From Kiritimatiellia bacterium (lineage in GTDB: Bacteria > Verrucomicrobiota > Kiritimatiellia > CAIVKH01): a stretch of 64,000 bases of DNA. Made by a program: the position numbers and the translations under genes. Positions 1-64,000 of this stretch are shown piece after piece (positions within the stretch are counted from its first letter, which is position 1; every line of letters begins with the position of its first letter). The stretch covers positions 12,180 to 76,179 of the forward strand of contig DAOLDL010000004.1 in assembly GCA_035327305.1 (NCBI GenBank), read 5' to 3'. Under the pieces are notes generated by a model that made no database searches, was not told the origin of the DNA, and was given only the letters and a program-made list of their open reading frames with translations.

Positions 1-652
1 GGTGAGGGGCGAGTGAATGGAAAAACATGACATCGCCCGGCATTAAATCCACTCGTTTAGGCGAAAATCCCTCCAGAAGCGAGGGATCCGTATCCATCGG
101 GGCATCCGGTGTGCCGGGAATGCGCGATTGATGCATGCCGGGATAAATTTCCAAGGCTCCGTTTTTTTCATTTGCCTCATCGATTGCCACCCACACAGAC
201 AGCATTTCTTCGGCCGGTATACCCAGTAACTCCCAATATGGATAATCCTGGTGAACGTCATAACCATAGGTTCCGGGCGGCTTCATGATCAGCTTGTCTT
301 TGAACAATGCCACAGGGCCACCGATCAATGCTTCTGTCGGATTGGTCAATCGCTGATCAGACGCCAAAGCGCTAAATATCGGTGAAAGATCCAGGACAGG
401 GTCCAAACGATCCATGATGGCGCCCAGCGAAAGATGTTTACGACCCGACACGCGGGGATGATCGGTTTTCTGCAATTCCGCTACCAGGCGATCACACTCT
501 GCCCGCCACGACGCGATTTCTTCGGCATGAAAACACCCTTGGAGCAGGGTAAAGCCGGCTTCACGGTAATGCTGAATGTATTTCAAATCTCCAACCGCAC
601 AGGCAGATTCGTTACCGGTTACTACGCGTCCATTCATGGCAGGATCCGACAT
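1..652 (-). CDS. Phytanoyl-CoA dioxygenase (PhyH) family Fe(II)/2-oxoglutarate oxygenase; 3' end is outside the window (partial)
   Basis: I translated the minus strand by hand from ATG at ~652 (a second ATG is at ~637). It stays open to position 1: MSDPAMNGRVVTGNESACAVGDLKYIQHYREAGFTLLQGCFHAEEIASW...KDKLIMKPPGTYGYDVHQDYPYWELLG...WVAIDEANEKNGALEIYPGMH... This shows the PhyH-type HxD motif and overall pattern. It is absent from the ORF track because it has no in-window stop. The track ORF 43..267(-) is in a different frame. Confidence 0.55.
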   Translation of the reverse strand, partial: MSDPAMNGRVVTGNESACAVGDLKYIQHYREAGFTLLQGCFHAEEIASWRAECDRLVAELQKTDHPRVSGRKHLSLGAIMDRLDPVLDLSPIFSALASDQRLTNPTEALIGGPVALFKDKLIMKPPGTYGYDVHQDYPYWELLGIPAEEMLSVWVAIDEANEKNGALEIYPGMHQSRIPGTPDAPMDTDPSLLEGFSPKRVDLMPGDVMFFHSLAPH

Positions 653-1385
653 TCTTGAAGTTGTTTCTATCATATAAAGACGGATGATTATCAGATGTCA
701 CGGCAAAAGCAATAAGTGGCTCATCCGGTGGAAGCAAAACACTTAATGCTGTCAGAACCTGTGATCCGACACCTTTCCCACGAAGGTCCGGATGCACAAT
801 GAAGTTTTTCAGCCTGACGACGCCATTATATTTCATAATTCCATAGGATGCCACCACGCCTCCGGCCTTGCCCCGAGCCAGATAAAATGAGATTGCTCCG
901 CTCTGACGCTTCCTTTTTTCCATTTCGATATACAAACGGGCATTTACGACATGGCCATCAGGCGCTTGTTGTTCCAATCCAAACAATTCCTCGCGGGCCG
1001 ACCAATCCGAGAGGGTCACCACTTCCAACAGCTCCAACTCAACGTTTGCCGGATTCGCACTGCGGATTTCCGCTCCCGTGGCGGCTTGCACCCGTTCGGT
1101 TCTCATTTTGTAACCCGATTCGGTCAATACCCTGCTCCACTCCGGCGATACTTTGTCCAAATAGATGCGAAATCGGGGAAGACCGAGCTTGATCACGCAC
1201 GCTTCCAGCTCACGAACCAACAAACAAGGGTCGGCGGTCATGTCAACACGCATGGCGGTGGAAGCTGAAGTCAATTCCTCCAATTCGGGCATCCATACAA
1301 ACTCGCAACCGGGTAAATGTATTTTCCGCGCGGCCATTTCGAAATACACCGCATCACTTTCCAGCGCATTACGTTCAACGGTCAT
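612..1385 (-). CDS. GNAT family N-acetyltransferase with N-terminal extension
   Basis: C-terminal GNAT motif A: VRLKNFIVHPDLRGKGVGSQVLTALSVL. It overlaps the downstream PhyH start by ~26-40 nt and the upstream PP-loop gene end by 4 nt. Confidence 0.6.
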   Translation of the reverse strand: MTVERNALESDAVYFEMAARKIHLPGCEFVWMPELEELTSASTAMRVDMTADPCLLVRELEACVIKLGLPRFRIYLDKVSPEWSRVLTESGYKMRTERVQAATGAEIRSANPANVELELLEVVTLSDWSAREELFGLEQQAPDGHVVNARLYIEMEKRKRQSGAISFYLARGKAGGVVASYGIMKYNGVVRLKNFIVHPDLRGKGVGSQVLTALSVLLPPDEPLIAFAVTSDNHPSLYDRNNFKNVGSCHEWTRSNR

Positions 1386-2560
1386 CTATTTCCACCCAAC
1401 TGTGAAAGCAATCCATTGCACAAGTTGTTGATATGCGTAACCGCATCATCGCGCCACCGGAGAAGTAAAAGTTTTCTGCGACCGGTTGATCGTTCAATAA
1501 GATTCAGGATGGCTTCCCTCAAGACGCGCGACCGGCAATTAGCATAAATTGCCGACCACGGAATGGCCAATCCCGCCGGCCTGATCATGGGCAGGTTATT
1601 CAGTTTTTTCACCAGATCACCTCGTTCAAACGCCGTGGATCGGGACAACACGCCCAGGACCTCCAGCGTCATCATGGTGCGAAGACATTTTTCGCAACAC
1701 GAGCAATTTCCGGTTGAGGCGCGGTTTTCCCAGCATACTCGAACATGCGCCAAAAAATCCGCGTTTCGTGCGATTGCGGCGGTTTTCTGGAAGCGGAGAT
1801 ATTGTTCGCCGTAATGCTCAATCTTCACACGCGAGGTGGAGTAATGTTTGTCGGTATCCCTGTGACTCCCCCAAGGCTGGGCAACTTTGTAAAAATAACT
1901 GGAGGGAATTAGCAATCGCTCAATACAATCGCGCAATACAAGTCCGCCGGCGGCAATTGCCGCGCCGTGGGTTTTTCGCCAATCCGCCTTTCCGAAGATA
2001 TGATGCCCGCGAAGATTGGTGCGAAGGATCAGAAGTTTTTTATTGTTGTGCGCGACCAGGGTTTCCATGGATCGCCTGAAGGCCTGCATGCGGATATGAT
2101 GATCGAGCGGAATGTCAAATCCCTGCACGAAATAGAGGGCGTCAATGCGATCCAGGTTGCCCAGATAAGTATGAAATGAATCAACTCCTCCCGTGAAACA
2201 AGAGGCGACCATTCGGCGGGTTGTCGGCAAGGATTCTTCCATCACGCACGTAGAGTCCGACAAAGGGAATACTGACGAGCCGGGAAACCACCAATTGCGG
2301 TATATCGCCACCAGCTTTTTTTGTCCCTCCAACCAGGCGGCGTCAACCGGCGATTCAAGGCACAATTGTGCGCCGGCCTCCAGCGCGGGAATCAACATGG
2401 CGCCGGCAAATGCTTCGATGGAGGGGGCAAGCTCCGCGCCGTCCGACTCGAACCAAACGGACTCCCCGTCAATTTCACAAACGACGCGGTAACCGCCGCA
2501 TATTTGTTCAATACAAGGCGTCGAAAGCTTCCAATAGGGTCTCACGTCAGCCGGCATCAA
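1382..2560 (-). CDS. PP-loop ATPase superfamily protein (QueC / N-acetyl-sugar amidotransferase-like) with ~115-aa N-terminal extension
   Basis: Variant PP-loop CFTGGVDSFHT. C-terminal Cys cluster CWENRASTGNCSCCEKCLRT resembles the QueC zinc site C..GCGxCxxCxLR. The start ATG overlaps the stop of the upstream 64-aa gene (ATGA). Confidence 0.45.
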   Translation of the reverse strand: MMPADVRPYWKLSTPCIEQICGGYRVVCEIDGESVWFESDGAELAPSIEAFAGAMLIPALEAGAQLCLESPVDAAWLEGQKKLVAIYRNWWFPGSSVFPLSDSTCVMEESLPTTRRMVASCFTGGVDSFHTYLGNLDRIDALYFVQGFDIPLDHHIRMQAFRRSMETLVAHNNKKLLILRTNLRGHHIFGKADWRKTHGAAIAAGGLVLRDCIERLLIPSSYFYKVAQPWGSHRDTDKHYSTSRVKIEHYGEQYLRFQKTAAIARNADFLAHVRVCWENRASTGNCSCCEKCLRTMMTLEVLGVLSRSTAFERGDLVKKLNNLPMIRPAGLAIPWSAIYANCRSRVLREAILNLIERSTGRRKLLLLRWRDDAVTHINNLCNGLLSQLGGNR

Positions 2561-2751
2561 TCACGAATTTCCAACTCGATAAAGTCTTCACCCACGGATG
2601 TACATGGACAAAGTTCCAGGCGGTATCGAATTTCGTCGCGCATGGCATCCAGCGCATTCGTCGGGCTTAATGCTCTCGTTGTCAATCCAAGATCCGCGCA
2701 TTCAGCCACGAATTCCCCATCCTCACAATCCAATGAAACATTGTATTTCAT
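2557..2751 (-). CDS. Small HicB-like (UPF0150 fold) protein
   Basis: MKYNVSLDCEDGEFVAECADLGLTTRALSPTNALDAMRDEI matches the HicB/UPF0150 pattern (Y.V.L..EDG.(F/Y)VA..PDL.G....G.T..EAL....E). 4-nt overlap with the PP-loop gene. Confidence 0.4.
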   Translation of the reverse strand: MKYNVSLDCEDGEFVAECADLGLTTRALSPTNALDAMRDEIRYRLELCPCTSVGEDFIELEIRD

Positions 2752-2837
2752 ATCGGTATCTTCACTTATCGTACACTATAGGATTAGACAAACCAACCTG
2801 TATTGCCAGTCGAATTTTGTTGTGTTATTATGTCCAA

Positions 2838-3230
2838 ATGAAACTTATCCCGCTTCTATGCATACTTATGGCTTTTGCGGTGTGCAATCGCGCCTACAGC
2901 GAGATCACGGAAATCAAACAGGGTGGCCTTGCCATTAACATATCCGAGGTTTTGTCAGCCGATGAGCCGGGCGTAATGGTATTTCATGCCCCCTGGGACC
3001 AGGACTCGATCAGCCTTGTCGAGAGGCTGACTGAATGGGCGAAATCATATCCAAACCTCACCATCGTGCTCATCGATGTCGTGGACGCGCGAACCCAGGT
3101 TTATCGACAATTTTCCCTGAAGATGCTTCCCTCGATTATTGTGATGGATCGATACCACGAACAGCTTGGCGAAACGGTATTCGATGTCGACGATCTTGAG
3201 GATCTGCTACGGAATCACCGGATTATTTAG
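2838..3230 (+). CDS. Secreted thioredoxin-fold protein lacking the CxxC active site
   Basis: Internal start MKLIPLLCILMAFAVCNRAYS is a signal peptide; the longer track ORF starts at 2598. Thioredoxin-like core VMVFHAPWDQDSISLVERL...LPSIIVMD has WDQD in place of WCGPC. Confidence 0.45.
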   Translation: MKLIPLLCILMAFAVCNRAYSEITEIKQGGLAINISEVLSADEPGVMVFHAPWDQDSISLVERLTEWAKSYPNLTIVLIDVVDARTQVYRQFSLKMLPSIIVMDRYHEQLGETVFDVDDLEDLLRNHRII

Positions 3231-3786
3231 CGACCGGCAGGGATTCCGGATCCAAAGCGGCAAGGTGGGGCAACGCGGCATCTTTGGGCGACAAAACAGC
3301 GTCCCGGCTTGGCCATTCTATACCAACATCGGGATCGTTCCAAATGATGCCGGCGTCATCGGATGGCACATAAAGTTCGGTGCATTTGTACATGACGAGG
3401 GCGGTTTCACTAAGCACAAGAAATCCGTGGGCGAATCCTTCCGGAACGTAAAGTTGCCGGTGATTATCCGCCGACAGAACATAGGCATCCCACTGCCCAT
3501 ACGTTGGCGAATCGCGTCGGAGATCGACCGCAACATCAAATATTTCCCCCTGCATGGCATACACCAGTTTGCCTTGAGGGAATTTTTTCTGGAAATGCAG
3601 TCCTCGCAGAACATTTCGTTTGGAAAACGAAGCGTTGTCCTGGACAAAAGCCCGGGCGATGCCGGCCTCCGCATATTTGCGTGCGTGGTAGGTTTCGGTG
3701 AAAAACCCCCGGTCATCAGGAAAAACACGTGTTTCCACCAGAATCAGACCATCCAATTTTCCCCGTGTAATGTTTAATCCGCTCAT
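3223..3786 (-). CDS. rfbC: dTDP-4-dehydrorhamnose 3,5-epimerase
   Basis: Full-length RmlC pattern: GLILVETRVFPDDRGFFTETY...RGLHFQ...QGKLVYAMQGEIFDVAVDLR...HRQLYVPEGFAHGF. Confidence 0.9.
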   Translation of the reverse strand: MSGLNITRGKLDGLILVETRVFPDDRGFFTETYHARKYAEAGIARAFVQDNASFSKRNVLRGLHFQKKFPQGKLVYAMQGEIFDVAVDLRRDSPTYGQWDAYVLSADNHRQLYVPEGFAHGFLVLSETALVMYKCTELYVPSDDAGIIWNDPDVGIEWPSRDAVLSPKDAALPHLAALDPESLPVAK

Positions 3787-3789
3787 GAG

Positions 3790-4665
3790 TCACCATTCCG
3801 GGTTTTCCGCGAGATCCAATAGGTATTTACCGTATTCGTTTTTGGATAGCGGCTTGGCGACAGTGATCAATTGATCCGCGGAAATCCACTTTTTCCGGAA
3901 TGCGATCTCCTCGATGCATGCCACCTTCAACCCTTGCCGCTCTTCGATGGTTTGAACATAATTGGATGCCTGCAGAAGCGACTCATGCGTACCGGTATCC
4001 AGCCAGGCAAAACCCCGTCCCAGCAATTGCACCTGCAACTGGCCGCGTTGAAGATAAACTTTGTTCAGGTCGGTGATTTCCAATTCGCCGCGCGGCGAAG
4101 GTTGGAGGTTTTTCGCAATGTCCACCACCTGATTGTCATAGAAATACAGGCCGGGAACAGCGTACCGTGATTTCGGTTTTGCCGGCTTTTCTTCAATATC
4201 CAGGACCTTGCCGGTGGCATCAAATGAAACCACGCCATAACGTTCGGGATCCTTGACCAGATAACCAAATATCAGCCCGCCCGAAGTCAGTTGTCCGGCT
4301 GAAGCAAGAATTCCGGACAGATCGTGTCCGAAGAAAATATTATCGCCCAGAATCAGCGCCGCGGAATCGTTGCCGATAAATGGCGCTCCGATAATAAATG
4401 CCTGGGCTAAACCTTCGGGACGCGGTTGAACCGCATACGAGAGCTTGATCCCGAGTTGGGATCCATCCCCCAACAGCAATTCAAATCGGGGAAGGTCTTC
4501 CGGGGTGGAGATGATCAGAATTTCCCGGATCCCCGCAAGCATGAGAACGGAAAGCGGGTAATAAATCATTGGTTTGTCGTAAACCGGCAGTAATTGCTTA
4601 CTGACAACCCGCGTTATGGGATACAACCTTGTGCCGGAACCCCCGGCCAGAATGATTCCCTTCAT
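3790..4665 (-). CDS. rfbA: Glucose-1-phosphate thymidylyltransferase
   Basis: [18 protein letters not shown]...[18 protein letters not shown]...[28 protein letters not shown] is canonical RmlA. Confidence 0.92.
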
Positions 4666-4910
4666 GAGATATATGCCTTTAATTTAGTCATCGGCGTACA
4701 GTCATACTACGAATCCCCGTTTACTGACAAGATCGGTTATCGCCGATCCGGAAATGCCGCCTCACCCTTGGCGCTGGCAGGAGGTCTCCGCATATGCAAG
4801 CTACCGAATATCAGAAAGCATCTGACAATAGAATTTCTGTCCAATTAATTTTCTCGCCACGTTTTTATTAAACAACAACTGCGGCGGGACGGCAGACAGA
4901 AACAATGCTT

Positions 4911-6776
4911 TTAAGCGCGAATCATGGCCGTTTTTTTCGCAAACGGTGCGGTAAGCAATACGAAAAGCACTTCAATGCCGATACTGATCCACATTCCGCG
5001 GGCAAGGCCCGAAGTGAATCCGTACGAGTGCAATCCTACGCCCAGCAAATTCACTCCAAGCCAGGCAAAGATCACAATGATCACGCCAAGTACACTTCCC
5101 ACCGCCATTCCCAACGGACCGATCATATTGGCGATACGGGCATGGAATAACAACGCGCACCACAGCACAATCAACAACGCGCCGTTTTCCTTGGGATCCC
5201 AACCCCAGAAGCGACCCCACGACTGATCCGCCCATACGCCGCCCAGCATGGTGCCCAAAAACGAAAAAACCAGGCCAAAGGCGAGCAACCCGTAGATGGC
5301 CTTGGTTGTGGACCTCAAGGCCGGATGCTCGGAGGTGCGGAACAAAGCCTGAATCAAATACACATGACCGGCCAGTCCCGCCGCCACGCAACCGGCATAA
5401 CCTATCGTGATGCAAACAACATGGGTCGCCAGCCAGAAATTGGAGTCCAACACCGCAACCACCACGCCCATCGTATCGCCCTGGGAGGAAAACTTCGCGG
5501 CAACCAGCAACATGGCCAACCCGGAAAAGCCGGCCATGACCGAACCAAGGCTGTTGCGTTGAAACCATTCAATAATGAGGCACAGCAAGACGCATATCAG
5601 AGCGACAAATAAAAAAGTCGCGTATAGATTGGTCATCGGCGGACGACCCATGATCATCATACGCCAGATAATGCCCAACGCATGGGGAATCACGGCAAGC
5701 ATGGCCAACCCAGTGGCGGCGTATCTTACCCCCCGGACATTGACCAGAATAGCAATCAGGCCGAGCAGAAAAGCAAACCCGTAAAGAAGTTTGGATTGAT
5801 AAAATAAATCGTAGCGGTTGTATTTCAGCTCCAGATCGAGGTGACGGATACCGCGTGAAGGATTCGCCCGTTTAAGCACGGAACGCTCAAAACTGTGTGC
5901 GGCGAGATCGAATTCGAGTTGCTTGCCGGCCCGGAAATTTCGAGCCACATCCTGAAGATGCGCAACTTCCTGCCGTAATTCGGGCGTAACCAGTCCCATG
6001 GCCAGAATGTCCCATGGGCTTACCCAATCCTCGTGACCGTGCCCATGCAACGGGATCATTACCACCGGCAATGCGCGATGATGCTGGCTCCATTGATACA
6101 GGCGCGATGACAGAGAAAATACTTCCTTCATGACATCGTTCCAATCGGCAGGTTCGGTCCGCTCAATCAAGGACATGGTGTCCGACATTCGCGATGCGCG
6201 CAGGAAAATATCCAGGAAGGAATAGCCGTCGGCGGGCGGCAACCCCAGCAAGTGATTTACTTCTTCTGATGTGACCTGGAAGTCGCGGTGGTTGTGAGTG
6301 AATTGAAACGCCTGCACCAGTTCCGCGTATTGGCTGGCATTATGGTAAACGCGGAGAATTTCCTTCTCGACCGGCGAGCGGTCGTCATCGGCAATTTCAA
6401 ACGCGCGAACCGCCATTTCGTGCAATTTATGCAAACCCTTGTGCAATTCGCTGAAGCTGAATCGCCGGCGGTCTCCGGGATTAATCCCCAGGGCTTCCGC
6501 GACTTCCGGATGATTGATGAGAAACACCTGTCGGTATTCCACGGTTTCCGGCATAAACAGCAAACGTGCCAGCCACGACAACGCAGGCTCCTTGTCGATG
6601 GTGCTTTTACCGGAGAATTGAAGCAACTTCAGCCGGGCATACGAATCCATCGGCATGACGCGCCCCCCTTCCAACACCGGCCATTTGGCCATGCTGTCAA
6701 CGGAGCCGACCTGGGCCACGGCGATTTCCGCCCACCCCAGTATTGCCAGAAGAATCAGTGACATCATGCGGTTCAT
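4911..6776 (-). CDS. ccsA: Cytochrome c biogenesis protein CcsA (System II) with ~330-aa N-terminal periplasmic extension
   Basis: Trp-rich WWD heme-handling motif WGRFWGWDPKENGAL and a multi-TM C-terminal core. I take the start at MNRMMSLILLAILGW (signal-like), which overlaps the resB stop by 4 nt. The track ORF extends to 6848. Confidence 0.8.
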   Translation of the reverse strand: MNRMMSLILLAILGWAEIAVAQVGSVDSMAKWPVLEGGRVMPMDSYARLKLLQFSGKSTIDKEPALSWLARLLFMPETVEYRQVFLINHPEVAEALGINPGDRRRFSFSELHKGLHKLHEMAVRAFEIADDDRSPVEKEILRVYHNASQYAELVQAFQFTHNHRDFQVTSEEVNHLLGLPPADGYSFLDIFLRASRMSDTMSLIERTEPADWNDVMKEVFSLSSRLYQWSQHHRALPVVMIPLHGHGHEDWVSPWDILAMGLVTPELRQEVAHLQDVARNFRAGKQLEFDLAAHSFERSVLKRANPSRGIRHLDLELKYNRYDLFYQSKLLYGFAFLLGLIAILVNVRGVRYAATGLAMLAVIPHALGIIWRMMIMGRPPMTNLYATFLFVALICVLLCLIIEWFQRNSLGSVMAGFSGLAMLLVAAKFSSQGDTMGVVVAVLDSNFWLATHVVCITIGYAGCVAAGLAGHVYLIQALFRTSEHPALRSTTKAIYGLLAFGLVFSFLGTMLGGVWADQSWGRFWGWDPKENGALLIVLWCALLFHARIANMIGPLGMAVGSVLGVIIVIFAWLGVNLLGVGLHSYGFTSGLARGMWISIGIEVLFVLLTAPFAKKTAMIRA

Positions 6777-7930
6777 GACAAACCTCCCGCCACTGCATGC
6801 TTGCGTTGTCGTCGCGCGTGCTTGATCAACATTTGCATGAAGTGCCACGCCATACCCAGGACAACAATGCCGGTTGAAACATAGGGAAGCAGTCGCCCGT
6901 AATTGCGTGTGACGGCAAATGTCGAGGATTCAGAACCATCCGGTAATTCGCGGTATGATTGTTGATACAATGTGTACCCGCGATGACGAAGCGGCTTGTT
7001 CATGGAAATGGTCAACTCACGGGTAATTCCGTCGGCTTGAACTTCCACGACACTGGAAAAACTCCTGGGAGTCTGGGTGCCGGGGTGAAGCTCCTTTCGA
7101 AAATCCACCAACGTAACCAGCAACGGGAGCGGATACTTTTTATGGCGTAAGCCAATGGCATATTCCTTGTCGCCGACAGGAATGATCAACGGCGCGGTGT
7201 CATCACCGTATAGCAGAATTTTTTGGGGATCCATTTCGGGGGACGACACCAAAAATATGCCTCCCGGCGTATTTTGGGTCGGTTCTTTTTCCAACGGCGC
7301 TTTTTCGAGGCGGCTTATATTCAACGCGGTCAGGTAAGGAGACGGATCCGTGCGCGACTGGTATGCGCGCGCATGATCGTGGTAGACTTCCACCTCCACC
7401 GTGATCGGAATGGGATCAAACGACAAACGTTCGCCGGGCTGCAATCCGCGGCTGTTGATGGCATAGACATCACGCACCGCGCCTTCACGATTCCAGACGG
7501 CCAACTCCCACTCGTAGTACGACGACGAGACATTCGATGCTTCGCCCTCCCACAACGAGAGATAAGATTCCTCGCCATATTTATGGGTGATGGCGCCGCC
7601 GATCAGCATGATCAGAAGTCCGGCATGAATCATGAGAATGCCGGGCTTCAACGGTTGGAATGCCAGCATATTGATCATGTAGCCCAGCAGATTGATCATC
7701 AATACGCCCAATACCAGCTTGGCGCCCGGAAATGGCAAAACGCCGAACACCAAGACAAACCACGATGTAAAAAACTTTTCCTGCGCGGCAAACAAGCCGT
7801 GTTCAACCTGATAAAGCGTGCCCCAAAAAGTAAGGATCATCAGCAATCCAAGACAAATCACGGTCAGCGGAATGGAAAACATCCATTGCACCGGGGATGA
7901 TCCCCACACTTTTAAAAGTTTTTGAGTCAT
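6773..7930 (-). CDS. resB: Cytochrome c biogenesis protein ResB/Ccs1 (System II)
   Basis: N-terminal TM helices, a large periplasmic domain, and a C-terminal TM (VSTGIVVLGMAWHFMQ). Immediately upstream of ccsA and translationally coupled to it. Confidence 0.75.
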   Translation of the reverse strand: MTQKLLKVWGSSPVQWMFSIPLTVICLGLLMILTFWGTLYQVEHGLFAAQEKFFTSWFVLVFGVLPFPGAKLVLGVLMINLLGYMINMLAFQPLKPGILMIHAGLLIMLIGGAITHKYGEESYLSLWEGEASNVSSSYYEWELAVWNREGAVRDVYAINSRGLQPGERLSFDPIPITVEVEVYHDHARAYQSRTDPSPYLTALNISRLEKAPLEKEPTQNTPGGIFLVSSPEMDPQKILLYGDDTAPLIIPVGDKEYAIGLRHKKYPLPLLVTLVDFRKELHPGTQTPRSFSSVVEVQADGITRELTISMNKPLRHRGYTLYQQSYRELPDGSESSTFAVTRNYGRLLPYVSTGIVVLGMAWHFMQMLIKHARRQRKHAVAGGLS

Positions 7931-7936
7931 GTCGTA

Positions 7937-8599
7937 TTAAATTCTTGAAGGTTGCATGCGGACCGATCGGCATAATTCCTCAAATGCGGACTTATGGCGC
8001 TTAAGAACATCCGTGTCACCGGTCAGCTTGACAAACGCGGAATGATCCCCGACGACAATGATTCCGGCAAGTGTGCCGATTCTTGCATTGGCGGGCAGGA
8101 TATCGGCGAAGTCAAACAGGCGGCATTCATATCCGCCGACGGTGACAATACGTTTCGGGTTGGCGACGAATTCCTTCAGGCGGGATTCGGCAACCGTATG
8201 CCCAAGCTGGCCGACCCAACGGCGGATGTTGGCCTCATCGCCACCCACATCGCCCGGGAAACTCAAGATTGTGCATTCCTGTCCCTCCACCATCAGGGTG
8301 GCGATACGCATACCCGAGCCGCCGAGATTTTCCCAGCCGGGCGGTGTATCCCATTCCAGTGGCAAAGCAGGGGTGCGTAACTCGGGAGGAAGGTCGGGCA
8401 TGCGGGAAGAACCGGCCATCGGCGCGGCGGATGGCGGCATGGCGCTTTCCGATACAACTGCAGGCGAGCTTCCTTGCGGAGACGGATCATCGACCACAAA
8501 ATTAATCTCGCGGTAATGTCGCACTTCTCGATCGGCTTTTTCGCAAGCAATACAAAGTGTTGCGACCAAACCAGCTAAAACTATCTGCTCGAATTTCAT
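7937..8599 (-). CDS. Probable lipoprotein, unknown function
   Basis: Signal peptide with Cys (LVATLCIAC), then a Pro/Ser-rich linker and a globular domain. No recognisable catalytic motif. Confidence 0.45.
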   Translation of the reverse strand: MKFEQIVLAGLVATLCIACEKADREVRHYREINFVVDDPSPQGSSPAVVSESAMPPSAAPMAGSSRMPDLPPELRTPALPLEWDTPPGWENLGGSGMRIATLMVEGQECTILSFPGDVGGDEANIRRWVGQLGHTVAESRLKEFVANPKRIVTVGGYECRLFDFADILPANARIGTLAGIIVVGDHSAFVKLTGDTDVLKRHKSAFEELCRSVRMQPSRI

Positions 8600-8747
8600 G
8601 GAGTATCAAACGTATAGCATGAGTCTGCCAAGTCAAGCACACCCGAAAGGGTTTTGGTCAAAACTTTGGAATATTTTACAAGAATAAACAAATTGTGAAA
8701 GAATTACAGATAGGTCACGATTACGAACAAGGCATATCACGTTCATC

Positions 8748-10295
8748 ATGATTAACAGGTTTCATTCTTATACGATACTTTTCACGGGTGGAATATTCCT
8801 GTTGTGCAGTTACATGGCACACGCCGGCAGTATATCCGGCATGGTAACCCGGGACACGGAGGAACCCGTGGAAGGAATTACCGTTATAGCACAACGACAG
8901 GAGGGACTGCTTATTTTCCTGCCGATTATATCACATACCGACGAGTATGGAATCTATCAATTCACCAATCTGGCCGGGGGCACGTATAGCATTCAATTTA
9001 TCGATGAAACGCACAGGGGTTTTGCGAGCGTTTACTACGATCAGGTAACGGAAAGTTTTTTGGCAACGTTAATTCCGTTGGTTGCGGGAACTTCGGTTAC
9101 CGGAATTAATGCGGTGATGACGCCGGGCGTTCGTATATCAGGCACTGTTACCGATTGGGCCGGCAACGATCCCCTCACCAATATACTCGTTCGCGCCTAT
9201 CGAAAGCTTGGTGATGATGATTGGAGCGCTCTTTATATCGCATACACCGATGCCGACGGTAAATACAACTTGAGGGGAATGCCCTCCGGCACGTTTCGCA
9301 TCAAATACAGCGACCCTTCCTCAACGTATGCTTATCAATTTTATGATCAGGTATCGTCATTTGAAGATGCAACGGACATTGAACTTGAGTCCGGCCAGGA
9401 GGTGTCGGATGTGGACGCTATATTGGTTTCAGGATCGCGAATTGAAGGACGTATCACGGAAACGGACGCCGCCACGCCTATTTCCAACGCGATCGTGTCG
9501 GTGTATGCATGGAACGGTTCCTGGTGGGATACCGTCTCAATCACCGAGTCGGATTCCAACGGAGAATATTCCGCGGGCGGATTGCCCCATTCCGGCGAAT
9601 TTCGGGTGGGTGCTCAAGATTACTCGGGAATGTATCTGACTGCTTACCATGTCGATGCGGAAACGGTGAATAATGCAACCAGCTTGTTCATTACCAACCA
9701 CGTTGTTCTCACAAACATCAATCTGGCGCTAATGCCTGCCGCCAGAATAGAAGGCGCCATAGATCTTGCCGATTCCGTTCCCCTCACCGGCTTCTGGAAG
9801 ATTTCATTATATCGGCAAATAGATTTCGGGCTGGGTAGTTCTTGGTGGATACCTGCCTTCACGCTATTCAGCCCATCGGTCGGCACATACAGCATCGGAG
9901 GAATAACTCCGGGTTCATACCGGGTTGGAGTGACCCATGTGGACGACACCTATTATCCATCCTTCCATGACGGAGTCGATAAAGTTGAAGACGCGGTGGA
10001 TATTGATTTTCTTCCCGGTGAAACAGTAGCCGACATTGATTTCATAATGCGACTGCGCTCCCCGGAGTTGTTGCAACCAATGCACATCATAGACTTGTCC
10101 GATGGAACCCCTGTTCAATGGGCCAGCAAACCAGGCCTTTTCTATGCCATAGATCGCACCACCAACCTGCAGTCCGGGTTTATCCGCATTCAGTCCATGA
10201 TCCCCGCGACGCCTCCAGAAAACAGTTATATGGATGAATCGGGAATTACAGAAAGCCCTTTCTTCTATCGGATTGTAATTGAAAACGAACCATAA
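8748..10295 (+). CDS. Secreted protein with 4-5 tandem carboxypeptidase-regulatory-like (CarboxypepD_reg/Cna-B-like) beta-sandwich repeats
   Basis: Signal peptide followed by recurring G(S/R)ISGxVTDxxGxPLxxxxVxAY modules, e.g. SISGMVTRDTEEPVEGITVIA, RISGTVTDWAGNDPLTNILVRAY, RIEGRITETDAATPISNAIVSVYAW. Confidence 0.55.
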   Translation: MINRFHSYTILFTGGIFLLCSYMAHAGSISGMVTRDTEEPVEGITVIAQRQEGLLIFLPIISHTDEYGIYQFTNLAGGTYSIQFIDETHRGFASVYYDQVTESFLATLIPLVAGTSVTGINAVMTPGVRISGTVTDWAGNDPLTNILVRAYRKLGDDDWSALYIAYTDADGKYNLRGMPSGTFRIKYSDPSSTYAYQFYDQVSSFEDATDIELESGQEVSDVDAILVSGSRIEGRITETDAATPISNAIVSVYAWNGSWWDTVSITESDSNGEYSAGGLPHSGEFRVGAQDYSGMYLTAYHVDAETVNNATSLFITNHVVLTNINLALMPAARIEGAIDLADSVPLTGFWKISLYRQIDFGLGSSWWIPAFTLFSPSVGTYSIGGITPGSYRVGVTHVDDTYYPSFHDGVDKVEDAVDIDFLPGETVADIDFIMRLRSPELLQPMHIIDLSDGTPVQWASKPGLFYAIDRTTNLQSGFIRIQSMIPATPPENSYMDESGITESPFFYRIVIENEP

Positions 10296-12456
10296 ACACG
10301 TTTGCGGACAGGAAAATACGGTCATTATCTTTATGAAAAATATCTTTCAAAAATTTGGAAACCGGCGCATTGCTTTCATTGCCGGATTTTTGGCCATGAT
10401 CATCATCACAGGTTGTGTGACCCGCCAAACGCCACTCGAACCTGCCCGGACATCTCTCGGTGTCGATTCACGGGATGGCACCGAAATCGAGGCGGCTTTG
10501 CACTGCTTACTGAACCGGGACCTGCGAAAATTTAAACGACTTGTTCCGACACGCGCCGAGGCAGATATCCGGTTGTTGCATGGCCTGACTTATCTGCATT
10601 ATGCCGTAGATACCGATCAGGAAAATTTTGTGGAGTACTTGGCAGGCTTGGGCGTATCTCTAAATGCCCGGGATTATCATTATCAGTGGACCCCACTGCA
10701 CATCGCCGTGCGCCGGGAACATCCGAACATGGTTCGAAAGCTGTTGGCTCGCGGCGCAAACCCATCCTTGGCTGACCGCCATGGCTGGATGCCGTTGCAT
10801 CATGCCGCTTCGCTGGTCAGCGAGCCGGTTTTATCGGCATTGATTGAAGGCGGGGTTCCCCTGGAGGAAGCTTGCTCGGGTCGGTGGCAGGGATACCGAG
10901 CACTTCACATTGCGGCAAGTCATGGCTTTGTAAACAACGCCAAAGTCTTGCTGGATGGAGGCGCTGACATTCATGCCATCACCACCGAGCTTGAGGAAAC
11001 CTCCCTTCTGATCGCCGCGCGCAGAAATCATGCCCCCATGGTAATGTTTTTACTTAGCCGCGGCGCGGATGTTACGGATGTCAATCCGAGAGCGCGAAGC
11101 GCTCTCCACCTGGCCGTGTCTTCAGAAGACCCAGCCATTATTGAATCCCTGCTTAGCTACAAAGCAAACCTGGAGGCCAGGGATAAGCATGGCGAAACTC
11201 CGCTCCTGACCGCCGTAAGACTTGGCAAGCTGGGATCCATCAGCTTGCTTCTGGATCGCGGCGCGGATATGGATGCGCGCGGTCGCGAAGGTGAAACGGC
11301 CGTCGCTATCGCCGCGGAAAATGGGCATGCAGATATCATACGTTTTCTGGCGGCGCGTGGAGCTGACATTGACGCTGGTGACGATATCGGACGGACGCCA
11401 CTGATCGGCGCGGCGGCACGCAACCACCTCGAAGCAGTCCACAGCCTGATCGAATTAGGCGCTGATGTTCAAAGACGGACAAAAAACAGTCATGACGCAT
11501 TGTATTATTCCATATTGAAAGCAAGCCCGGACATTATTGATCTGCTTATTCAACATGGCGCAAATGCAACAAACACCTATGGAGTAATAAAGTGGACAGC
11601 CTTGCATTCCGCCGCCTGGGATAATCGAATTGACCTGGTTGATACCCTTCTGAAACATGGCGCTGATATTGAGGCGGGAGAAATCAGCGGTCAGCGCCCT
11701 TTAATCCTTGCCGCCCGACGCCAACACGAAGAGATGATCGCCAAACTGCTGGAAGCCGGAGCAGACCCCTACGGCGCCAGCGTTCAAGGATTGACCGCAT
11801 GGCACTATGCCAAAATGGCAGGCCTGGAAAACTCGATTCAGCGCATCGAAGAAGCGGGCGGCCCGCCACCGGAATCACTGGAACTGGTTCGTGTTTATTT
11901 CGAACTGTACCAACCGGAAGCCAAAGAAGTGTTGCTTGCCGGCCAATTCAACAACTGGGGATCTCAACGAATCCCGTTGGAGAAAAAAGATGATGGCTCA
12001 TGGTATGTAGAGGTGGACGTTTTCAATACCAATTATGGCTATAAGTTTATCGTGGATGGGCAATGGATCACGGATCCTGAAAATCCGAAAACATGGACGG
12101 ACCGCGGATACGGTTCGGTCAATTCATCCTTGATACCCTCCGAGCGATTGGTTGAAAACTATATTTCGCGTGATCAACGCAGTCCATCCGCAATCAAGGT
12201 CATTACGTTTCATTACACGAATAGCGCCGCCCGCCGCGTTCACCTCGCGGGTGAATTCAATGGATGGAACACTTCAAGTCTGCCTTTGACAAAAAATGAC
12301 CAGGGCATTTGGACGCGGGAAGTCAGGCTTTCGCCCGGTGAATATGGGTACAAATTCATAGTCGATAACGACTGGATAGCAGACCCCGCAAATGAACTCA
12401 CCAAGGAAGTGGCTGGCGCCATCAATTCACTGATCCGGATCCCCGAAGACATATAA
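10279..12456 (+). CDS. Lipoprotein with ankyrin repeats and two C-terminal CBM48/AMPK-beta-type glycogen-binding domains
   Basis: Probable true start MKNIFQKF...IIITGC (lipobox) at ~10332. About 10 ANK repeats (TPLHIAV..G.......LL..GA). Two copies of VxFxxx...AKEV.LAGxFNxWxxxxxPLxKxDDGxWxxEVxLxxGxYxYKFIVDxxWixDPxN. Start coordinate as in the ORF track. Confidence 0.7.
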   Translation: MKTNHKHVCGQENTVIIFMKNIFQKFGNRRIAFIAGFLAMIIITGCVTRQTPLEPARTSLGVDSRDGTEIEAALHCLLNRDLRKFKRLVPTRAEADIRLLHGLTYLHYAVDTDQENFVEYLAGLGVSLNARDYHYQWTPLHIAVRREHPNMVRKLLARGANPSLADRHGWMPLHHAASLVSEPVLSALIEGGVPLEEACSGRWQGYRALHIAASHGFVNNAKVLLDGGADIHAITTELEETSLLIAARRNHAPMVMFLLSRGADVTDVNPRARSALHLAVSSEDPAIIESLLSYKANLEARDKHGETPLLTAVRLGKLGSISLLLDRGADMDARGREGETAVAIAAENGHADIIRFLAARGADIDAGDDIGRTPLIGAAARNHLEAVHSLIELGADVQRRTKNSHDALYYSILKASPDIIDLLIQHGANATNTYGVIKWTALHSAAWDNRIDLVDTLLKHGADIEAGEISGQRPLILAARRQHEEMIAKLLEAGADPYGASVQGLTAWHYAKMAGLENSIQRIEEAGGPPPESLELVRVYFELYQPEAKEVLLAGQFNNWGSQRIPLEKKDDGSWYVEVDVFNTNYGYKFIVDGQWITDPENPKTWTDRGYGSVNSSLIPSERLVENYISRDQRSPSAIKVITFHYTNSAARRVHLAGEFNGWNTSSLPLTKNDQGIWTREVRLSPGEYGYKFIVDNDWIADPANELTKEVAGAINSLIRIPEDI

Positions 12457-12562
12457 AACCCGGCGGGATATTCGGTTTGAGACGCCGGCATTCCTGCCAA
12501 CGGGAAGCAGGGATATACGCTTGTGTTACGAATTCGCGCGTCGGCCGGGAGACGCATTTCCT

Positions 12563-13957
12563 CTACGCCAAGGCATGGGTCTCGATGTATTTCCGGACAG
12601 CTTTCACATCGTTGGGCAGGGTCACACTTCGAGTCGGGGCATCGCGCAGAGCTTCCAGCGCCGGATGCCGCGCGATGTCTTCACCGATGGCGGAGTCGAT
12701 GGCTTGCGCAAACTTGGCGGGATGCGCAGTGGCGAGGCAAATCATCGGTTCGGCTTCATCCAGATGCTGTTCGGCCACATGGACGCCCACGGCGGTATGC
12801 GGGTCGAGCAGGTATCCGTATTCCCGATAATATCTTCGAATAATGGACATGGTTGACGCGGTGTTGCCCACGCCTGCGGCAAACAACGGATCGACCGGCT
12901 CACCTGATTCAACCGGTACGGTCAAACGTCCCGTTTTGTTGAACGAGTTCATCATGCTCCGCAAGACTTCCGCGTCTCGGCCGACGCGATCAAATAAATA
13001 GCGTTCGAAATTGCTGGCCACTTGAATGTCCATGGATGGGCTGATGGTGGGAACCACTTCGCCTTTGCTGTACTCTCCCCGCGCGAAAAAGCGGGCGAGG
13101 ATGTCGTTTTCATTCGTGGCCAACACCAACAAAGAAACCGGCAACCCCATTTTTTTCGCATAATAGCCGGCCAGCACATCGCCAAAATTTCCGGTTGGAA
13201 CGGCAAAGCGCACCTTTTTTGCGCCGGCTTGATTCAACACATAAAGTCCGGCGGAAAAATAATAAACAATTTGCGCCATGACGCGCGCCCAGTTGACGGA
13301 ATTGATCGCGCCCAGAGAATATTTTTCCTTAAACGTCACATCCTCAAACAACGTCTTCATGATGCGCTGTCCGTCGTCAAATGTCCCTTCCAACGCAATG
13401 TTGAAAACATTGGCGTCCAGCACCGAAGTCATTTGTTTTTCCTGAAGCGGAGAAACGCGTCCCTTGGGATGCATGATGAAAATATTCATTCGATCGCGAC
13501 CGGCCACGCCATGGATGGCCGCGCTACCGGTATCCCCGCTGGTGGCGCCAAGGATGTTCAACTTATGATTTTCCTTGCCGAGGTAATACTCAAAGAAATT
13601 ACTTAGGAACTGAAGGGCGATATCCTTGAAGGCAAGGGTCGGGCCATGAAACAACTCAAGAATCTGGATCTGGCCAACCGGAATAGCCGGCGCGATTTCA
13701 GGATGGGCAAACGGCGCGTAACTTTTCTCGATGAGATGCCGCAGATCCGCCTCCGGCATGTCGACAAACAGCTTCATGATTTCAAACGTGATGTCCTGGT
13801 AGGAAAGCGTCGCCCAATGATCCAGTTGATCGCGGACATCGGGTATCCATTTGGGCACCAAAAGGCCGCCATCGGGAGCAAGCCCGGTCATGACCGCCTG
13901 TTCAAATCCCATTTCCGGCGTCAAACCACGGGTGCTGATATAAGTCATCGATTTCAT
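12563..13957 (-). CDS. thrC: Threonine synthase
   Basis: Typical ThrC N-terminus (YISTRG...LAPDGGLLVP), a PLP-lysine region and a 464-aa length. Confidence 0.88.
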   Translation of the reverse strand: MKSMTYISTRGLTPEMGFEQAVMTGLAPDGGLLVPKWIPDVRDQLDHWATLSYQDITFEIMKLFVDMPEADLRHLIEKSYAPFAHPEIAPAIPVGQIQILELFHGPTLAFKDIALQFLSNFFEYYLGKENHKLNILGATSGDTGSAAIHGVAGRDRMNIFIMHPKGRVSPLQEKQMTSVLDANVFNIALEGTFDDGQRIMKTLFEDVTFKEKYSLGAINSVNWARVMAQIVYYFSAGLYVLNQAGAKKVRFAVPTGNFGDVLAGYYAKKMGLPVSLLVLATNENDILARFFARGEYSKGEVVPTISPSMDIQVASNFERYLFDRVGRDAEVLRSMMNSFNKTGRLTVPVESGEPVDPLFAAGVGNTASTMSIIRRYYREYGYLLDPHTAVGVHVAEQHLDEAEPMICLATAHPAKFAQAIDSAIGEDIARHPALEALRDAPTRSVTLPNDVKAVRKYIETHALA

Positions 13958-14012
13958 AGACCGGACAGCATAGCGGGAATCTTCAGGGTGAAAACTTCAA
14001 AATTCGCGGGCA

Positions 14013-14834
14013 TTACTGCGTGTTAAAAAAGCTTCCATCCAGATGGATTGCGTTTTTATCCATGGATTGCGGGAGGGTCAATCGGCCCAGATCGTGCAAA
14101 CAGCGTCTGCGTATGAGGTCGGCGGTTGACGTAAAGCTCCCGTCCATGGATTCAAGATACACTGCGGCTTCGTCACCAAACGAGACTACCGCGCGGGCGG
14201 CGGTATTGCGAACCGTGAAAACGGGATCATCAAATGCTTCGACCAAAGCAGGCAAGGCTTTGGTGTCACCTATGTCGCGCAAAGCATTTGCCGCAACGAT
14301 CCGGAGCCGCTCGCCGCCATCGACCAGCCATTTCTCCGCATGCGACCGCGCTTCGGGTACTTTCCATTTTCCCAGTGTTCGCAACGCCGCACCCCGGGTC
14401 TGCTCTTCTTCCAAGTGCGGAAACAGTCGGTCGGCATGTTCAGTGGCCTGGTGAAAGCCGAGAAAGAAGATGGCAACCCGCCGGGTTTCAATCCGGTCGT
14501 GATCGATATACGCCAGCAACGCGGGAACGATCACATCCGAAGGAAGTTCCAACACCCATTCCATAACCAGCACCTGCAACATCACCCGGTCGCCATGAAT
14601 ATGGGCCATGGCCGCGTGAAGGGAATCCGGCATACGTTCTTTCAGTTCTTCACGGGCGACCCGCTTGGCTTCACGGCGTTCCGGGGTGTTGCCGTAACGG
14701 GTGGCATCATAAAGAAGATCTTCGAGGGAACGGGCAATGGCAAAACTGGAGCAGAACAGAATAAACAGAAAGAGGATATAACCGAGATGCTTGTTACTCA
14801 TGTCCGGTATCCTCTTTGTAATCATAGACGACAC
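14013..14834 (-). CDS. Secreted HEAT-repeat (PBS-lyase HEAT-like) protein
   Basis: Signal-like N-terminus (MSNKHLGYILFLFILFCSSFAIA). Repeated R..A..AL...GD..A.P.L...L.D....VR..A..AL HEAT-like units. Confidence 0.55.
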   Translation of the reverse strand: MSSMITKRIPDMSNKHLGYILFLFILFCSSFAIARSLEDLLYDATRYGNTPERREAKRVAREELKERMPDSLHAAMAHIHGDRVMLQVLVMEWVLELPSDVIVPALLAYIDHDRIETRRVAIFFLGFHQATEHADRLFPHLEEEQTRGAALRTLGKWKVPEARSHAEKWLVDGGERLRIVAANALRDIGDTKALPALVEAFDDPVFTVRNTAARAVVSFGDEAAVYLESMDGSFTSTADLIRRRCLHDLGRLTLPQSMDKNAIHLDGSFFNTQ

Positions 14835-16719
14835 CGTACAGCGGGCGCAACGTGATCATGCTGTTGGAGAAGCCGCCGCTGTAGATGTCCGCTCCCGCCA
14901 AATCAATCAACAAGGCCAGGCTTCCATAATCGCGAAAGCCGCCGTTGTTGCCGATGCCTTGCGCGCCATCGCGTTGACGACTGAAATACGCATCGTTACC
15001 TGTGCGATCGACCAGCAACGCGAAGGCATTATTAAGCGCACGCCCCTGGGCATGATGATCCGCCGTGTAGGTGTCATCACCCTGATGGTCAAACAACATG
15101 CCCACGGAGTAATCGTGCGCCGCACCTTGGGCCAGGATGTAACCGCTGTAAGAATCGTTGCCCCACGCATCGGCCAGCAATCCGAGGCTCATGTGTATGC
15201 CACACCCCTGCCCATACTGATACATTGAGTAGCGATCATGACCGCCGCCATCGAGTAGAAACCCTGCGGAATAATAATAGCTGACGCCTTGCGCATAAAT
15301 ATCGCCGATGTAGATATCGTTGCCGGACAAGTCGATCAACGATGCCACGCCACCACCAGCATGCGGGCGCATGCCGATGGAGAAGCCCTGTGAAAGTGAA
15401 AGGTATCTCTCATCGTTTCTTTCGTGATCGAGACGGCGGTTGCCCGCAAGATACCGGTCATTGCCCGCGCGATCCAGTAGCATCCCCCACCCCTTGACGC
15501 CGGCAAATCCCTGTCCATAAAACCCGACGTCATAGACATCGTCGCCTGCGTGATCGATCAGAAATCCGAACCCGACCATCCCGGCGCCCTGTCCTATCGC
15601 GTGGCCGCGATACTGGTCACTTCCACTAAAATCCTCCAACCACGCTCCGCCAAACAACGCCGCTCCGGCGCCGACAAACGCCGACTCATAACGGTCGTCA
15701 CCGGATGTATTCAACACAACGGCCAGCCCCCACAGCGCCGAGCCGGCACCCAACAGGCCCTCTTCATGAAAAACATCATCGCCACCCAAATCAATGATCG
15801 CGGCCATGCGCCGGCCCTCAAGTCCGTTGGCCGCGCCGACGCCATTCCGATAGGTGTCACTTCCTCCCGGATCTATGATCAATAAAGCGGGGCCTTCGTA
15901 AGCATCATCACCCATGGTGCCAATTATGATGTGTCCCCAATGACTTTCGCGAATCAAGGGTGAATCCGGCCATTCTTCGATGGCGGTCACTTCGTTGCGA
16001 ATATTGAGCACTGCGTGGTAAAAAAGATGAAAGGAACGATATAGACCAGGTAGATCAACTTGATTCACCAGATCAAGCCAGCGAAGGGATGCGTCCGAGC
16101 CGTCAAGTTGTCGCGCCTCTTCTTCAATGCGATCCAGCGCCTCTTCAGAAATCCCCGCCTCAAGCAAAACGTTGCGATGCACTTCGTTGTCCGCCGACTC
16201 GAAGGTAGAAGCGAGAATGGATGCCGATAAGTAGATGCGGTCCTCAAGGGACAGATTGCCAAACGAAGCCTCCAACATTTCGTCGATCTCCTCCACATAA
16301 ACAAGAAATCGATTCACCAGGGAATCCCATCCGGCAAAAGGTTTGTCATGTGGCTCGCCCGATGCTCTTGCCAGACCGACATCCAGCTCCATCAGCTCCG
16401 CGCCGATGCTCCACCACTTTTCCGGATTGTCGCTTTCTGCGGCGGTGTAGAGTGCATCAGCATGACCGGGTAATTGCCAGGGATCGTTTAATGTGTTGGT
16501 GATCCAGCCAAGTGTCCAGAGAGGTTTGCCGTGATCTTTCTCGAATCCGGCATCCGACGAGGTCATGCCCAGCGTATCCAATGCGCGCTCAACATGATCA
16601 CGAACATGATCGGGATACAGGGGGATCAGCGGAGCGGGGTCGCCATACACCTTGCCCGAGCCGACCAACCAGATCGTGAACATGGCAACGAAAGAAGCGG
16701 TGGCTTTGTAAATCTTCAT
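14794..16719 (-). CDS. Secreted beta-solenoid protein with ~11 tandem ~25-aa 'LxDxxGNDxY......QGxG' repeats
   Basis: Signal peptide and an alpha-rich N-domain (~270 aa). The repeats then run: AAIIDLGGDDVF.., AVVLNTSGDDRY.., FLIDHAGDDVYDVGFYGQGFAG.., MLLDRAGNDRY.., ASLIDLSGNDIY.., FLLDGGGHDRY.., LLADAWGNDSY.., MLFDHQGDDTY.., ALLVDRTGNDAY.., LLIDLAGADIY.. The 3' end overlaps the HEAT-repeat gene by 41 nt. Confidence 0.6.
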   Translation of the reverse strand: MKIYKATASFVAMFTIWLVGSGKVYGDPAPLIPLYPDHVRDHVERALDTLGMTSSDAGFEKDHGKPLWTLGWITNTLNDPWQLPGHADALYTAAESDNPEKWWSIGAELMELDVGLARASGEPHDKPFAGWDSLVNRFLVYVEEIDEMLEASFGNLSLEDRIYLSASILASTFESADNEVHRNVLLEAGISEEALDRIEEEARQLDGSDASLRWLDLVNQVDLPGLYRSFHLFYHAVLNIRNEVTAIEEWPDSPLIRESHWGHIIIGTMGDDAYEGPALLIIDPGGSDTYRNGVGAANGLEGRRMAAIIDLGGDDVFHEEGLLGAGSALWGLAVVLNTSGDDRYESAFVGAGAALFGGAWLEDFSGSDQYRGHAIGQGAGMVGFGFLIDHAGDDVYDVGFYGQGFAGVKGWGMLLDRAGNDRYLAGNRRLDHERNDERYLSLSQGFSIGMRPHAGGGVASLIDLSGNDIYIGDIYAQGVSYYYSAGFLLDGGGHDRYSMYQYGQGCGIHMSLGLLADAWGNDSYSGYILAQGAAHDYSVGMLFDHQGDDTYTADHHAQGRALNNAFALLVDRTGNDAYFSRQRDGAQGIGNNGGFRDYGSLALLIDLAGADIYSGGFSNSMITLRPLYGVVYDYKEDTGHE

Positions 16720-17252
16720 GAATTGAAAAGTACGTCATACCATAAATACATGGTCATGCCCAGCGCCGCGCAGGTTTTTACAAACATGACCCAGAGCCTG
16801 GCCCAAACCGCGCCGCGGGCGATACGTGCGGCTTGCAGATCCTGCTTCAATCGGGCGCGTTCCACCCAGTAGGCGAAAAGAAAACTGCCAAGCAACATTC
16901 CCAGGATACTGCTGATGATTGGAACCGGAGCGAAGCTTCCAACAATCATCCCTAAAATGCCGCCAAACAAAGCGGCCCACCCGGCTCGCATCGATCCGCC
17001 GCGTTTCGTAATGCCGAGATTGCCGGCAAAGAAATCAAAAACCTCCAATGCGGCCGAGAGCGCGAAAAACGCCCCGGCAACCCACCATCCCGGAGCGCCG
17101 TCCGGTCGGCACCAGATCAAGATGACGGACGCGCCCGCAACCAGCCAAGTGCCGGAAAAGGCAAACAGGGAAACAAGAATGCCCGACAGACACAGAAGAA
17201 CGGCGGCGGCATGACCCAACCACCAGCCCGACTGCTGAAGCAAGGATTCCAC
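16716..17252 (-). CDS. DUF456-like small polytopic membrane protein
   Basis: 178 aa with 4 predicted TM helices and Gly-rich helices (GSMRAGWAALFGGILGMIVGSFAP). 4-nt overlap with the downstream repeat-protein gene. Confidence 0.5.
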   Translation of the reverse strand: MESLLQQSGWWLGHAAAVLLCLSGILVSLFAFSGTWLVAGASVILIWCRPDGAPGWWVAGAFFALSAALEVFDFFAGNLGITKRGGSMRAGWAALFGGILGMIVGSFAPVPIISSILGMLLGSFLFAYWVERARLKQDLQAARIARGAVWARLWVMFVKTCAALGMTMYLWYDVLFNS

Positions 17253-17267
17253 GCGTGACGGTTATGA

Positions 17268-18206
17268 TCAGTCCACCGTGTGAATGATAAACCCCGGCTC
17301 GATGCCGGAGTAGATATTCAGCCGGGACTTCTCGAGGATTTCCTTGATTTGATCGGCATCCAACTCTGTCTTCAGCATCGGAACTTCGATGCGCGTGTCT
17401 TTTTCCAGCAGGATGCGCTTGGAAACGTCACGAAAGCCGGGTTTGCCGATCGTAATGGTGTGATCACCTTTGTATATCTCAAAATCCTGAATCGGCGTGG
17501 TGCCAATCAGCATGCCGTCAATTTCGAGCAGTGCCGGGTCGGCGGTGGTGGAAACGGAAAGTTTCACGATCGGCCTGTTTCTGAATTCATCCTGCCGGCG
17601 GACCAGTGCGTCGCGGATGACGGGGATGGTTTCATCCATGGCGCCTTCCATCAGCAAGTAGACATCGTCTTCACCAAGCGTGGTTTTTACGTTATCGGTT
17701 TGCCGGAATCGACGCGAAGCCGCGCCATCAACGGCGGCGAGGACGGAACCGTCGCGGGTATCCAGCGCCTCCAGCGCCACACGCACGGTGAAATCATCAA
17801 GATACGCCGTATATCCTCCTTGATGCACGGAGGAACGGCTGGAGGATATGGTCAGCAGACTGCCTCGCAATACGACATCGGCATTCAATTGTTGCGCGGC
17901 CCGCAAGAAGGAAGGCTTGGCTTCGGTCTCCTTGCTGAACTTTTCCATCTGGGTGAAAAAGTCGCGGCGATCAATCAGACGGAACCCCTCTTTTCCGGCC
18001 AATTTTTTATTCAGGATAAACGCTCCCTTTTCCGCCATGACTGCGGTGGACAAAGCAACCGCCGGAACGTAGGACGGCAAAGCGCCGGCCCGGTTTTCAA
18101 AATCCAACACAACCACCCGGAAAGAATCATCGGAGCGGGCGTTTCCGATGAAAACCAGCATTAAAAGCGCGATCATTTGTTGCATGTATTTCATTGGCCA
18201 CCTCAA
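17268..18206 (-). CDS. Secreted protein with CsgG/LpoB-like N-terminal domain and C-terminal PEGA domain
   Basis: Signal peptide. SFRVVVLDFENRAGAL is typical of CsgG-like domains. C-terminus IDGMLIGTTPIQDFEIYKGDHTITIGKPGFRDVSKRI fits the PEGA consensus. Confidence 0.5.
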   Translation of the reverse strand: MRWPMKYMQQMIALLMLVFIGNARSDDSFRVVVLDFENRAGALPSYVPAVALSTAVMAEKGAFILNKKLAGKEGFRLIDRRDFFTQMEKFSKETEAKPSFLRAAQQLNADVVLRGSLLTISSSRSSVHQGGYTAYLDDFTVRVALEALDTRDGSVLAAVDGAASRRFRQTDNVKTTLGEDDVYLLMEGAMDETIPVIRDALVRRQDEFRNRPIVKLSVSTTADPALLEIDGMLIGTTPIQDFEIYKGDHTITIGKPGFRDVSKRILLEKDTRIEVPMLKTELDADQIKEILEKSRLNIYSGIEPGFIIHTVD

Positions 18207-18302
18207 TCGTTTATTGTTACATATGCGGCTGTAAGTTTGACGCCGCCATGCCGATATTATTCAAAATCAGAAATAACGCCATCAGATAAGCAATCGACCG
18301 CC

Positions 18303-21029
18303 ATGAACCAATCGACAAGCCCCCGGCCCAGCATCATCAGTCTATTCAATGGCGACAAACACTGGTATGCCCTGTTTATCGTGGCTTTGGCGCTGGTATT
18401 CAACCTTGCCCGCACCGCGCCCGATATTATTCCGGGTGAATCCGCCCAGTTGGTCGCGCAACATGCCGGTCATGACGTATTTGCCCCCATGTCACACGTC
18501 GCCTGGGGATGGGCAGGTCGACTTTTCGAATTTATTCCCGTGGGGAATCATGCATTTCGCTGGAATCTTTTGAGCGCCGTTGCGGGAGCCGCCGCCTGTG
18601 GAATGGTATTTCTGTTGACCAGGCGTCTCATGGGACGAAAGGATGATAAACTTTTATTGGGCGGCGACCTTTATGCATACCGGAATCTGGCCGGCCTGGT
18701 CGCAGGACTCCTTTTGGTTTTTTGCCAACCGCTTCATATTGTTTCGACCATGGCAAACCCCGCCACCTTTGAACTATTACTGCTACTTGTTTCCATCTGG
18801 TTGCTGGCCCGGTTTCATGACACCGGGCACTTGCGGTTCGGCGTTGGAGCCATGGCATTATTCGGGGCCGTCATCACTCAATATGCATTCGCAATCATGC
18901 TTGCCCCCTTGTTTGGCATCATGATGCTATACGTCACATGGCGCAAAAATCATTTCCGGCCGCCATCACTGACTAGACTATTACTGGCATTTACGGCCGG
19001 GTTGTCGCTATTTCTGGTGATTGCCCTGTTGTTCATGCAAAAACCCGGATACCAGTGGGCGGAATTAGACGGAATCGGCCAGGTTTTATGGTTTATGGCC
19101 CGGGATCTTTATGCGGAAATCCGGGTTGCGACACCACGAATTGCCATCATCCTGGTCGTTATTTACAGCCTTCTGCCTTTTATATGTGTGGTCATCATGT
19201 CAAAGCAGATGACCATCAGCTATTTTATCCTGATACTCATTTGCGCCTTGTTGAGCGCCTTGTTGTTCTTGAACTTCCGGTTCGCTCCGTGGCCCATGTT
19301 CGGTTTTCGCCCTCTATTGATTGCACCTTATGTGATTGCGGCGGCCTGGAGCGGATGCCTCGTGGCTTATGTGATGGGACTCATCAAATCCGCATGGTTA
19401 TTTCGATTCCACTACAACCGTATCAAATGGATACAGCCGACACTGTCTGTTCTGTGGCTGGCACTGGCCGGCACCCTGATCCTTGCTTCGGGTTGGAAAA
19501 CCGTTCGCAACGAAGGCGCTTCATCAACTAGGGGAATAGCGAAATATGCCGGATATATGGTCAACCAGTTGGACGACAACATGTGGATTGTTGTCGATGG
19601 GCAATTGGAGCCGGTTCTTCGCATCAAATGCGCCGAGATCGGAAGAAATCCCCTGATCATTTCCAGTAGCCGCATACATCATCGTCCCTATCTGAATGCT
19701 CTCGCGCATCAATTAAACAACGAACGACTTGGCTCCATGGCCGAAATGGGGCTTATTCCTTTAATCCGGGAACAACTCGACCACCCCGAAGGGCCGGAAA
19801 AGATCATCGCCGTGGCCGGAGATCCGGGCATTCTGCGTTTTGTCATCGGTACTGCCTGGCCCGACCGGACCATCTACACAAGTGAAAAACCGAATGTGGA
19901 TGCCATGAATTGGGCTGAATATATGGAAAACCTGCGTGCGTGGTGGCGGCATCTCCCGATCTCGAAGGAATATGGCCCGTTCAACGAACTCATCAAGCGA
20001 CTCCACATTCAAAGCGCGCGAATCGCCAATGATACCGGCATCTTTTTAGAGGAAAACGGCAAGCATGACTTCGCCCGCGAGGCATTCCTCGAGGCGATTA
20101 GAATTCACCCGCAAAACCTTTCCGCTCATTTGAATTTGCGCGGGCAATTACCCAATGGCGAGTCAGCCGATTGGCTTGAAGAGGATATCGAACGCTTATC
20201 CGCGATGTGGCGAGGTCGAGCCACACTCGCGCAAATCATGGATGTACACGGGTTAATTCGCCATGACGCCGCGATCGAAACCGTTGATCAACGGTGGGGG
20301 CGCACCGATCCAGTTAGCCGACTCGACGAAACCATCCTTCAGCTTTTACAGCTTGAGGATGAAGAGGCGTTCGGTTTAGCCATGACAATAAGCAATAACG
20401 ATAGTGGCGCCAAATTGGCGATAGCCCGCATAGTCGCCGGTAAAAACCGGCATGTACTTGCCCGGAAAATCCTCAACTCAATAGACGCCAAAGACGATTT
20501 TCAGCAAAGTGTGATCTTGGAACTGGCAAATCTCGACATACAAATGGGGTTCCGGGATCGCGCCTACCAGACACTTTCCGCCATTCCGGAGACGGAAATC
20601 AGCGATCCGCGTATTCTTATCCTGCTAGCCAGCCTGACTGTGGATTCCGACCCGCAAAAATGCGACCAATACCTTGGCCGGCTTGAAAATTACCCCAACT
20701 TGTTGCCCTCGTTAGTGTTACCTATCGCCCGAATTCTTGAGTCACGACAAAAACCGGAAAAGGCCATTCGCCATCTTGCCTATCTTACGGCCCTGCAACC
20801 ATTTAATCGGGATGCAATACAAATGATTATCCGACTTCATCTGGATCAACAGGATATTCCATCCGCCATTACCTATGCAAAACAGCTTTTTACCATTGAA
20901 TCACACAATCCTCTGGCCAATGCCGCATTGGCATTACATTTGGAATCGAGGGGAAATCTCCCCGCGGCGGATAAGGCGCGTAGAATCGCTTTATCGGGCA
21001 ATCCCTTATTATCAATATATTTTGAATAA
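18303..21029 (+). CDS. Polytopic membrane protein (GT-C/PMT-like, DUF2723-type N-domain) with C-terminal TPR repeats
   Basis: Likely start MNQSTSPRPSIISLF. The track ORF starts at 18177. About 11 TM helices with an Asp-containing first loop, then a ~450-aa TPR-like helical region. Confidence 0.55.
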   Translation: MNQSTSPRPSIISLFNGDKHWYALFIVALALVFNLARTAPDIIPGESAQLVAQHAGHDVFAPMSHVAWGWAGRLFEFIPVGNHAFRWNLLSAVAGAAACGMVFLLTRRLMGRKDDKLLLGGDLYAYRNLAGLVAGLLLVFCQPLHIVSTMANPATFELLLLLVSIWLLARFHDTGHLRFGVGAMALFGAVITQYAFAIMLAPLFGIMMLYVTWRKNHFRPPSLTRLLLAFTAGLSLFLVIALLFMQKPGYQWAELDGIGQVLWFMARDLYAEIRVATPRIAIILVVIYSLLPFICVVIMSKQMTISYFILILICALLSALLFLNFRFAPWPMFGFRPLLIAPYVIAAAWSGCLVAYVMGLIKSAWLFRFHYNRIKWIQPTLSVLWLALAGTLILASGWKTVRNEGASSTRGIAKYAGYMVNQLDDNMWIVVDGQLEPVLRIKCAEIGRNPLIISSSRIHHRPYLNALAHQLNNERLGSMAEMGLIPLIREQLDHPEGPEKIIAVAGDPGILRFVIGTAWPDRTIYTSEKPNVDAMNWAEYMENLRAWWRHLPISKEYGPFNELIKRLHIQSARIANDTGIFLEENGKHDFAREAFLEAIRIHPQNLSAHLNLRGQLPNGESADWLEEDIERLSAMWRGRATLAQIMDVHGLIRHDAAIETVDQRWGRTDPVSRLDETILQLLQLEDEEAFGLAMTISNNDSGAKLAIARIVAGKNRHVLARKILNSIDAKDDFQQSVILELANLDIQMGFRDRAYQTLSAIPETEISDPRILILLASLTVDSDPQKCDQYLGRLENYPNLLPSLVLPIARILESRQKPEKAIRHLAYLTALQPFNRDAIQMIIRLHLDQQDIPSAITYAKQLFTIESHNPLANAALALHLESRGNLPAADKARRIALSGNPLLSIYFE

Positions 21030-21034
21030 TCGTC

Positions 21035-21075
21035 TAAAAATTCATTGACGCAATTAACCTATTGGGTATTTTTAT
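21035..21075 (+). promoter_or_regulatory. Candidate sigma70-like promoter for the PEP-CTERM gene
   Basis: TTGACG followed 16 nt later by TATTTT, ~75 nt upstream of the ATG. AGGAAAA is placed as an RBS at -10 from the ATG. Confidence 0.25.
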
Positions 21076-21146
21076 AGCCAGATGTTGATTTGGGTTAGGC
21101 GTGTAGCCTTTACCGAGTGGTAAACCAGTTCGAGTGAGGAAAAAAT

Positions 21147-21884
21147 ATGAAGTCTTTTATATCAGGTCTTATGGCGGCTATGCTTATCGGCACCGCACCG
21201 GCAATGGCAATCGTCTTCAATGACGCAACGGGTGATATCGATGCCGGCATTGCTACTGGCGGTGGTACACTGGATATCGTTTCCATGGAAGTGGCAAACA
21301 CTCTCGCCGACATTACGTTCACATTGACCGTAAATGGAGATATTTCTGCCACTGATTGGGGTAACTTCATGATCGGCATTTCCACGCCGGGCGCTCCCGG
21401 CGCTCCGACCGGCAATGGTTGGAATCGTCCGATCAATTTGAGTTCTGCCAATGGCTATATGAATCACTGGATTGGTTCATGGGTCAACGGTGGCGGCGGA
21501 TCTCAACATTGGGTCTACACTGGAAGCGGTACGGAAGGCGGCACCGGCGGCAATTGGGGTGGACCATCAGCTTTGGCTGGTTTTTCCTTGAATGCAGGCG
21601 CTCAAAGCACCATCACCTATACCCTTACCTTGGCATCTCTTGGTTTGGGCATCGGCGACACCTTCTACTTTGACGCTTATACTTCAGGTAGCGGTGGTAC
21701 TGATAGCGCGGTTGACGCTCTTTCAAACCCGAACGTTTCAATCACCGCATGGGATCAAGCTTACACATCCGACGACGCAGTTACCGGATTGAGCTCCTAC
21801 ACGGTTGTTCCCGAGCCTTCCTCAATCGCCTTGCTCGGACTCGGCGCGTTGTTGTTTGGTCGTCTGTTCCGTCGGCGCGCATAA
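21147..21884 (+). CDS. PEP-CTERM sorting-domain secreted protein (Gly/Thr/Ser-rich)
   Basis: Signal peptide and a low-complexity G/T/S-rich body. Canonical C-terminus VVPEPSSIALLGLGALLFGRLFRRRA (PEP motif, TM helix, Arg cluster). Confidence 0.8.
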   Translation: MKSFISGLMAAMLIGTAPAMAIVFNDATGDIDAGIATGGGTLDIVSMEVANTLADITFTLTVNGDISATDWGNFMIGISTPGAPGAPTGNGWNRPINLSSANGYMNHWIGSWVNGGGGSQHWVYTGSGTEGGTGGNWGGPSALAGFSLNAGAQSTITYTLTLASLGLGIGDTFYFDAYTSGSGGTDSAVDALSNPNVSITAWDQAYTSDDAVTGLSSYTVVPEPSSIALLGLGALLFGRLFRRRA

Positions 21885-21902
21885 TTTCAAGCGATTTCTC
21901 GC

Positions 21903-23840
21903 ATGACAAAAAGCGATGCGTTATCAAAACCGCGTCGCTTTTTTTTTCGTCTTTTTACCGTATTACTTTCCTTCCTGCTTCTGGCGGGAGTTGAAGCCGG
22001 ACTTAGAATTGCCGGGTATGGCGGCTACCCCCCGTTCCTGCGAGTCGCAGGCGCACTACCCTCCGGTGATAAGGTCTGTCTTGTGGAGCCGGCGGCATCC
22101 AAACCATACTTCTTTGCGAACCCCAGTCGACCAGGTTATGCAGAACAAACCAACTTCCTGATGCCGAAACCGGCGGACACCATTCGCATTTTTCTTTTTG
22201 GTGAATCGGCGGCGAAGGGATATCCGCAACCACGCAACCTTGCCGTCTCGACCTTTCTTCAATCCATGCTGGAAGATGTGTGGCCCGACCGCCACATTGA
22301 AGTCATCAATATGGGAACCACTGCCGTGGCCAGCTTTCCGATAATCTACGCGGTGCGCGATGCAACAGATTATCAACCCGACCTGTTCATTTTTTACGTT
22401 GGCAACAATGAATTTTTTGGAGCATATGGAACAGAGTCAATCAACCGGGTCGGCGGCAATTCACGGTGGTTGACGCACGTTTCGCGGCATCTTCGCGGTC
22501 TGGCCATTTTTCAGATCGTGGCGGAATGGCTCTATACCAAACCGCCCGTCGATAAATCGCTCATGGAGGAAATGATGGGGTCGGCGCTGGTGCCGGTTGA
22601 TTCGCCATCCCGCGCACGTGCCGCGCGCAATCTGCGGATCAATCTGGATAAAATGCTGGACATCTCACATCGTGCCGGGATACCCGCGATCGTCTGCACC
22701 ACCGCCAGCAATGAATCGGGGTTGAGGCCGTTGGGAGCAAATCAGGAAGCGATCGCACATTTCGAAAAAGGGAGGCTAATGCTGGAGCAAGGGGACTCGA
22801 AAGGCGCCCGAGAAGCATTCCTTGATGCCCGGGACATGGATACACTTCCGTGGCGACCAATCCGGCATACCGAAAACGCCATTCGCGAATCAGCCGCCAA
22901 TCAGCAGGCACTGCTGTGCGATATTGCCGATATTTTCCGAGACATGAGTCCGGAAGGCGCAACCGGTTGGGATTTGGTCGATGATCACGTTCACTTATCC
23001 GTCAAAGGCCAGGCCATGGCCGCCCGCGCCATGATAACGACCATGACAAACTTTGTGAATGAGTTGAGGGTGAATCCGGAATCCCTGAAGAACCTTCCCG
23101 AGTGGAATATATATGCCCACCGGTTGGGCACAAATTTTCTTGATGACTATCGGGTAAATCACACATTGCGAATACTATTCAGTGTGCCATTCATGAAACA
23201 ATCGAATCCGGAAGCATTCAAGAGATTCGAAACGGCATGCCGCCGCGCGGAAATGCGCATGCCACCTGCTCTATTATCGGAAGCTCGAAGATGGCAGACC
23301 ATGGCACCACACGCTGGAGGACTTCGCCCGCTCACCGGCATGGCCGCCCGAACATTCCTGGCCTCCGGAAAAACGGAGGAGGCCCTGAATTTTTACCGCC
23401 TGGCTCAACGACAGGTTCCGGACTACACCTCGTGGTATCTGGAATATGTATACTTTGAACTGGCTTGCCTCGAAATCATCAATGGAAACCTGACCACTAC
23501 CGAACTCAACAAAGCACAACACGGCATTGAACAGGGGCTGTTTCTGCTGGCTCACGGAGAATCCGTCACCGGATTGACGGAACGCTATGTCGGCAGGCTT
23601 CATCAGTTGCGGTCCGAATGGGCGGAAGCCATTCCCATGTTGTTAGCCGCCCGAAAAAAACTTTCCGCCGAAGATTTGGTCGCATGTGATAAAGCATTGG
23701 TAACATCGTATATCAAAATCGGTGATAAGCAGGCCGCGCTGGCTCTTACTGAAGACGGCATTCAAAACAGCGGACGCTTTTCTGCCATCTACCAACAGAT
23801 GAAATCGCTGGTTGAAACGTCTCTGGCTGGTGAATCATAA
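21903..23840 (+). CDS. Membrane-anchored SGNH/GDSL-like hydrolase with C-terminal TPR-like helical domain
   Basis: N-terminal TM helix. IRIFLFGESAAKGY is block I with a GES variant of GDS. FIFYVGNNEF is block III. DDHVHLS is the block V DxxH. Confidence 0.45.
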   Translation: MTKSDALSKPRRFFFRLFTVLLSFLLLAGVEAGLRIAGYGGYPPFLRVAGALPSGDKVCLVEPAASKPYFFANPSRPGYAEQTNFLMPKPADTIRIFLFGESAAKGYPQPRNLAVSTFLQSMLEDVWPDRHIEVINMGTTAVASFPIIYAVRDATDYQPDLFIFYVGNNEFFGAYGTESINRVGGNSRWLTHVSRHLRGLAIFQIVAEWLYTKPPVDKSLMEEMMGSALVPVDSPSRARAARNLRINLDKMLDISHRAGIPAIVCTTASNESGLRPLGANQEAIAHFEKGRLMLEQGDSKGAREAFLDARDMDTLPWRPIRHTENAIRESAANQQALLCDIADIFRDMSPEGATGWDLVDDHVHLSVKGQAMAARAMITTMTNFVNELRVNPESLKNLPEWNIYAHRLGTNFLDDYRVNHTLRILFSVPFMKQSNPEAFKRFETACRRAEMRMPPALLSEARRWQTMAPHAGGLRPLTGMAARTFLASGKTEEALNFYRLAQRQVPDYTSWYLEYVYFELACLEIINGNLTTTELNKAQHGIEQGLFLLAHGESVTGLTERYVGRLHQLRSEWAEAIPMLLAARKKLSAEDLVACDKALVTSYIKIGDKQAALALTEDGIQNSGRFSAIYQQMKSLVETSLAGES

Positions 23841-23841
23841 A

Positions 23842-24528
23842 CTACGGATTCGGCGGCGCCCGGTTAAACAACTTGGTCCAATCCATGTGGGTTTCTCGAT
23901 AAACGCGATCCAATTCATCCATAAACGCCTTGACTTCATCCGGTTGCGACAACCCAACGCGGTTGGCCAGTTCGGTTAAACGTTCATTGCGATCCCGGCG
24001 GGTCAATCCGATAATTTGTCCCATGGTCGTTTGCATTTTTTCCCGAAGTACCGACCGATCCTCCCGAGATTGAGCATTATCTGCTTCCCGGTATAACTCA
24101 TCCAATTCGGCAAGCTTTTCCTTGATCAACTGAATCGTGGCGCGCTCGCGTCCATCCAGGCTGGTTTTCTCTCTTTGATCAAGGCGGTCAAACTCCCGAT
24201 CCATGACCGCATCAAAACGCGATAACGCGCTGGCTAATGCCTCGGTCATGGGTGGCAATTCCGCATCATCATGCTGGGCGGTTTCGCGCATGATGACCCG
24301 ATCGGGAGGTACAATCATTGACCGGAAATCGTGGAGCGGCGCACCGATTTGAGGTTCTTCCTCCATTGAGGGTGTTTTTATCCCGTTCAAAACATCGTGA
24401 GTCATCGATTCAGCTTCTGCGACGATGCGTGCGCCATGAATGGCCTTCAGCTCCCTCCGAGCCTGCAACCAAAGCGCGGTTGTGATGATACAACCCGCAA
24501 CAGCGATTATCATTAGCCCTTTTTGCAT
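23842..24528 (-). CDS. Membrane-anchored coiled-coil protein, unknown function
   Basis: Likely start MQKGLMIIAVAGCIITTALWL (single TM) and a charged helical C-terminus. The track ORF extends to 24648. Confidence 0.35.
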   Translation of the reverse strand: MQKGLMIIAVAGCIITTALWLQARRELKAIHGARIVAEAESMTHDVLNGIKTPSMEEEPQIGAPLHDFRSMIVPPDRVIMRETAQHDDAELPPMTEALASALSRFDAVMDREFDRLDQREKTSLDGRERATIQLIKEKLAELDELYREADNAQSREDRSVLREKMQTTMGQIIGLTRRDRNERLTELANRVGLSQPDEVKAFMDELDRVYRETHMDWTKLFNRAPPNP

Positions 24529-24579
24529 GCCGCATATTCTTGTAAAAACTGGATGAATCAGCAAGATAATCCCCGTTCT

Positions 24580-24867
24580 ATGACGACAAAGCAGGACAAC
24601 CCAAACAATAATCGCCCCAATGATCCGACCCATGCATCGCCGGATCAATCGGCCATTGGTTTGGGGTATCTTTTATTGGCTGGTGGCTTGGTGTTTGTGG
24701 GTGGTGGATACTACATAGATCACCTCCGCGGCGGCGGGCTTGTGTTTACATTGATTGGAGTTGCACTGGCTTTCGTTTATGGCGGTTACGAAGTCTGGAA
24801 ACTCGTCCGGGCCATCAATGCAGATGATGTCGAAGCCAACAAAAAGAAAAACCACCCGAAATCATGA
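24580..24867 (+). CDS. AtpZ/AtpR-like small membrane protein (ATPase_gene1 family) preceding the atp operon
   Basis: Two Gly-rich TM helices: GLGYLLLAGGLVFVGGGYYIDHLRGGGLVFTLIGVALAFVYGGYEVW. Located at the 5' end of the atp operon. Start chosen at MTTKQDN. The track ORF starts at 24523. Confidence 0.45.
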   Translation: MTTKQDNPNNNRPNDPTHASPDQSAIGLGYLLLAGGLVFVGGGYYIDHLRGGGLVFTLIGVALAFVYGGYEVWKLVRAINADDVEANKKKNHPKS

Positions 24868-25292
24868 TGCCAGCACAAAGGTTAAGAAAACAGATCGCCG
24901 GAGTTATTCTCGTTGGGATTGCCGGACTTGTAATTACCGGATTATGTCTTTTTTTCATGCAAGATATTGACATGGAGGTGGATGCGTTATACGGATGGCT
25001 GGCGGGAATGGGGTTTCACGTTGCGGGATTGGCCGTTTTTGGGTTTGCACCGGGGAGGCCACTGGGATCATTTCTGGCGCTTTCGCTTGGATTTATTTTC
25101 CTGCGCCTGTTCGTCTTGATTATTCTGGTCGTTATAGTATTAATGGGGACCTTTTTGCGGGCAGAACCGTTTGTGGCCGGCCTTTTGCCCGCTTATTTTA
25201 TTGGAAGTTGGATGGAAATTGCGGCGCTTGCTTCCGCGCAAAACCGCAAAACATTCACGAAACAAGGAAAGATTCATACTTGTGGCGGCTGA
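24864..25292 (+). CDS. atpI: ATP synthase protein I (AtpI)-like membrane protein
   Basis: 142 aa with four hydrophobic helices, between the atpZ-like gene and atpB. 4-nt overlap with the upstream gene. Confidence 0.4.
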   Translation: MMPAQRLRKQIAGVILVGIAGLVITGLCLFFMQDIDMEVDALYGWLAGMGFHVAGLAVFGFAPGRPLGSFLALSLGFIFLRLFVLIILVVIVLMGTFLRAEPFVAGLLPAYFIGSWMEIAALASAQNRKTFTKQGKIHTCGG

Positions 25293-25344
25293 AGGAACAA
25301 TAGTTCAGGAAAGCGATAAATCATCGCTTGTGCAGGAATATATC

Positions 25345-26076
25345 ATGGGGAAAGTGGCGGACGCCGCTTATTGGAAAACTCCATTCGGCAAAGTTTCCCT
25401 GGACTTTATCAACCTGACCTCGCACGGTCTGATGCTGATTTTCGCCGCTTTATTCCTGATCTTTTTGTTTGGCCGCCTCTATCGGAAAAACGACCTGATC
25501 CCCCGTGGACTCACCAATTTGCTGGAAGTTCTGATCCTTTTTGTCCGCGACCAGATCGCCATCGCCAACCTCGGAGAAAAAGACGGCCGCAAGCTCGCCC
25601 CGATCTTCTTGTCCTTGTTTTTCTTTATCCTGGTCCTGAATCTGATGGGTTTGATCCCGGTCTTTTCCGGTGCGACCGGCAATGTAAATGTTACAGCCGG
25701 CCTCGCTTTGGTGACCTTGAGCGTCATGGTCGGAGGCGCCATTTATAAAAACGGCCTCTCGGGATTTGCCCACGCGTTTATCCCCCATGGTGTGCCATGG
25801 CCGGTCCTGATCCTGCTCGTGCCAATCGAGTTTCTCGGCATCTTCATCAAATCGTTTGCGCTCACCATGCGTTTGTTCGCCAATATGCTGGCGGGATCGA
25901 TCGTGGTTTATTCCATTATCGGTTTAACGGTTATCTTCGGCATGGCCGGCACGCCGTCAATTTTGCTCGGTGTGGCCATTTACCTTTTGAAAGTATTTGT
26001 AGCGTTTCTGCAGGCGTATGTGTTTACCCTGCTTTCCGCGCTCTTCATTAATCAAGTGCACCATCCCGCGCACTGA
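25345..26076 (+). CDS. atpB: F0F1 ATP synthase subunit a
   Basis: Conserved LTMRLFANMLAG (essential Arg) and a C-terminal QAYVFTLLSALFI. Start taken at MGKVADAAYW. The track ORF starts at 25171. Confidence 0.85.
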   Translation: MGKVADAAYWKTPFGKVSLDFINLTSHGLMLIFAALFLIFLFGRLYRKNDLIPRGLTNLLEVLILFVRDQIAIANLGEKDGRKLAPIFLSLFFFILVLNLMGLIPVFSGATGNVNVTAGLALVTLSVMVGGAIYKNGLSGFAHAFIPHGVPWPVLILLVPIEFLGIFIKSFALTMRLFANMLAGSIVVYSIIGLTVIFGMAGTPSILLGVAIYLLKVFVAFLQAYVFTLLSALFINQVHHPAH

Positions 26077-26150
26077 TGAGGGGTAAATAAATGTTTTGGC
26101 AACGAAATGTCGGTGAAAATTAAACTTAAGTAAACAGAAGGAGATAAGTC

Positions 26151-26357
26151 ATGGAAGGTATATCATTGTCAGCGATCGGTGCGGGAATTGTGGTTATTGG
26201 TGCGGCCCTGGGTATCGGCAAGCTTGCCGCCGCCGCGATGGACGGTATCGCCCGCCAGCCGGAAGCCGCGCCAAAAATTCAAACCGCGATGATTATTGCC
26301 GCCGCGCTGATCGAAGGTGTCGCGTTGTTCGGCGCTGTCGTTTGCTTGTTGAAGTAA
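26151..26357 (+). CDS. atpE: F0F1 ATP synthase subunit c
   Basis: 68-aa hairpin with the GIARQPEA loop and the conserved carboxylate in AAALIEGVALF. RBS GGAGA upstream. Confidence 0.9.
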   Translation: MEGISLSAIGAGIVVIGAALGIGKLAAAAMDGIARQPEAAPKIQTAMIIAAALIEGVALFGAVVCLLK

Positions 26358-26387
26358 TCTGCCCGCGCAATAAAACGAGGGGTTCGC

Positions 26388-26936
26388 ATGCCGGATTCAA
26401 CATCCTACCAAGCCACAACGGAAATGCCGTCGAAAAGCGATTACGCCGAAAAACCCGGCGTGATCGACGTTTCCGGCTCCATGATGGCGCTAACGTACAT
26501 CACGTTCGTCATTACGGCGTTCGTGTTGTACAAGGCGGCATGGAAGCCAATCCTCGCCGCACTTGATAAACGCGAGGAAACGCTTAAGAAGGCGATAGAC
26601 AACGCGGAAAAAATCCGATCCGAAATGGCCGTAATCGACCAGACGCGCGCGCGCCTGATTGAGGAAGCCGACAACCGGTCCCGCGAAATTCTCGACAAGG
26701 CCAAGCGCGCGGCGGTGGATGCCGCACATGCCATTGAAGCCAAAGCCCGCGAGGAATCCCAGATTCTTCTCGAGAATGCCCGCCGCGAAATCCGCGCCGA
26801 ACAGGACAAGGCCATGGCCGCCCTTCGCCGGGAAAGCGCGGATATCGCCATCGAAATTTCCAGAAAAGTTCTCAAGGACAATCTGGACGAAACCCGCGGA
26901 CGCAAACTCGCGGATTCACTTATCAATCAATTCTAA
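26388..26936 (+). CDS. atpF: F0F1 ATP synthase subunit b
   Basis: Single N-terminal TM followed by a long charged coiled coil. Position in the operon. Confidence 0.8.
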   Translation: MPDSTSYQATTEMPSKSDYAEKPGVIDVSGSMMALTYITFVITAFVLYKAAWKPILAALDKREETLKKAIDNAEKIRSEMAVIDQTRARLIEEADNRSREILDKAKRAAVDAAHAIEAKAREESQILLENARREIRAEQDKAMAALRRESADIAIEISRKVLKDNLDETRGRKLADSLINQF

Positions 26937-26942
26937 ATCACC

Positions 26943-27482
26943 ATGGCCAAAATCATTGCCGCACGTCGATATGCCAAAGCGTTGTACGCGTTATCCCGCG
27001 AACAATCCGCCGTGGAGGCGGTACGCCAGGATCTCGACGCGTTGGTCAATATGATGGATGCATCGGAAGATTGGAAAAACTTCATCTTGAATCCGGTCGG
27101 CTCCCACACCGTACGCGCGAACATCATCAACCAACTGCTCAATGGCAAGGTGCACGACATCACATTACGGTTCCTGCGGTTTATTGACTTGCGCCTCCGA
27201 ATCAACCTGCTTCCGGAAATACGGGACGCCTGGATGGCGTTGTACGATGAAAACAATGGCATATTGCGCGGCCTCGTGATATCCGCAGTTGAACTTGATG
27301 CTGATCAAGTCAACCGCCTCGCCGCGCGAATTGCCGGACGCTACGGCAAAAAAGTTGAGCTTAACACCGGCGTCGATGCATCAATGATCGGTGGATTGAA
27401 AGTGTTTATCGGCGATGAAGTTCACGACTTCAGCATTTCCTCGCAACTCGAACAACTCAAGAAACGAATGATTTACGCATAA
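26943..27482 (+). CDS. atpH: F0F1 ATP synthase subunit delta (OSCP)
   Basis: 179 aa, [15 protein letters not shown] at the start, and operon position. Confidence 0.8.
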
Positions 27483-27496
27483 ACGGAAGAAAAACC

Positions 27497-29011
27497 ATGA
27501 CACTACAACTCAAACCCGAGGAAGTATCGACCATTCTGAAAAAACAGCTCGAGGATTTCGGGCTGAACGAACAGACATATGAAATCGGCACGGTGCTAAG
27601 CGTCGGTGACGGAATCGCCCGTGCCCACGGCCTGTCGAATGTCATGGCCGGAGAGCTGGTCGAATTTTCCAGCGGCATTATGGGCATGGCCCTGAACCTT
27701 GAAGAGGACAACGTCGGCGTGGCCATTTTCGGTGAAGACACCCACATCCGCGAAGGCGATCAGGTTCGCCGCACCGGCAAAATCGCCTCCGTTCCGGTCG
27801 GCGATGCCTTGATTGGTCGTATCGTGGACGCCCTGGGCAACGCCATTGACGGCGGTGCGCCAATACCAACCCACACCATGCGCCCGATTGAATCCAAGGC
27901 CCCCGGTATTATCGACCGGCAGGATGTCAAAGAGCCGATGCAAACAGGAACAAAGGTCATCGACGCCTTGACGCCGATCGGTCGCGGTCAGCGCGAATTG
28001 ATCATTGGCGACCGTAAAACCGGAAAGACCACCATTGCCATCGACACAATCATCAACCAGCGCGGCGAAAACGTGAAATGTTTCTATGTCGCAATCGGCC
28101 AGAAACGTTCGACGGTGGTACAGGTGTACGAGACCTTGAAAAAGTATGGCGCCATGGAATACACCACGATCATTGCGGCCACCGCATCGGATCCGGCAAC
28201 CATGCAGTTCCTGGCTTCTTACAGCGGTTGCGCCATGGCCGAACATTATCGCGACAACGGTCAGCATGCGTTGATAATTTACGACGACCTGACCAAACAG
28301 GCGCAAGCCTACCGCCAGCTTTCCCTGCTGTTGCGTCGTCCGCCCGGACGCGAAGCCTTCCCCGGCGATATTTTTTATTTACATAGCCGCCTGTTGGAAC
28401 GCGCCGCCAAAATGAGTGAAGCCAACGGCGGGGGAAGCCTTACCGCGTTACCGGTAATTGAAACCCAGGCCAACGACGTGTCAGCCTACATTCCGACCAA
28501 TGTGATATCCATCACCGACGGCCAGATATTCCTCGAATCCGACTTGTTCAATGCCGGCCAACGCCCGGCGGTAAACGCCGGCCTCTCCGTATCCCGAGTT
28601 GGCGGTGATGCCCAGGTCAAGGGTATGAAACAAACTGCGGGTTCACTTCGCCTCGAATTGGCGCAATACCGGGAACTCGCCGCATTTTCACAATTTGCGT
28701 CCGACCTTGATCCGGCAACCCGCAAACAACTTGAACGCGGAAAACGCCTGATGGAAATCATGAAGCAGGGCATTCATGAACCGTTGCCGGTCGCCAAGCA
28801 AGTTGCCGCTATTTTCGCCGGAACCAACGGCTTCCTTGATGACGTCCCCGTGGAAAACGTCCGCGACTTTGAAGCCAAACTGTACGAAGCCATGGACGGC
28901 TCTTTCGCGGATGCCACCCGGTTGTTCAACGAGAAAAAAGCCATGACCGACGAAGTCAAAAAGGCCTTCGTTGACATGTTGACGGAATTCAAGCGCACAT
29001 ACGGCAAATAA
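27497..29011 (+). CDS. atpA: F0F1 ATP synthase subunit alpha
   Basis: Walker A GDRKTGKT and [25 protein letters not shown]. Confidence 0.95.
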
Positions 29012-29026
29012 CACGGTAATTACATC

Positions 29027-31681
<2,655 letters not shown>

Positions 31682-31684
31682 ACA

Positions 31685-32053
31685 ATGCAAGCCATTAACC
31701 TCGTGCTTTGGGTGCACATAGTTTCCATGGTCAGCGTGATCGGCATCATGCTGTTCGTCCAGCGTTGTCTTGCCCCCGAAGTACGCAACAACGCAGAAAT
31801 GTCGCGCTCCATCGCCCGCCTGGCCAATACACTTTTGGCCATCGGCCTGATCGCAGGTATTTCCTACTACGTTCTGAACAAAGGCTACACCATGGGGCCG
31901 CACTACAACGGTGTCGTGGGCGTAAAATTTGTTTTCCTGCTGGGTGCGGGAGCTGTTATCGGTATCAGCAAAGGCACGGATCGGGGAGACGTTTTTCGCT
32001 GGATTGCTTTTTCCCTTATGATGGTGGCGTCGCTTTTCGGCGCAACACTGTAA
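31685..32053 (+). CDS. Small 4-TM membrane protein, unknown function, immediately downstream of atpC
   Basis: 122 aa and hydrophobic. It starts 4 nt after the atpC stop. Confidence 0.4.
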   Translation: MQAINLVLWVHIVSMVSVIGIMLFVQRCLAPEVRNNAEMSRSIARLANTLLAIGLIAGISYYVLNKGYTMGPHYNGVVGVKFVFLLGAGAVIGISKGTDRGDVFRWIAFSLMMVASLFGATL

Positions 32054-32060
32054 TTGCCCG

Positions 32061-32381
32061 ATGATGGTTAAATTAAAGAAGAAGTGGGGCATTACCAGCA
32101 CACTGCAGTTCATCCTGATTCTCGTGGTATTCTCACTGGCCGGTTTAGCCATTACCCAGTGCCGTGCGCCGGTTTTTCATGTTTTCGGTCTCACCGAGGA
32201 AACACCGATGTGGCTCAAAGTCACTGTGTATTTGTTGTGCGTGTTTCCACTCTACCAGCTATTCCTTCTTGTTTTTGGCGCATTGCTGGGCCAGTTCCGC
32301 TTCTTTTGGGAAAAAGAAAAACGCATGGTGCAATGGGTGACCGCTAAAATAACCGGCGAACGAACCACGGCTCAATCCTGA
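32061..32381 (+). CDS. Small 2-TM membrane protein, unknown function
   Basis: MMVKLKKKWGITSTLQFILILVVFSLAGL, then a second helix and a basic C-terminus. Confidence 0.35.
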   Translation: MMVKLKKKWGITSTLQFILILVVFSLAGLAITQCRAPVFHVFGLTEETPMWLKVTVYLLCVFPLYQLFLLVFGALLGQFRFFWEKEKRMVQWVTAKITGERTTAQS

Positions 32382-32460
32382 CGCCCATAACGGGACAGGC
32401 CGAATCCCTGTAATATCCGGCGCTTGCTTGATTCTCAAAAACGCCTTATCGTCTTTAACC

Positions 32461-33297
32461 ATGACCAATCCCATTCAATATGTAGCCTATCTCGGCCCCA
32501 GCGGAACGTTCTCTGAATTGATGGCACAAAAGCGCTTCGGAAAAAATATCGAGCGGGTCCCCTTTCCCGGCATCTATGAAGTATTCGAGTATGTGCGCAC
32601 CCACAAAAACGGCGTGGGAATTGTTCCGATAGAAAACTCCTCCGGCGGCACCATTTATGAAACGATCGATTGCCTGGTGGAAACACGTCGACCCCTCGTG
32701 ATCCGCGAAGAACTATCCCTGCAAGTCAGATTGGCTTTGTTGGGTCACAAGGGTGAAAAAATAAACACCTTGTATTCGCACTTCGCGCCCATGCAACATT
32801 GCGACCCCTGGATTCGCAAACATCTTCCACGCGTCGAACGCAAGGAAACCGCGTCCACCGCCGTCGCGGCGGAAACCGTTGCGACCAACCGTCATGCCGC
32901 CGCTCTCGGAATGAAACAAGCCGCCAAACGTTATGGGTTGGACATTCTTGAATTTCCCGTGCAACCCGAAGTGCCCAACCTGACTCAATTCGTCTGTATC
33001 GGACATCGCGGTCCGGCATTCAAAGATGCGGTTAAAACCAGCCTGATCGTCACGCTTCACAACCGACCCGGCAGTTTGTGCGAATTTCTGGAAATCTTCC
33101 GCGACCACCGCGTTAACATGACGCGTTTGCTTTCGCGACCGATGATCGGTCGACCGAAATCCTACATATTTTTTATTGATATCGAGGGTACGCCGGAAAA
33201 CCAAAATGTCGGCAAGGCGCTTGGCAAAGCCAAAAAGGTCGCGGAAAGCTTGCGTGACGCCGGCTCCTACCCGGTGCGTCGGCCCTATTTATCGTAA
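32461..33297 (+). CDS. pheA: Prephenate dehydratase (PDT + ACT domains)
   Basis: VAYLGPSGTFSE at the N-terminus and a C-terminal ACT domain (SLIVTLHNRPGSLCEFLEIF). Start at MTNPIQY. The track ORF starts at 32428. Confidence 0.85.
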   Translation: MTNPIQYVAYLGPSGTFSELMAQKRFGKNIERVPFPGIYEVFEYVRTHKNGVGIVPIENSSGGTIYETIDCLVETRRPLVIREELSLQVRLALLGHKGEKINTLYSHFAPMQHCDPWIRKHLPRVERKETASTAVAAETVATNRHAAALGMKQAAKRYGLDILEFPVQPEVPNLTQFVCIGHRGPAFKDAVKTSLIVTLHNRPGSLCEFLEIFRDHRVNMTRLLSRPMIGRPKSYIFFIDIEGTPENQNVGKALGKAKKVAESLRDAGSYPVRRPYLS

Positions 33298-33323
33298 GTA
33301 ACGCGTAGTGAACGATGCTTTTT

Positions 33324-35609
33324 TTATTCGCCTGCCTCCACCGGGGCTTTGACTGGCGCATCTTCTTCTGCAGGTGCTTCCGCAGTAGGCGGTTCAATCG
33401 GTGCCTCCGAAGCCGTATCTTCAACTGATTCAGCTACCGGCACATCCGTTTGCATTTTCACTTTGCGTAACGATTCAGGCAGATATCCATCCAGGCGTCC
33501 GATCAGCCATAAATACGACAACACAAGCAATACCGCGATCGCCAGGTAGAGCTTCCATGGTTTTTTCTTCTCGGCAAACGGATCATCCATGGTGCGAATC
33601 GCGCCTTCAGGAAGTTTTGCAACTTTGGTCAAGGCGGCCCCAAACGGCACGTTCAACTTGGCCTTGGTATTGATAGCCCAGCCATTGGCGTCAAGAATGG
33701 GACCGAGGTTGCGATTGCGAAGTTTAAGCCAGGCCAGCAACATGGATGGACCAGAAATCAGAAATATAATCCCTATGATTCCTAGCGGCAACCAAATGCC
33801 CAAGCCAAACATGGATTGCAACAATCCGGCGACCAGGGCGCTGACACCGCCCACCGCCGCGCCGATCAGGGCAATGGTGCCGAGATCAAGCTTTTTGGCT
33901 GGAGCGGGAGCCGGAGTAGCCGGTTTTTGATCGGCCGTGGCAACCACGGCCGCGGCTTCCGACATTTTACCTGTGGAAGCCTCATCGGCGGATTGTGCAC
34001 GTTTGGCAACTTGATCTTCAATAAAACGGACGAACTTCTTGTATGGGAGCCAGAAAGCTTCGCGGATGCTGATTGGATTGGCCACAACTCTGGTGATGGT
34101 GGCATCCCAGTCGTTTCCGCGACGATCGTAGAAAACGCCGTTGCGCCCGACCATAAGGTTGTCAGAGTCGCCATCGGTAAATGCGGCTACGATGTTGCGT
34201 TTCAACCCGCCCGGGCGTTTGATTTCACAATAGGCGAGGTAAGCTCCCGATAAACCGGCCATGGCCGCGTGCTTTGCTTCATCAGCGACTTCAATACACA
34301 ACGAACACGCGCGCGCGTCGAGATAAAGAGTTCCGACTTGGAATACCGCGCCCTTTTGTCCGTAGAAGTCACCAAAATTTACGTAATTGGTCAAAAGGTC
34401 GACAAGGTCGCGTTGAAAACGGACGAGCTTCTCCAATGCTCCAATATGCGCATTCTCTCCGGCCAGCACATTGTCCTTGGCGATCAATGCGGAAATGGCT
34501 TCTCTCGATTTCCCGGCCAATATTTCCTTCAAGCGGGGAACACCAAGCGCGGCCACGGCATCAGCGGGACGGGTGGCAATCCATGAGGCAAAGGGAGCGA
34601 GCTTGGCTTGCAGGCTTTCCCACTCTACGGCAGTGAGACTTTCTTTTGACCCAAGGACCGGGGTTACTGCATGTTCATTCAACACGGCGATGGCCGATTC
34701 CCATGCAGGATTTAATCCGGTCTTTAACGGCAGTGCTTTTCCGGCGGCGATTGATGCCAGCGGCAAGGCGGCAATTTCCGCATCGGTGATTGTCATGTCT
34801 TTGGCCGCCATGGCCAGATATTCGGACTCTTCGCGGTTCAATGCTCCAACCGCACGTGCGTCATAAACAGCAAGGCGGCACCTCGCGAAAAAGTCGTTAA
34901 CCTTCACCTTGACTGCATCAAGCGCCTTCAACGCCGCTTCCGACTTTTCAACGCCGAGCGGGGCGATGGTTGCATCAGTCGCTATTTTTTCAGTCCATGT
35001 GACATATGCGGATGCCTGATCAAAAAAAGCATCCGCACTGGACTGATTTACGCCGGGCTTGCCACTGCGATCGGAGACCGCACCCATGACGGAAATAATT
35101 TCTGCAATCGCTTTCCTGGTTTCTTCGTCTTCCGCCGCCTCGGCAGGAACAATTCCGTCACCATTAAACAACGTATTGCTGAAGATTTTCGTCTGATCGG
35201 CGATGTCGTCGATGCTGATGGCGTCCGCATCAGCTTTGCCGAGATTATCAAGAACACGGCGCGCCCCGGCCAATAGAGCCTCGTCTTTAATGTTGGAAAG
35301 TTTTACGGCATTACCGCCATCGATCAAGGCATCAAGATTCTTGAATGCACCTTGCGCCCACTCAACGGCGGCGATGACTTCCAATGGCCTTATGCGCCCA
35401 TCACCATCAAGATCAAGAAGGTCTGCCGTTTTCGGATCGAACTCGACGCCCCGGGTGGGCATACCCAACGCCATCCAAAGCTTTTGGTCAAGATTGCGGA
35501 GGTTCGCGATATCCTCTCCGTTTTTTAAAACAACTTGATCCACGCCGCCGGAGCGGAAAAACGTCCAATGGTGTGTTTCATCTGACGAATGATCAAACGG
35601 CAGTTTCAT
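33324..35609 (-). CDS. Large membrane protein of unknown function with N-terminal EF-hand-like loop and C-terminal 3-TM anchor
   Basis: DLLDLDGDGRIRPLEV is a canonical 12-residue EF-hand loop. A ~560-aa soluble alpha-rich region follows, then a Pro/Ala linker and TM helices (IALIGAAVGGVSALVAGLLQSMFGLGIWLPLGIIGIIFLI; LYLAIAVLLVLSYLWLIG). Confidence 0.55.
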   Translation of the reverse strand: MKLPFDHSSDETHHWTFFRSGGVDQVVLKNGEDIANLRNLDQKLWMALGMPTRGVEFDPKTADLLDLDGDGRIRPLEVIAAVEWAQGAFKNLDALIDGGNAVKLSNIKDEALLAGARRVLDNLGKADADAISIDDIADQTKIFSNTLFNGDGIVPAEAAEDEETRKAIAEIISVMGAVSDRSGKPGVNQSSADAFFDQASAYVTWTEKIATDATIAPLGVEKSEAALKALDAVKVKVNDFFARCRLAVYDARAVGALNREESEYLAMAAKDMTITDAEIAALPLASIAAGKALPLKTGLNPAWESAIAVLNEHAVTPVLGSKESLTAVEWESLQAKLAPFASWIATRPADAVAALGVPRLKEILAGKSREAISALIAKDNVLAGENAHIGALEKLVRFQRDLVDLLTNYVNFGDFYGQKGAVFQVGTLYLDARACSLCIEVADEAKHAAMAGLSGAYLAYCEIKRPGGLKRNIVAAFTDGDSDNLMVGRNGVFYDRRGNDWDATITRVVANPISIREAFWLPYKKFVRFIEDQVAKRAQSADEASTGKMSEAAAVVATADQKPATPAPAPAKKLDLGTIALIGAAVGGVSALVAGLLQSMFGLGIWLPLGIIGIIFLISGPSMLLAWLKLRNRNLGPILDANGWAINTKAKLNVPFGAALTKVAKLPEGAIRTMDDPFAEKKKPWKLYLAIAVLLVLSYLWLIGRLDGYLPESLRKVKMQTDVPVAESVEDTASEAPIEPPTAEAPAEEDAPVKAPVEAGE

Positions 35610-35721
35610 GCTATACTCCTATAAATCCACATGGTGGAGCATCCATTAGTATCTAAATTTCGAGGATTATCCACTCAAATTTTGGGGGCTGAATCCAACC
35701 GAATACGGCACCGAATCACCT

Positions 35722-36190
35722 TCATGCGAAGAGTTCTTTCATTTTGTGATGACGGTAGGAGAATATCTTGAAGACATCCGGCTGGACAAACCAGCGGTTG
35801 ATGATGGCTCCACCCGGAGGCTCATAGTCAACCTGATCACGGCAAAGGGTACCGCCATCCACGGCTTCAAAGGTGTGCTCATGAATCCACACACGGTATG
35901 GTCCATTTAGTTGTTCGTCTATAAATCGCCGCGATGGTTCCCAGGTCGTGATCTCTGTTTTCCAGGCAACGGGTATGCCATGCAGTCGAATGGTGTAGTC
36001 GATATGAACACCCTTATCCATGGCAACCGGTAATGGTGTCTTGATTTGAAAATGGACCCAGGGCGGCGTGATCAGATTCAAATTTTCCGCCCTGGCAAAA
36101 AAATCAAAAATATGTTCACGGGAGTGAGGAAGCCATAAACTGGCCGACACACGCCAGCGGCGGACGCTTATCCGTTCAATTTGCAACTTT
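35722..36190 (-). CDS. SRPBCC (polyketide-cyclase/START-like) family protein
   Basis: WVHFQIKTPLPVAMDKGVHIDYTIRLHGIPVAWKTEITTWEPSRRFIDEQLNGPYRVWIHEHTFEAVDGGTL is the SRPBCC ligand-binding fold pattern. The start is uncertain: the track ORF runs to 36348 and overlaps the upstream gene, so a TTG/GTG start near 36190 is likely. Confidence 0.45.
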
Positions 36191-36203
36191 TCCTCGATGT
36201 TGC

Positions 36204-36860
36204 TCAAGGCGTACCTGCCACACTGCCGAAACTTTGTTGCAGTAGCCAATGACCTTGAATAGAACGCGCGGCTACCTGAACCCGCTCTATCTGACACATC
36301 AGTGACTTCATCGCGGAAATCAACATATTCAGCCGTTCGTCCTCGCATTGCGACACCAGAATTTTTTGCCTGAGTTCAACATCCATCTCCAAAGAGGACG
36401 CGAGAAGAAATGACAAATCAGAAATCCCGGCATAGTGGCGATCTTCAGGCATGGAACCCGTGATGGCGTGAATTACCGCACGATGTAAATGGTAAGCCTT
36501 GTTGGCAAGGTCTTCATTCCAGTCGGCTCGCGTATCGTGATACAGCGTAATAGCGGATTGCTGGCAGGGATCACCGGCCTCAACGCCATGAATCGCAACA
36601 CGTCGACGACCAGCCACCACAACGTCCATTCGCCCGTCCTCGTAATGTTTGATTACTTTCAAAAGACGGACGACACAACCCACATCCGCAATTGCCTGGT
36701 TGTCAGAGTACGCAATGACAAATTCACCCGACCCGCCCGCTTTCTCGAGGGAAAGACAGTCATGAATCAGGCGCTTAAACCGGTCTTCAAAAATATGAAG
36801 CGGCACGATTTCGTGAGGGCAAACCGCTATGGGAAGCGGAAATATAGGCAAGCTGTCCAT
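36204..36860 (-). CDS. Stand-alone Lon N-terminal (LON substrate-binding, PUA-like) domain protein
   Basis: LPIFPLPIAVCPHEIVPLHIFEDRFKRLI matches the Lon-N signature (LP.FPL..vv.P....PLhIFEpRY). Start at MDSLPIF. Confidence 0.5.
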   Translation of the reverse strand: MDSLPIFPLPIAVCPHEIVPLHIFEDRFKRLIHDCLSLEKAGGSGEFVIAYSDNQAIADVGCVVRLLKVIKHYEDGRMDVVVAGRRRVAIHGVEAGDPCQQSAITLYHDTRADWNEDLANKAYHLHRAVIHAITGSMPEDRHYAGISDLSFLLASSLEMDVELRQKILVSQCEDERLNMLISAMKSLMCQIERVQVAARSIQGHWLLQQSFGSVAGTP

Positions 36861-36914
36861 GATGTAGTATCCATCAGCTCGCGCACTTTTCCAGCGCCAC
36901 TGCAAACATTTTGC

Positions 36915-38678
36915 TTAAATTACGAGGACGTTGTTTGCTTCCGATTGGCGGGATTGCATATTCAGCAGTTCGGCAAAATACCCGCGGGCGGCGACGAGTT
37001 GCTCGTATCCGCCCTCCTCCATAATCGTTCCATTGTTGAGGACGACTATGCGGTCCGCGTCGCGAATGGTACTCAATCGGTGCGCAATGGTGATCATGGT
37101 GCGATTGACGGCCAAACGTCTCATCGCCTGCTGGATGTACATTTCGCTGGCATAATCCAGCGCCGATGTGGCTTCATCGAGAATCAGAATACGGGGATCA
37201 CGCAGAATTGCCCGGGCGATGGACAGCCTCTGCCGCTGACCTCCTGACAACATCACGCCGCGCTCACCCACCAATGTCTCGTATTGACTGGGCATCTCCA
37301 TGATGAAATCATGGGCAAAAGCCTGCCGGGCGGCTTCCCGGACTTCATCATCGGTCGCATCGGGTTTCGCAAACCGGATATTATCGGCCACACTGCCGGA
37401 TAGTATCAAACTTTCCTGTAAAACAATCGCGGTTTGCTTTCGCAACCAGCGCATGTCCCAGTCCTCCTGCGACACGCCATCAATCAATATACGGCCACCA
37501 ACCGGCTTGTAGAGCCCCAGCAACAATGCCGCCAAGGTGCTTTTTCCGGAGCCGGAAGGCCCGACCAGCGCGATGTGCTCGCCGGGTTGAACCGAAAGGT
37601 TGAATTTTTCAAGAACCGGCCGCGTTCCGCCTTCGTACATGAAAGAGACGTTGTCGTATTGAATACGGCCCTCCAATCGCTCGGCCTTCATTTGCCCATG
37701 CCATTCCTCGACATAGGTGGAGTCCAGTAATTCCGAAACACTGCGATAGCTTTCCTGGCCGGCAAAATATTGTTCACCCATGCTGGCGAAAAGGTGAATG
37801 GGCATCATGATAATCGGCAGGCCGGCCATAAAAGCCAGCATGGTTCCGAGTGTCATATTGCCGTGAATAACCAGAACAGCGCCGCCACCCACGGTCAACA
37901 GCATGAAAAATTGTGATGACAGGTACATGACCGTGCTGAACTTGAAGCTAATGCGGGTGAGAGCAAGCCGTGACTCGGCAAATTCACCGCTGTGCTGATT
38001 AAGGTTGTTGGTGACTTGCCGCTCTTCGCCGAGACTGCGGACCAACCGTAATGCCGTAATGACCTCACTGGCCGTTCCCGTGAGCTTTTCTTGAGATAAC
38101 CGGGTTGCTTCATTATGGCGTTTCAGCTTGTTGTGGAAACAATAGCGTATGATTGCGAATAGCGGCACCATGAAGATCAGCACAAATGAAAGCTGCCAGT
38201 TTAGATAAACAAGCAGAGCGGAAATACTTAAACTGTAAAGCGCGTTGGGCAGGAACTGGTTCATCAACTGCGTCATTGTTGCTTCGATTTTCTGCGTATC
38301 GAACGCATATTTCGACAACAGACGTCCGGCCTTCTGCCGGTCGAGGTAGGCAAAGTTAAGGTAATGCAATTTGTTGAAAATATCCGCCCTCAACATCAGC
38401 ATCAGCTTCGCCATTTTACGGGCTATTTCCATGGCTCCGCCGACCGCGAAAAAGTAGTGGATAAACAAGAGAGACATGAATATCAGCGCCAGAATACCGA
38501 TACCCCGGTAATCGCCGGCGGGTATTTTCTTGTCAATGATCTGCTGAAAAATCCACGGGCACGGCGCAATGATCAGACAACGCAACAGCGCATACGTGGT
38601 GCCCAGCCAGAACAGACGGAAATGCCGCAGTATATAGCGGATCAGGCTGGGGCCGTCATTTGATGAATGTGAAGACAT
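36915..38678 (-). CDS. ABC transporter permease/ATP-binding protein (type I exporter, MsbA-like)
   Basis: 6-TM N-domain. Walker A GPSGSGKST, signature LSGGQRQRLSIARAIL and Walker B ILILDEATSALD. Confidence 0.85.
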   Translation of the reverse strand: MSSHSSNDGPSLIRYILRHFRLFWLGTTYALLRCLIIAPCPWIFQQIIDKKIPAGDYRGIGILALIFMSLLFIHYFFAVGGAMEIARKMAKLMLMLRADIFNKLHYLNFAYLDRQKAGRLLSKYAFDTQKIEATMTQLMNQFLPNALYSLSISALLVYLNWQLSFVLIFMVPLFAIIRYCFHNKLKRHNEATRLSQEKLTGTASEVITALRLVRSLGEERQVTNNLNQHSGEFAESRLALTRISFKFSTVMYLSSQFFMLLTVGGGAVLVIHGNMTLGTMLAFMAGLPIIMMPIHLFASMGEQYFAGQESYRSVSELLDSTYVEEWHGQMKAERLEGRIQYDNVSFMYEGGTRPVLEKFNLSVQPGEHIALVGPSGSGKSTLAALLLGLYKPVGGRILIDGVSQEDWDMRWLRKQTAIVLQESLILSGSVADNIRFAKPDATDDEVREAARQAFAHDFIMEMPSQYETLVGERGVMLSGGQRQRLSIARAILRDPRILILDEATSALDYASEMYIQQAMRRLAVNRTMITIAHRLSTIRDADRIVVLNNGTIMEEGGYEQLVAARGYFAELLNMQSRQSEANNVLVI

Positions 38679-38870
38679 GGGCGCCAATTTAGCAGATTTG
38701 AACCAGTAACCCCAAGCTAACAATTGACCGTTGGATATTTTTAATCCGGTGCAAACCGGACATGTTTACCGGAAACGGAAATGATCAGCCCGCCCCCTAC
38801 CGGTAATATGCCCGGGCTTGATGACCGACTGTTGAACCTATACACTGACACCTGAACGGAGGCTGTTACC

Positions 38871-39929
38871 ATGTTTTGCTCAATCATAAAAACCACCAAC
38901 ACAAAACTATTGTCACGGTTTGTGCTTCTGGTTTTATTTTTCACCACTACCAGCGTTTACGCGAGGGTTTGGACGTCACAGCGAGGATCGACGATCGATG
39001 CAGAATTCGTCCGCATGGAGGGTGATCTCGTGATTCTGCAAAAAAACGACGGTGAACAGTTGCGCATTCGACTGGCTGATCTGATTCCTGCCGACCAGGT
39101 ATTCGCCCGCCAGTCCTCCGTTGCACCGACAATACCGGCCGCCCACAGAAATACAAAACCGCAAACCCCGATCACCCCCGGATATTCGATGATCATGAAC
39201 GGTGTCGAGCTGGTTCCGGGAAAGCGGATTCAATATGAAGCAGATGTCCCCAATACACTACAGAAGGAGGCCTCGAAGGACGGAAACCCCACCCAGTTAA
39301 AATCCCGGGCGGTCATTGCGTTGCCGATGAACTTTGATCCAGCCAAAACCTACCCGGTGCTGATCATTAACGCAACGTCCGACGGCAATGCATCAAGCGT
39401 GGATCATCATCGACAATACTGGGAGACCGGAATCGATCGCGGATGGATCGTTATCGCCGCAGATCCATTAGAAAAACCTAAGGTCGATAACAATATGTGG
39501 CGTTGGGCGCTGGTCTCGTCATCGCTCGAATCCATTCACAAAATCTGGCCGCAATCGCGCGCCTGGCCGGTAGCCACGGCAGGGTTTTCCGGAGGAGCCA
39601 AACGGTCCGGCTACATTGGCGCACTGCTCGCCAAAAATGATTATAAACTCATAGGGATGTTCATGGGCGGATGCAATCAAGACATGGCCAGCAAAGGGCT
39701 TGAAACCTTCAAACCGAAAAAAAGTGATTTTCTGCGGGTTCCGATATTTCTAAGCAACGGAACATCCGACACCATTGCAACCGTTGAAGCCGGACGGCGA
39801 ACCCTGCAATCCATGGACAAATCGGGATTCAAAAAACTTAAACTCGAGACATATGACGGCGGACATGAACTGTATAAACCACATGTAATGACTGCGCTTG
39901 ATTGGTTTACCAGCGAGCAAAACAAGTAA
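38871..39929 (+). CDS. Secreted alpha/beta-hydrolase (esterase) with N-terminal SHD1-like domain
   Basis: Signal peptide. WTSQRGSTIDAEFVRMEGDLVILQKNDGEQLRIRLADL matches the bacterial SHD1/SLA1-homology pattern. Nucleophile elbow GFSGGA in a C-terminal a/b-hydrolase fold. Confidence 0.55.
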   Translation: MFCSIIKTTNTKLLSRFVLLVLFFTTTSVYARVWTSQRGSTIDAEFVRMEGDLVILQKNDGEQLRIRLADLIPADQVFARQSSVAPTIPAAHRNTKPQTPITPGYSMIMNGVELVPGKRIQYEADVPNTLQKEASKDGNPTQLKSRAVIALPMNFDPAKTYPVLIINATSDGNASSVDHHRQYWETGIDRGWIVIAADPLEKPKVDNNMWRWALVSSSLESIHKIWPQSRAWPVATAGFSGGAKRSGYIGALLAKNDYKLIGMFMGGCNQDMASKGLETFKPKKSDFLRVPIFLSNGTSDTIATVEAGRRTLQSMDKSGFKKLKLETYDGGHELYKPHVMTALDWFTSEQNK

Positions 39930-39949
39930 CTATTGTGAAGGTCGCTTTT

Positions 39950-41548
39950 TTATTTTTCATCCAGCGCAAGCCGGATGTTTTTACCAAGCGCTTCCGGGTT
40001 GTAGGGTTTTTGAAAACTACGGCTTATACCCAATTTGCGCGCTTCCACGATGCGGGTTATGTCGGCAAAGCCACTGGCCAGCACGGCTTTCTGACCGGGA
40101 TATATTTCCAGCACGGCTTTGTAGGTTTCCACCCCGTCAAAGGCCTCGCCCAACACCAGATCTATTACCATCAGATCAAAAGGAGGTTTTCCCGGATTTG
40201 TGGCGAGTTGATTTTTCACCAACGCAATGGCATTGTGTCCGTTTTCCGCAGTTGTGACATTGTATCCAAGTTCTCTCAACATGGTGGAGGCCTCGGATCG
40301 CTGTTTTTCACTGTCATCAATCAACAAGATCGTTTCCCGACCGGTATAATCCGCGCGCAATTCAAGAACTGACGTTCTGTCCGAGTCGCTTGCGGGAAGA
40401 TAAATGGTCATGACATTCCCGATACCGGGGCCGGACCCGACATCGAGAAACCCTCCGTGATCTTCAACCACCCGATACACCATGGTCAAACCAAGACCGC
40501 TCAATAATCGGCGGCCCAAACGGCTTCTCACATAAAACGGCTCGAAGATACGGTCGATGTCCTCATCCGTCATGCGAATCGCGGTATCTTCAAAATGAAC
40601 CTGCACATATTCCCCGGGACGGTAGGATCCGAAACGACTGATGGGGTGATCCAACCTCTTTGCTGTTGTATGGATTTTAAGCAACCCTCCCCCGGTCATT
40701 GCTTCAAAGGCATTGATTGTGAGATTGGCGATCATTTGCCGCAAATGGTCGGGAGAACCGAAAACCAACGGCAATTCGGCGTCCAGCATGGTTTCGATTT
40801 TCACCTTGGCATGACCGGAGGAAATCTGCCGGTGTTCATCGCTGTTCAAATACTCGTTAATCAAATCGTTGATCATGATATCAGACTTTTTCAGGGTATT
40901 ACTTTTCCCGATGGCTTCGAGATCGCGAATAACCGCTGAAGCTTTGCGCAAAGCCTCTTCCAGTTCACTCAACCGACTTTGCAACGTATGCCCCGGCTCC
41001 AGGAGTCGGCCCAACTCACTCGGAATATCCTGAACAGGTATAATAATTTCATTCAAGTCGTGGGCGGCGCCTTCGGCCAGCATGCCAAGCGATGACATGC
41101 GTTCGGCGCGGTTTAATTGTTCATGAATGACTTTTTTGCGATCTTCGGAATGCCGGCGTTCATGAGCGAGAGAGCGCCGTAAATTTACGGCATCCAGCAC
41201 CATGCGTACACGATGAATCACCTCTTCTGGATCGGCAGGCTTCTGAATGTAATCGCTTGCCCCGCCCTTCAGCGCTTCAAGCGCATTGTGAATCGTGCCG
41301 TGCCCGGTAATGATCATCACCGCCGTTTCCGGATACCCCGCCTGAAGTTCACGCAGTATATCCATGCCGTTTTCATCACCCAGAACGAGGTCGCACAGGA
41401 CGAGATCAACGGTTTGACGCCCCATTAAAACGCGAACTTCCGCCGCGCAGGTTGCGGTCAAGACCACAAAGCCGCCGCGTTCGAGATTTACCGCAAGGCC
41501 CGACCGCACCAGGTCATCATCATCCACAACCATGACTGTTTCATTCAT
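39950..41548 (-). CDS. Hybrid two-component protein: REC - HisKA/HATPase - REC
   Basis: N-terminal receiver (VMVVDDDDLVR...DLVLCDLVLGDENG...IIITGHG). Kinase core (ERMSSLGMLAEGAAHDLNE; GLGLTMV). C-terminal receiver (ILLIDDSE...DLMVIDLVLG). Confidence 0.8.
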   Translation of the reverse strand: MNETVMVVDDDDLVRSGLAVNLERGGFVVLTATCAAEVRVLMGRQTVDLVLCDLVLGDENGMDILRELQAGYPETAVMIITGHGTIHNALEALKGGASDYIQKPADPEEVIHRVRMVLDAVNLRRSLAHERRHSEDRKKVIHEQLNRAERMSSLGMLAEGAAHDLNEIIIPVQDIPSELGRLLEPGHTLQSRLSELEEALRKASAVIRDLEAIGKSNTLKKSDIMINDLINEYLNSDEHRQISSGHAKVKIETMLDAELPLVFGSPDHLRQMIANLTINAFEAMTGGGLLKIHTTAKRLDHPISRFGSYRPGEYVQVHFEDTAIRMTDEDIDRIFEPFYVRSRLGRRLLSGLGLTMVYRVVEDHGGFLDVGSGPGIGNVMTIYLPASDSDRTSVLELRADYTGRETILLIDDSEKQRSEASTMLRELGYNVTTAENGHNAIALVKNQLATNPGKPPFDLMVIDLVLGEAFDGVETYKAVLEIYPGQKAVLASGFADITRIVEARKLGISRSFQKPYNPEALGKNIRLALDEK

Positions 41549-44500
41549 GCATCCCTCTTCTTCAATGGAATTCTCAAGGAGAACGTGGTTTTACCAGGCT
41601 TACTTTCCACGTGAATAACGCCGTGGCTCGACCGCACAAGGGAGTCGGCAACGCTCAACCCCAGCCCGGTCCCTTTTGCGCCTTTGGTGGTATGAAAGGG
41701 TTTGAATATCTGCGACAATTGATCGGAGGGAATTCCACAACCGGAATCCGTGATTTGTATAACCGATTCGTTGTGTTCCTCCACGGCCTGCACCTTGATC
41801 ACTCCTCCATCCGGCATGGCGTCACGGGCATTAATCAGAAGATTCAGTAGAACCTGCACCAGATACCGGCGCGGCATGGCAACCATCATGAACGGCGCGC
41901 GAACGTCGGTTTCGATGGTGACTTTTGATCGCTTGAATTGGCTGGCCAGCAACTGCGTAACAAATTCAATGGCTTCGCGGCATTCCACGGACTCACCTTC
42001 CTGCTCGCTTGATCGGCCGAAAATAAGCAATTTTCTCACCAGCGTCGCGATGGTGTCGATTCCACGCTCAACCATGATCAGGCTTTTGCGGGCATTTTCA
42101 TCCGCCTTAAGCGCGCGATGCACGGAATGCAAATGGCTTAACATGCCCTGCAAGGGATTGTTGATTTCGTGGGCCATGCCGGCGGCCAGCATGCCCAGGG
42201 AATTCAACCGGTCCGTCCGCTCCATGAAATCGCGATGTTGCGCCTGAATCAGGTGTTGTTCCTCCTCGGCTTTTTTGCGGGCGATAATATTGCCCAACAA
42301 TGCGCAAAAGACCGCGAGAATTTCCTGCTTTACCTCATCCACCGGCGCGCCGCTGATCGCGCAATCGTTGCAGAACAGCCCGATGGCGCCATGTTGATGC
42401 GACATGATCGGAGTAAGCGCCACCCACCCGCGACCAAAGCCGACCATGGTTTGACCATCCCACTCAAAGTATGGCTCGCTGACAATCATCCATGGCTTTT
42501 CACCCGGCTTGCGGGGATTCAATCTTTCCCGCCATTTATCATCGATGTGAATGACATGATCCGTCTCTCGCGCGGTTTGTCCCTTGAGGTTGGTGCCAAA
42601 GGTGCCGACGATGGAGTCATCCCGAACAATCATGATTGCCGACCGCTCCAGGTTCAGCTTTTCGCGCGACAGCTCCACCGCTCGCCGGTACAGATCCTCC
42701 AGATTCGCCGCGGCCAACAGGGAGTCCGCCATTTCCAGGACAGAACGCAAGCCGGTCATGGTTGCTTCCTGGCGTTGTTCCGCGATTTTCCGGTCGGTAA
42801 TGTCCATTACCACGCCTTGATAATGGGTGATTTCCCCACCGACGCCTCGCCGCACCCACGTGCGATCATCGATCCAACGCAACTCCCCTCGTTTGGAAAA
42901 CACACGATACTGTTGCTCAAATTCGTTTGCGCCGGATCGTGAATATTCGGTCACCTGCGCGGCCACCATGGGCAAGTCATCAGGATGTACGATTTGCGAA
43001 AACGGCATGCCGCCGGCGGTGAAATCGTCCGGGGAATAGCCTAGTTGACGGACATTATCCGACACGTATTCGACCGGCCACCCCGGTTCGGCGCGCCACA
43101 GAAAGACCATGGCCGGACTTTTGCTGACGATTTTCTCCAGCTCCTCGCGCCGTCGGTTTTCGATTTGCAATGCCGCCTGGGCTTGTTTCAAATCCGTAAG
43201 ATCAACCATCGCTCCGACAATGCCGGTGACATCGCCCTTGTCATCATGAACCAGCGCCTTGCTGAACATGACCTGATGACGCGTTCCGTCGGAGTGCAAT
43301 ACGGCACCTTCGTACTGCTGTAATCCGGCGGACCGGATCAGCGCCATGTCCTGTTGATGATAACGTTCGGCCAGATCAGGAGGCGCCAAATCGAAGACCG
43401 TATGACCGATGATATCTTCGCGGGGATATCCGAGAAATTGCGCGAACGCCTCGTTGCATTCCTGGTAGTAGCCGAGTTTATCCTTGTGAAAAATCGGCAT
43501 GGGCATGGCGTCAATTAATTGCCGCTGGAAGGCGAATTGACGGTGCAAAGCCTGCTCGGTCAGCTTGCGTTGCGTGACATCCTCCATGACTTCGAGGTAA
43601 TGTGTAATCACCCCGGTGGTATTGCGAATCGGCGAAATGGAGGCCAGCCCCCAATAAGTTTCGCCGTTTTTCTTCCGGTTGAGTATTTCACCGCTCCACT
43701 CCCCGCCCACCGTAATGGTGGCCCACATATCCCGGTATACGGACTCGGGAACATCGCCGCCCTTCAACAGGCGGGGATTTTTTCCGATGACTTCATCGGG
43801 AGCATAACCGGTGACAATGGTAAACTTCGGATTAACGTAGGTAATGTCGCCGTTTTTATCAGTGATCAGCACAATGCTCGGGCTTTGCTCCACCGCTTGA
43901 AAAAGTTGCCGGATCTGCAACTCGGCCAGCTTGGAATGCGTGATATCACGGGATATGCCAAACGTGCCCTTGATGCGGCCCTGCCTATCAACAAGGGGAA
44001 GCTTGGTGATAGAGACCCAGGTATCCTTGCCATCCGGCCAGATAATATGTTCCTCCTTGGCCAAAATCGGTTGCCCCGATTCACGCACCCGGGCCTCCTC
44101 CTGCAGTTTTTCCTCGGCCACGGCGGGTGAGAAGTAATCCATTTCCGACAATCCGACGGCCTCGGCCGGATCTTTGAGGCCCAGAGCATGAGCCATTGCG
44201 TGATTGATCCGTAAAAACCTTCCCCGATGATCCTTGAAATAAATATGATCGGGGGTGTTTTCCATGAGTGCGCGCATCAACGTGCGTTCATTGGTCAACT
44301 CACCGCTTACACGTAAACGCTCATTGACCTCTTCCACGGTTTCCTGCGCCATTTTGTGATAAATGTGCAGGACGATAAAAGCCGCGACACCGGCGATCAT
44401 GCCAATACCGGCAAGGGGGATTATATACGCCTGCGTAAACGAAAGATGAATGCGTAGCATGTCGTGCAGAACCTCGAACGCCGCGACCGCCGCCATGGTG

Positions 44501-44625
44501 AGAAACATGGCCAGCAGTACCGGGCCGATCCAGCCGAACCGGCGGGTCTTTTTATTCCATCGTATGACGACATTGATCAGATCACGCACGCTTGGTCTCC
44601 GGTCCGGTTGCAGGCGGCAAAACAA
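41545..44625 (-). CDS. Membrane-bound multi-PAS sensor histidine kinase
   Basis: Two N-terminal TM helices and at least 4 PAS/PAC modules. HisKA NSLGMLAAGMAHEINNPL. HATPase_c with the G-box GTGLGLSV. 4-nt overlap with the downstream hybrid kinase. Confidence 0.85.
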   Translation of the reverse strand: MFCRLQPDRRPSVRDLINVVIRWNKKTRRFGWIGPVLLAMFLTMAAVAAFEVLHDMLRIHLSFTQAYIIPLAGIGMIAGVAAFIVLHIYHKMAQETVEEVNERLRVSGELTNERTLMRALMENTPDHIYFKDHRGRFLRINHAMAHALGLKDPAEAVGLSEMDYFSPAVAEEKLQEEARVRESGQPILAKEEHIIWPDGKDTWVSITKLPLVDRQGRIKGTFGISRDITHSKLAELQIRQLFQAVEQSPSIVLITDKNGDITYVNPKFTIVTGYAPDEVIGKNPRLLKGGDVPESVYRDMWATITVGGEWSGEILNRKKNGETYWGLASISPIRNTTGVITHYLEVMEDVTQRKLTEQALHRQFAFQRQLIDAMPMPIFHKDKLGYYQECNEAFAQFLGYPREDIIGHTVFDLAPPDLAERYHQQDMALIRSAGLQQYEGAVLHSDGTRHQVMFSKALVHDDKGDVTGIVGAMVDLTDLKQAQAALQIENRRREELEKIVSKSPAMVFLWRAEPGWPVEYVSDNVRQLGYSPDDFTAGGMPFSQIVHPDDLPMVAAQVTEYSRSGANEFEQQYRVFSKRGELRWIDDRTWVRRGVGGEITHYQGVVMDITDRKIAEQRQEATMTGLRSVLEMADSLLAAANLEDLYRRAVELSREKLNLERSAIMIVRDDSIVGTFGTNLKGQTARETDHVIHIDDKWRERLNPRKPGEKPWMIVSEPYFEWDGQTMVGFGRGWVALTPIMSHQHGAIGLFCNDCAISGAPVDEVKQEILAVFCALLGNIIARKKAEEEQHLIQAQHRDFMERTDRLNSLGMLAAGMAHEINNPLQGMLSHLHSVHRALKADENARKSLIMVERGIDTIATLVRKLLIFGRSSEQEGESVECREAIEFVTQLLASQFKRSKVTIETDVRAPFMMVAMPRRYLVQVLLNLLINARDAMPDGGVIKVQAVEEHNESVIQITDSGCGIPSDQLSQIFKPFHTTKGAKGTGLGLSVADSLVRSSHGVIHVESKPGKTTFSLRIPLKKRDA

Positions 44626-44763
44626 AGGAGCGCATCAACAAATTCCCATCGCCCGCAACCGGCAACACAAGGATGATAAACCAGCGGCGGGTGTGATCAA
44701 TCAAATATCTTTGTCCGGCGCTTGATCCTTTGTTTTCCGGCGTAATATTCGGGTGTTTGCCGT

Positions 44764-45102
44764 TTATTCCAGCAAAGCATCTATCTTTGCCGCGCAAATG
44801 AAATCGTTTTCGGTAAGTCCGCCGACGGAGTGGGTACTGTATCGAATCGTACAGACTTTATAACCAAATGTGATGTCGGGATGATGGTCTTCCCGGTGTG
44901 CCAGCCAGGCGACGGCATTTACAAACGATACGGTTTGATAGTAGTTCTTGAACGTAAACACGCGACTGATCTGCTTGCCGTCGCGGGCCCAGGCCGGTAT
45001 GCGCATTAACATTTCGCAAACGCTTTCATCCGACAAAGGCTTTGTTCCGCTTTCGCAGGGTTTGCATTGTTTTTTTACAAGATTCGATTCCATTTCATTC
45101 AT
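44764..45102 (-). CDS. phhB: Pterin-4-alpha-carbinolamine dehydratase
   Basis: EDHHPDITFGYKVCTIRYSTHSVGGLTENDFICAAKID is the PCD/DCoH signature. Confidence 0.85.
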   Translation of the reverse strand: MNEMESNLVKKQCKPCESGTKPLSDESVCEMLMRIPAWARDGKQISRVFTFKNYYQTVSFVNAVAWLAHREDHHPDITFGYKVCTIRYSTHSVGGLTENDFICAAKIDALLE

Positions 45103-45123
45103 CGTTCACCTCGTTGTGATGAT

Positions 45124-47610
45124 TTATCCATCAAGGGAAACACCTGGAATAAGCCGCCGGATCAAAGCCTGCCGCTCCGGTTGTAATACTGCCGCTCTCC
45201 GGGCATTATTCACGGCCGGCTCAAAAGCCCCGTTGAACAAACAGAATACCGCAAGCGATATCAAAGCTTCAGCCCGTTCATTTTGCGGTATTCGATCCAG
45301 GTTTCCGTAAAACTCGCCCATCCTGATCAGTGTGGGAACCCTGACATCCTCCCATGCGTGCGTGGATATGGTTCGACCGTCAAGCGACACCCGAAGACCA
45401 ATGGTGGTCCCGCTGATAACGTCCCCACCGAGATCGCTTCCATCGGCCCGCGTAAAAGGTTGAACATCGAAACTGCGAATGAGAAATGTTTTTAATGCAT
45501 CCATGCGGTCCACGACTTCCCGGATCAACCGCGCGGCTTCGCGCCCTTCATCCGTGGTCATTTCCGAAGGCAATGTGGACATCGACAGGGATGCGCGGCG
45601 ATAATCCCGATTTCGCATGATGAGCGATGACATTTCCGCCACGGCTGAATCGATGCGGTCGAAGTCCTTCTGCACCTTTAATCGGTGCGCACGCGCCTCG
45701 GTGGCCGACGCGGCTTCCTGCCGGTGTCGCGCCGCTTCACCCGCCCTTTGTATGTGCGGTGCAATGCGCCCGCCAAACAAGGCCGGCGCATTCTTCTGAT
45801 AAACCTGCAATATCAAGCGCGCGGGAACAGCCATGCCGGCTTCAATCATGCGATCAGCCTGGCGTTGCACATCCTCCAATTCGGCAAGCGATCGCAACCA
45901 GTGATCCACGGCGGGGGAAAATCCATAAACCCAGGCGGGGCCGCCGGAATCACGACGCGATTGGTACGCCAACAATTTGGCGCGCCCTTCGGGTAGCGCT
46001 CCCTTGGAAAGCGACTGCATACCAGAAGCCAGATCGTGAAAATCGCCAAACCATGCCGGCCATTTTTCGCGCATGCGACCCACTTCCTGATCGGTCATGC
46101 GACCCAGCAAATGCCGGGCGATGACATGCGGCATGTGGTTGGGATGATCCTCGGACTGGCTGATCCGGGCGCGGACAATTTGATCAAGCGCGGATGTGGC
46201 GCGTCGGTCATCGCCGCCCGACCAGTAAATCACGGCTTGAAGCAATGGAACCCACAATGCCCTTGCGTTGTTTCGGGGAATATCGCGCCCGACTTCCTGC
46301 AAACGCCTCACGGAACCGGCATAGTCGGACACGGCCAGCGACATGGCCGCAACAAGCCGGGTTTCCTCATCCGGCTGAAACAACTGAACCACCATGCGCT
46401 TTCTGATCTGACCATCGCGTCCTCGCACATCCTCAATGGTATAAATCTGCTCTTCCGGCTCCGGCGGCCTTTGCTGGGCCGGAGTCGCGGATTTGGCCGG
46501 CGGGCGCGCCGTGGTTGTCGTCACCGGCGGAGGTGGTTTGGCTTTTTCCGCCTGGTACCACTTCCATGTTCCAAACCCGACGCCAAAAATGACCATTATG
46601 GCGACGGCGGCGATTATACGCGATGCCTTGCCGGCGCTTTGAGATTTCCCTTTCGCCGTTTTTTTCGCTTCCCGGGCCGCTTCCAGGGCGACGTTCATAT
46701 CGCTTTTTAGCGATGCCGAATTGGGATACCGCAGATACGGATCGGCGGCCATCATGCGGTTGATCAGCTCAACGGTTTGCGGTTGAAGATTCTGGCGCAA
46801 TCCACGTATATCCGGCGGAGGATGTTTCAAGCGGGCCAGCACGACATCGGCCGCGGTTTTGCCTTCAAAAGGAGGCTGTCCGGCCAAAGCGTGGTACATG
46901 GTTGCGCCTAAACTGTAGATATCTGACCGGTGGTCAGCCAGGTTTCCGCGCGCGCGCTCCGGCGATATATAATATGGCGTTCCCCAGATTTCCCCCCGGT
47001 TCTTCTGGGCGTTGACAAATTGCGCCAATCCGAAGTCCACGATTTTCGCCGTGCCGTTGTTGTCGATCAGCACATTTTCCGGCTTGATATCGCCGTGAAC
47101 CAAACCCACCTCATTGGCGGCCTTCAAACCTTCCGCGACATCCAGCGCGATTTTGAGAAGTTTCACTTCGTCCATCGGCTCGGTCTTGGTGAACATATGG
47201 TTCATTTTGCCGCCAGTGACCAACTCCATGACAATATAAGGTTGTCCGTTTTGCTGACCGCAGGAGTAAATCTGGACGATGTTGCGGTGATTCAACGCGG
47301 CGGCGGCTTGCGCCTCGCGAATGAAACTTTCCACCAGCTTGGCATCTTCACCCAGGGCGGCTTTCATAACCTTGATGGCAACAAATCGATTGAGCGCGGT
47401 ATCCAGCCCGCGATAAACGGCGCCCATCCCGCCTGATCCCATTTGTTCCACCAGCAGAAATTGGCCCAACAAAACCGGTATGGTCATCTCCGTCGCGCAA
47501 TGCGGACAATTAATGCGTGAAAAGGCCGGGCGGCCCGTGACATCGATTTCCTTCCGGCATTTCGGACATGCCATGCGGTCAACCGGCGTGGATATGAGGT
47601 CCTGATCCAT
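45124..47610 (-). CDS. Ser/Thr protein kinase with N-terminal zinc-ribbon and C-terminal TM/extracytoplasmic domain
   Basis: CPKCRKEIDV...CPHCATEM zinc ribbon. Kinase motifs AIKVMK, HRNIVQ, HGDIKPENVLI, DFGLA and GTPYYISPE. TM helix IIAAVAIMVIFGVGFGTW. Confidence 0.85.
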   Translation of the reverse strand: MDQDLISTPVDRMACPKCRKEIDVTGRPAFSRINCPHCATEMTIPVLLGQFLLVEQMGSGGMGAVYRGLDTALNRFVAIKVMKAALGEDAKLVESFIREAQAAAALNHRNIVQIYSCGQQNGQPYIVMELVTGGKMNHMFTKTEPMDEVKLLKIALDVAEGLKAANEVGLVHGDIKPENVLIDNNGTAKIVDFGLAQFVNAQKNRGEIWGTPYYISPERARGNLADHRSDIYSLGATMYHALAGQPPFEGKTAADVVLARLKHPPPDIRGLRQNLQPQTVELINRMMAADPYLRYPNSASLKSDMNVALEAAREAKKTAKGKSQSAGKASRIIAAVAIMVIFGVGFGTWKWYQAEKAKPPPPVTTTTARPPAKSATPAQQRPPEPEEQIYTIEDVRGRDGQIRKRMVVQLFQPDEETRLVAAMSLAVSDYAGSVRRLQEVGRDIPRNNARALWVPLLQAVIYWSGGDDRRATSALDQIVRARISQSEDHPNHMPHVIARHLLGRMTDQEVGRMREKWPAWFGDFHDLASGMQSLSKGALPEGRAKLLAYQSRRDSGGPAWVYGFSPAVDHWLRSLAELEDVQRQADRMIEAGMAVPARLILQVYQKNAPALFGGRIAPHIQRAGEAARHRQEAASATEARAHRLKVQKDFDRIDSAVAEMSSLIMRNRDYRRASLSMSTLPSEMTTDEGREAARLIREVVDRMDALKTFLIRSFDVQPFTRADGSDLGGDVISGTTIGLRVSLDGRTISTHAWEDVRVPTLIRMGEFYGNLDRIPQNERAEALISLAVFCLFNGAFEPAVNNARRAAVLQPERQALIRRLIPGVSLDG

Positions 47611-47655
47611 GTCAAAATACTAGCAGAAGCAAGATTAGAATAAAACTGAAAGGAT

Positions 47656-49644
47656 TCAGCGTCCGGAAATCCAGGCGCGAATCGCCGGCGCCGAGGGGTC
47701 ATTCGGCGCCAATGCCAGGAACCGTTCGTAGTGTTGTCTGGCCTTCGCCGTGGTCTCCGGCTTGCCAGAAAAAATCACCCCCAGCGCATAATGTCCGACA
47801 GCATAATTGGGGCGTTTTCCCACCACGTCTTCCAGCATTCTCACCGCCGTGGCGTCATCACCGGCTTCGCGATACAACAGCGCCAGATTGTACTGGGCGT
47901 CGACCATATCGGCATTCAATCGCAGGGCATGGTGATAAGCGGCGCGGGCAAGTTCGTTCTCGCCTTTCATCGCATAACAAATGCCAAGATTGTAAAATGT
48001 GCCGGCGATTTGGTCATCGTTCTCAAGGGAACGCAGGTAAAAATAGACCGCGCGATCCCAATCCTTTTGATCGCGGTACGTGTCGGCGCGGCGGAAGGAT
48101 TGAACGGCGGCATCGGTGTTTCGGGTGGTCGGAGGCCGATAGTCAAGCTGGCGAACCGTCGATGTTTCCCGTGGGCGAAGCGGTGCGGGCCGGTTTCCTG
48201 CTCCAGGGGTTGGCGCCAGCGTTTCCGCGCGGGTTAAAGCGCGCGACGCACGTGAATCTCCGGGAAATGCGGCGGCAAATTCCCGGTACGTCCGCGCGGC
48301 GCTTTCCGGCAACTCAAGGTTCCGGTCATACAATACCGCCAACTCCCATGCGGCATCGGCATTGCGGGGATCCGATGCCAGCGCATTCCGGTAGCGCACC
48401 ATGGCGGTCTCAAAATCCTTGTTTTGCAAAGAAATACGCGCCAAACCGACTTGTGCGGGGGCGTAATTGGCATTGAGCGTCGCGGCCTGGTTGAATGATC
48501 GGGCGGCTTGGTCAAATCGTCCGCGCTCAAACAAATGCTGACCGAGCAATACATGGGCGCGGGGTTGATCGAGCGCGACGCGAACAGCTTCGCGATAGGC
48601 TTTTTCCTGCAACTCCACCTGTCGATCTCCTGCCGCCAGCTCCGCCGCCCGCACATATAAATCGATGGCAGGTTGCAACTGCCCGGCCCGGGCGCGCTCT
48701 TCAGCCTGGCGCAACATGGCATCATAGGGCGACTCGCGTACAGCGGTTGTTTCAACCCGCGGTGTCACGGTTGGTGTTGCGACGGGAGCCGCAGTTGGCG
48801 CGGCTGGCGGCGTCACTTCCGCCGTCAGATCCTCCGAAGGCGGTATGAATATTTCACCGGATTCGGCTTGGGATTTTATTGTGCCGGACTGGTCCAGCCT
48901 GGCCAGGGCCGACCGAGCTATAGGCACCCGTTCATCACGGGGCACCGCCGAAATGAAACGTTTATAAAAAGCGCGCGCCTGATCAGCATCTCCAACCTGC
49001 ATATCATATACGACAGCGAGGTTAAAAAGTGACGGCGCGTGGCGGGTATCAATTTCCAGCGCATACATGAACGCTTCGATGGCCTGGGCCGGTTGCTCCA
49101 TGGCCGCATGCACCAGACCGATCGAATGATAAATACGCGCGGAGCGAGGCGCGCGATCCAGCGCGGTGTATAGAGAATTACGCGCATGAATAAATTGATC
49201 GCGCTGGAAATACAGGTCCGCGAGGTATTCAAGAGGCCGGGGATCTTCGCGGTTCATGCCGGCGGCTTCGTTCAGGTAGCGGGAGGCGCTCCGCATATCG
49301 TCGCGTTCTCCGGCCAGCACACCCAGATTGTATACCGGCTCGATCAAGTTTGGATTCAATCGTCGGCTGTCCTCAAATGCCGTTACGGCTTCCTGAAACT
49401 GCCCCAGCCGCCAGGCCGTGATGCCGAGATAGTTGTGCGCCATTGCATTGTCCACATGACCGGGGCGTCGGGCGATGGCCTTTTCGAAAAACGACTTCGC
49501 GCGAACGTAATTATCGCGCCGTAATTCACGCAAACCGGCATCAATTTCCTTCTGGCCCGCCGGTTTGGAACACGCGGAAGCCAGCAAAACGAAGGAAAGC
49601 ATCCCCGCAAAGAAAACAAACGATATTTTTGACGGAAATTGCAT
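47656..49644 (-). CDS. TPR-repeat lipoprotein
   Basis: Signal with Cys (FVLLASACSKP). At least 12 TPR units (A...Y.LG......G....A...Y..AL...P). Confidence 0.75.
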   Translation of the reverse strand: MQFPSKISFVFFAGMLSFVLLASACSKPAGQKEIDAGLRELRRDNYVRAKSFFEKAIARRPGHVDNAMAHNYLGITAWRLGQFQEAVTAFEDSRRLNPNLIEPVYNLGVLAGERDDMRSASRYLNEAAGMNREDPRPLEYLADLYFQRDQFIHARNSLYTALDRAPRSARIYHSIGLVHAAMEQPAQAIEAFMYALEIDTRHAPSLFNLAVVYDMQVGDADQARAFYKRFISAVPRDERVPIARSALARLDQSGTIKSQAESGEIFIPPSEDLTAEVTPPAAPTAAPVATPTVTPRVETTAVRESPYDAMLRQAEERARAGQLQPAIDLYVRAAELAAGDRQVELQEKAYREAVRVALDQPRAHVLLGQHLFERGRFDQAARSFNQAATLNANYAPAQVGLARISLQNKDFETAMVRYRNALASDPRNADAAWELAVLYDRNLELPESAARTYREFAAAFPGDSRASRALTRAETLAPTPGAGNRPAPLRPRETSTVRQLDYRPPTTRNTDAAVQSFRRADTYRDQKDWDRAVYFYLRSLENDDQIAGTFYNLGICYAMKGENELARAAYHHALRLNADMVDAQYNLALLYREAGDDATAVRMLEDVVGKRPNYAVGHYALGVIFSGKPETTAKARQHYERFLALAPNDPSAPAIRAWISGR

Positions 49645-49754
49645 AATATAATCGCACAGTAAATCAGAGAATATGCATTCGCAAGCGCAGAAAAGCTTGA
49701 ACGAGCAAGCTTGTTCTTGCCCAATTCAATTCAGCATGCGTTAATACATCCACT

Positions 49755-50564
49755 TTGCAAATTCAAACCGACAAACCCATTGCTTTTTTCGACATCGAGG
49801 CCACCGGGATTAATTTCCGAACCGACCGCATCATCGAACTGGCCATCGTAAAAATCCACCCCGACGGCTCAAGGGAAACCCACGAGTTTTTATTCAACCC
49901 GGAGCGACCCATTCCCGCCGAGGCATCCGCGGTCCACGGCATCAACGACGAAGATGTGAAGGATTGCCCCACCTTCAGCCAAACCGCGCCTCAAATCGCC
50001 GCGATTCTTCACGATTGCGACCTGGGCGGTTACAATGTCATTCATTACGACATCCCCCTACTGCAGGCGGAATTCGAACGCGTTGCATTACCCTTTGACA
50101 TAGAAGGCCGGCGAATTGTTGATGCCCAGAAAATATTTCATAAAAAGGAGCCGCGCGACCTGACTGCGGCCCTGGCGTTTTATTGCAATGACCAGCACAC
50201 CGGCGCACACGGGGCTTTAAGCGACGTCGAGGCGACCATCCGGGTTCTGGACGGTCAGATGCACAGATACCTGGACCTTCCCCGCAACATTGATTCCCTT
50301 TCGGAATTCTGTGATCAACGGGACCCGAGTTGGGCCGACCGAAAAGGGCGGTTTAAATGGGTAAACGGGGAGTTGATCATCAATTTCGGCAAAAAACAGG
50401 GCAAATTATTGAAAGAAATTGCTCGTTATGAACCCAGCTTCCTGCGTTGGATGATCACCAGCAGTTTTCCACCCGATGTTACCGCCATTGCCCGCAACGC
50501 CCTCGAGGGTAAGTTTCCCGAACCTCCCTTACCCAGCGGAAGCACGGCAAATGGGGACCAATGA
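49755..50564 (+). CDS. DEDDh 3'-5' exonuclease (DnaQ-like) with C-terminal extension
   Basis: Exo I FFDIEATG, Exo II HGINDEDV...YNVIHYDIPLL, Exo III HGALSDVEAT. TTG start per the ORF track. Confidence 0.65.
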   Translation: MQIQTDKPIAFFDIEATGINFRTDRIIELAIVKIHPDGSRETHEFLFNPERPIPAEASAVHGINDEDVKDCPTFSQTAPQIAAILHDCDLGGYNVIHYDIPLLQAEFERVALPFDIEGRRIVDAQKIFHKKEPRDLTAALAFYCNDQHTGAHGALSDVEATIRVLDGQMHRYLDLPRNIDSLSEFCDQRDPSWADRKGRFKWVNGELIINFGKKQGKLLKEIARYEPSFLRWMITSSFPPDVTAIARNALEGKFPEPPLPSGSTANGDQ

Positions 50565-50623
50565 TCATGGACTTTCGGAAGCCGGTCGTTACCTGACAGA
50601 GTCGTCCGGGATTTACCTAAACG

Positions 50624-51406
50624 TTATGAAAATCGGTATTCGTCGATCAGGCGTTTTTCGGTTCCACCTTCGCCGATGATCTTGGCGACTACTTCCACAT
50701 AAGGCTGGATGGTGTTGGACTTGAGCTTGTGGCGCAGGAGGTCGTCGACCTGGAATACGCCGGCGGAATTGGCCATATTGACCGTGATGCGCACCGGATG
50801 TTTTTCTCCTTTGTCGATTTTAACACTGTCAATGGCCAACGCCGATACGGAGTGGATATTGACCTGGCCCTGCTTGAAGGGAATACGTGAACGCCCTTCC
50901 GACATGTCGGTCGCGTCGGCAACCTTGAGTGCGCCGGCTTCTATGGTCAGACAACGTTCATCCGCATCGTGGGCGATGATAGCATGCAAGACTTCCGCCA
51001 CCATGATGGTCAATTGAGGATCCTGATAAATTTTGCCAAGCAATTGTCGCGCCTTCGGATAGGCCAACCAAAGACTGTAGCGCTCGTGTTGATCTCGATG
51101 GACGCTGATACCCAGATCGTGCATGCACGCGGCGGTAACCACCACCAACTCACCGTCTTCGGCAGTCATGCCATAATTCTTCACAATGCTTGGTTCCACG
51201 CCGCCTTCAACCAGCAAACGATAAATCCTCAAGGCGGAATTGGCGACGATCCGAATGTGAACTTCGCCGTGATCGCTGATACCGCAACGGTCCACGGCAT
51301 TAATGTTCGCACACTTCCACATTTGGTTTAATTCGACATCGGCTTGAATCGCATCGACCAATTGTTTTAACTTGGCATTATCTTTGACTGGTATGTTGAA
51401 ACTCAT
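50624..51406 (-). CDS. HD-superfamily metal-dependent phosphohydrolase
   Basis: H...HD motif (VTAACMHDLGISV) and downstream His/Asp (HAIIAHDADE). Confidence 0.5.
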   Translation of the reverse strand: MSFNIPVKDNAKLKQLVDAIQADVELNQMWKCANINAVDRCGISDHGEVHIRIVANSALRIYRLLVEGGVEPSIVKNYGMTAEDGELVVVTAACMHDLGISVHRDQHERYSLWLAYPKARQLLGKIYQDPQLTIMVAEVLHAIIAHDADERCLTIEAGALKVADATDMSEGRSRIPFKQGQVNIHSVSALAIDSVKIDKGEKHPVRITVNMANSAGVFQVDDLLRHKLKSNTIQPYVEVVAKIIGEGGTEKRLIDEYRFS

Positions 51407-51451
51407 AATGGTTAAGCATGAAACGGACGCGGGGAGTTGTAAACAAGATAA

Positions 51452-52339
51452 ATGCGGTTAAATAGTCCATCCTATTGGCTGACCGGCCTGATATTGACGT
51501 TGGGACTGATGACCCTTGCCCTCGCCCAGACCAGCCACACGGTCCGCACCGGCGAAACGCTTGATGCCATCGGCAAGCAATACGGGGTTTCCCCATCCGC
51601 CATCGCCCGGGCCAATGAAATTGACAATCCGAACCGGATTCGCACCGGCATGGAGTTGAAAATTCCCGACGGCGCCAACGCTCCGGTTCGTTACGAAGTT
51701 AAACCCGGCGATACGCTGGGGTCGATCGCCGTGGCTCATGGAACCACGACCAAAGCATTGATTGAGGCAAATGAAATATCCCGCCCCGACAGACTCCGGG
51801 TAGGCGACAGCCTGGTAATTCCCTCCGGGGGCAAATCTCCGGTGGTGGCGCGCCATCCACTTCCCGAATCCATGCGGCGCCTGCTGGACGCCACTCCGGT
51901 CACTCCGAACAAATGGCGTTACATCGTGATCCATCACAGCGCAACCGCCAACGGATCCCTGCAAGGAATGGAAATGTACCACCGCCAGAAGCGGCGCATG
52001 GAAAACGGGCTGGCCTATCACTTCGTCATCGGCAACGGACGCGGGATGCCGGACGGCCAAATTGAAATCGGAAATCGGTGGAAGCGTCAGATCAAGGGCG
52101 GGCATCTGGCCAACGACGCCATGAACGAAGTTGCCATCGGCATTTGCCTCATTGGAAATTTCGAGGTTGATCGCCCCACCGAAGCACAAATGCGAAGCCT
52201 GTATGCGCTGGTTTCCTATTTGAACCGGCGTTGCAATATTCCAAAAAGCCGGGTGCAAACCCATCAGCAGATCAACACAAAACCGACGGCATGCCCCGGT
52301 AAACTTTTTCCGTCCCAGACATTTATTCGCAATTTGTAA
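51452..52339 (+). CDS. N-acetylmuramoyl-L-alanine amidase (Amidase_2/AmpD-PGRP type) with two LysM domains
   Basis: Signal peptide. LysM x2 (HTVRTGETLDAIGKQYGVSPSAIARAN; YEVKPGDTLGSIAVAHGTT). Amidase_2 Zn ligands (YHFVIGNG...HLANDAMNEVAIGICLIGNF...TACPG). Confidence 0.8.
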   Translation: MRLNSPSYWLTGLILTLGLMTLALAQTSHTVRTGETLDAIGKQYGVSPSAIARANEIDNPNRIRTGMELKIPDGANAPVRYEVKPGDTLGSIAVAHGTTTKALIEANEISRPDRLRVGDSLVIPSGGKSPVVARHPLPESMRRLLDATPVTPNKWRYIVIHHSATANGSLQGMEMYHRQKRRMENGLAYHFVIGNGRGMPDGQIEIGNRWKRQIKGGHLANDAMNEVAIGICLIGNFEVDRPTEAQMRSLYALVSYLNRRCNIPKSRVQTHQQINTKPTACPGKLFPSQTFIRNL

Positions 52340-52398
52340 AAACGAAAATCGGGCGGTGGAGATTTAACGTCTGTCGCGAACTATCCGGAGGAAAAAGG

Positions 52399-55005
52399 TC
52401 ATGCTTCGGGCGGCGATTCGTAGTCGGCCACGGCTTTCAACATTTCCTGCACGGAAGCGGGTTTGATTCCGAGCCGGCGATTGCGATGACCGATCTTGAA
52501 CGCGATCAGCCATTGCTTAAACAATACAGCATACGCATCCATCAATCCATTGCGGGGATCATAGATGTTGGTGGATTCAGAGGAAACGCCGTTAAGTTCA
52601 ATGGCCTTGAATCCTTTTCCGGCGCGCAAATCATCGAGGGATTCCGCGCGGATGTCAAACCGTCCGAGGTAAAACCCATCGAAGCCCTGGGCAAGCTCAT
52701 CCATCGCACGCTCAAGCTCAATGGTTTTGATCCAACGTCCGTCCTGAAACAAGGAACCCCGGCAATGCGTTCCCAATTCAACCAACTGTATCATTTCATC
52801 CTCAACCGGGACCATATACCGGCGCTCATCCATCTGCCGGAGATAAAACGGTGCCATGGCAACCGCGCGGGGATCTTTCAGCACAAGATGCTCGAGGTCA
52901 TGCTTTCCATTCCCGATCACGATCGGGAATCTCTTCTCCGTAATGGAAAAAATATGGCCGCGTGGTTGCCCGGGCATTCGATAATAGAAAATTCCGAATT
53001 CAAAGCCCGGCACGTATTCCTGAACCAGGGTATCCGGCCGTGGTGTTTCAAAGTATGCACGCAAAGCATTTTCATTCCGGATGACGGCAACACCTGCCCC
53101 CCGTTGGCCGACATCCGGTTTTAACACTACGGGAAATGATAATTGATTCCGGTCAAAAAAATGAATAACTGCGCGTTCCTTTTGTTGCGACGTCAAGTCG
53201 GCCGCAATCAACTCCGTGCGTGCGATCAAATCCCGACGCTCTTTAAACCCATCCAGCATTGCTTTTTTTGATTCGCCGATAAACCCGCCGAGACGAATGG
53301 CCGGATTGGCGGCAGTAAACAATGCGACACTTCGGTACCGAAGACCCAGCAGAAGAATGTAGCCAAGCACCGGGGGATAAATGATCCATTGCGGCCAGTA
53401 TTCCCAGCGCGTCAGGCGCCGCCAGCGCGACAACAGCAAACGGCGGCCCTTGAAACTGAACAATGGAATGACGATTTTGAACAACAGCCACAACAGCAAC
53501 GCCGTGGCGGTGATTGCCGCCAGCGTATATAATTTATAAGTAAACAAGGTCTCAATGATCTGCTGGCCGATTTTCATCGACAGCCATACGAGCAAAGGCG
53601 CCCAAATCAGACCCGCGAATAAAAAGAAAATGAAAAACACCCAGAATTTTGTGTGAAGCATGCCGGCGGTAAAAAATGTGGGAAATCGACTGCCGGGCAC
53701 AAAACGGCTAAGCAAAACCACCACCGGTCCTTTTCGCGCAAACCACTTGGAACTCTCACGAATGGCCGCCTCCTTGATCATCCACTTAAGAGGCGGTTTT
53801 CGAAGCGCCGACTTTCCGAAATGATGGCCGGCCCAGAACAACAACAAGTCGCCCACAAATATTCCGAGAAATGCCCCGCCCGCCGCAGTCCAGTAGTCAA
53901 TCACGCCCTGGGTGGCCAACAAACCCGCGCTGATGCAGGCAAGGTCCTCGCTGATCAGCGTCGCAAGCGCAATCAGCAGAATCATGACCACCATGGCCAC
54001 CCCCACCGCCTTGTCGACATCCGCCGGATTGAACGGTTGCACGGATTTTTCCACACGCGACGGATCGGCATTTTCCCGGACCACGGCACGCCCGCCTTGC
54101 ACAAGCGCGATGAAATCATGAATCAACCCGTTCACTTGCTCCGTTTTTTTGAATGCGATCTTGTGTCCGCCCCGGAGCATGGCCAATTCGCTTTGCGGAA
54201 CCAGGCGTCTTGATTCCTGCGCGGTTCCCGGCGGCACAAGAATATCGTCACGACCGTGGATCAACAACATGGGGCCGGGATAACTTTTAAGGTAATCACG
54301 GTGGGGTCGCAGGTCGGAATCGAAAAAGTTCCGCGCATACGCGGTGTTTAACATCATGGTATCGAGCAGGCCGAAATGCGGAATCAATATGGCCGCGGCG
54401 CCGATGGCGGTAAGTTGCAACCCGTGCAAGGCTCGGTTCAATCCATAAATCCCCAACAACTCGAATTCCTGCACACCAATGGAGGACACCAGCGTCAGCG
54501 ATGCGATTTGATCCGGGGCCTGTTTCTGCAATTCAAGCGCAACGCCCCCGCCCTGGCTGTATGCCACGACATGCGCATTGGAAACCCCCAGAATATTCAT
54601 CAGGCGATGCAGGTAGGCGGCCATTGCGGTAAAGGAATAATCGGGGATCGTACGCGTTGAACGCCCGAACCCCGGAAGTTCCGGCGCAACAACCCGGTAG
54701 CGCCCGCCCATGGATTCCACAAGAAATCGCAGGTCGGACGATCTCATCGGGCTTCCGTGAATCAATACGACGACCGGCGCATCCGAATTTCCCGGCGGAC
54801 GCAGGTCGTGATACACCATTTCCACGCGCCCATCCTGAAAATTCCCCTCCGCAAATTCCGGTAGCGTTACCACCTGGTGATGCAATTGCGGTCGGGCATG
54901 ATGACCCTGTTGATGACGAACCACATTGGAGGCAATCAACAGGAGCGCATAAATCAGCAACTTGTAACGTCGCGGAAGTAGGCGCTTTTTCTTCATGGTT
55001 GTCAT
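52399..55005 (-). CDS. Tri-domain membrane protein: alpha/beta hydrolase - DedA/VTT (SNARE-associated) domain - ATP-grasp ligase
   Basis: N-terminal a/b-hydrolase (VVVLIHGSP...AYSQGGGVALE nucleophile elbow...HGRDD). Central DedA (LISEDLACISAGLLATQGVIDYWTAAGGAFLGIFVGDLLLFWAGHHFG). C-terminal ATP-grasp (VVLKPDVGQRGAGVAVI...AIELNGVSSES). Confidence 0.7.
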   Translation of the reverse strand: MTTMKKKRLLPRRYKLLIYALLLIASNVVRHQQGHHARPQLHHQVVTLPEFAEGNFQDGRVEMVYHDLRPPGNSDAPVVVLIHGSPMRSSDLRFLVESMGGRYRVVAPELPGFGRSTRTIPDYSFTAMAAYLHRLMNILGVSNAHVVAYSQGGGVALELQKQAPDQIASLTLVSSIGVQEFELLGIYGLNRALHGLQLTAIGAAAILIPHFGLLDTMMLNTAYARNFFDSDLRPHRDYLKSYPGPMLLIHGRDDILVPPGTAQESRRLVPQSELAMLRGGHKIAFKKTEQVNGLIHDFIALVQGGRAVVRENADPSRVEKSVQPFNPADVDKAVGVAMVVMILLIALATLISEDLACISAGLLATQGVIDYWTAAGGAFLGIFVGDLLLFWAGHHFGKSALRKPPLKWMIKEAAIRESSKWFARKGPVVVLLSRFVPGSRFPTFFTAGMLHTKFWVFFIFFLFAGLIWAPLLVWLSMKIGQQIIETLFTYKLYTLAAITATALLLWLLFKIVIPLFSFKGRRLLLSRWRRLTRWEYWPQWIIYPPVLGYILLLGLRYRSVALFTAANPAIRLGGFIGESKKAMLDGFKERRDLIARTELIAADLTSQQKERAVIHFFDRNQLSFPVVLKPDVGQRGAGVAVIRNENALRAYFETPRPDTLVQEYVPGFEFGIFYYRMPGQPRGHIFSITEKRFPIVIGNGKHDLEHLVLKDPRAVAMAPFYLRQMDERRYMVPVEDEMIQLVELGTHCRGSLFQDGRWIKTIELERAMDELAQGFDGFYLGRFDIRAESLDDLRAGKGFKAIELNGVSSESTNIYDPRNGLMDAYAVLFKQWLIAFKIGHRNRRLGIKPASVQEMLKAVADYESPPEA

Positions 55006-55024
55006 GCCTGAACCTTACAAAACC

Positions 55025-55810
55025 TCAAGTTACATCAATCGTATATTCACGACATTCTTCCGGCAACTCAACGTCAACGCCGGCGGCATCCTGAAGCGAC
55101 TTGGCCATTTGTTTCAACGCTTCATCCGAATAATGCGGATACAAATGAACCGGCATCATCAAACCCGGACGCGTGTCTTTTACAAATTTCGCCACCGGTC
55201 CGAAGCAGGCGTGCCGTTGATTTTCCGACTCCTGTTCGGCGGCATCTGCGTCGTTTAACCATAGCTCATGCAATAAAACCTTTACGCCACGCACCTGCGA
55301 CGCATTTTCCGGCATGACCACGGTGTCGGTAACGTAGGCCAGCGCGTCGTCGAACTTCAGCCCTACGGATCCTCCCGGATGCTTTTGGGGCCATACCTGG
55401 ACGTCATGTCCGCCGATCCTCACCTTGGCCTGATTGAGCGAATGAATTTGGATGGTGGTTTTATCGAGTAGATAGGAATTAAGCGGCGGTGAAAAATACC
55501 GCCTGATTGCCTCCACCGGGTCGGCCTGGATGTACGGGCACACCGGCGCATGTATGTGAAGCGTTCCCTTCCGCCACGCGGTGAAGGCGTAGTACAATCC
55601 TACACTGTGGTCGACATGATAGTGGGAAAGCAATAAATGAAGTTCGCGATAAGGTTCCAACAAGGCCTGAATCGACGGCTCATGCAGGCGAGCGGCGCCG
55701 GTCCCGGCATCCAGCATAAATGCGGCATCTTCGAATAACACAAGAAAGCAGGAGGTATGCCGTCCGTTGATCGGAAGATAGCCGTTGATACCCAGAGGAA
55801 TCAGTCTCAT
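55025..55810 (-). CDS. MBL-fold metallo-hydrolase
   Basis: HYHVDH metal-binding motif with downstream His/Asp ligands. 4-nt overlap with the panB stop. 20 nt upstream of the tri-domain gene. Confidence 0.75.
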   Translation of the reverse strand: MRLIPLGINGYLPINGRHTSCFLVLFEDAAFMLDAGTGAARLHEPSIQALLEPYRELHLLLSHYHVDHSVGLYYAFTAWRKGTLHIHAPVCPYIQADPVEAIRRYFSPPLNSYLLDKTTIQIHSLNQAKVRIGGHDVQVWPQKHPGGSVGLKFDDALAYVTDTVVMPENASQVRGVKVLLHELWLNDADAAEQESENQRHACFGPVAKFVKDTRPGLMMPVHLYPHYSDEALKQMAKSLQDAAGVDVELPEECREYTIDVT

Positions 55811-56625
55811 GACCGGTCACTTGGGCGGTATGTATATTCATCCGATGGAAATTGCCCGGATTCCACTTCGGCACGATATTCTGAAACAGCCTTGTTGATG
55901 GCTTCACCCAAACGCGCATATTGCTTGGCAAATTTCGGGACATGACCACTGGTCAGTCCAAGTACATCGTGAATGACCAGTACCTGGCCATCGCATTGCG
56001 CTCCGGCTCCGATGCCGATGGTGGGGATTTCGATTGCGGCGGTGATTTGCGCCGCGACATCGGGCGGCATGCCTTCCAATACAACCGCAAATGCACCAGC
56101 TTCGGCAACTGCGTGCGCATCTTCAAGCAGTCGTTGCGCATCACGTTCGGTTTTGCCCTGTACCCGGTAACCACCGGCGGATTTCACGCTTTGCGGAAGA
56201 ATACCAATGTGCCCGAGCACGGGAATTCCGTTGGATGTCAAAGCCTCGATGGTCGGGGCGCGCACCACGCCGCCCTCCAACTTCACCGCATCGGCGCCCG
56301 CCTCCTTCAAACAACGTCCGGCGCTTAACAACGCTTGTTCGAGCGAGGCCTGATACGTCATGAACGGCAGATCGGTTATTACCAGCGCATTTTTCGCGCC
56401 GCGGACAACGGCGGCGGTGTGATGTATAATTTGATCAAGGGTGACCGGCAGGGTGGAGTCGTAACCCAGCATGGTCATGCCCAGGGAGTCGCCGACAAGT
56501 ATACAGGGGATGCCCGCTTCGTCCAAGAGCCGGGAAAAGGTGAAATCACCCGCGGTCAGCATGGCGATTTTTTGTTTGCCTTTCAGCGCCCTGATTCGTG
56601 GCGCAGTCCATTTGATATTTGTCAT
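55807..56625 (-). CDS. panB: 3-methyl-2-oxobutanoate hydroxymethyltransferase
   Basis: KIAMLTAGDFTFSRLLDEAGIPCILVGDSLGMTMLGYDSTLPVTLDQIIHHTAAV is canonical KPHMT. Confidence 0.92.
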   Translation of the reverse strand: MTNIKWTAPRIRALKGKQKIAMLTAGDFTFSRLLDEAGIPCILVGDSLGMTMLGYDSTLPVTLDQIIHHTAAVVRGAKNALVITDLPFMTYQASLEQALLSAGRCLKEAGADAVKLEGGVVRAPTIEALTSNGIPVLGHIGILPQSVKSAGGYRVQGKTERDAQRLLEDAHAVAEAGAFAVVLEGMPPDVAAQITAAIEIPTIGIGAGAQCDGQVLVIHDVLGLTSGHVPKFAKQYARLGEAINKAVSEYRAEVESGQFPSDEYTYRPSDRS

Positions 56626-56648
56626 AGAAAACCTGTCGGTAATGGATG

Positions 56649-57170
56649 TTACCAGATGTCAGGCAATTTGACCACTTCTTCGCCTGCGGGCAGGCCGGCC
56701 AGGAGATCTTCAATGGTCAGATTGGTGGTCGCCAACACCAGTTCAGGCCTCACTTCGGCCAATGGTTGGAGAACGAATCGACGTTTGAGACACTGGGGAT
56801 GAGGCAATTTGAGCGTCGGAGAGTCGATGATCAGCGAGCCGGCGTATAACATATCGATGTCCAAAGGACGCGGCGCGTACTGGTCCTCGGTGCGGCGGCG
56901 ACCGATTCCCGCTTCAATTTTCATCATTTCCTGTTGCATGGAAAGCAAAGGGATCGGACAAAGTATCACCAGCACCGCATTGATGAACTTCAGATGCCGG
57001 TATTCTTCTTTGACGCCAATCGGTTCGGTTTCATACAAACTGCTTTGTTCGAGAAACTCAACGCCGGGCAACGCCAGAACCGAAGCCTTGGCGGCTTTCA
57101 GGTTGGCAATCCGGTCGCCCTGATTGGAGCCAAAACCCAGACCTATTTCCAATATGCGTGTTTCGCTCAC
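56649..57170 (-). CDS. folK: 2-amino-4-hydroxy-6-hydroxymethyldihydropteridine pyrophosphokinase
   Basis: IGLGSNQGDR-type N-terminus and YETEPIG. HPPK length (173 aa). Confidence 0.85.
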   Translation of the reverse strand: MSETRILEIGLGFGSNQGDRIANLKAAKASVLALPGVEFLEQSSLYETEPIGVKEEYRHLKFINAVLVILCPIPLLSMQQEMMKIEAGIGRRRTEDQYAPRPLDIDMLYAGSLIIDSPTLKLPHPQCLKRRFVLQPLAEVRPELVLATTNLTIEDLLAGLPAGEEVVKLPDIW

Positions 57171-57994
57171 AGGCCGAGCACATCCTTCATTGAATAAAGT
57201 CCCGGCTTGCGTCCAACCACCCAGGCGGCGGCCCGCAATGCTCCAATGGCAAACGTATCGCGACTGGTCGCCCGGTGCGAAAATTCAATGCTTTCGCCAT
57301 TGGTGGCGAAGATGACCGTATGATCGCCGACAAAATCGCCGCCGCGCACCGCATGAAATCCGATTTCCCGTTCAGGGCGAATTTCCTTGCTGACGCCTTC
57401 ACGGCCATGCACGGAAACCTCGTCGAGATTCCAATCCAGCCCTTTGGCGACGGCCTTGCCGAGTCCGAGGGCCGTGCCACTCGGCGAATCCTTTTTCAAC
57501 CGGTGGTGACGCTCCACGATTTCCACGTCGTACCCTTTTCCCTTCAAGGCCCGCGCCGCCTCCTCCAGCAACACGAACAACAGGTTGACGCCCAAACTCA
57601 TGTTTGGCGCCATCACCACCGGAATCATTTGCGCCGCTTTTTCCACTTCCGCTTGTTGCTCGGCGGACAAACCGGTGGTTCCCACCACCCAGGCCTTTTT
57701 CCATTCCGCCAGTCGCGCGGCGTTACCGGACGTTCCCTGATGCGATGTGAAATCAATCACGACATCCACCGACGTTGCGGCTTCGGCAAGATCGGTCTTC
57801 AACAAAATTCCCGGCGCCACTTCCTTGTTGCGGTCAGGGTGATCCCACAGATCAATGGCCGTGCCGAGACGAAGCCCCGGCACCGCGCCATCCATCAGAC
57901 ATCGGATGATGGTTTTGCCCATCCTTCCGCCTGCGCCGAGAACAGCCACACCGGCTTCAGCATGTTGTGAATCAGAAGACAAAGTACACCTCAC
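57167..57994 (-). CDS. dapB: 4-hydroxy-tetrahydrodipicolinate reductase
   Basis: VAVLGAGGRMGKTII NAD(P)-binding motif and a DapB C-terminal domain. 4-nt overlap with folK. Confidence 0.9.
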   Translation of the reverse strand: MRCTLSSDSQHAEAGVAVLGAGGRMGKTIIRCLMDGAVPGLRLGTAIDLWDHPDRNKEVAPGILLKTDLAEAATSVDVVIDFTSHQGTSGNAARLAEWKKAWVVGTTGLSAEQQAEVEKAAQMIPVVMAPNMSLGVNLLFVLLEEAARALKGKGYDVEIVERHHRLKKDSPSGTALGLGKAVAKGLDWNLDEVSVHGREGVSKEIRPEREIGFHAVRGGDFVGDHTVIFATNGESIEFSHRATSRDTFAIGALRAAAWVVGRKPGLYSMKDVLGL

Positions 57995-58014
57995 TCCAAT
58001 TAATCGTTATTCAA

Positions 58015-58881
58015 TCAGATAATTCCGGCGGCGGTCAGCGTTTGCTTCAGCCGCGCCTTGAGTGCGTCAGACATCTCGCACAAAGGCAGACGATAAATTT
58101 CCTCGATGCGCCCCATCATTGCGAGCGCCGCCTTGACCGGAACCGGATTGGTTTCGATGAACAAATCCGTGAACACCTTGTAGTACTGGTAATGAATCCG
58201 CCGGGCTTCATCCCAACGTCCGGCCAGCGCCGCCGACACCAGGCGGGACACTTCCGCCGGAATGATATTCGATGCCACACTGATCACACCGACACCGCCC
58301 AACGCCATCATCGGTAACGTGAGCGCGTCATCGCCCGACAAAATTTCAATATCGCACACACTGCGAATCTGGCTGACGCGGTCAGCGCTTCCGCCCGCTT
58401 CCTTGATGGAGACGACATGCGGATGCTTCGATAATTCCGCCACAACATCGACGGGAATATCGCGCCCGGCTCGTCCCGGAACATTATACAGAACCACGGG
58501 AAGACCGAGATCGGCCACCGCGCTGAAATGCCGGATCAACCCTTCGCGGCTGGGCTTGTTATAATAAGGGGTGACTTGCAATGTCGCGTCGGCGCCGGCC
58601 GCCTTCGCATGCCGCGTCAATTCGATCGCCTCGTCCGTGGAATTCGCCCCTGTTCCGGCGATAACCTTGATACGCTTTTTGCAGATATTAACCGCGGCCT
58701 CGATGACACGATTGTGCTCGTCATAATTTAATGTAGGCGACTCGCCTGTCGTGCCGACCGGAACGATGCCGACAACCCCGCCCTCGATCTGGAAATCAAT
58801 CAATTCCCGGAACCGGACCAGATCGACTTTACCGCTTCGATCAAACGGCGTTACAATAGCTGTATATGTACCCTCTAACAT
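58015..58881 (-). CDS. dapA: 4-hydroxy-tetrahydrodipicolinate synthase
   Basis: AIVTPF...VGTTGESPTL and the Schiff-base Lys region. First ATG at ~58881 (MLEGTYTAIVTPF). The track ORF extends to a TTG at 58944. Confidence 0.9.
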   Translation of the reverse strand: MLEGTYTAIVTPFDRSGKVDLVRFRELIDFQIEGGVVGIVPVGTTGESPTLNYDEHNRVIEAAVNICKKRIKVIAGTGANSTDEAIELTRHAKAAGADATLQVTPYYNKPSREGLIRHFSAVADLGLPVVLYNVPGRAGRDIPVDVVAELSKHPHVVSIKEAGGSADRVSQIRSVCDIEILSGDDALTLPMMALGGVGVISVASNIIPAEVSRLVSAALAGRWDEARRIHYQYYKVFTDLFIETNPVPVKAALAMMGRIEEIYRLPLCEMSDALKARLKQTLTAAGII

Positions 58882-58906
58882 GATCTCACCTGTCTCCGTC
58901 AAAACT

Positions 58907-58957
58907 TTCCAATCATTGGAAAAAATGGACACTAACTTTTCCAATCATTGGAAAAAA
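58907..58957. promoter_or_regulatory. Two copies of a 19-bp near-perfect palindrome TTTTCCAATCATTGGAAAA spaced ~32 bp apart (putative operator pair) in the dapA / esterase divergent intergenic region
   Basis: Direct read: ...aaaactttccaatcattggaaaaaatggacactaacttttccaatcattggaaaaaagca... Each copy is its own reverse complement apart from the central ATCAT/ATGAT. Confidence 0.4.
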
Positions 58958-59024
58958 GCATTATTTACAGCATGATTGTGGCAGACCTTGATTTTCAAGG
59001 TATTGCGGGGTATCGATTTCTGCC

Positions 59025-60725
59025 ATGTACTGCTTTTTGTTGGTTTCATTTGCTTTTTTGATCACCGTTTTCCCGACGTTGGGAAGAAGCCCGGATCGGG
59101 AAATTCTCGGGTTTTCCGTAGCCACCAATGTCGGATTTGGCTTTAACGTTCATGTATTGGGCAATCATCCGGATATCGGGTCTTGGATATCCACCAATGC
59201 CGTGAAGCTTCGCTGGACGGCAGGTAACATTTGGACCGGCCAGGTCGCCGTTCAAAAAGGCACGGAGCTTGAATATAAATATGTTGCGCGGGATGGCTCG
59301 CCTTCGGCGTACACAAACATCAGCAACATTGTCTGGGAATCCGGAGCCAACCGCCAGCGATCGGTACCGGCGGCGGATGATCCTCCTGCGCCTGGAAAAA
59401 CCGTTTATTATTATTCGGCCTGGACCAGCGCGACCCTGCTGGTGATTTCGGAAACCAATTTCCCCGCTTATCCGATGACCCGCATCGGTCCCGGACGAAG
59501 CGAGGGCGAATATCTTTATCGCGCGCAAAATGTCGGCGAAGCCGGCGAATGGTTGGAATTTGTGCCCAACGGCTGGTTTAACAACACGAACTACTGGGAC
59601 AATCCGCCATACGTCGACTTCAACAACAATTACTTCACACCACTTGATGCGTTTATTCTGCAGGATGGCAACATCTACAATTACTGGCCATCCAATGTCG
59701 TCTCCGCGCCCCGGGTGATTTCCAATTTTGTGAATTCAAGCCAAGGTGAAATTACCGGACGCTTGATTCGTATTTACCTGCCACGCGGATATGACAGCCA
59801 CCCGGAGCGCCGTTATCCGGTGCTGTACATGCAGGATGGAACCAACGTTTTTTCGCCGGGCGGAAGTTTCGGATCGTGGGATGCCGACCTGATCGCCACG
59901 CGTGAAATCAGCCAGGGACGCATGAGGGAAACAATCATCGTCGCGATCGACAACATGCCGAATCGCCGCGTCGAATACAATCCCCCCGGCAGTACGTACC
60001 CCACCGAGCCGCCCGGACACGCCGACAAATACCTCAAATTTCTCGCCGACAATGTGCGCCCCACCCTCGATTTCAACTTCCGGACGTTGAACGAACGCCG
60101 CAACACGTTTGTTGGCGGCTCGTCGATGGGCGGTATTTTCAGCGTGTATGCCGGCTACGACACCAATTTATTCGGCGGCATCATCGCCATGTCGCCCGCC
60201 TTCACCCGCGCCACCAACTACATGGCCGCATTGTGGAGTCGGGAAAAAACCCCGATCCGCATTTACATGGACACCGGCTCGGCCGAGGGACAGGTCGGCA
60301 TTACTCCGGGTGGCGATTATTGGGAATCACCCTGGCAGGGATACGATATTTTCCTTTCTCATGGATTCGCGCCCAACCATGACTTGATGATGCGCGTTGG
60401 CCACGGCCATGGCCACAACGAAGCGGCCTGGCGGGCGCGACTTCCCTTTGCTTATCGATTTATTCTGAATGTCCGGGACGAACCAAACCGGATCGCGCAA
60501 AAAGAATGGCCACCGGATGTTTCTGCCATGCCATCACCCGGAATGATGACATTCAACACGCTTCAACACTTCAACTATCAACTTGATGAAAAAACCGGCG
60601 AACAGTGGAATCCCACCGACGTCGTTTATCGCGAAACAAACGCCTGGTCCTCCGCGTTCTCACTAACCATCCCGATCCATCACACGACGGTATGGCATCG
60701 CGTTTCGTGCAGACCGGCTGAATGA
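59025..60725 (+). CDS. Secreted esterase (putative esterase/enterochelin-esterase-like a/b hydrolase) with N-terminal CBM20 starch-binding domain
   Basis: CBM20-like FNVHVLGNHPDIGSWISTNAVKLRWTAGNIWTGQVAVQKGTELEYKYV. Esterase core RIYLPRGYDSHPERRYPVLYMQDG...GGSSMGG. Confidence 0.65.
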   Translation: MYCFLLVSFAFLITVFPTLGRSPDREILGFSVATNVGFGFNVHVLGNHPDIGSWISTNAVKLRWTAGNIWTGQVAVQKGTELEYKYVARDGSPSAYTNISNIVWESGANRQRSVPAADDPPAPGKTVYYYSAWTSATLLVISETNFPAYPMTRIGPGRSEGEYLYRAQNVGEAGEWLEFVPNGWFNNTNYWDNPPYVDFNNNYFTPLDAFILQDGNIYNYWPSNVVSAPRVISNFVNSSQGEITGRLIRIYLPRGYDSHPERRYPVLYMQDGTNVFSPGGSFGSWDADLIATREISQGRMRETIIVAIDNMPNRRVEYNPPGSTYPTEPPGHADKYLKFLADNVRPTLDFNFRTLNERRNTFVGGSSMGGIFSVYAGYDTNLFGGIIAMSPAFTRATNYMAALWSREKTPIRIYMDTGSAEGQVGITPGGDYWESPWQGYDIFLSHGFAPNHDLMMRVGHGHGHNEAAWRARLPFAYRFILNVRDEPNRIAQKEWPPDVSAMPSPGMMTFNTLQHFNYQLDEKTGEQWNPTDVVYRETNAWSSAFSLTIPIHHTTVWHRVSCRPAE

Positions 60726-60726
60726 T

Positions 60727-62148
60727 TTACTTCGCAATCGGGATAATGCGATCCACGGTCATCAAGGCGCTCTTGATGCAATCCGGCATGCCAATGCCGT
60801 GGTAAGAGCTTCCGGCAAGATGCAAACCGCCGACCGACGCGGCCAGCGCATCCATCTTTTCCACACGGGATGGATGGCCGACATCGTATTGCGGATTGCC
60901 TTTATGCCACTGGTAAACACGGTGAAGCATCGGCTTTGCGGTAATCCCGAACAATACGGCGAATTCATCGCGCACCATGTCAATCAATGCGTCTTCATCC
61001 TGTTCGGCCAGCGCCTCGTCGCGGTATCCACCAACAAACGCACGCAACAGTACGCATCCCGGCGGCGCGCGATGTTTGAATTTGGTTGAAGCCCAGGTGC
61101 AGGCAATGAGACGGCGTTTTTCACTGGCCGGAATCAAAACGCCAAAACCATCCAACGGACGATCCGCCGGAATGTCATCCAAAAGATAGGCCAGTGAACA
61201 TGTCGCCGTGCTGACAAACCGGATCGCACCCATCATGCGTGACAATTCTTCGTTCAGGGGCGCGACCAATCCGGCGGCGCGATGCGCGGGAATGGCCAGC
61301 ACCACATCATCGCAAGGCAGTGTTGCCGGGCCGTTACCGGACAATGAAAGCGTGTATTTTCCATCGCAACGTTCGATGGCGGTGACGGAAGTGTCGGTCC
61401 ATATCGTTCCGGTCAACCGCGCAATGAGCGCGTCGACAAGCTGGCGCATACCACCCTTCAAGGAGTTAAACATGGCATTTCCCGCCGCCGGCAAACCCGT
61501 CCGCCTGGGTGGATTCTTTTTCATTGCTTGCGCCGCGCGAATCAGGCTTCCGTATTTCTTTTCCATCTCCAGAAACATCGGAAACGCGCCGCGCATGCTC
61601 AACCGGTCCGGATCGCTGACAAAAATTCCGGCCATCAACGGACCGGCAAATTTATCCACAGCTTCACGTCCGAGACGTCGACCAATAAAATCGCCCAACG
61701 ATTCGTCGTCCGCCGCCGGACGCGGAGGCAGAAAGTATTCCATCGCCATGCGCAATTTTCCAAGCGGCGAAATGAGCGGCGTCATCAGAAAAGGCTTCAG
61801 CCTGGTGGGAATACTCAACCGGAATCCGGACGGCAATTGCACGAGTTTGCCGCGATTCAACACATACACTTTGTTTTCAAGCTGGTTGTTCGGGAGCAAC
61901 AACTCCGCCAGGCCAAGTTCATGGCACAAGGCGAGGCACCACGGCTTATCCGTCACAAACGAATCGGGTCCGCCTTCGATTACAAACTCGCGCTCATGAT
62001 CCGTGACAATTTTTCCGCCGACCTGACTCCGCGAATCAATAAGCGTGTAACGAACATCGACCCCTTGTTCTGCCGCGCGTTTTTGAAGGTAAAACGCAGT
62101 GGCAAGTCCCGCGATACCTGCACCGACAATGGCTACATGCCGACCCAT
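60727..62148 (-). CDS. hemY: Protoporphyrinogen/coproporphyrinogen III oxidase (HemY/CgoX family, FAD-dependent)
   Basis: VAIVGAGIAGLATAFYL FAD dinucleotide motif and the HemY C-terminus (GLHLAGSSYHGIGMPDCI). Confidence 0.8.
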   Translation of the reverse strand: MGRHVAIVGAGIAGLATAFYLQKRAAEQGVDVRYTLIDSRSQVGGKIVTDHEREFVIEGGPDSFVTDKPWCLALCHELGLAELLLPNNQLENKVYVLNRGKLVQLPSGFRLSIPTRLKPFLMTPLISPLGKLRMAMEYFLPPRPAADDESLGDFIGRRLGREAVDKFAGPLMAGIFVSDPDRLSMRGAFPMFLEMEKKYGSLIRAAQAMKKNPPRRTGLPAAGNAMFNSLKGGMRQLVDALIARLTGTIWTDTSVTAIERCDGKYTLSLSGNGPATLPCDDVVLAIPAHRAAGLVAPLNEELSRMMGAIRFVSTATCSLAYLLDDIPADRPLDGFGVLIPASEKRRLIACTWASTKFKHRAPPGCVLLRAFVGGYRDEALAEQDEDALIDMVRDEFAVLFGITAKPMLHRVYQWHKGNPQYDVGHPSRVEKMDALAASVGGLHLAGSSYHGIGMPDCIKSALMTVDRIIPIAK

Positions 62149-63218
62149 CAGCTGGCGGCTCCTGCGGATTGATTGAGTTTAAAGTTGTGAACCAGATCAA
62201 CAAGGTGCGCCACGTTTGCCGGGTCCGTCTGCTTTAACACGCCATGACCAAGATTGAAAATGTAGCCTGGGCGATTTGCGACCCGCTCCATAATGGCGTT
62301 TGCTCGCCGGGTAATCATATCCTTGCCGGCCAGCAGTATTACCGGGTCAAGATTACCCTGCACGGCGATGCCGGCGCCGAGACGGTTCCATGCATCAAGA
62401 ATGTCGATGCGCCAATCGATGCCGATCACACTGCCGCCCGCTTCCCGTAATTCAGCAAGCAATCCAGATGCTCCGGTTGCAAAATGAATGGCCGGCACAT
62501 CGGGATGCTTCACGTGCAATACATCGAAGATGTAACGAGAGTATGGCAGGACGTATTCGCGATAGTCGTCGGGACCCAGCAGGCCGGCCCAACTATCAAA
62601 AACCTGCACGGCTTGCGCGCCGGCATCAATCTGCCGAAGCAGATAATCGGACGAAGCACGGGCCAGGCGCCCCATCAACCCATGCCAGGCGCCGGGTTCG
62701 CTGTACATCATCTGCCGGGCGCGATCAAATTCCCGCGATGATTTTCCCTCGATGGCATAACACGCCAAGGTGAATGGCGCGCCGCAGAACCCTATCAACG
62801 GAAGTTTCCCGTCCAGTTCGCGGCGCGTGAGCTTGATCGCGTCAATGGTAAACTCCGTTGCCTCCGGATCGGCCTGTTCAGACCATGACGCAATGTCCGC
62901 CGCGCACACGGGATTTTCAATCACCGGTCCGACGCCGCTGACAAACGTTAACTTCAATCCGAAACCCTCGAGAATCGGCAGAATATCCGAGAAAATAATC
63001 GCGGCATCCACCCCGAAGGCCCGCACCGGTTGCAGTGTCACCTCCGTGGCGATTGCGGGATCGCGAATCATATCGAGCAGGTTGTGCTTTGAACGAATGG
63101 CGCGGTATTCCGGCATGTAGCGTCCGGCCTGGCGCATCAACCATACCGGCACACGGTCCACCGGCTCCCGGCGACATGCTTTGAGAAACCGGTCGTTCAC
63201 GCCACGACCTGTTGCCAT
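62148..63218 (-). CDS. hemE: Uroporphyrinogen decarboxylase
   Basis: PVWLMRQAGRYMPEYR signature and 356 aa. Its start overlaps the hemY stop. Confidence 0.9.
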   Translation of the reverse strand: MATGRGVNDRFLKACRREPVDRVPVWLMRQAGRYMPEYRAIRSKHNLLDMIRDPAIATEVTLQPVRAFGVDAAIIFSDILPILEGFGLKLTFVSGVGPVIENPVCAADIASWSEQADPEATEFTIDAIKLTRRELDGKLPLIGFCGAPFTLACYAIEGKSSREFDRARQMMYSEPGAWHGLMGRLARASSDYLLRQIDAGAQAVQVFDSWAGLLGPDDYREYVLPYSRYIFDVLHVKHPDVPAIHFATGASGLLAELREAGGSVIGIDWRIDILDAWNRLGAGIAVQGNLDPVILLAGKDMITRRANAIMERVANRPGYIFNLGHGVLKQTDPANVAHLVDLVHNFKLNQSAGAAS

Positions 63219-63928
63219 GCCGCCTTGCCGATAAAGAACGGCCCGAGGCTTTCCAGAAATTCCGATGTTTGCCGCGTCTTGCGCATCGCCTGCACCATGG
63301 CTGACAACGGAAAAAGTTCTTTGCCGATAAGGCCGATCACGAAATCGTTGTCATTTTTGTCCAGCCCCCGGCAATCCAGCCTGATGTCGTAGCCGAAGTC
63401 ACCGGCGCTGAACAATGCGCCGAGTTTGCCGTGCTCGCCGAGGATTTCCTTTTGCTCTTCCGCAGGAAGCTTCTCGAAAGCGCCGGCGCGACGCAACGGA
63501 TACCAAACCGCCCACGGCCAGTCAGGGTTGGTCAGGCGTTGTATCGGGCGGTTCACGAGTACATGATCGAGGTCCGCCTCGTAGCCGATTGAGTATGACC
63601 GCCCGAGCATCGTGTACTCCGGCTTCGGCATGAGATCGGCAAAAACGTCCTGATGAAAAAGATCACGCCAGGGACCCAGGAAAAAATCGGGCGATTCGCT
63701 TGCGGTCATGATTCCGATGCCCAGCGGATCGTTGATGTCGCGATAAACCGCGACCGGCGCCTTGACCTTGCGCACGGCTTCAACAACCGCGTCGAGGTTC
63801 GAGCATTCGCCAAACACCTGGAGTTGCATGAATAAGCGTCGATCGGAGCGGATGATGTTGCCACGCACGTCACGGCCTTTTTCACTCAAGTCCGGCAGAC
63901 CGGTTTTTTCGTCGACAGGCAGACTCAT
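63197..63928 (-). CDS. hemQ: Chlorite-dismutase-family coproheme decarboxylase (HemQ/ChdC-like)
   Basis: 243 aa with the CDE-superfamily pattern (YSIGYEADLDHVLVNRP; WAVWYPLRR). Overlaps the hemE start by 22 nt. Confidence 0.65.
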   Translation of the reverse strand: MSLPVDEKTGLPDLSEKGRDVRGNIIRSDRRLFMQLQVFGECSNLDAVVEAVRKVKAPVAVYRDINDPLGIGIMTASESPDFFLGPWRDLFHQDVFADLMPKPEYTMLGRSYSIGYEADLDHVLVNRPIQRLTNPDWPWAVWYPLRRAGAFEKLPAEEQKEILGEHGKLGALFSAGDFGYDIRLDCRGLDKNDNDFVIGLIGKELFPLSAMVQAMRKTRQTSEFLESLGPFFIGKAAWQQVVA

Positions 63929-64000
63929 TATGACAATTCCTCAAAAGCGGCGGACCATGCCGCCACGGTTTTACTGATGTGTTCATCCGTGTGGGCCACG
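63929..64000 (-). CDS. hemL: C-terminal end of an upstream gene, possibly glutamate-1-semialdehyde 2,1-aminomutase (partial)
   Basis: Minus-strand translation ...VAHTDEHISKTVAAWSAAFEELS* resembles the HemL C-terminus (HT.EDI..T......F). The stop overlaps the hemQ ATG (TAATG). Only 24 codons are visible. Confidence 0.3.

Follow-up and report, generated by a model that had tools for sequence, protein, structure and literature searches.

MprF combines an aminoacyl-phosphatidylglycerol synthase with a flippase and has associated aminoacyl-lipid hydrolases. The protein described here is reminiscent of this system, in which a cytoplasmic head-group enzyme is fused to a lipid translocator and an extracytoplasmic alpha/beta-hydrolase acts on the lipid, but the two are not homologous: MprF relies on aminoacyl-tRNA, has a synthase domain of the GNAT-like kind and carries a flippase that is not of the DedA type, whereas the fusion family would draw its energy from ATP via an acyl-phosphate. 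No MprF-type aminoacyl-tRNA-dependent synthase domain is present among the Pfam hits of the fusion protein at E ≤ 0.01. Pseudomonas aeruginosa PlaF (PDB 6i8w) is a phospholipase A that a single N-terminal helix anchors in the inner membrane. It shares the succession of N-terminal helix and alpha/beta-hydrolase and matches the fusion protein in sequence (E 3.5e-9) as well as in fold; it is, however, a stand-alone protein and one among many comparable esterase matches.

The central domain has its counterpart in the DedA proteins of COG0586 (UptA, YqjA/YghB), with which it shares PF09335, two predicted re-entrant hairpins, three transmembrane (TM) helices, acidic residues at the turn of the first hairpin and an R-x5-R motif at the second. 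Todor et al. associated this acidic plus two-arginine signature with undecaprenyl-phosphate flippases, and list only PAP2 and rhodanese fusions for COG0586, in contrast to the ATP-grasp and alpha/beta-hydrolase fusion observed here. A SCAM study of YqjA indicates that the DedA core starts on the periplasmic side and that the C-terminus is cytoplasmic.

Phosphorus-free amino-acid lipids (ornithine, lysine, glycine and glutamine lipids) occur widely in bacterial membranes and are linked to stress resistance and host signalling. The biochemistry of the ATP-dependent transfer of taurine onto the ornithine-lipid carboxyl, which yields cerilipin, dates from the 1970s, but the reaction lacks a known gene (PMC12971839), and the serine-adding step onto glycine lipid that leads to flavolipin lacks a known enzyme (PMC10191378). 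Members of the fusion family cluster with homologues of OlsB/OlsA or OlsF, and OlsI illustrates that an alpha/beta-hydrolase can serve aminolipid synthesis. Unlike the OlsBA, OlsF and OlsHI pathways and the modifying enzymes OlsC, OlsD, OlsE and OlsG, however, ATP-grasp, DedA and TANGO2 proteins have no place in aminolipid metabolism in a 2026 aminolipid review, which never mentions a flippase or transport.

A three-domain protein at the end of a dapA–panB run

The window, that is the whole 64-kb stretch of DNA that was analysed, carries the fusion gene at the end of a dapA-dapB-folK-panB run (Table 1). The encoded protein is 100% identical to a database entry (P0001) that comes from a Kiritimatiellia MAG and bears the name 'alpha/beta fold hydrolase', and comprises, in order, an anchor helix, an alpha/beta-hydrolase, a DedA/VTT domain and an ATP-grasp. 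The three-domain assignment of the original prediction was correct, and the motifs that it quoted are present, namely A-Y-S150-Q-G-G-G, D254, H281, LKPDVGQRGAGV (K629) and E803-L-N805. The gap between the MBL-fold ORF and the fusion ORF is 19 nt, and the MBL-fold ORF overlaps the panB stop by 4 nt. Between 51300 and 59300, no promoter-like or terminator-like signal exceeds shuffled expectation, and operon membership is therefore argued from spacing and orientation. The window contains no tRNA genes. A convergent LysM-amidase_2 gene is located downstream of the fusion gene.

A functional partnership with the adjacent MBL-fold gene does not survive comparison: an MBL-fold homologue is found near the fusion-family gene in none of 80 related loci (tblastn), and in close relatives the MBL-fold gene always follows panB. 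In two of these (L083 and L084), DinB and TANGO2 lie between the MBL-fold gene and the fusion gene, and in another (L086) the two are separated by about 7 kb of other genes.

Table 1. Positions of the fusion gene, its upstream neighbours and the parts of the encoded protein within the window
Feature	Residues	Position	Strand	Remarks
Whole ORF	1-868	52399..55005	(-)	868 aa, ATG start, stop codon 52399-52401
Predicted N-in signal anchor	1-34	54904..55005	(-)	K/R-rich tail and helix 12-33
Alpha/beta-hydrolase, predicted periplasmic	35-305	54091..54903	(-)	Pfam E 1e-25
DedA/VTT core	336-515	53461..54000	(-)	Pfam VTT E 1.6e-16
DedA hairpin 1	336-365			Turn between helices 336-351 and 353-365 carries E353/D354
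DedA TM	371-401
DedA cytoplasmic amphipathic loop	between TM 371-401 and hairpin 428-449			9 K/R
DedA hairpin 2	428-449			R434/R440 flank turn between helices 428-435 and 440-449
DedA TMs	454-489 and 493-515
Predicted monotopic membrane anchor of ligase	516-596	53218..53460	(-)	Most conserved segment
ATP-grasp central and C-terminal domains, predicted cytoplasmic	597-868	52402..53217	(-)	ATP-grasp fold present
ATP-grasp key residues	K629, Q662/E669, R782, D784, R786, E803, N805
MBL-fold gene		55025..55810	(-)	261 aa; passenger of panB block, outside module
panB		55807..56625	co-oriented with fusion gene	Upstream
folK		56649..57170	co-oriented with fusion gene	Upstream
dapB		57167..57994	co-oriented with fusion gene	Upstream
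dapA		58015..58944	co-oriented with fusion gene	Upstream

A widespread and unannotated family

A total of 681 homologues was found, and the full-length architecture is present in at least 526 species genomes, where it occurs at 44-76% identity in Kiritimatiellia/Verrucomicrobiota, Acidobacteriota, Gemmatimonadota, Calditrichota, KSB1, Rhodothermia, Desulfobacterales and Latescibacterota, with per-domain mean identities of 47-58%. An assembly or sequencing error that joined three separate genes is thereby refuted as the source of the long ORF: hundreds of independently assembled genomes, spread over many phyla, contain the uninterrupted architecture with conserved inter-domain linkers, and the AlphaFold2 model of the full-length protein is confident over the entire chain (pLDDT 90.3, pTM 0.68), leaving the probability of an artefact negligible. 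An exhaustive search with the ATP-grasp yielded 2849 clusters (50% identity) at E ≤ 1e-3 and at least 1165 clusters of the ATP-grasp family (50% identity) at E ≤ 1e-30. The 2849 clusters fall into three size classes, the three-domain proteins, DedA plus ATP-grasp proteins and stand-alone ATP-grasp proteins, of which the two-domain and stand-alone forms are without the hydrolase.

Full-text literature searches returned nothing relevant, either for a fusion of DedA, ATP-grasp and hydrolase or for OlsB with ATP-grasp and DedA with ornithine lipid, although an earlier computational mention of the ATP-grasp clade is possible; database entries for the fusion family carry generic names only. Within the reach of these searches, the family is thus not a described enzyme, as first proposed, but it is common and unannotated rather than rare.

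Conserved residues and predicted topology

Residue conservation, counted over 97 homologues, shows that all three domains keep putative catalytic or transport residues. The alpha/beta-hydrolase has the fold's nucleophile elbow and a Ser150-Asp254-His281 triad, in which Ser150 is conserved in 94 of 97 homologues and Asp254 and His281 in all 97. Its PDB matches, by sequence and by fold, are esterases, haloperoxidases, PhaZ and PlaF, with Foldseek TM-scores against esterases of about 0.7-0.78 (normalised to the target), and it scores 25.9 bits against the OlsI equivalog, below the cut-off of 385. The idea that this domain 'erases' the bond made by the ATP-grasp is not borne out. What the domain resembles are esterases and lipases of a generic kind, PlaF among them.

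The DedA/VTT domain scores 61.4 bits against PF09335 (gathering score 33.9), and Glu353, Asp354, Asp386, Arg434 and Arg440 are conserved in 97/97 homologues. With secondary-structure limits taken from the AlphaFold2 model, re-entrant hairpin 1 carries the acidic residues, and hairpin 2 the two arginines, of the COG0586/UptA-type signature. Its best NCBIfam match is UptA (E 1e-13), with 51.8 bits compared to an equivalog cut-off of 250. This signature suits a phosphate lipid no less than it does a carboxylate lipid. The gene context of the fusion family is that of aminolipids and not of the cell wall, in which it differs from UptA and its COG0586 relatives.

The membrane geometry was derived from secondary structure, hydropathy and charge only, and the topology of the window protein agrees with hydropathy and the positive-inside rule: the hydrolase is predicted to be periplasmic and the ATP-grasp cytoplasmic, with DedA between them. 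This is consistent with the original proposal of a module acting on a lipid from both faces of the membrane. We infer that the anchor helix is N-in and that the ATP-grasp is held at the membrane surface. In the window protein, residues 1-14 include six K/R and the anchor helix has a short hydrophobic core of ~14 residues. Among three-domain homologues (n = 139), 93% have a hydrophobic N-terminal stretch, around which the median net charge is +4 before and +1 after. Of 70 two-domain variants, 17 have an N-terminus that resembles a signal peptide or an anchor, in some cases with a lipoprotein-type signal, in the position of the hydrolase.

With a mean identity of 58%, residues 516-596 head the segments of the fusion protein in conservation and comprise a basic amphipathic helix (518-532), a kinked hydrophobic WEYWP..YPP.. 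stretch (535-558) and an NP..GG..GESK motif. This segment, at which the stand-alone ATP-grasp homologues start exactly, stands in for the usual pre-ATP-grasp N-domain: a Rossmann-like domain is absent from residues 516-596, which form short helices only, partly hydrophobic. The replacement of the N-domain by a predicted membrane-anchor segment argues for an interfacial, membrane-bound substrate. Within the ATP-grasp, the ATP-binding lysine and the Mg2+-binding acidic and E-x-N residues (Lys629, Asp784, Glu803 and Asn805) are retained in 97/97 homologues and Arg786 in 94/97. Against PDB sequences, the best profile match is cyanophycin synthetase 2 (E 7.9e-8), with a common GDG..T...LI segment; the Pfam RimK model gives 21.0 bits (cut-off 21), covering residues 608-665 only, and NCBIfam rimK_fam 22.7 bits (cut-off 143.4). 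By structure, the domain groups with LysX/ArgX, the G domain of cyanophycin synthetase and RimK, carboxylate-amine ligases whose reaction extends a tethered carboxylate, but differs from these in having conserved membrane-proximal helices instead of the N-domain. Ddl and VanA are also among its structural matches.

Aminolipid genes in the neighbourhood

Co-oriented genes within 6 kb upstream of the fusion-family gene were counted by tblastn over 80 loci, revealing OlsA-like neighbours in 45, OlsB-like in 43, DinB in 46 and TANGO2 in 31. In 51 of the 59 loci having more than 3 kb of upstream DNA, one or more of the four is present. Pfam and NCBIfam assign one acyltransferase to Acetyltransf_5/OlsB (132 bits) and the other to PF01553/OlsA (143 bits), with scores that are far below the NCBIfam equivalog cut-offs. 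Adjacency to olsBA is observed in Acidobacteriota, Gemmatimonadota, Rhodothermia and Calditrichota. Stand-alone ATP-grasp genes have similar surroundings, with the order ATP-grasp>OlsB>OlsA in one locus (L087) and in Kangiella (L090), and DinB>TANGO2>ATP-grasp>OlsB>OlsA in a further locus (L088), while in Solimonas soli (L089) the ATP-grasp is near an OlsF-type synthase and a free alpha/beta-hydrolase. An OlsC/LpxO-type hydroxylase is present in one family locus.

None of the six Verrucomicrobiota/Kiritimatiellia loci examined has adjacent OlsB/OlsA, and tblastn detects no OlsB, OlsA, DinB or TANGO2 in the 64-kb window. A direct search of the window with DinB and TANGO2 from L083, a close relative, likewise gave no match. 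The window gene has lost the DinB-TANGO2 pair. A 'DinB' match at 49749-50279 is an artefact of over-extended ORFs from L008, L012 and L031 that run antisense through an exonuclease gene. The proposed lipid role thus gains support from the OlsBA- and OlsF-type neighbourhoods of the family but not from the window, which has no ols genes; with olsBA and DinB-TANGO2 absent, the aminolipid link of the window gene is drawn from its homologues, and the partners that form its substrate are either encoded elsewhere or another carboxylate lipid is used.

A candidate aminolipid ligase, flippase and hydrolase

We suggest, with an even chance of being right, that the fusion protein combines a ligase for aminolipid head groups with a flippase and a lipid hydrolase on the periplasmic side, in a single polypeptide across the inner membrane. 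OlsB/OlsA-type or OlsF-type enzymes would make an acyloxyacyl amino-acid lipid whose head group retains a free carboxylate, which the interfacial ATP-grasp would phosphorylate and couple to an amine (an amino acid or similar) to give a dipeptide-like head group. The COG0586-like DedA domain, in which a pair of arginines may bind the anionic head group, would then move the lipid to the periplasmic leaflet, and the periplasmic serine hydrolase may deacylate, trim or transfer the lipid, although its role is a guess, as are those of DinB and TANGO2 in aminolipid clusters. The ATP-grasp family, linked to OlsBA/OlsF and often fused to DedA, thus offers candidate genes for head-group extension and transport, and cultured hosts are at hand in Kangiella, Solimonas and Acidobacteria bacterium Mor1. 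More tentatively, and with the balance tipped somewhat against it, the family would be the first of the ATP-grasp enzymes to ligate amines onto head groups of membrane lipids, turning OlsBA/OlsF products into dipeptide-like or amine-capped aminolipids. Its DedA domain would be the first flippase dedicated to aminolipids, and with the periplasmic hydrolase one polypeptide would make, flip and process the lipid. Orphan reactions such as the taurine and serine additions would fall to this enzyme class. If true, DedA biology would reach beyond undecaprenyl phosphate and phospholipids, and ATP-grasp chemistry would gain a lipid substrate.

Taken literally, the original scheme of writing, flipping and erasing would have the hydrolase remove the same bond that the ligase makes, on the other side of the membrane, with an unspecified phospholipid or lipid-linked intermediate as substrate; the MBL hydrolase could be added as a further partner. 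The domain content and the two-sided predicted topology are compatible with this, and the MprF synthase/flippase with its secreted or periplasmic aminoacyl-removing alpha/beta-hydrolases provides a precedent. We nevertheless consider it unlikely, given that the MBL gene is missing near the gene in 80/80 loci and is panB-coupled in relatives, that the hydrolase is like esterases and lipases rather than amidases, and that the neighbourhood is specifically aminolipid; moreover, the existence of two-domain and stand-alone forms without the hydrolase indicates that erasure is not integral to the system. An undecaprenyl-phosphate (UndP) or peptidoglycan-precursor substrate, with a UptA-like UndP flippase, a Ddl/MurT-like ATP-grasp extending a lipid-linked stem peptide or glycan by one amino acid, and a periplasmic hydrolase processing the product, would account for UptA as the best NCBIfam match, for the acidic residues and two arginines that are a COG0586 hallmark, for Ddl and VanA among the structural matches and for the convergent LysM-amidase_2 gene. 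This reading is improbable, however, because genes for peptidoglycan or polysaccharides are not among the conserved neighbours over the 80 loci, where the consistent partners are OlsB/OlsA/OlsF-type acyltransferases, because the UptA score is far under its cut-off, and because a LysM-amidase is near the fusion gene in only one of 80 related loci.

Alternatively, the ATP-grasp could act before OlsB in the manner of L-amino-acid ligases, forming a soluble dipeptide or amide that OlsB would then N-acylate, with DedA and the hydrolase only exporting or remodelling the finished lipid. We regard this order of events as having a low probability, as the N-domain for soluble substrates is lost and the most conserved segment, in stand-alone forms too, is an amphipathic helix with a hydrophobic anchor. 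A ligase acting on the lipid head group is instead in line with the nearest relatives of the domain, LysX/ArgX, CphA and RimK, all of which extend tethered carboxylates.

Domain architecture and predicted topology of the fusion

The fusion gene is an ORF of 868 codons without interruption, lying 3' of panB, folK, dapB and dapA, which are encoded on the same strand with tight spacing; promoter and terminator scans around the operon yielded nothing beyond chance level. The original prediction of a single hydrolase-DedA-ATP-grasp ORF with an MBL-fold gene directly upstream is confirmed (Table), as are the catalytic motifs that it quoted. Pfam detects the alpha/beta-hydrolase (E 1e-25) and VTT/DedA (E 1.6e-16) domains, and the RimK-type ATP-grasp segment at a borderline 21.0 bits, equal to the cut-off. 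Among NCBIfam models, the membrane part is matched best by UptA, an undecaprenyl-phosphate transporter (E 1e-13); the C-terminus has weak matches to models for cyanophycin synthetase, archaeal Ddl-like proteins and the RimK family, far under their equivalog cut-offs. It is structure prediction that settles the ATP-grasp identity of residues 516-868 (predicted fold, pLDDT 90.1).

AlphaFold2 models the full chain with confidence (pLDDT 90.3, pTM 0.68), and the membrane part is predicted to follow the DedA pattern, in which two re-entrant hairpins are combined with three transmembrane helices. The DedA domain has both acidic residues and R-x5-R, a signature ascribed by Todor et al. to the COG0586 subfamily of undecaprenyl-phosphate (UndP) flippases. 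An N-terminal hydrophobic stretch is present in 93% of 139 three-domain homologues, with a median net charge of +4 before and +1 after it, which indicates an N-in anchor; in the fusion, Lys and Arg number nine in loop 395-425, seven in loop 515-536 and six in the N-terminal tail. In 17 of 70 two-domain relatives (for example the proteins P0041, P0107, P0130 and P0167), the place of the hydrolase is taken by an N-terminus that resembles a signal peptide or an anchor, sometimes of lipoprotein type. A cysteine-accessibility study of E. coli YqjA found that the DedA core starts on the periplasmic side and that the C-terminus is cytoplasmic. Combined, the charges, anchor helix, two-domain relatives and YqjA experiment predict a periplasmic hydrolase and a cytoplasmic ATP-grasp domain, the latter location being required because the enzyme needs ATP. 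The kinked hydrophobic segment preceding the ATP-grasp domain is flanked by basic residues at both ends and is therefore read as a monotopic anchor that would keep the ligase at the membrane surface.

Features of the fusion protein, the window and related loci (L, loci of related genes)
Feature	Position	Strand	Remark
N-terminal helix	residues 12-33		AlphaFold2 model
Hydrolase	residues 44-303		AlphaFold2 model
Helical hairpin	residues 336-351 / 353-365		AlphaFold2 model; S-E-D at turn
Long helix	residues 371-401		AlphaFold2 model
Amphipathic helix	residues 412-425		AlphaFold2 model
Second hairpin	residues 428-435 / 440-449		AlphaFold2 model; R434 and R440 flanking
Two helices	residues 454-489 and 493-515		AlphaFold2 model
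Basic helix	residues 518-532		AlphaFold2 model
Kinked hydrophobic segment	residues about 535-558		AlphaFold2 model; WEYWP..YPP..
ATP-grasp	residues 597-861		AlphaFold2 model
Exonuclease gene	49755-50564	+
HD-domain gene	50624-51406	-
LysM-amidase_2 gene	51452-52339	+
Fusion gene	52399..55005	-	19 nt 3' of MBL ORF
MBL-to-fusion interval	55006-55024		DinB and TANGO2 there in L083:8658-10000
MBL-fold ORF	55025..55810	-	261 aa; start overlaps panB stop by 4 nt
CBM20-putative esterase gene	59025-60725	+
MBL gene in relatives	L082:1036-1809, L083:7878-8657, L086:558-1337
DinB-fold genes	L006:6142-6675, L083:8740-9273, L087:5416-5982, L089:5472-5990, L090:5302-5826
TANGO2/NRDE genes	L006:6726-7592, L081:449-1207, L083:9261-10004, L088:5204-5986
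YHS-domain genes	L088:8819-9265, L089:7206-7661

Conservation and distribution

Homologues found by protein search number 681, and nearly all of the best 120 are 820-900 aa long with the same architecture and 44-76% identity; one protein of 100% identity, encoded in a Kiritimatiellia MAG, is named only 'alpha/beta fold hydrolase'. At least 526 genomes carry a relative in a scan of GTDB with one genome per species, including Acidobacteriota (Blastocatellia, Pyrinomonadaceae and the isolate Mor1, CP011806, locus L055), Verrucomicrobiota/Kiritimatiellia, Gemmatimonadota, Calditrichota, KSB1, Rhodothermia, Desulfobacterales and Latescibacterota. This distribution, and the recurrence of the same architecture with conserved domains and residues across homologues, rules out an assembly artefact, and with it the artificial joining of three genes that the original prediction had named as a possible refutation. 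The other outcome it had considered, that the architecture would prove common and annotated, holds for the first part but not the second, the database names being generic.

Judged from an alignment of 97 sequences, all domains are conserved to a similar degree (hydrolase 47%, DedA 52%, juxtamembrane segment 58%, ATP-grasp 54%). The putative functional residues are essentially invariant, with Ser150 kept in 94 sequences and D254, H281, E353, D354, D386, R434, R440, K629, D784, E803 and N805 in all 97, and the predicted catalytic equipment is thus conserved in all three domains.

Gene neighbourhood and other architectures

When the ORFs flanking the gene at 80 related loci were clustered de novo and then examined by tblastn, a strongly conserved set of co-oriented genes emerged within 6 kb upstream, consisting of an OlsA-like acyltransferase (PF01553; 45 loci), an OlsB-like N-acyltransferase (PF13444; 43), a DinB-fold protein (46) and a TANGO2/NRDE protein with N-terminal Met-Cys and the NRDE motif (31). 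Among the 59 loci whose upstream DNA exceeds 3 kb, 51 have at least one of the four; the most common order is OlsB>OlsA>DinB>TANGO2>fusion. NCBIfam confirms that the acyltransferases belong to the OlsB (132 bits) and OlsA (143 bits) families, with scores under the equivalog cut-offs. Adjacency of olsBA is found in Acidobacteriota, Gemmatimonadota, Rhodothermia and Calditrichota, and is absent from the Verrucomicrobiota/Kiritimatiellia and Desulfobacterales loci, where only DinB and/or TANGO2 occur. Membership in this cluster gives TANGO2/NRDE, a family of debated biochemical function, a lipid-metabolism context. In all three architectures, the neighbour that accompanies the ATP-grasp most constantly is the DinB-fold protein (about 170-190 aa, with His-rich HxxHxxDHY and HTxHHY motifs), which could possibly perform a metal-dependent step tied to the ligase.

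An exhaustive phmmer search with residues 516-868 gave 2849 clusters (50% identity) at E<=1e-3 and 1165 at E<=1e-30. The best 150 clusters include 66 of three-domain length (over 780 aa), 54 of DedA + ATP-grasp length (421-640 aa) and 20 stand-alone proteins (420 aa or less), and those stand-alone ATP-grasps that were inspected start at the RWEFWP anchor. Their contexts comprise DinB>TANGO2>ATP-grasp>OlsB>OlsA and then an OlsC/LpxO-type hydroxylase (L088), DinB-like>ATP-grasp>OlsB>OlsA (the Kangiella-type loci L087 and L090) and, in Solimonas soli (L089), DinB-like>ATP-grasp, with an OlsF-type bifunctional synthase, a free alpha/beta-hydrolase and an AMP-binding enzyme a few kb away. The Solimonas locus may be the same system in 'unfused' form, in an organism that has been cultured. 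Over several phyla and three architectures, the ATP-grasp is thus associated with aminolipid synthases of two non-orthologous kinds. The ATP-grasp is the conserved module, and its link to aminolipid synthases persists across changes of architecture, which is strong guilt-by-association evidence that it acts in the metabolism of acyloxyacyl aminolipids. At the Solimonas locus (AXDW01000007.1, 1-7101) an AraC regulator is also present near the ATP-grasp, and a YHS-domain protein follows the ATP-grasp/OlsBA genes at two unrelated loci (Table).

Proposed function and alternatives

Each fold in the fusion is already known; for the combination we found no published description. Of the family-specific thresholds tested (RimK, UptA, OlsI), the fusion stays under those of UptA and OlsI and under that of RimK in NCBIfam, its Pfam score for RimK being borderline; the features that it displays are those of superfamily level. 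MprF likewise fuses a head-group enzyme to a flippase, with an extracytoplasmic hydrolase; the logic is the same, but the two systems have no homologous domain in common. Full-text literature searches found no paper on the three-domain architecture, although an earlier computational mention of the ATP-grasp clade is possible, and none that assigns an ATP-grasp or a DedA protein to aminolipid metabolism. The fusions listed by Todor et al. for COG0586 DedA proteins are with PAP2 and rhodanese only.

The ATP-grasp domain has its affinity with enzymes by which an amino acid is joined to a tethered carboxylate, namely that of LysW-Glu (LysX/ArgX), the polymer C-terminus (cyanophycin synthetase) or the S6 C-terminus (RimK), and a GDG..T...LI segment is common to the fusion and cyanophycin synthetase 2 in a profile alignment. 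The fusion has no soluble N-domain before its ATP-grasp and carries instead a conserved predicted membrane anchor. The hydrolase is esterase/lipase-like, with PlaF among its matches. We suggest that an OlsBA-type product would present its free alpha-carboxylate at the membrane surface, where the ATP-grasp would phosphorylate it and then couple an amine; the DedA domain would translocate the aminolipid, and the periplasmic serine hydrolase may deacylate, trim or transfer it. Action of the family in aminolipid metabolism is probable, and this specific head-group-extension scheme is put forward tentatively. The scheme would fit two documented gaps: no gene is known for the ATP-dependent reaction that joins taurine to the carboxyl of ornithine lipid (PMC12971839), nor is the step known that leads from glycine lipid to flavolipin, a Gly-Ser lipid (PMC10191378). 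For both, the family is a candidate link. The finding makes two open questions of bacterial lipid biology directly testable. All functional claims for the fusion are inferential, and its copy in the window stands without the usual partner genes.

A literal reading of the originally envisaged write/flip/erase module on a membrane lipid, with the MBL gene as a further partner, is weakened by the existence of forms without the hydrolase and by tblastn, which found no MBL homologue near the fusion gene at any of the 80 loci. Both the COG0586 signature and the match to UptA hint at a role in UndP or peptidoglycan-precursor metabolism, but the conserved neighbours include no cell-wall gene. Within aminolipid metabolism, the ATP-grasp might work before OlsB on soluble amino acids, an order disfavoured by the predicted interfacial anchoring of the ligase.

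Origin of the arrangement in the window

The MBL gene belongs with panB, to which it is translationally coupled by the 4-nt overlap in the window and in every close relative examined. It has distant full-length similarity to cyclic-nucleotide-degrading phosphodiesterase/Anti-Pycsar Apyc1 and RNase Z models, far under their cut-offs. The loci of the 76%-identical homologue P0002 (L083, L084) read URO-D, amine oxidase and, further on, dapA>dapB>folK>panB>MBL>DinB>TANGO2>fusion, and synteny between the window and L083 extends from URO-D through MBL. At the locus of P0003 (73% identity; L086), about 7 kb of other genes separate panB>MBL from DinB>TANGO2>fusion, whereas the two-domain relative at L082 shows panB>MBL>DedA-ATP-grasp. 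Neither DinB, TANGO2, OlsB nor OlsA was found within the 64-kb window. The DinB-TANGO2 pair has thus been lost or relocated in the window lineage, likewise in the L082 relative, and the adjacency of the MBL and fusion genes is a by-product of this event.

The exonuclease, HD-domain and LysM-amidase_2 block is located 3' of the fusion gene in the window and upstream in the relative L003, and the exonuclease gene also lies upstream in L008, L012 and L031; the differing position of the block indicates local rearrangement around the fusion gene. Elsewhere in the window, a CBM20 starch-binding domain is fused to a putative esterase; the same position in L083 is occupied by a DUF3466 gene, which is encoded on the other strand.
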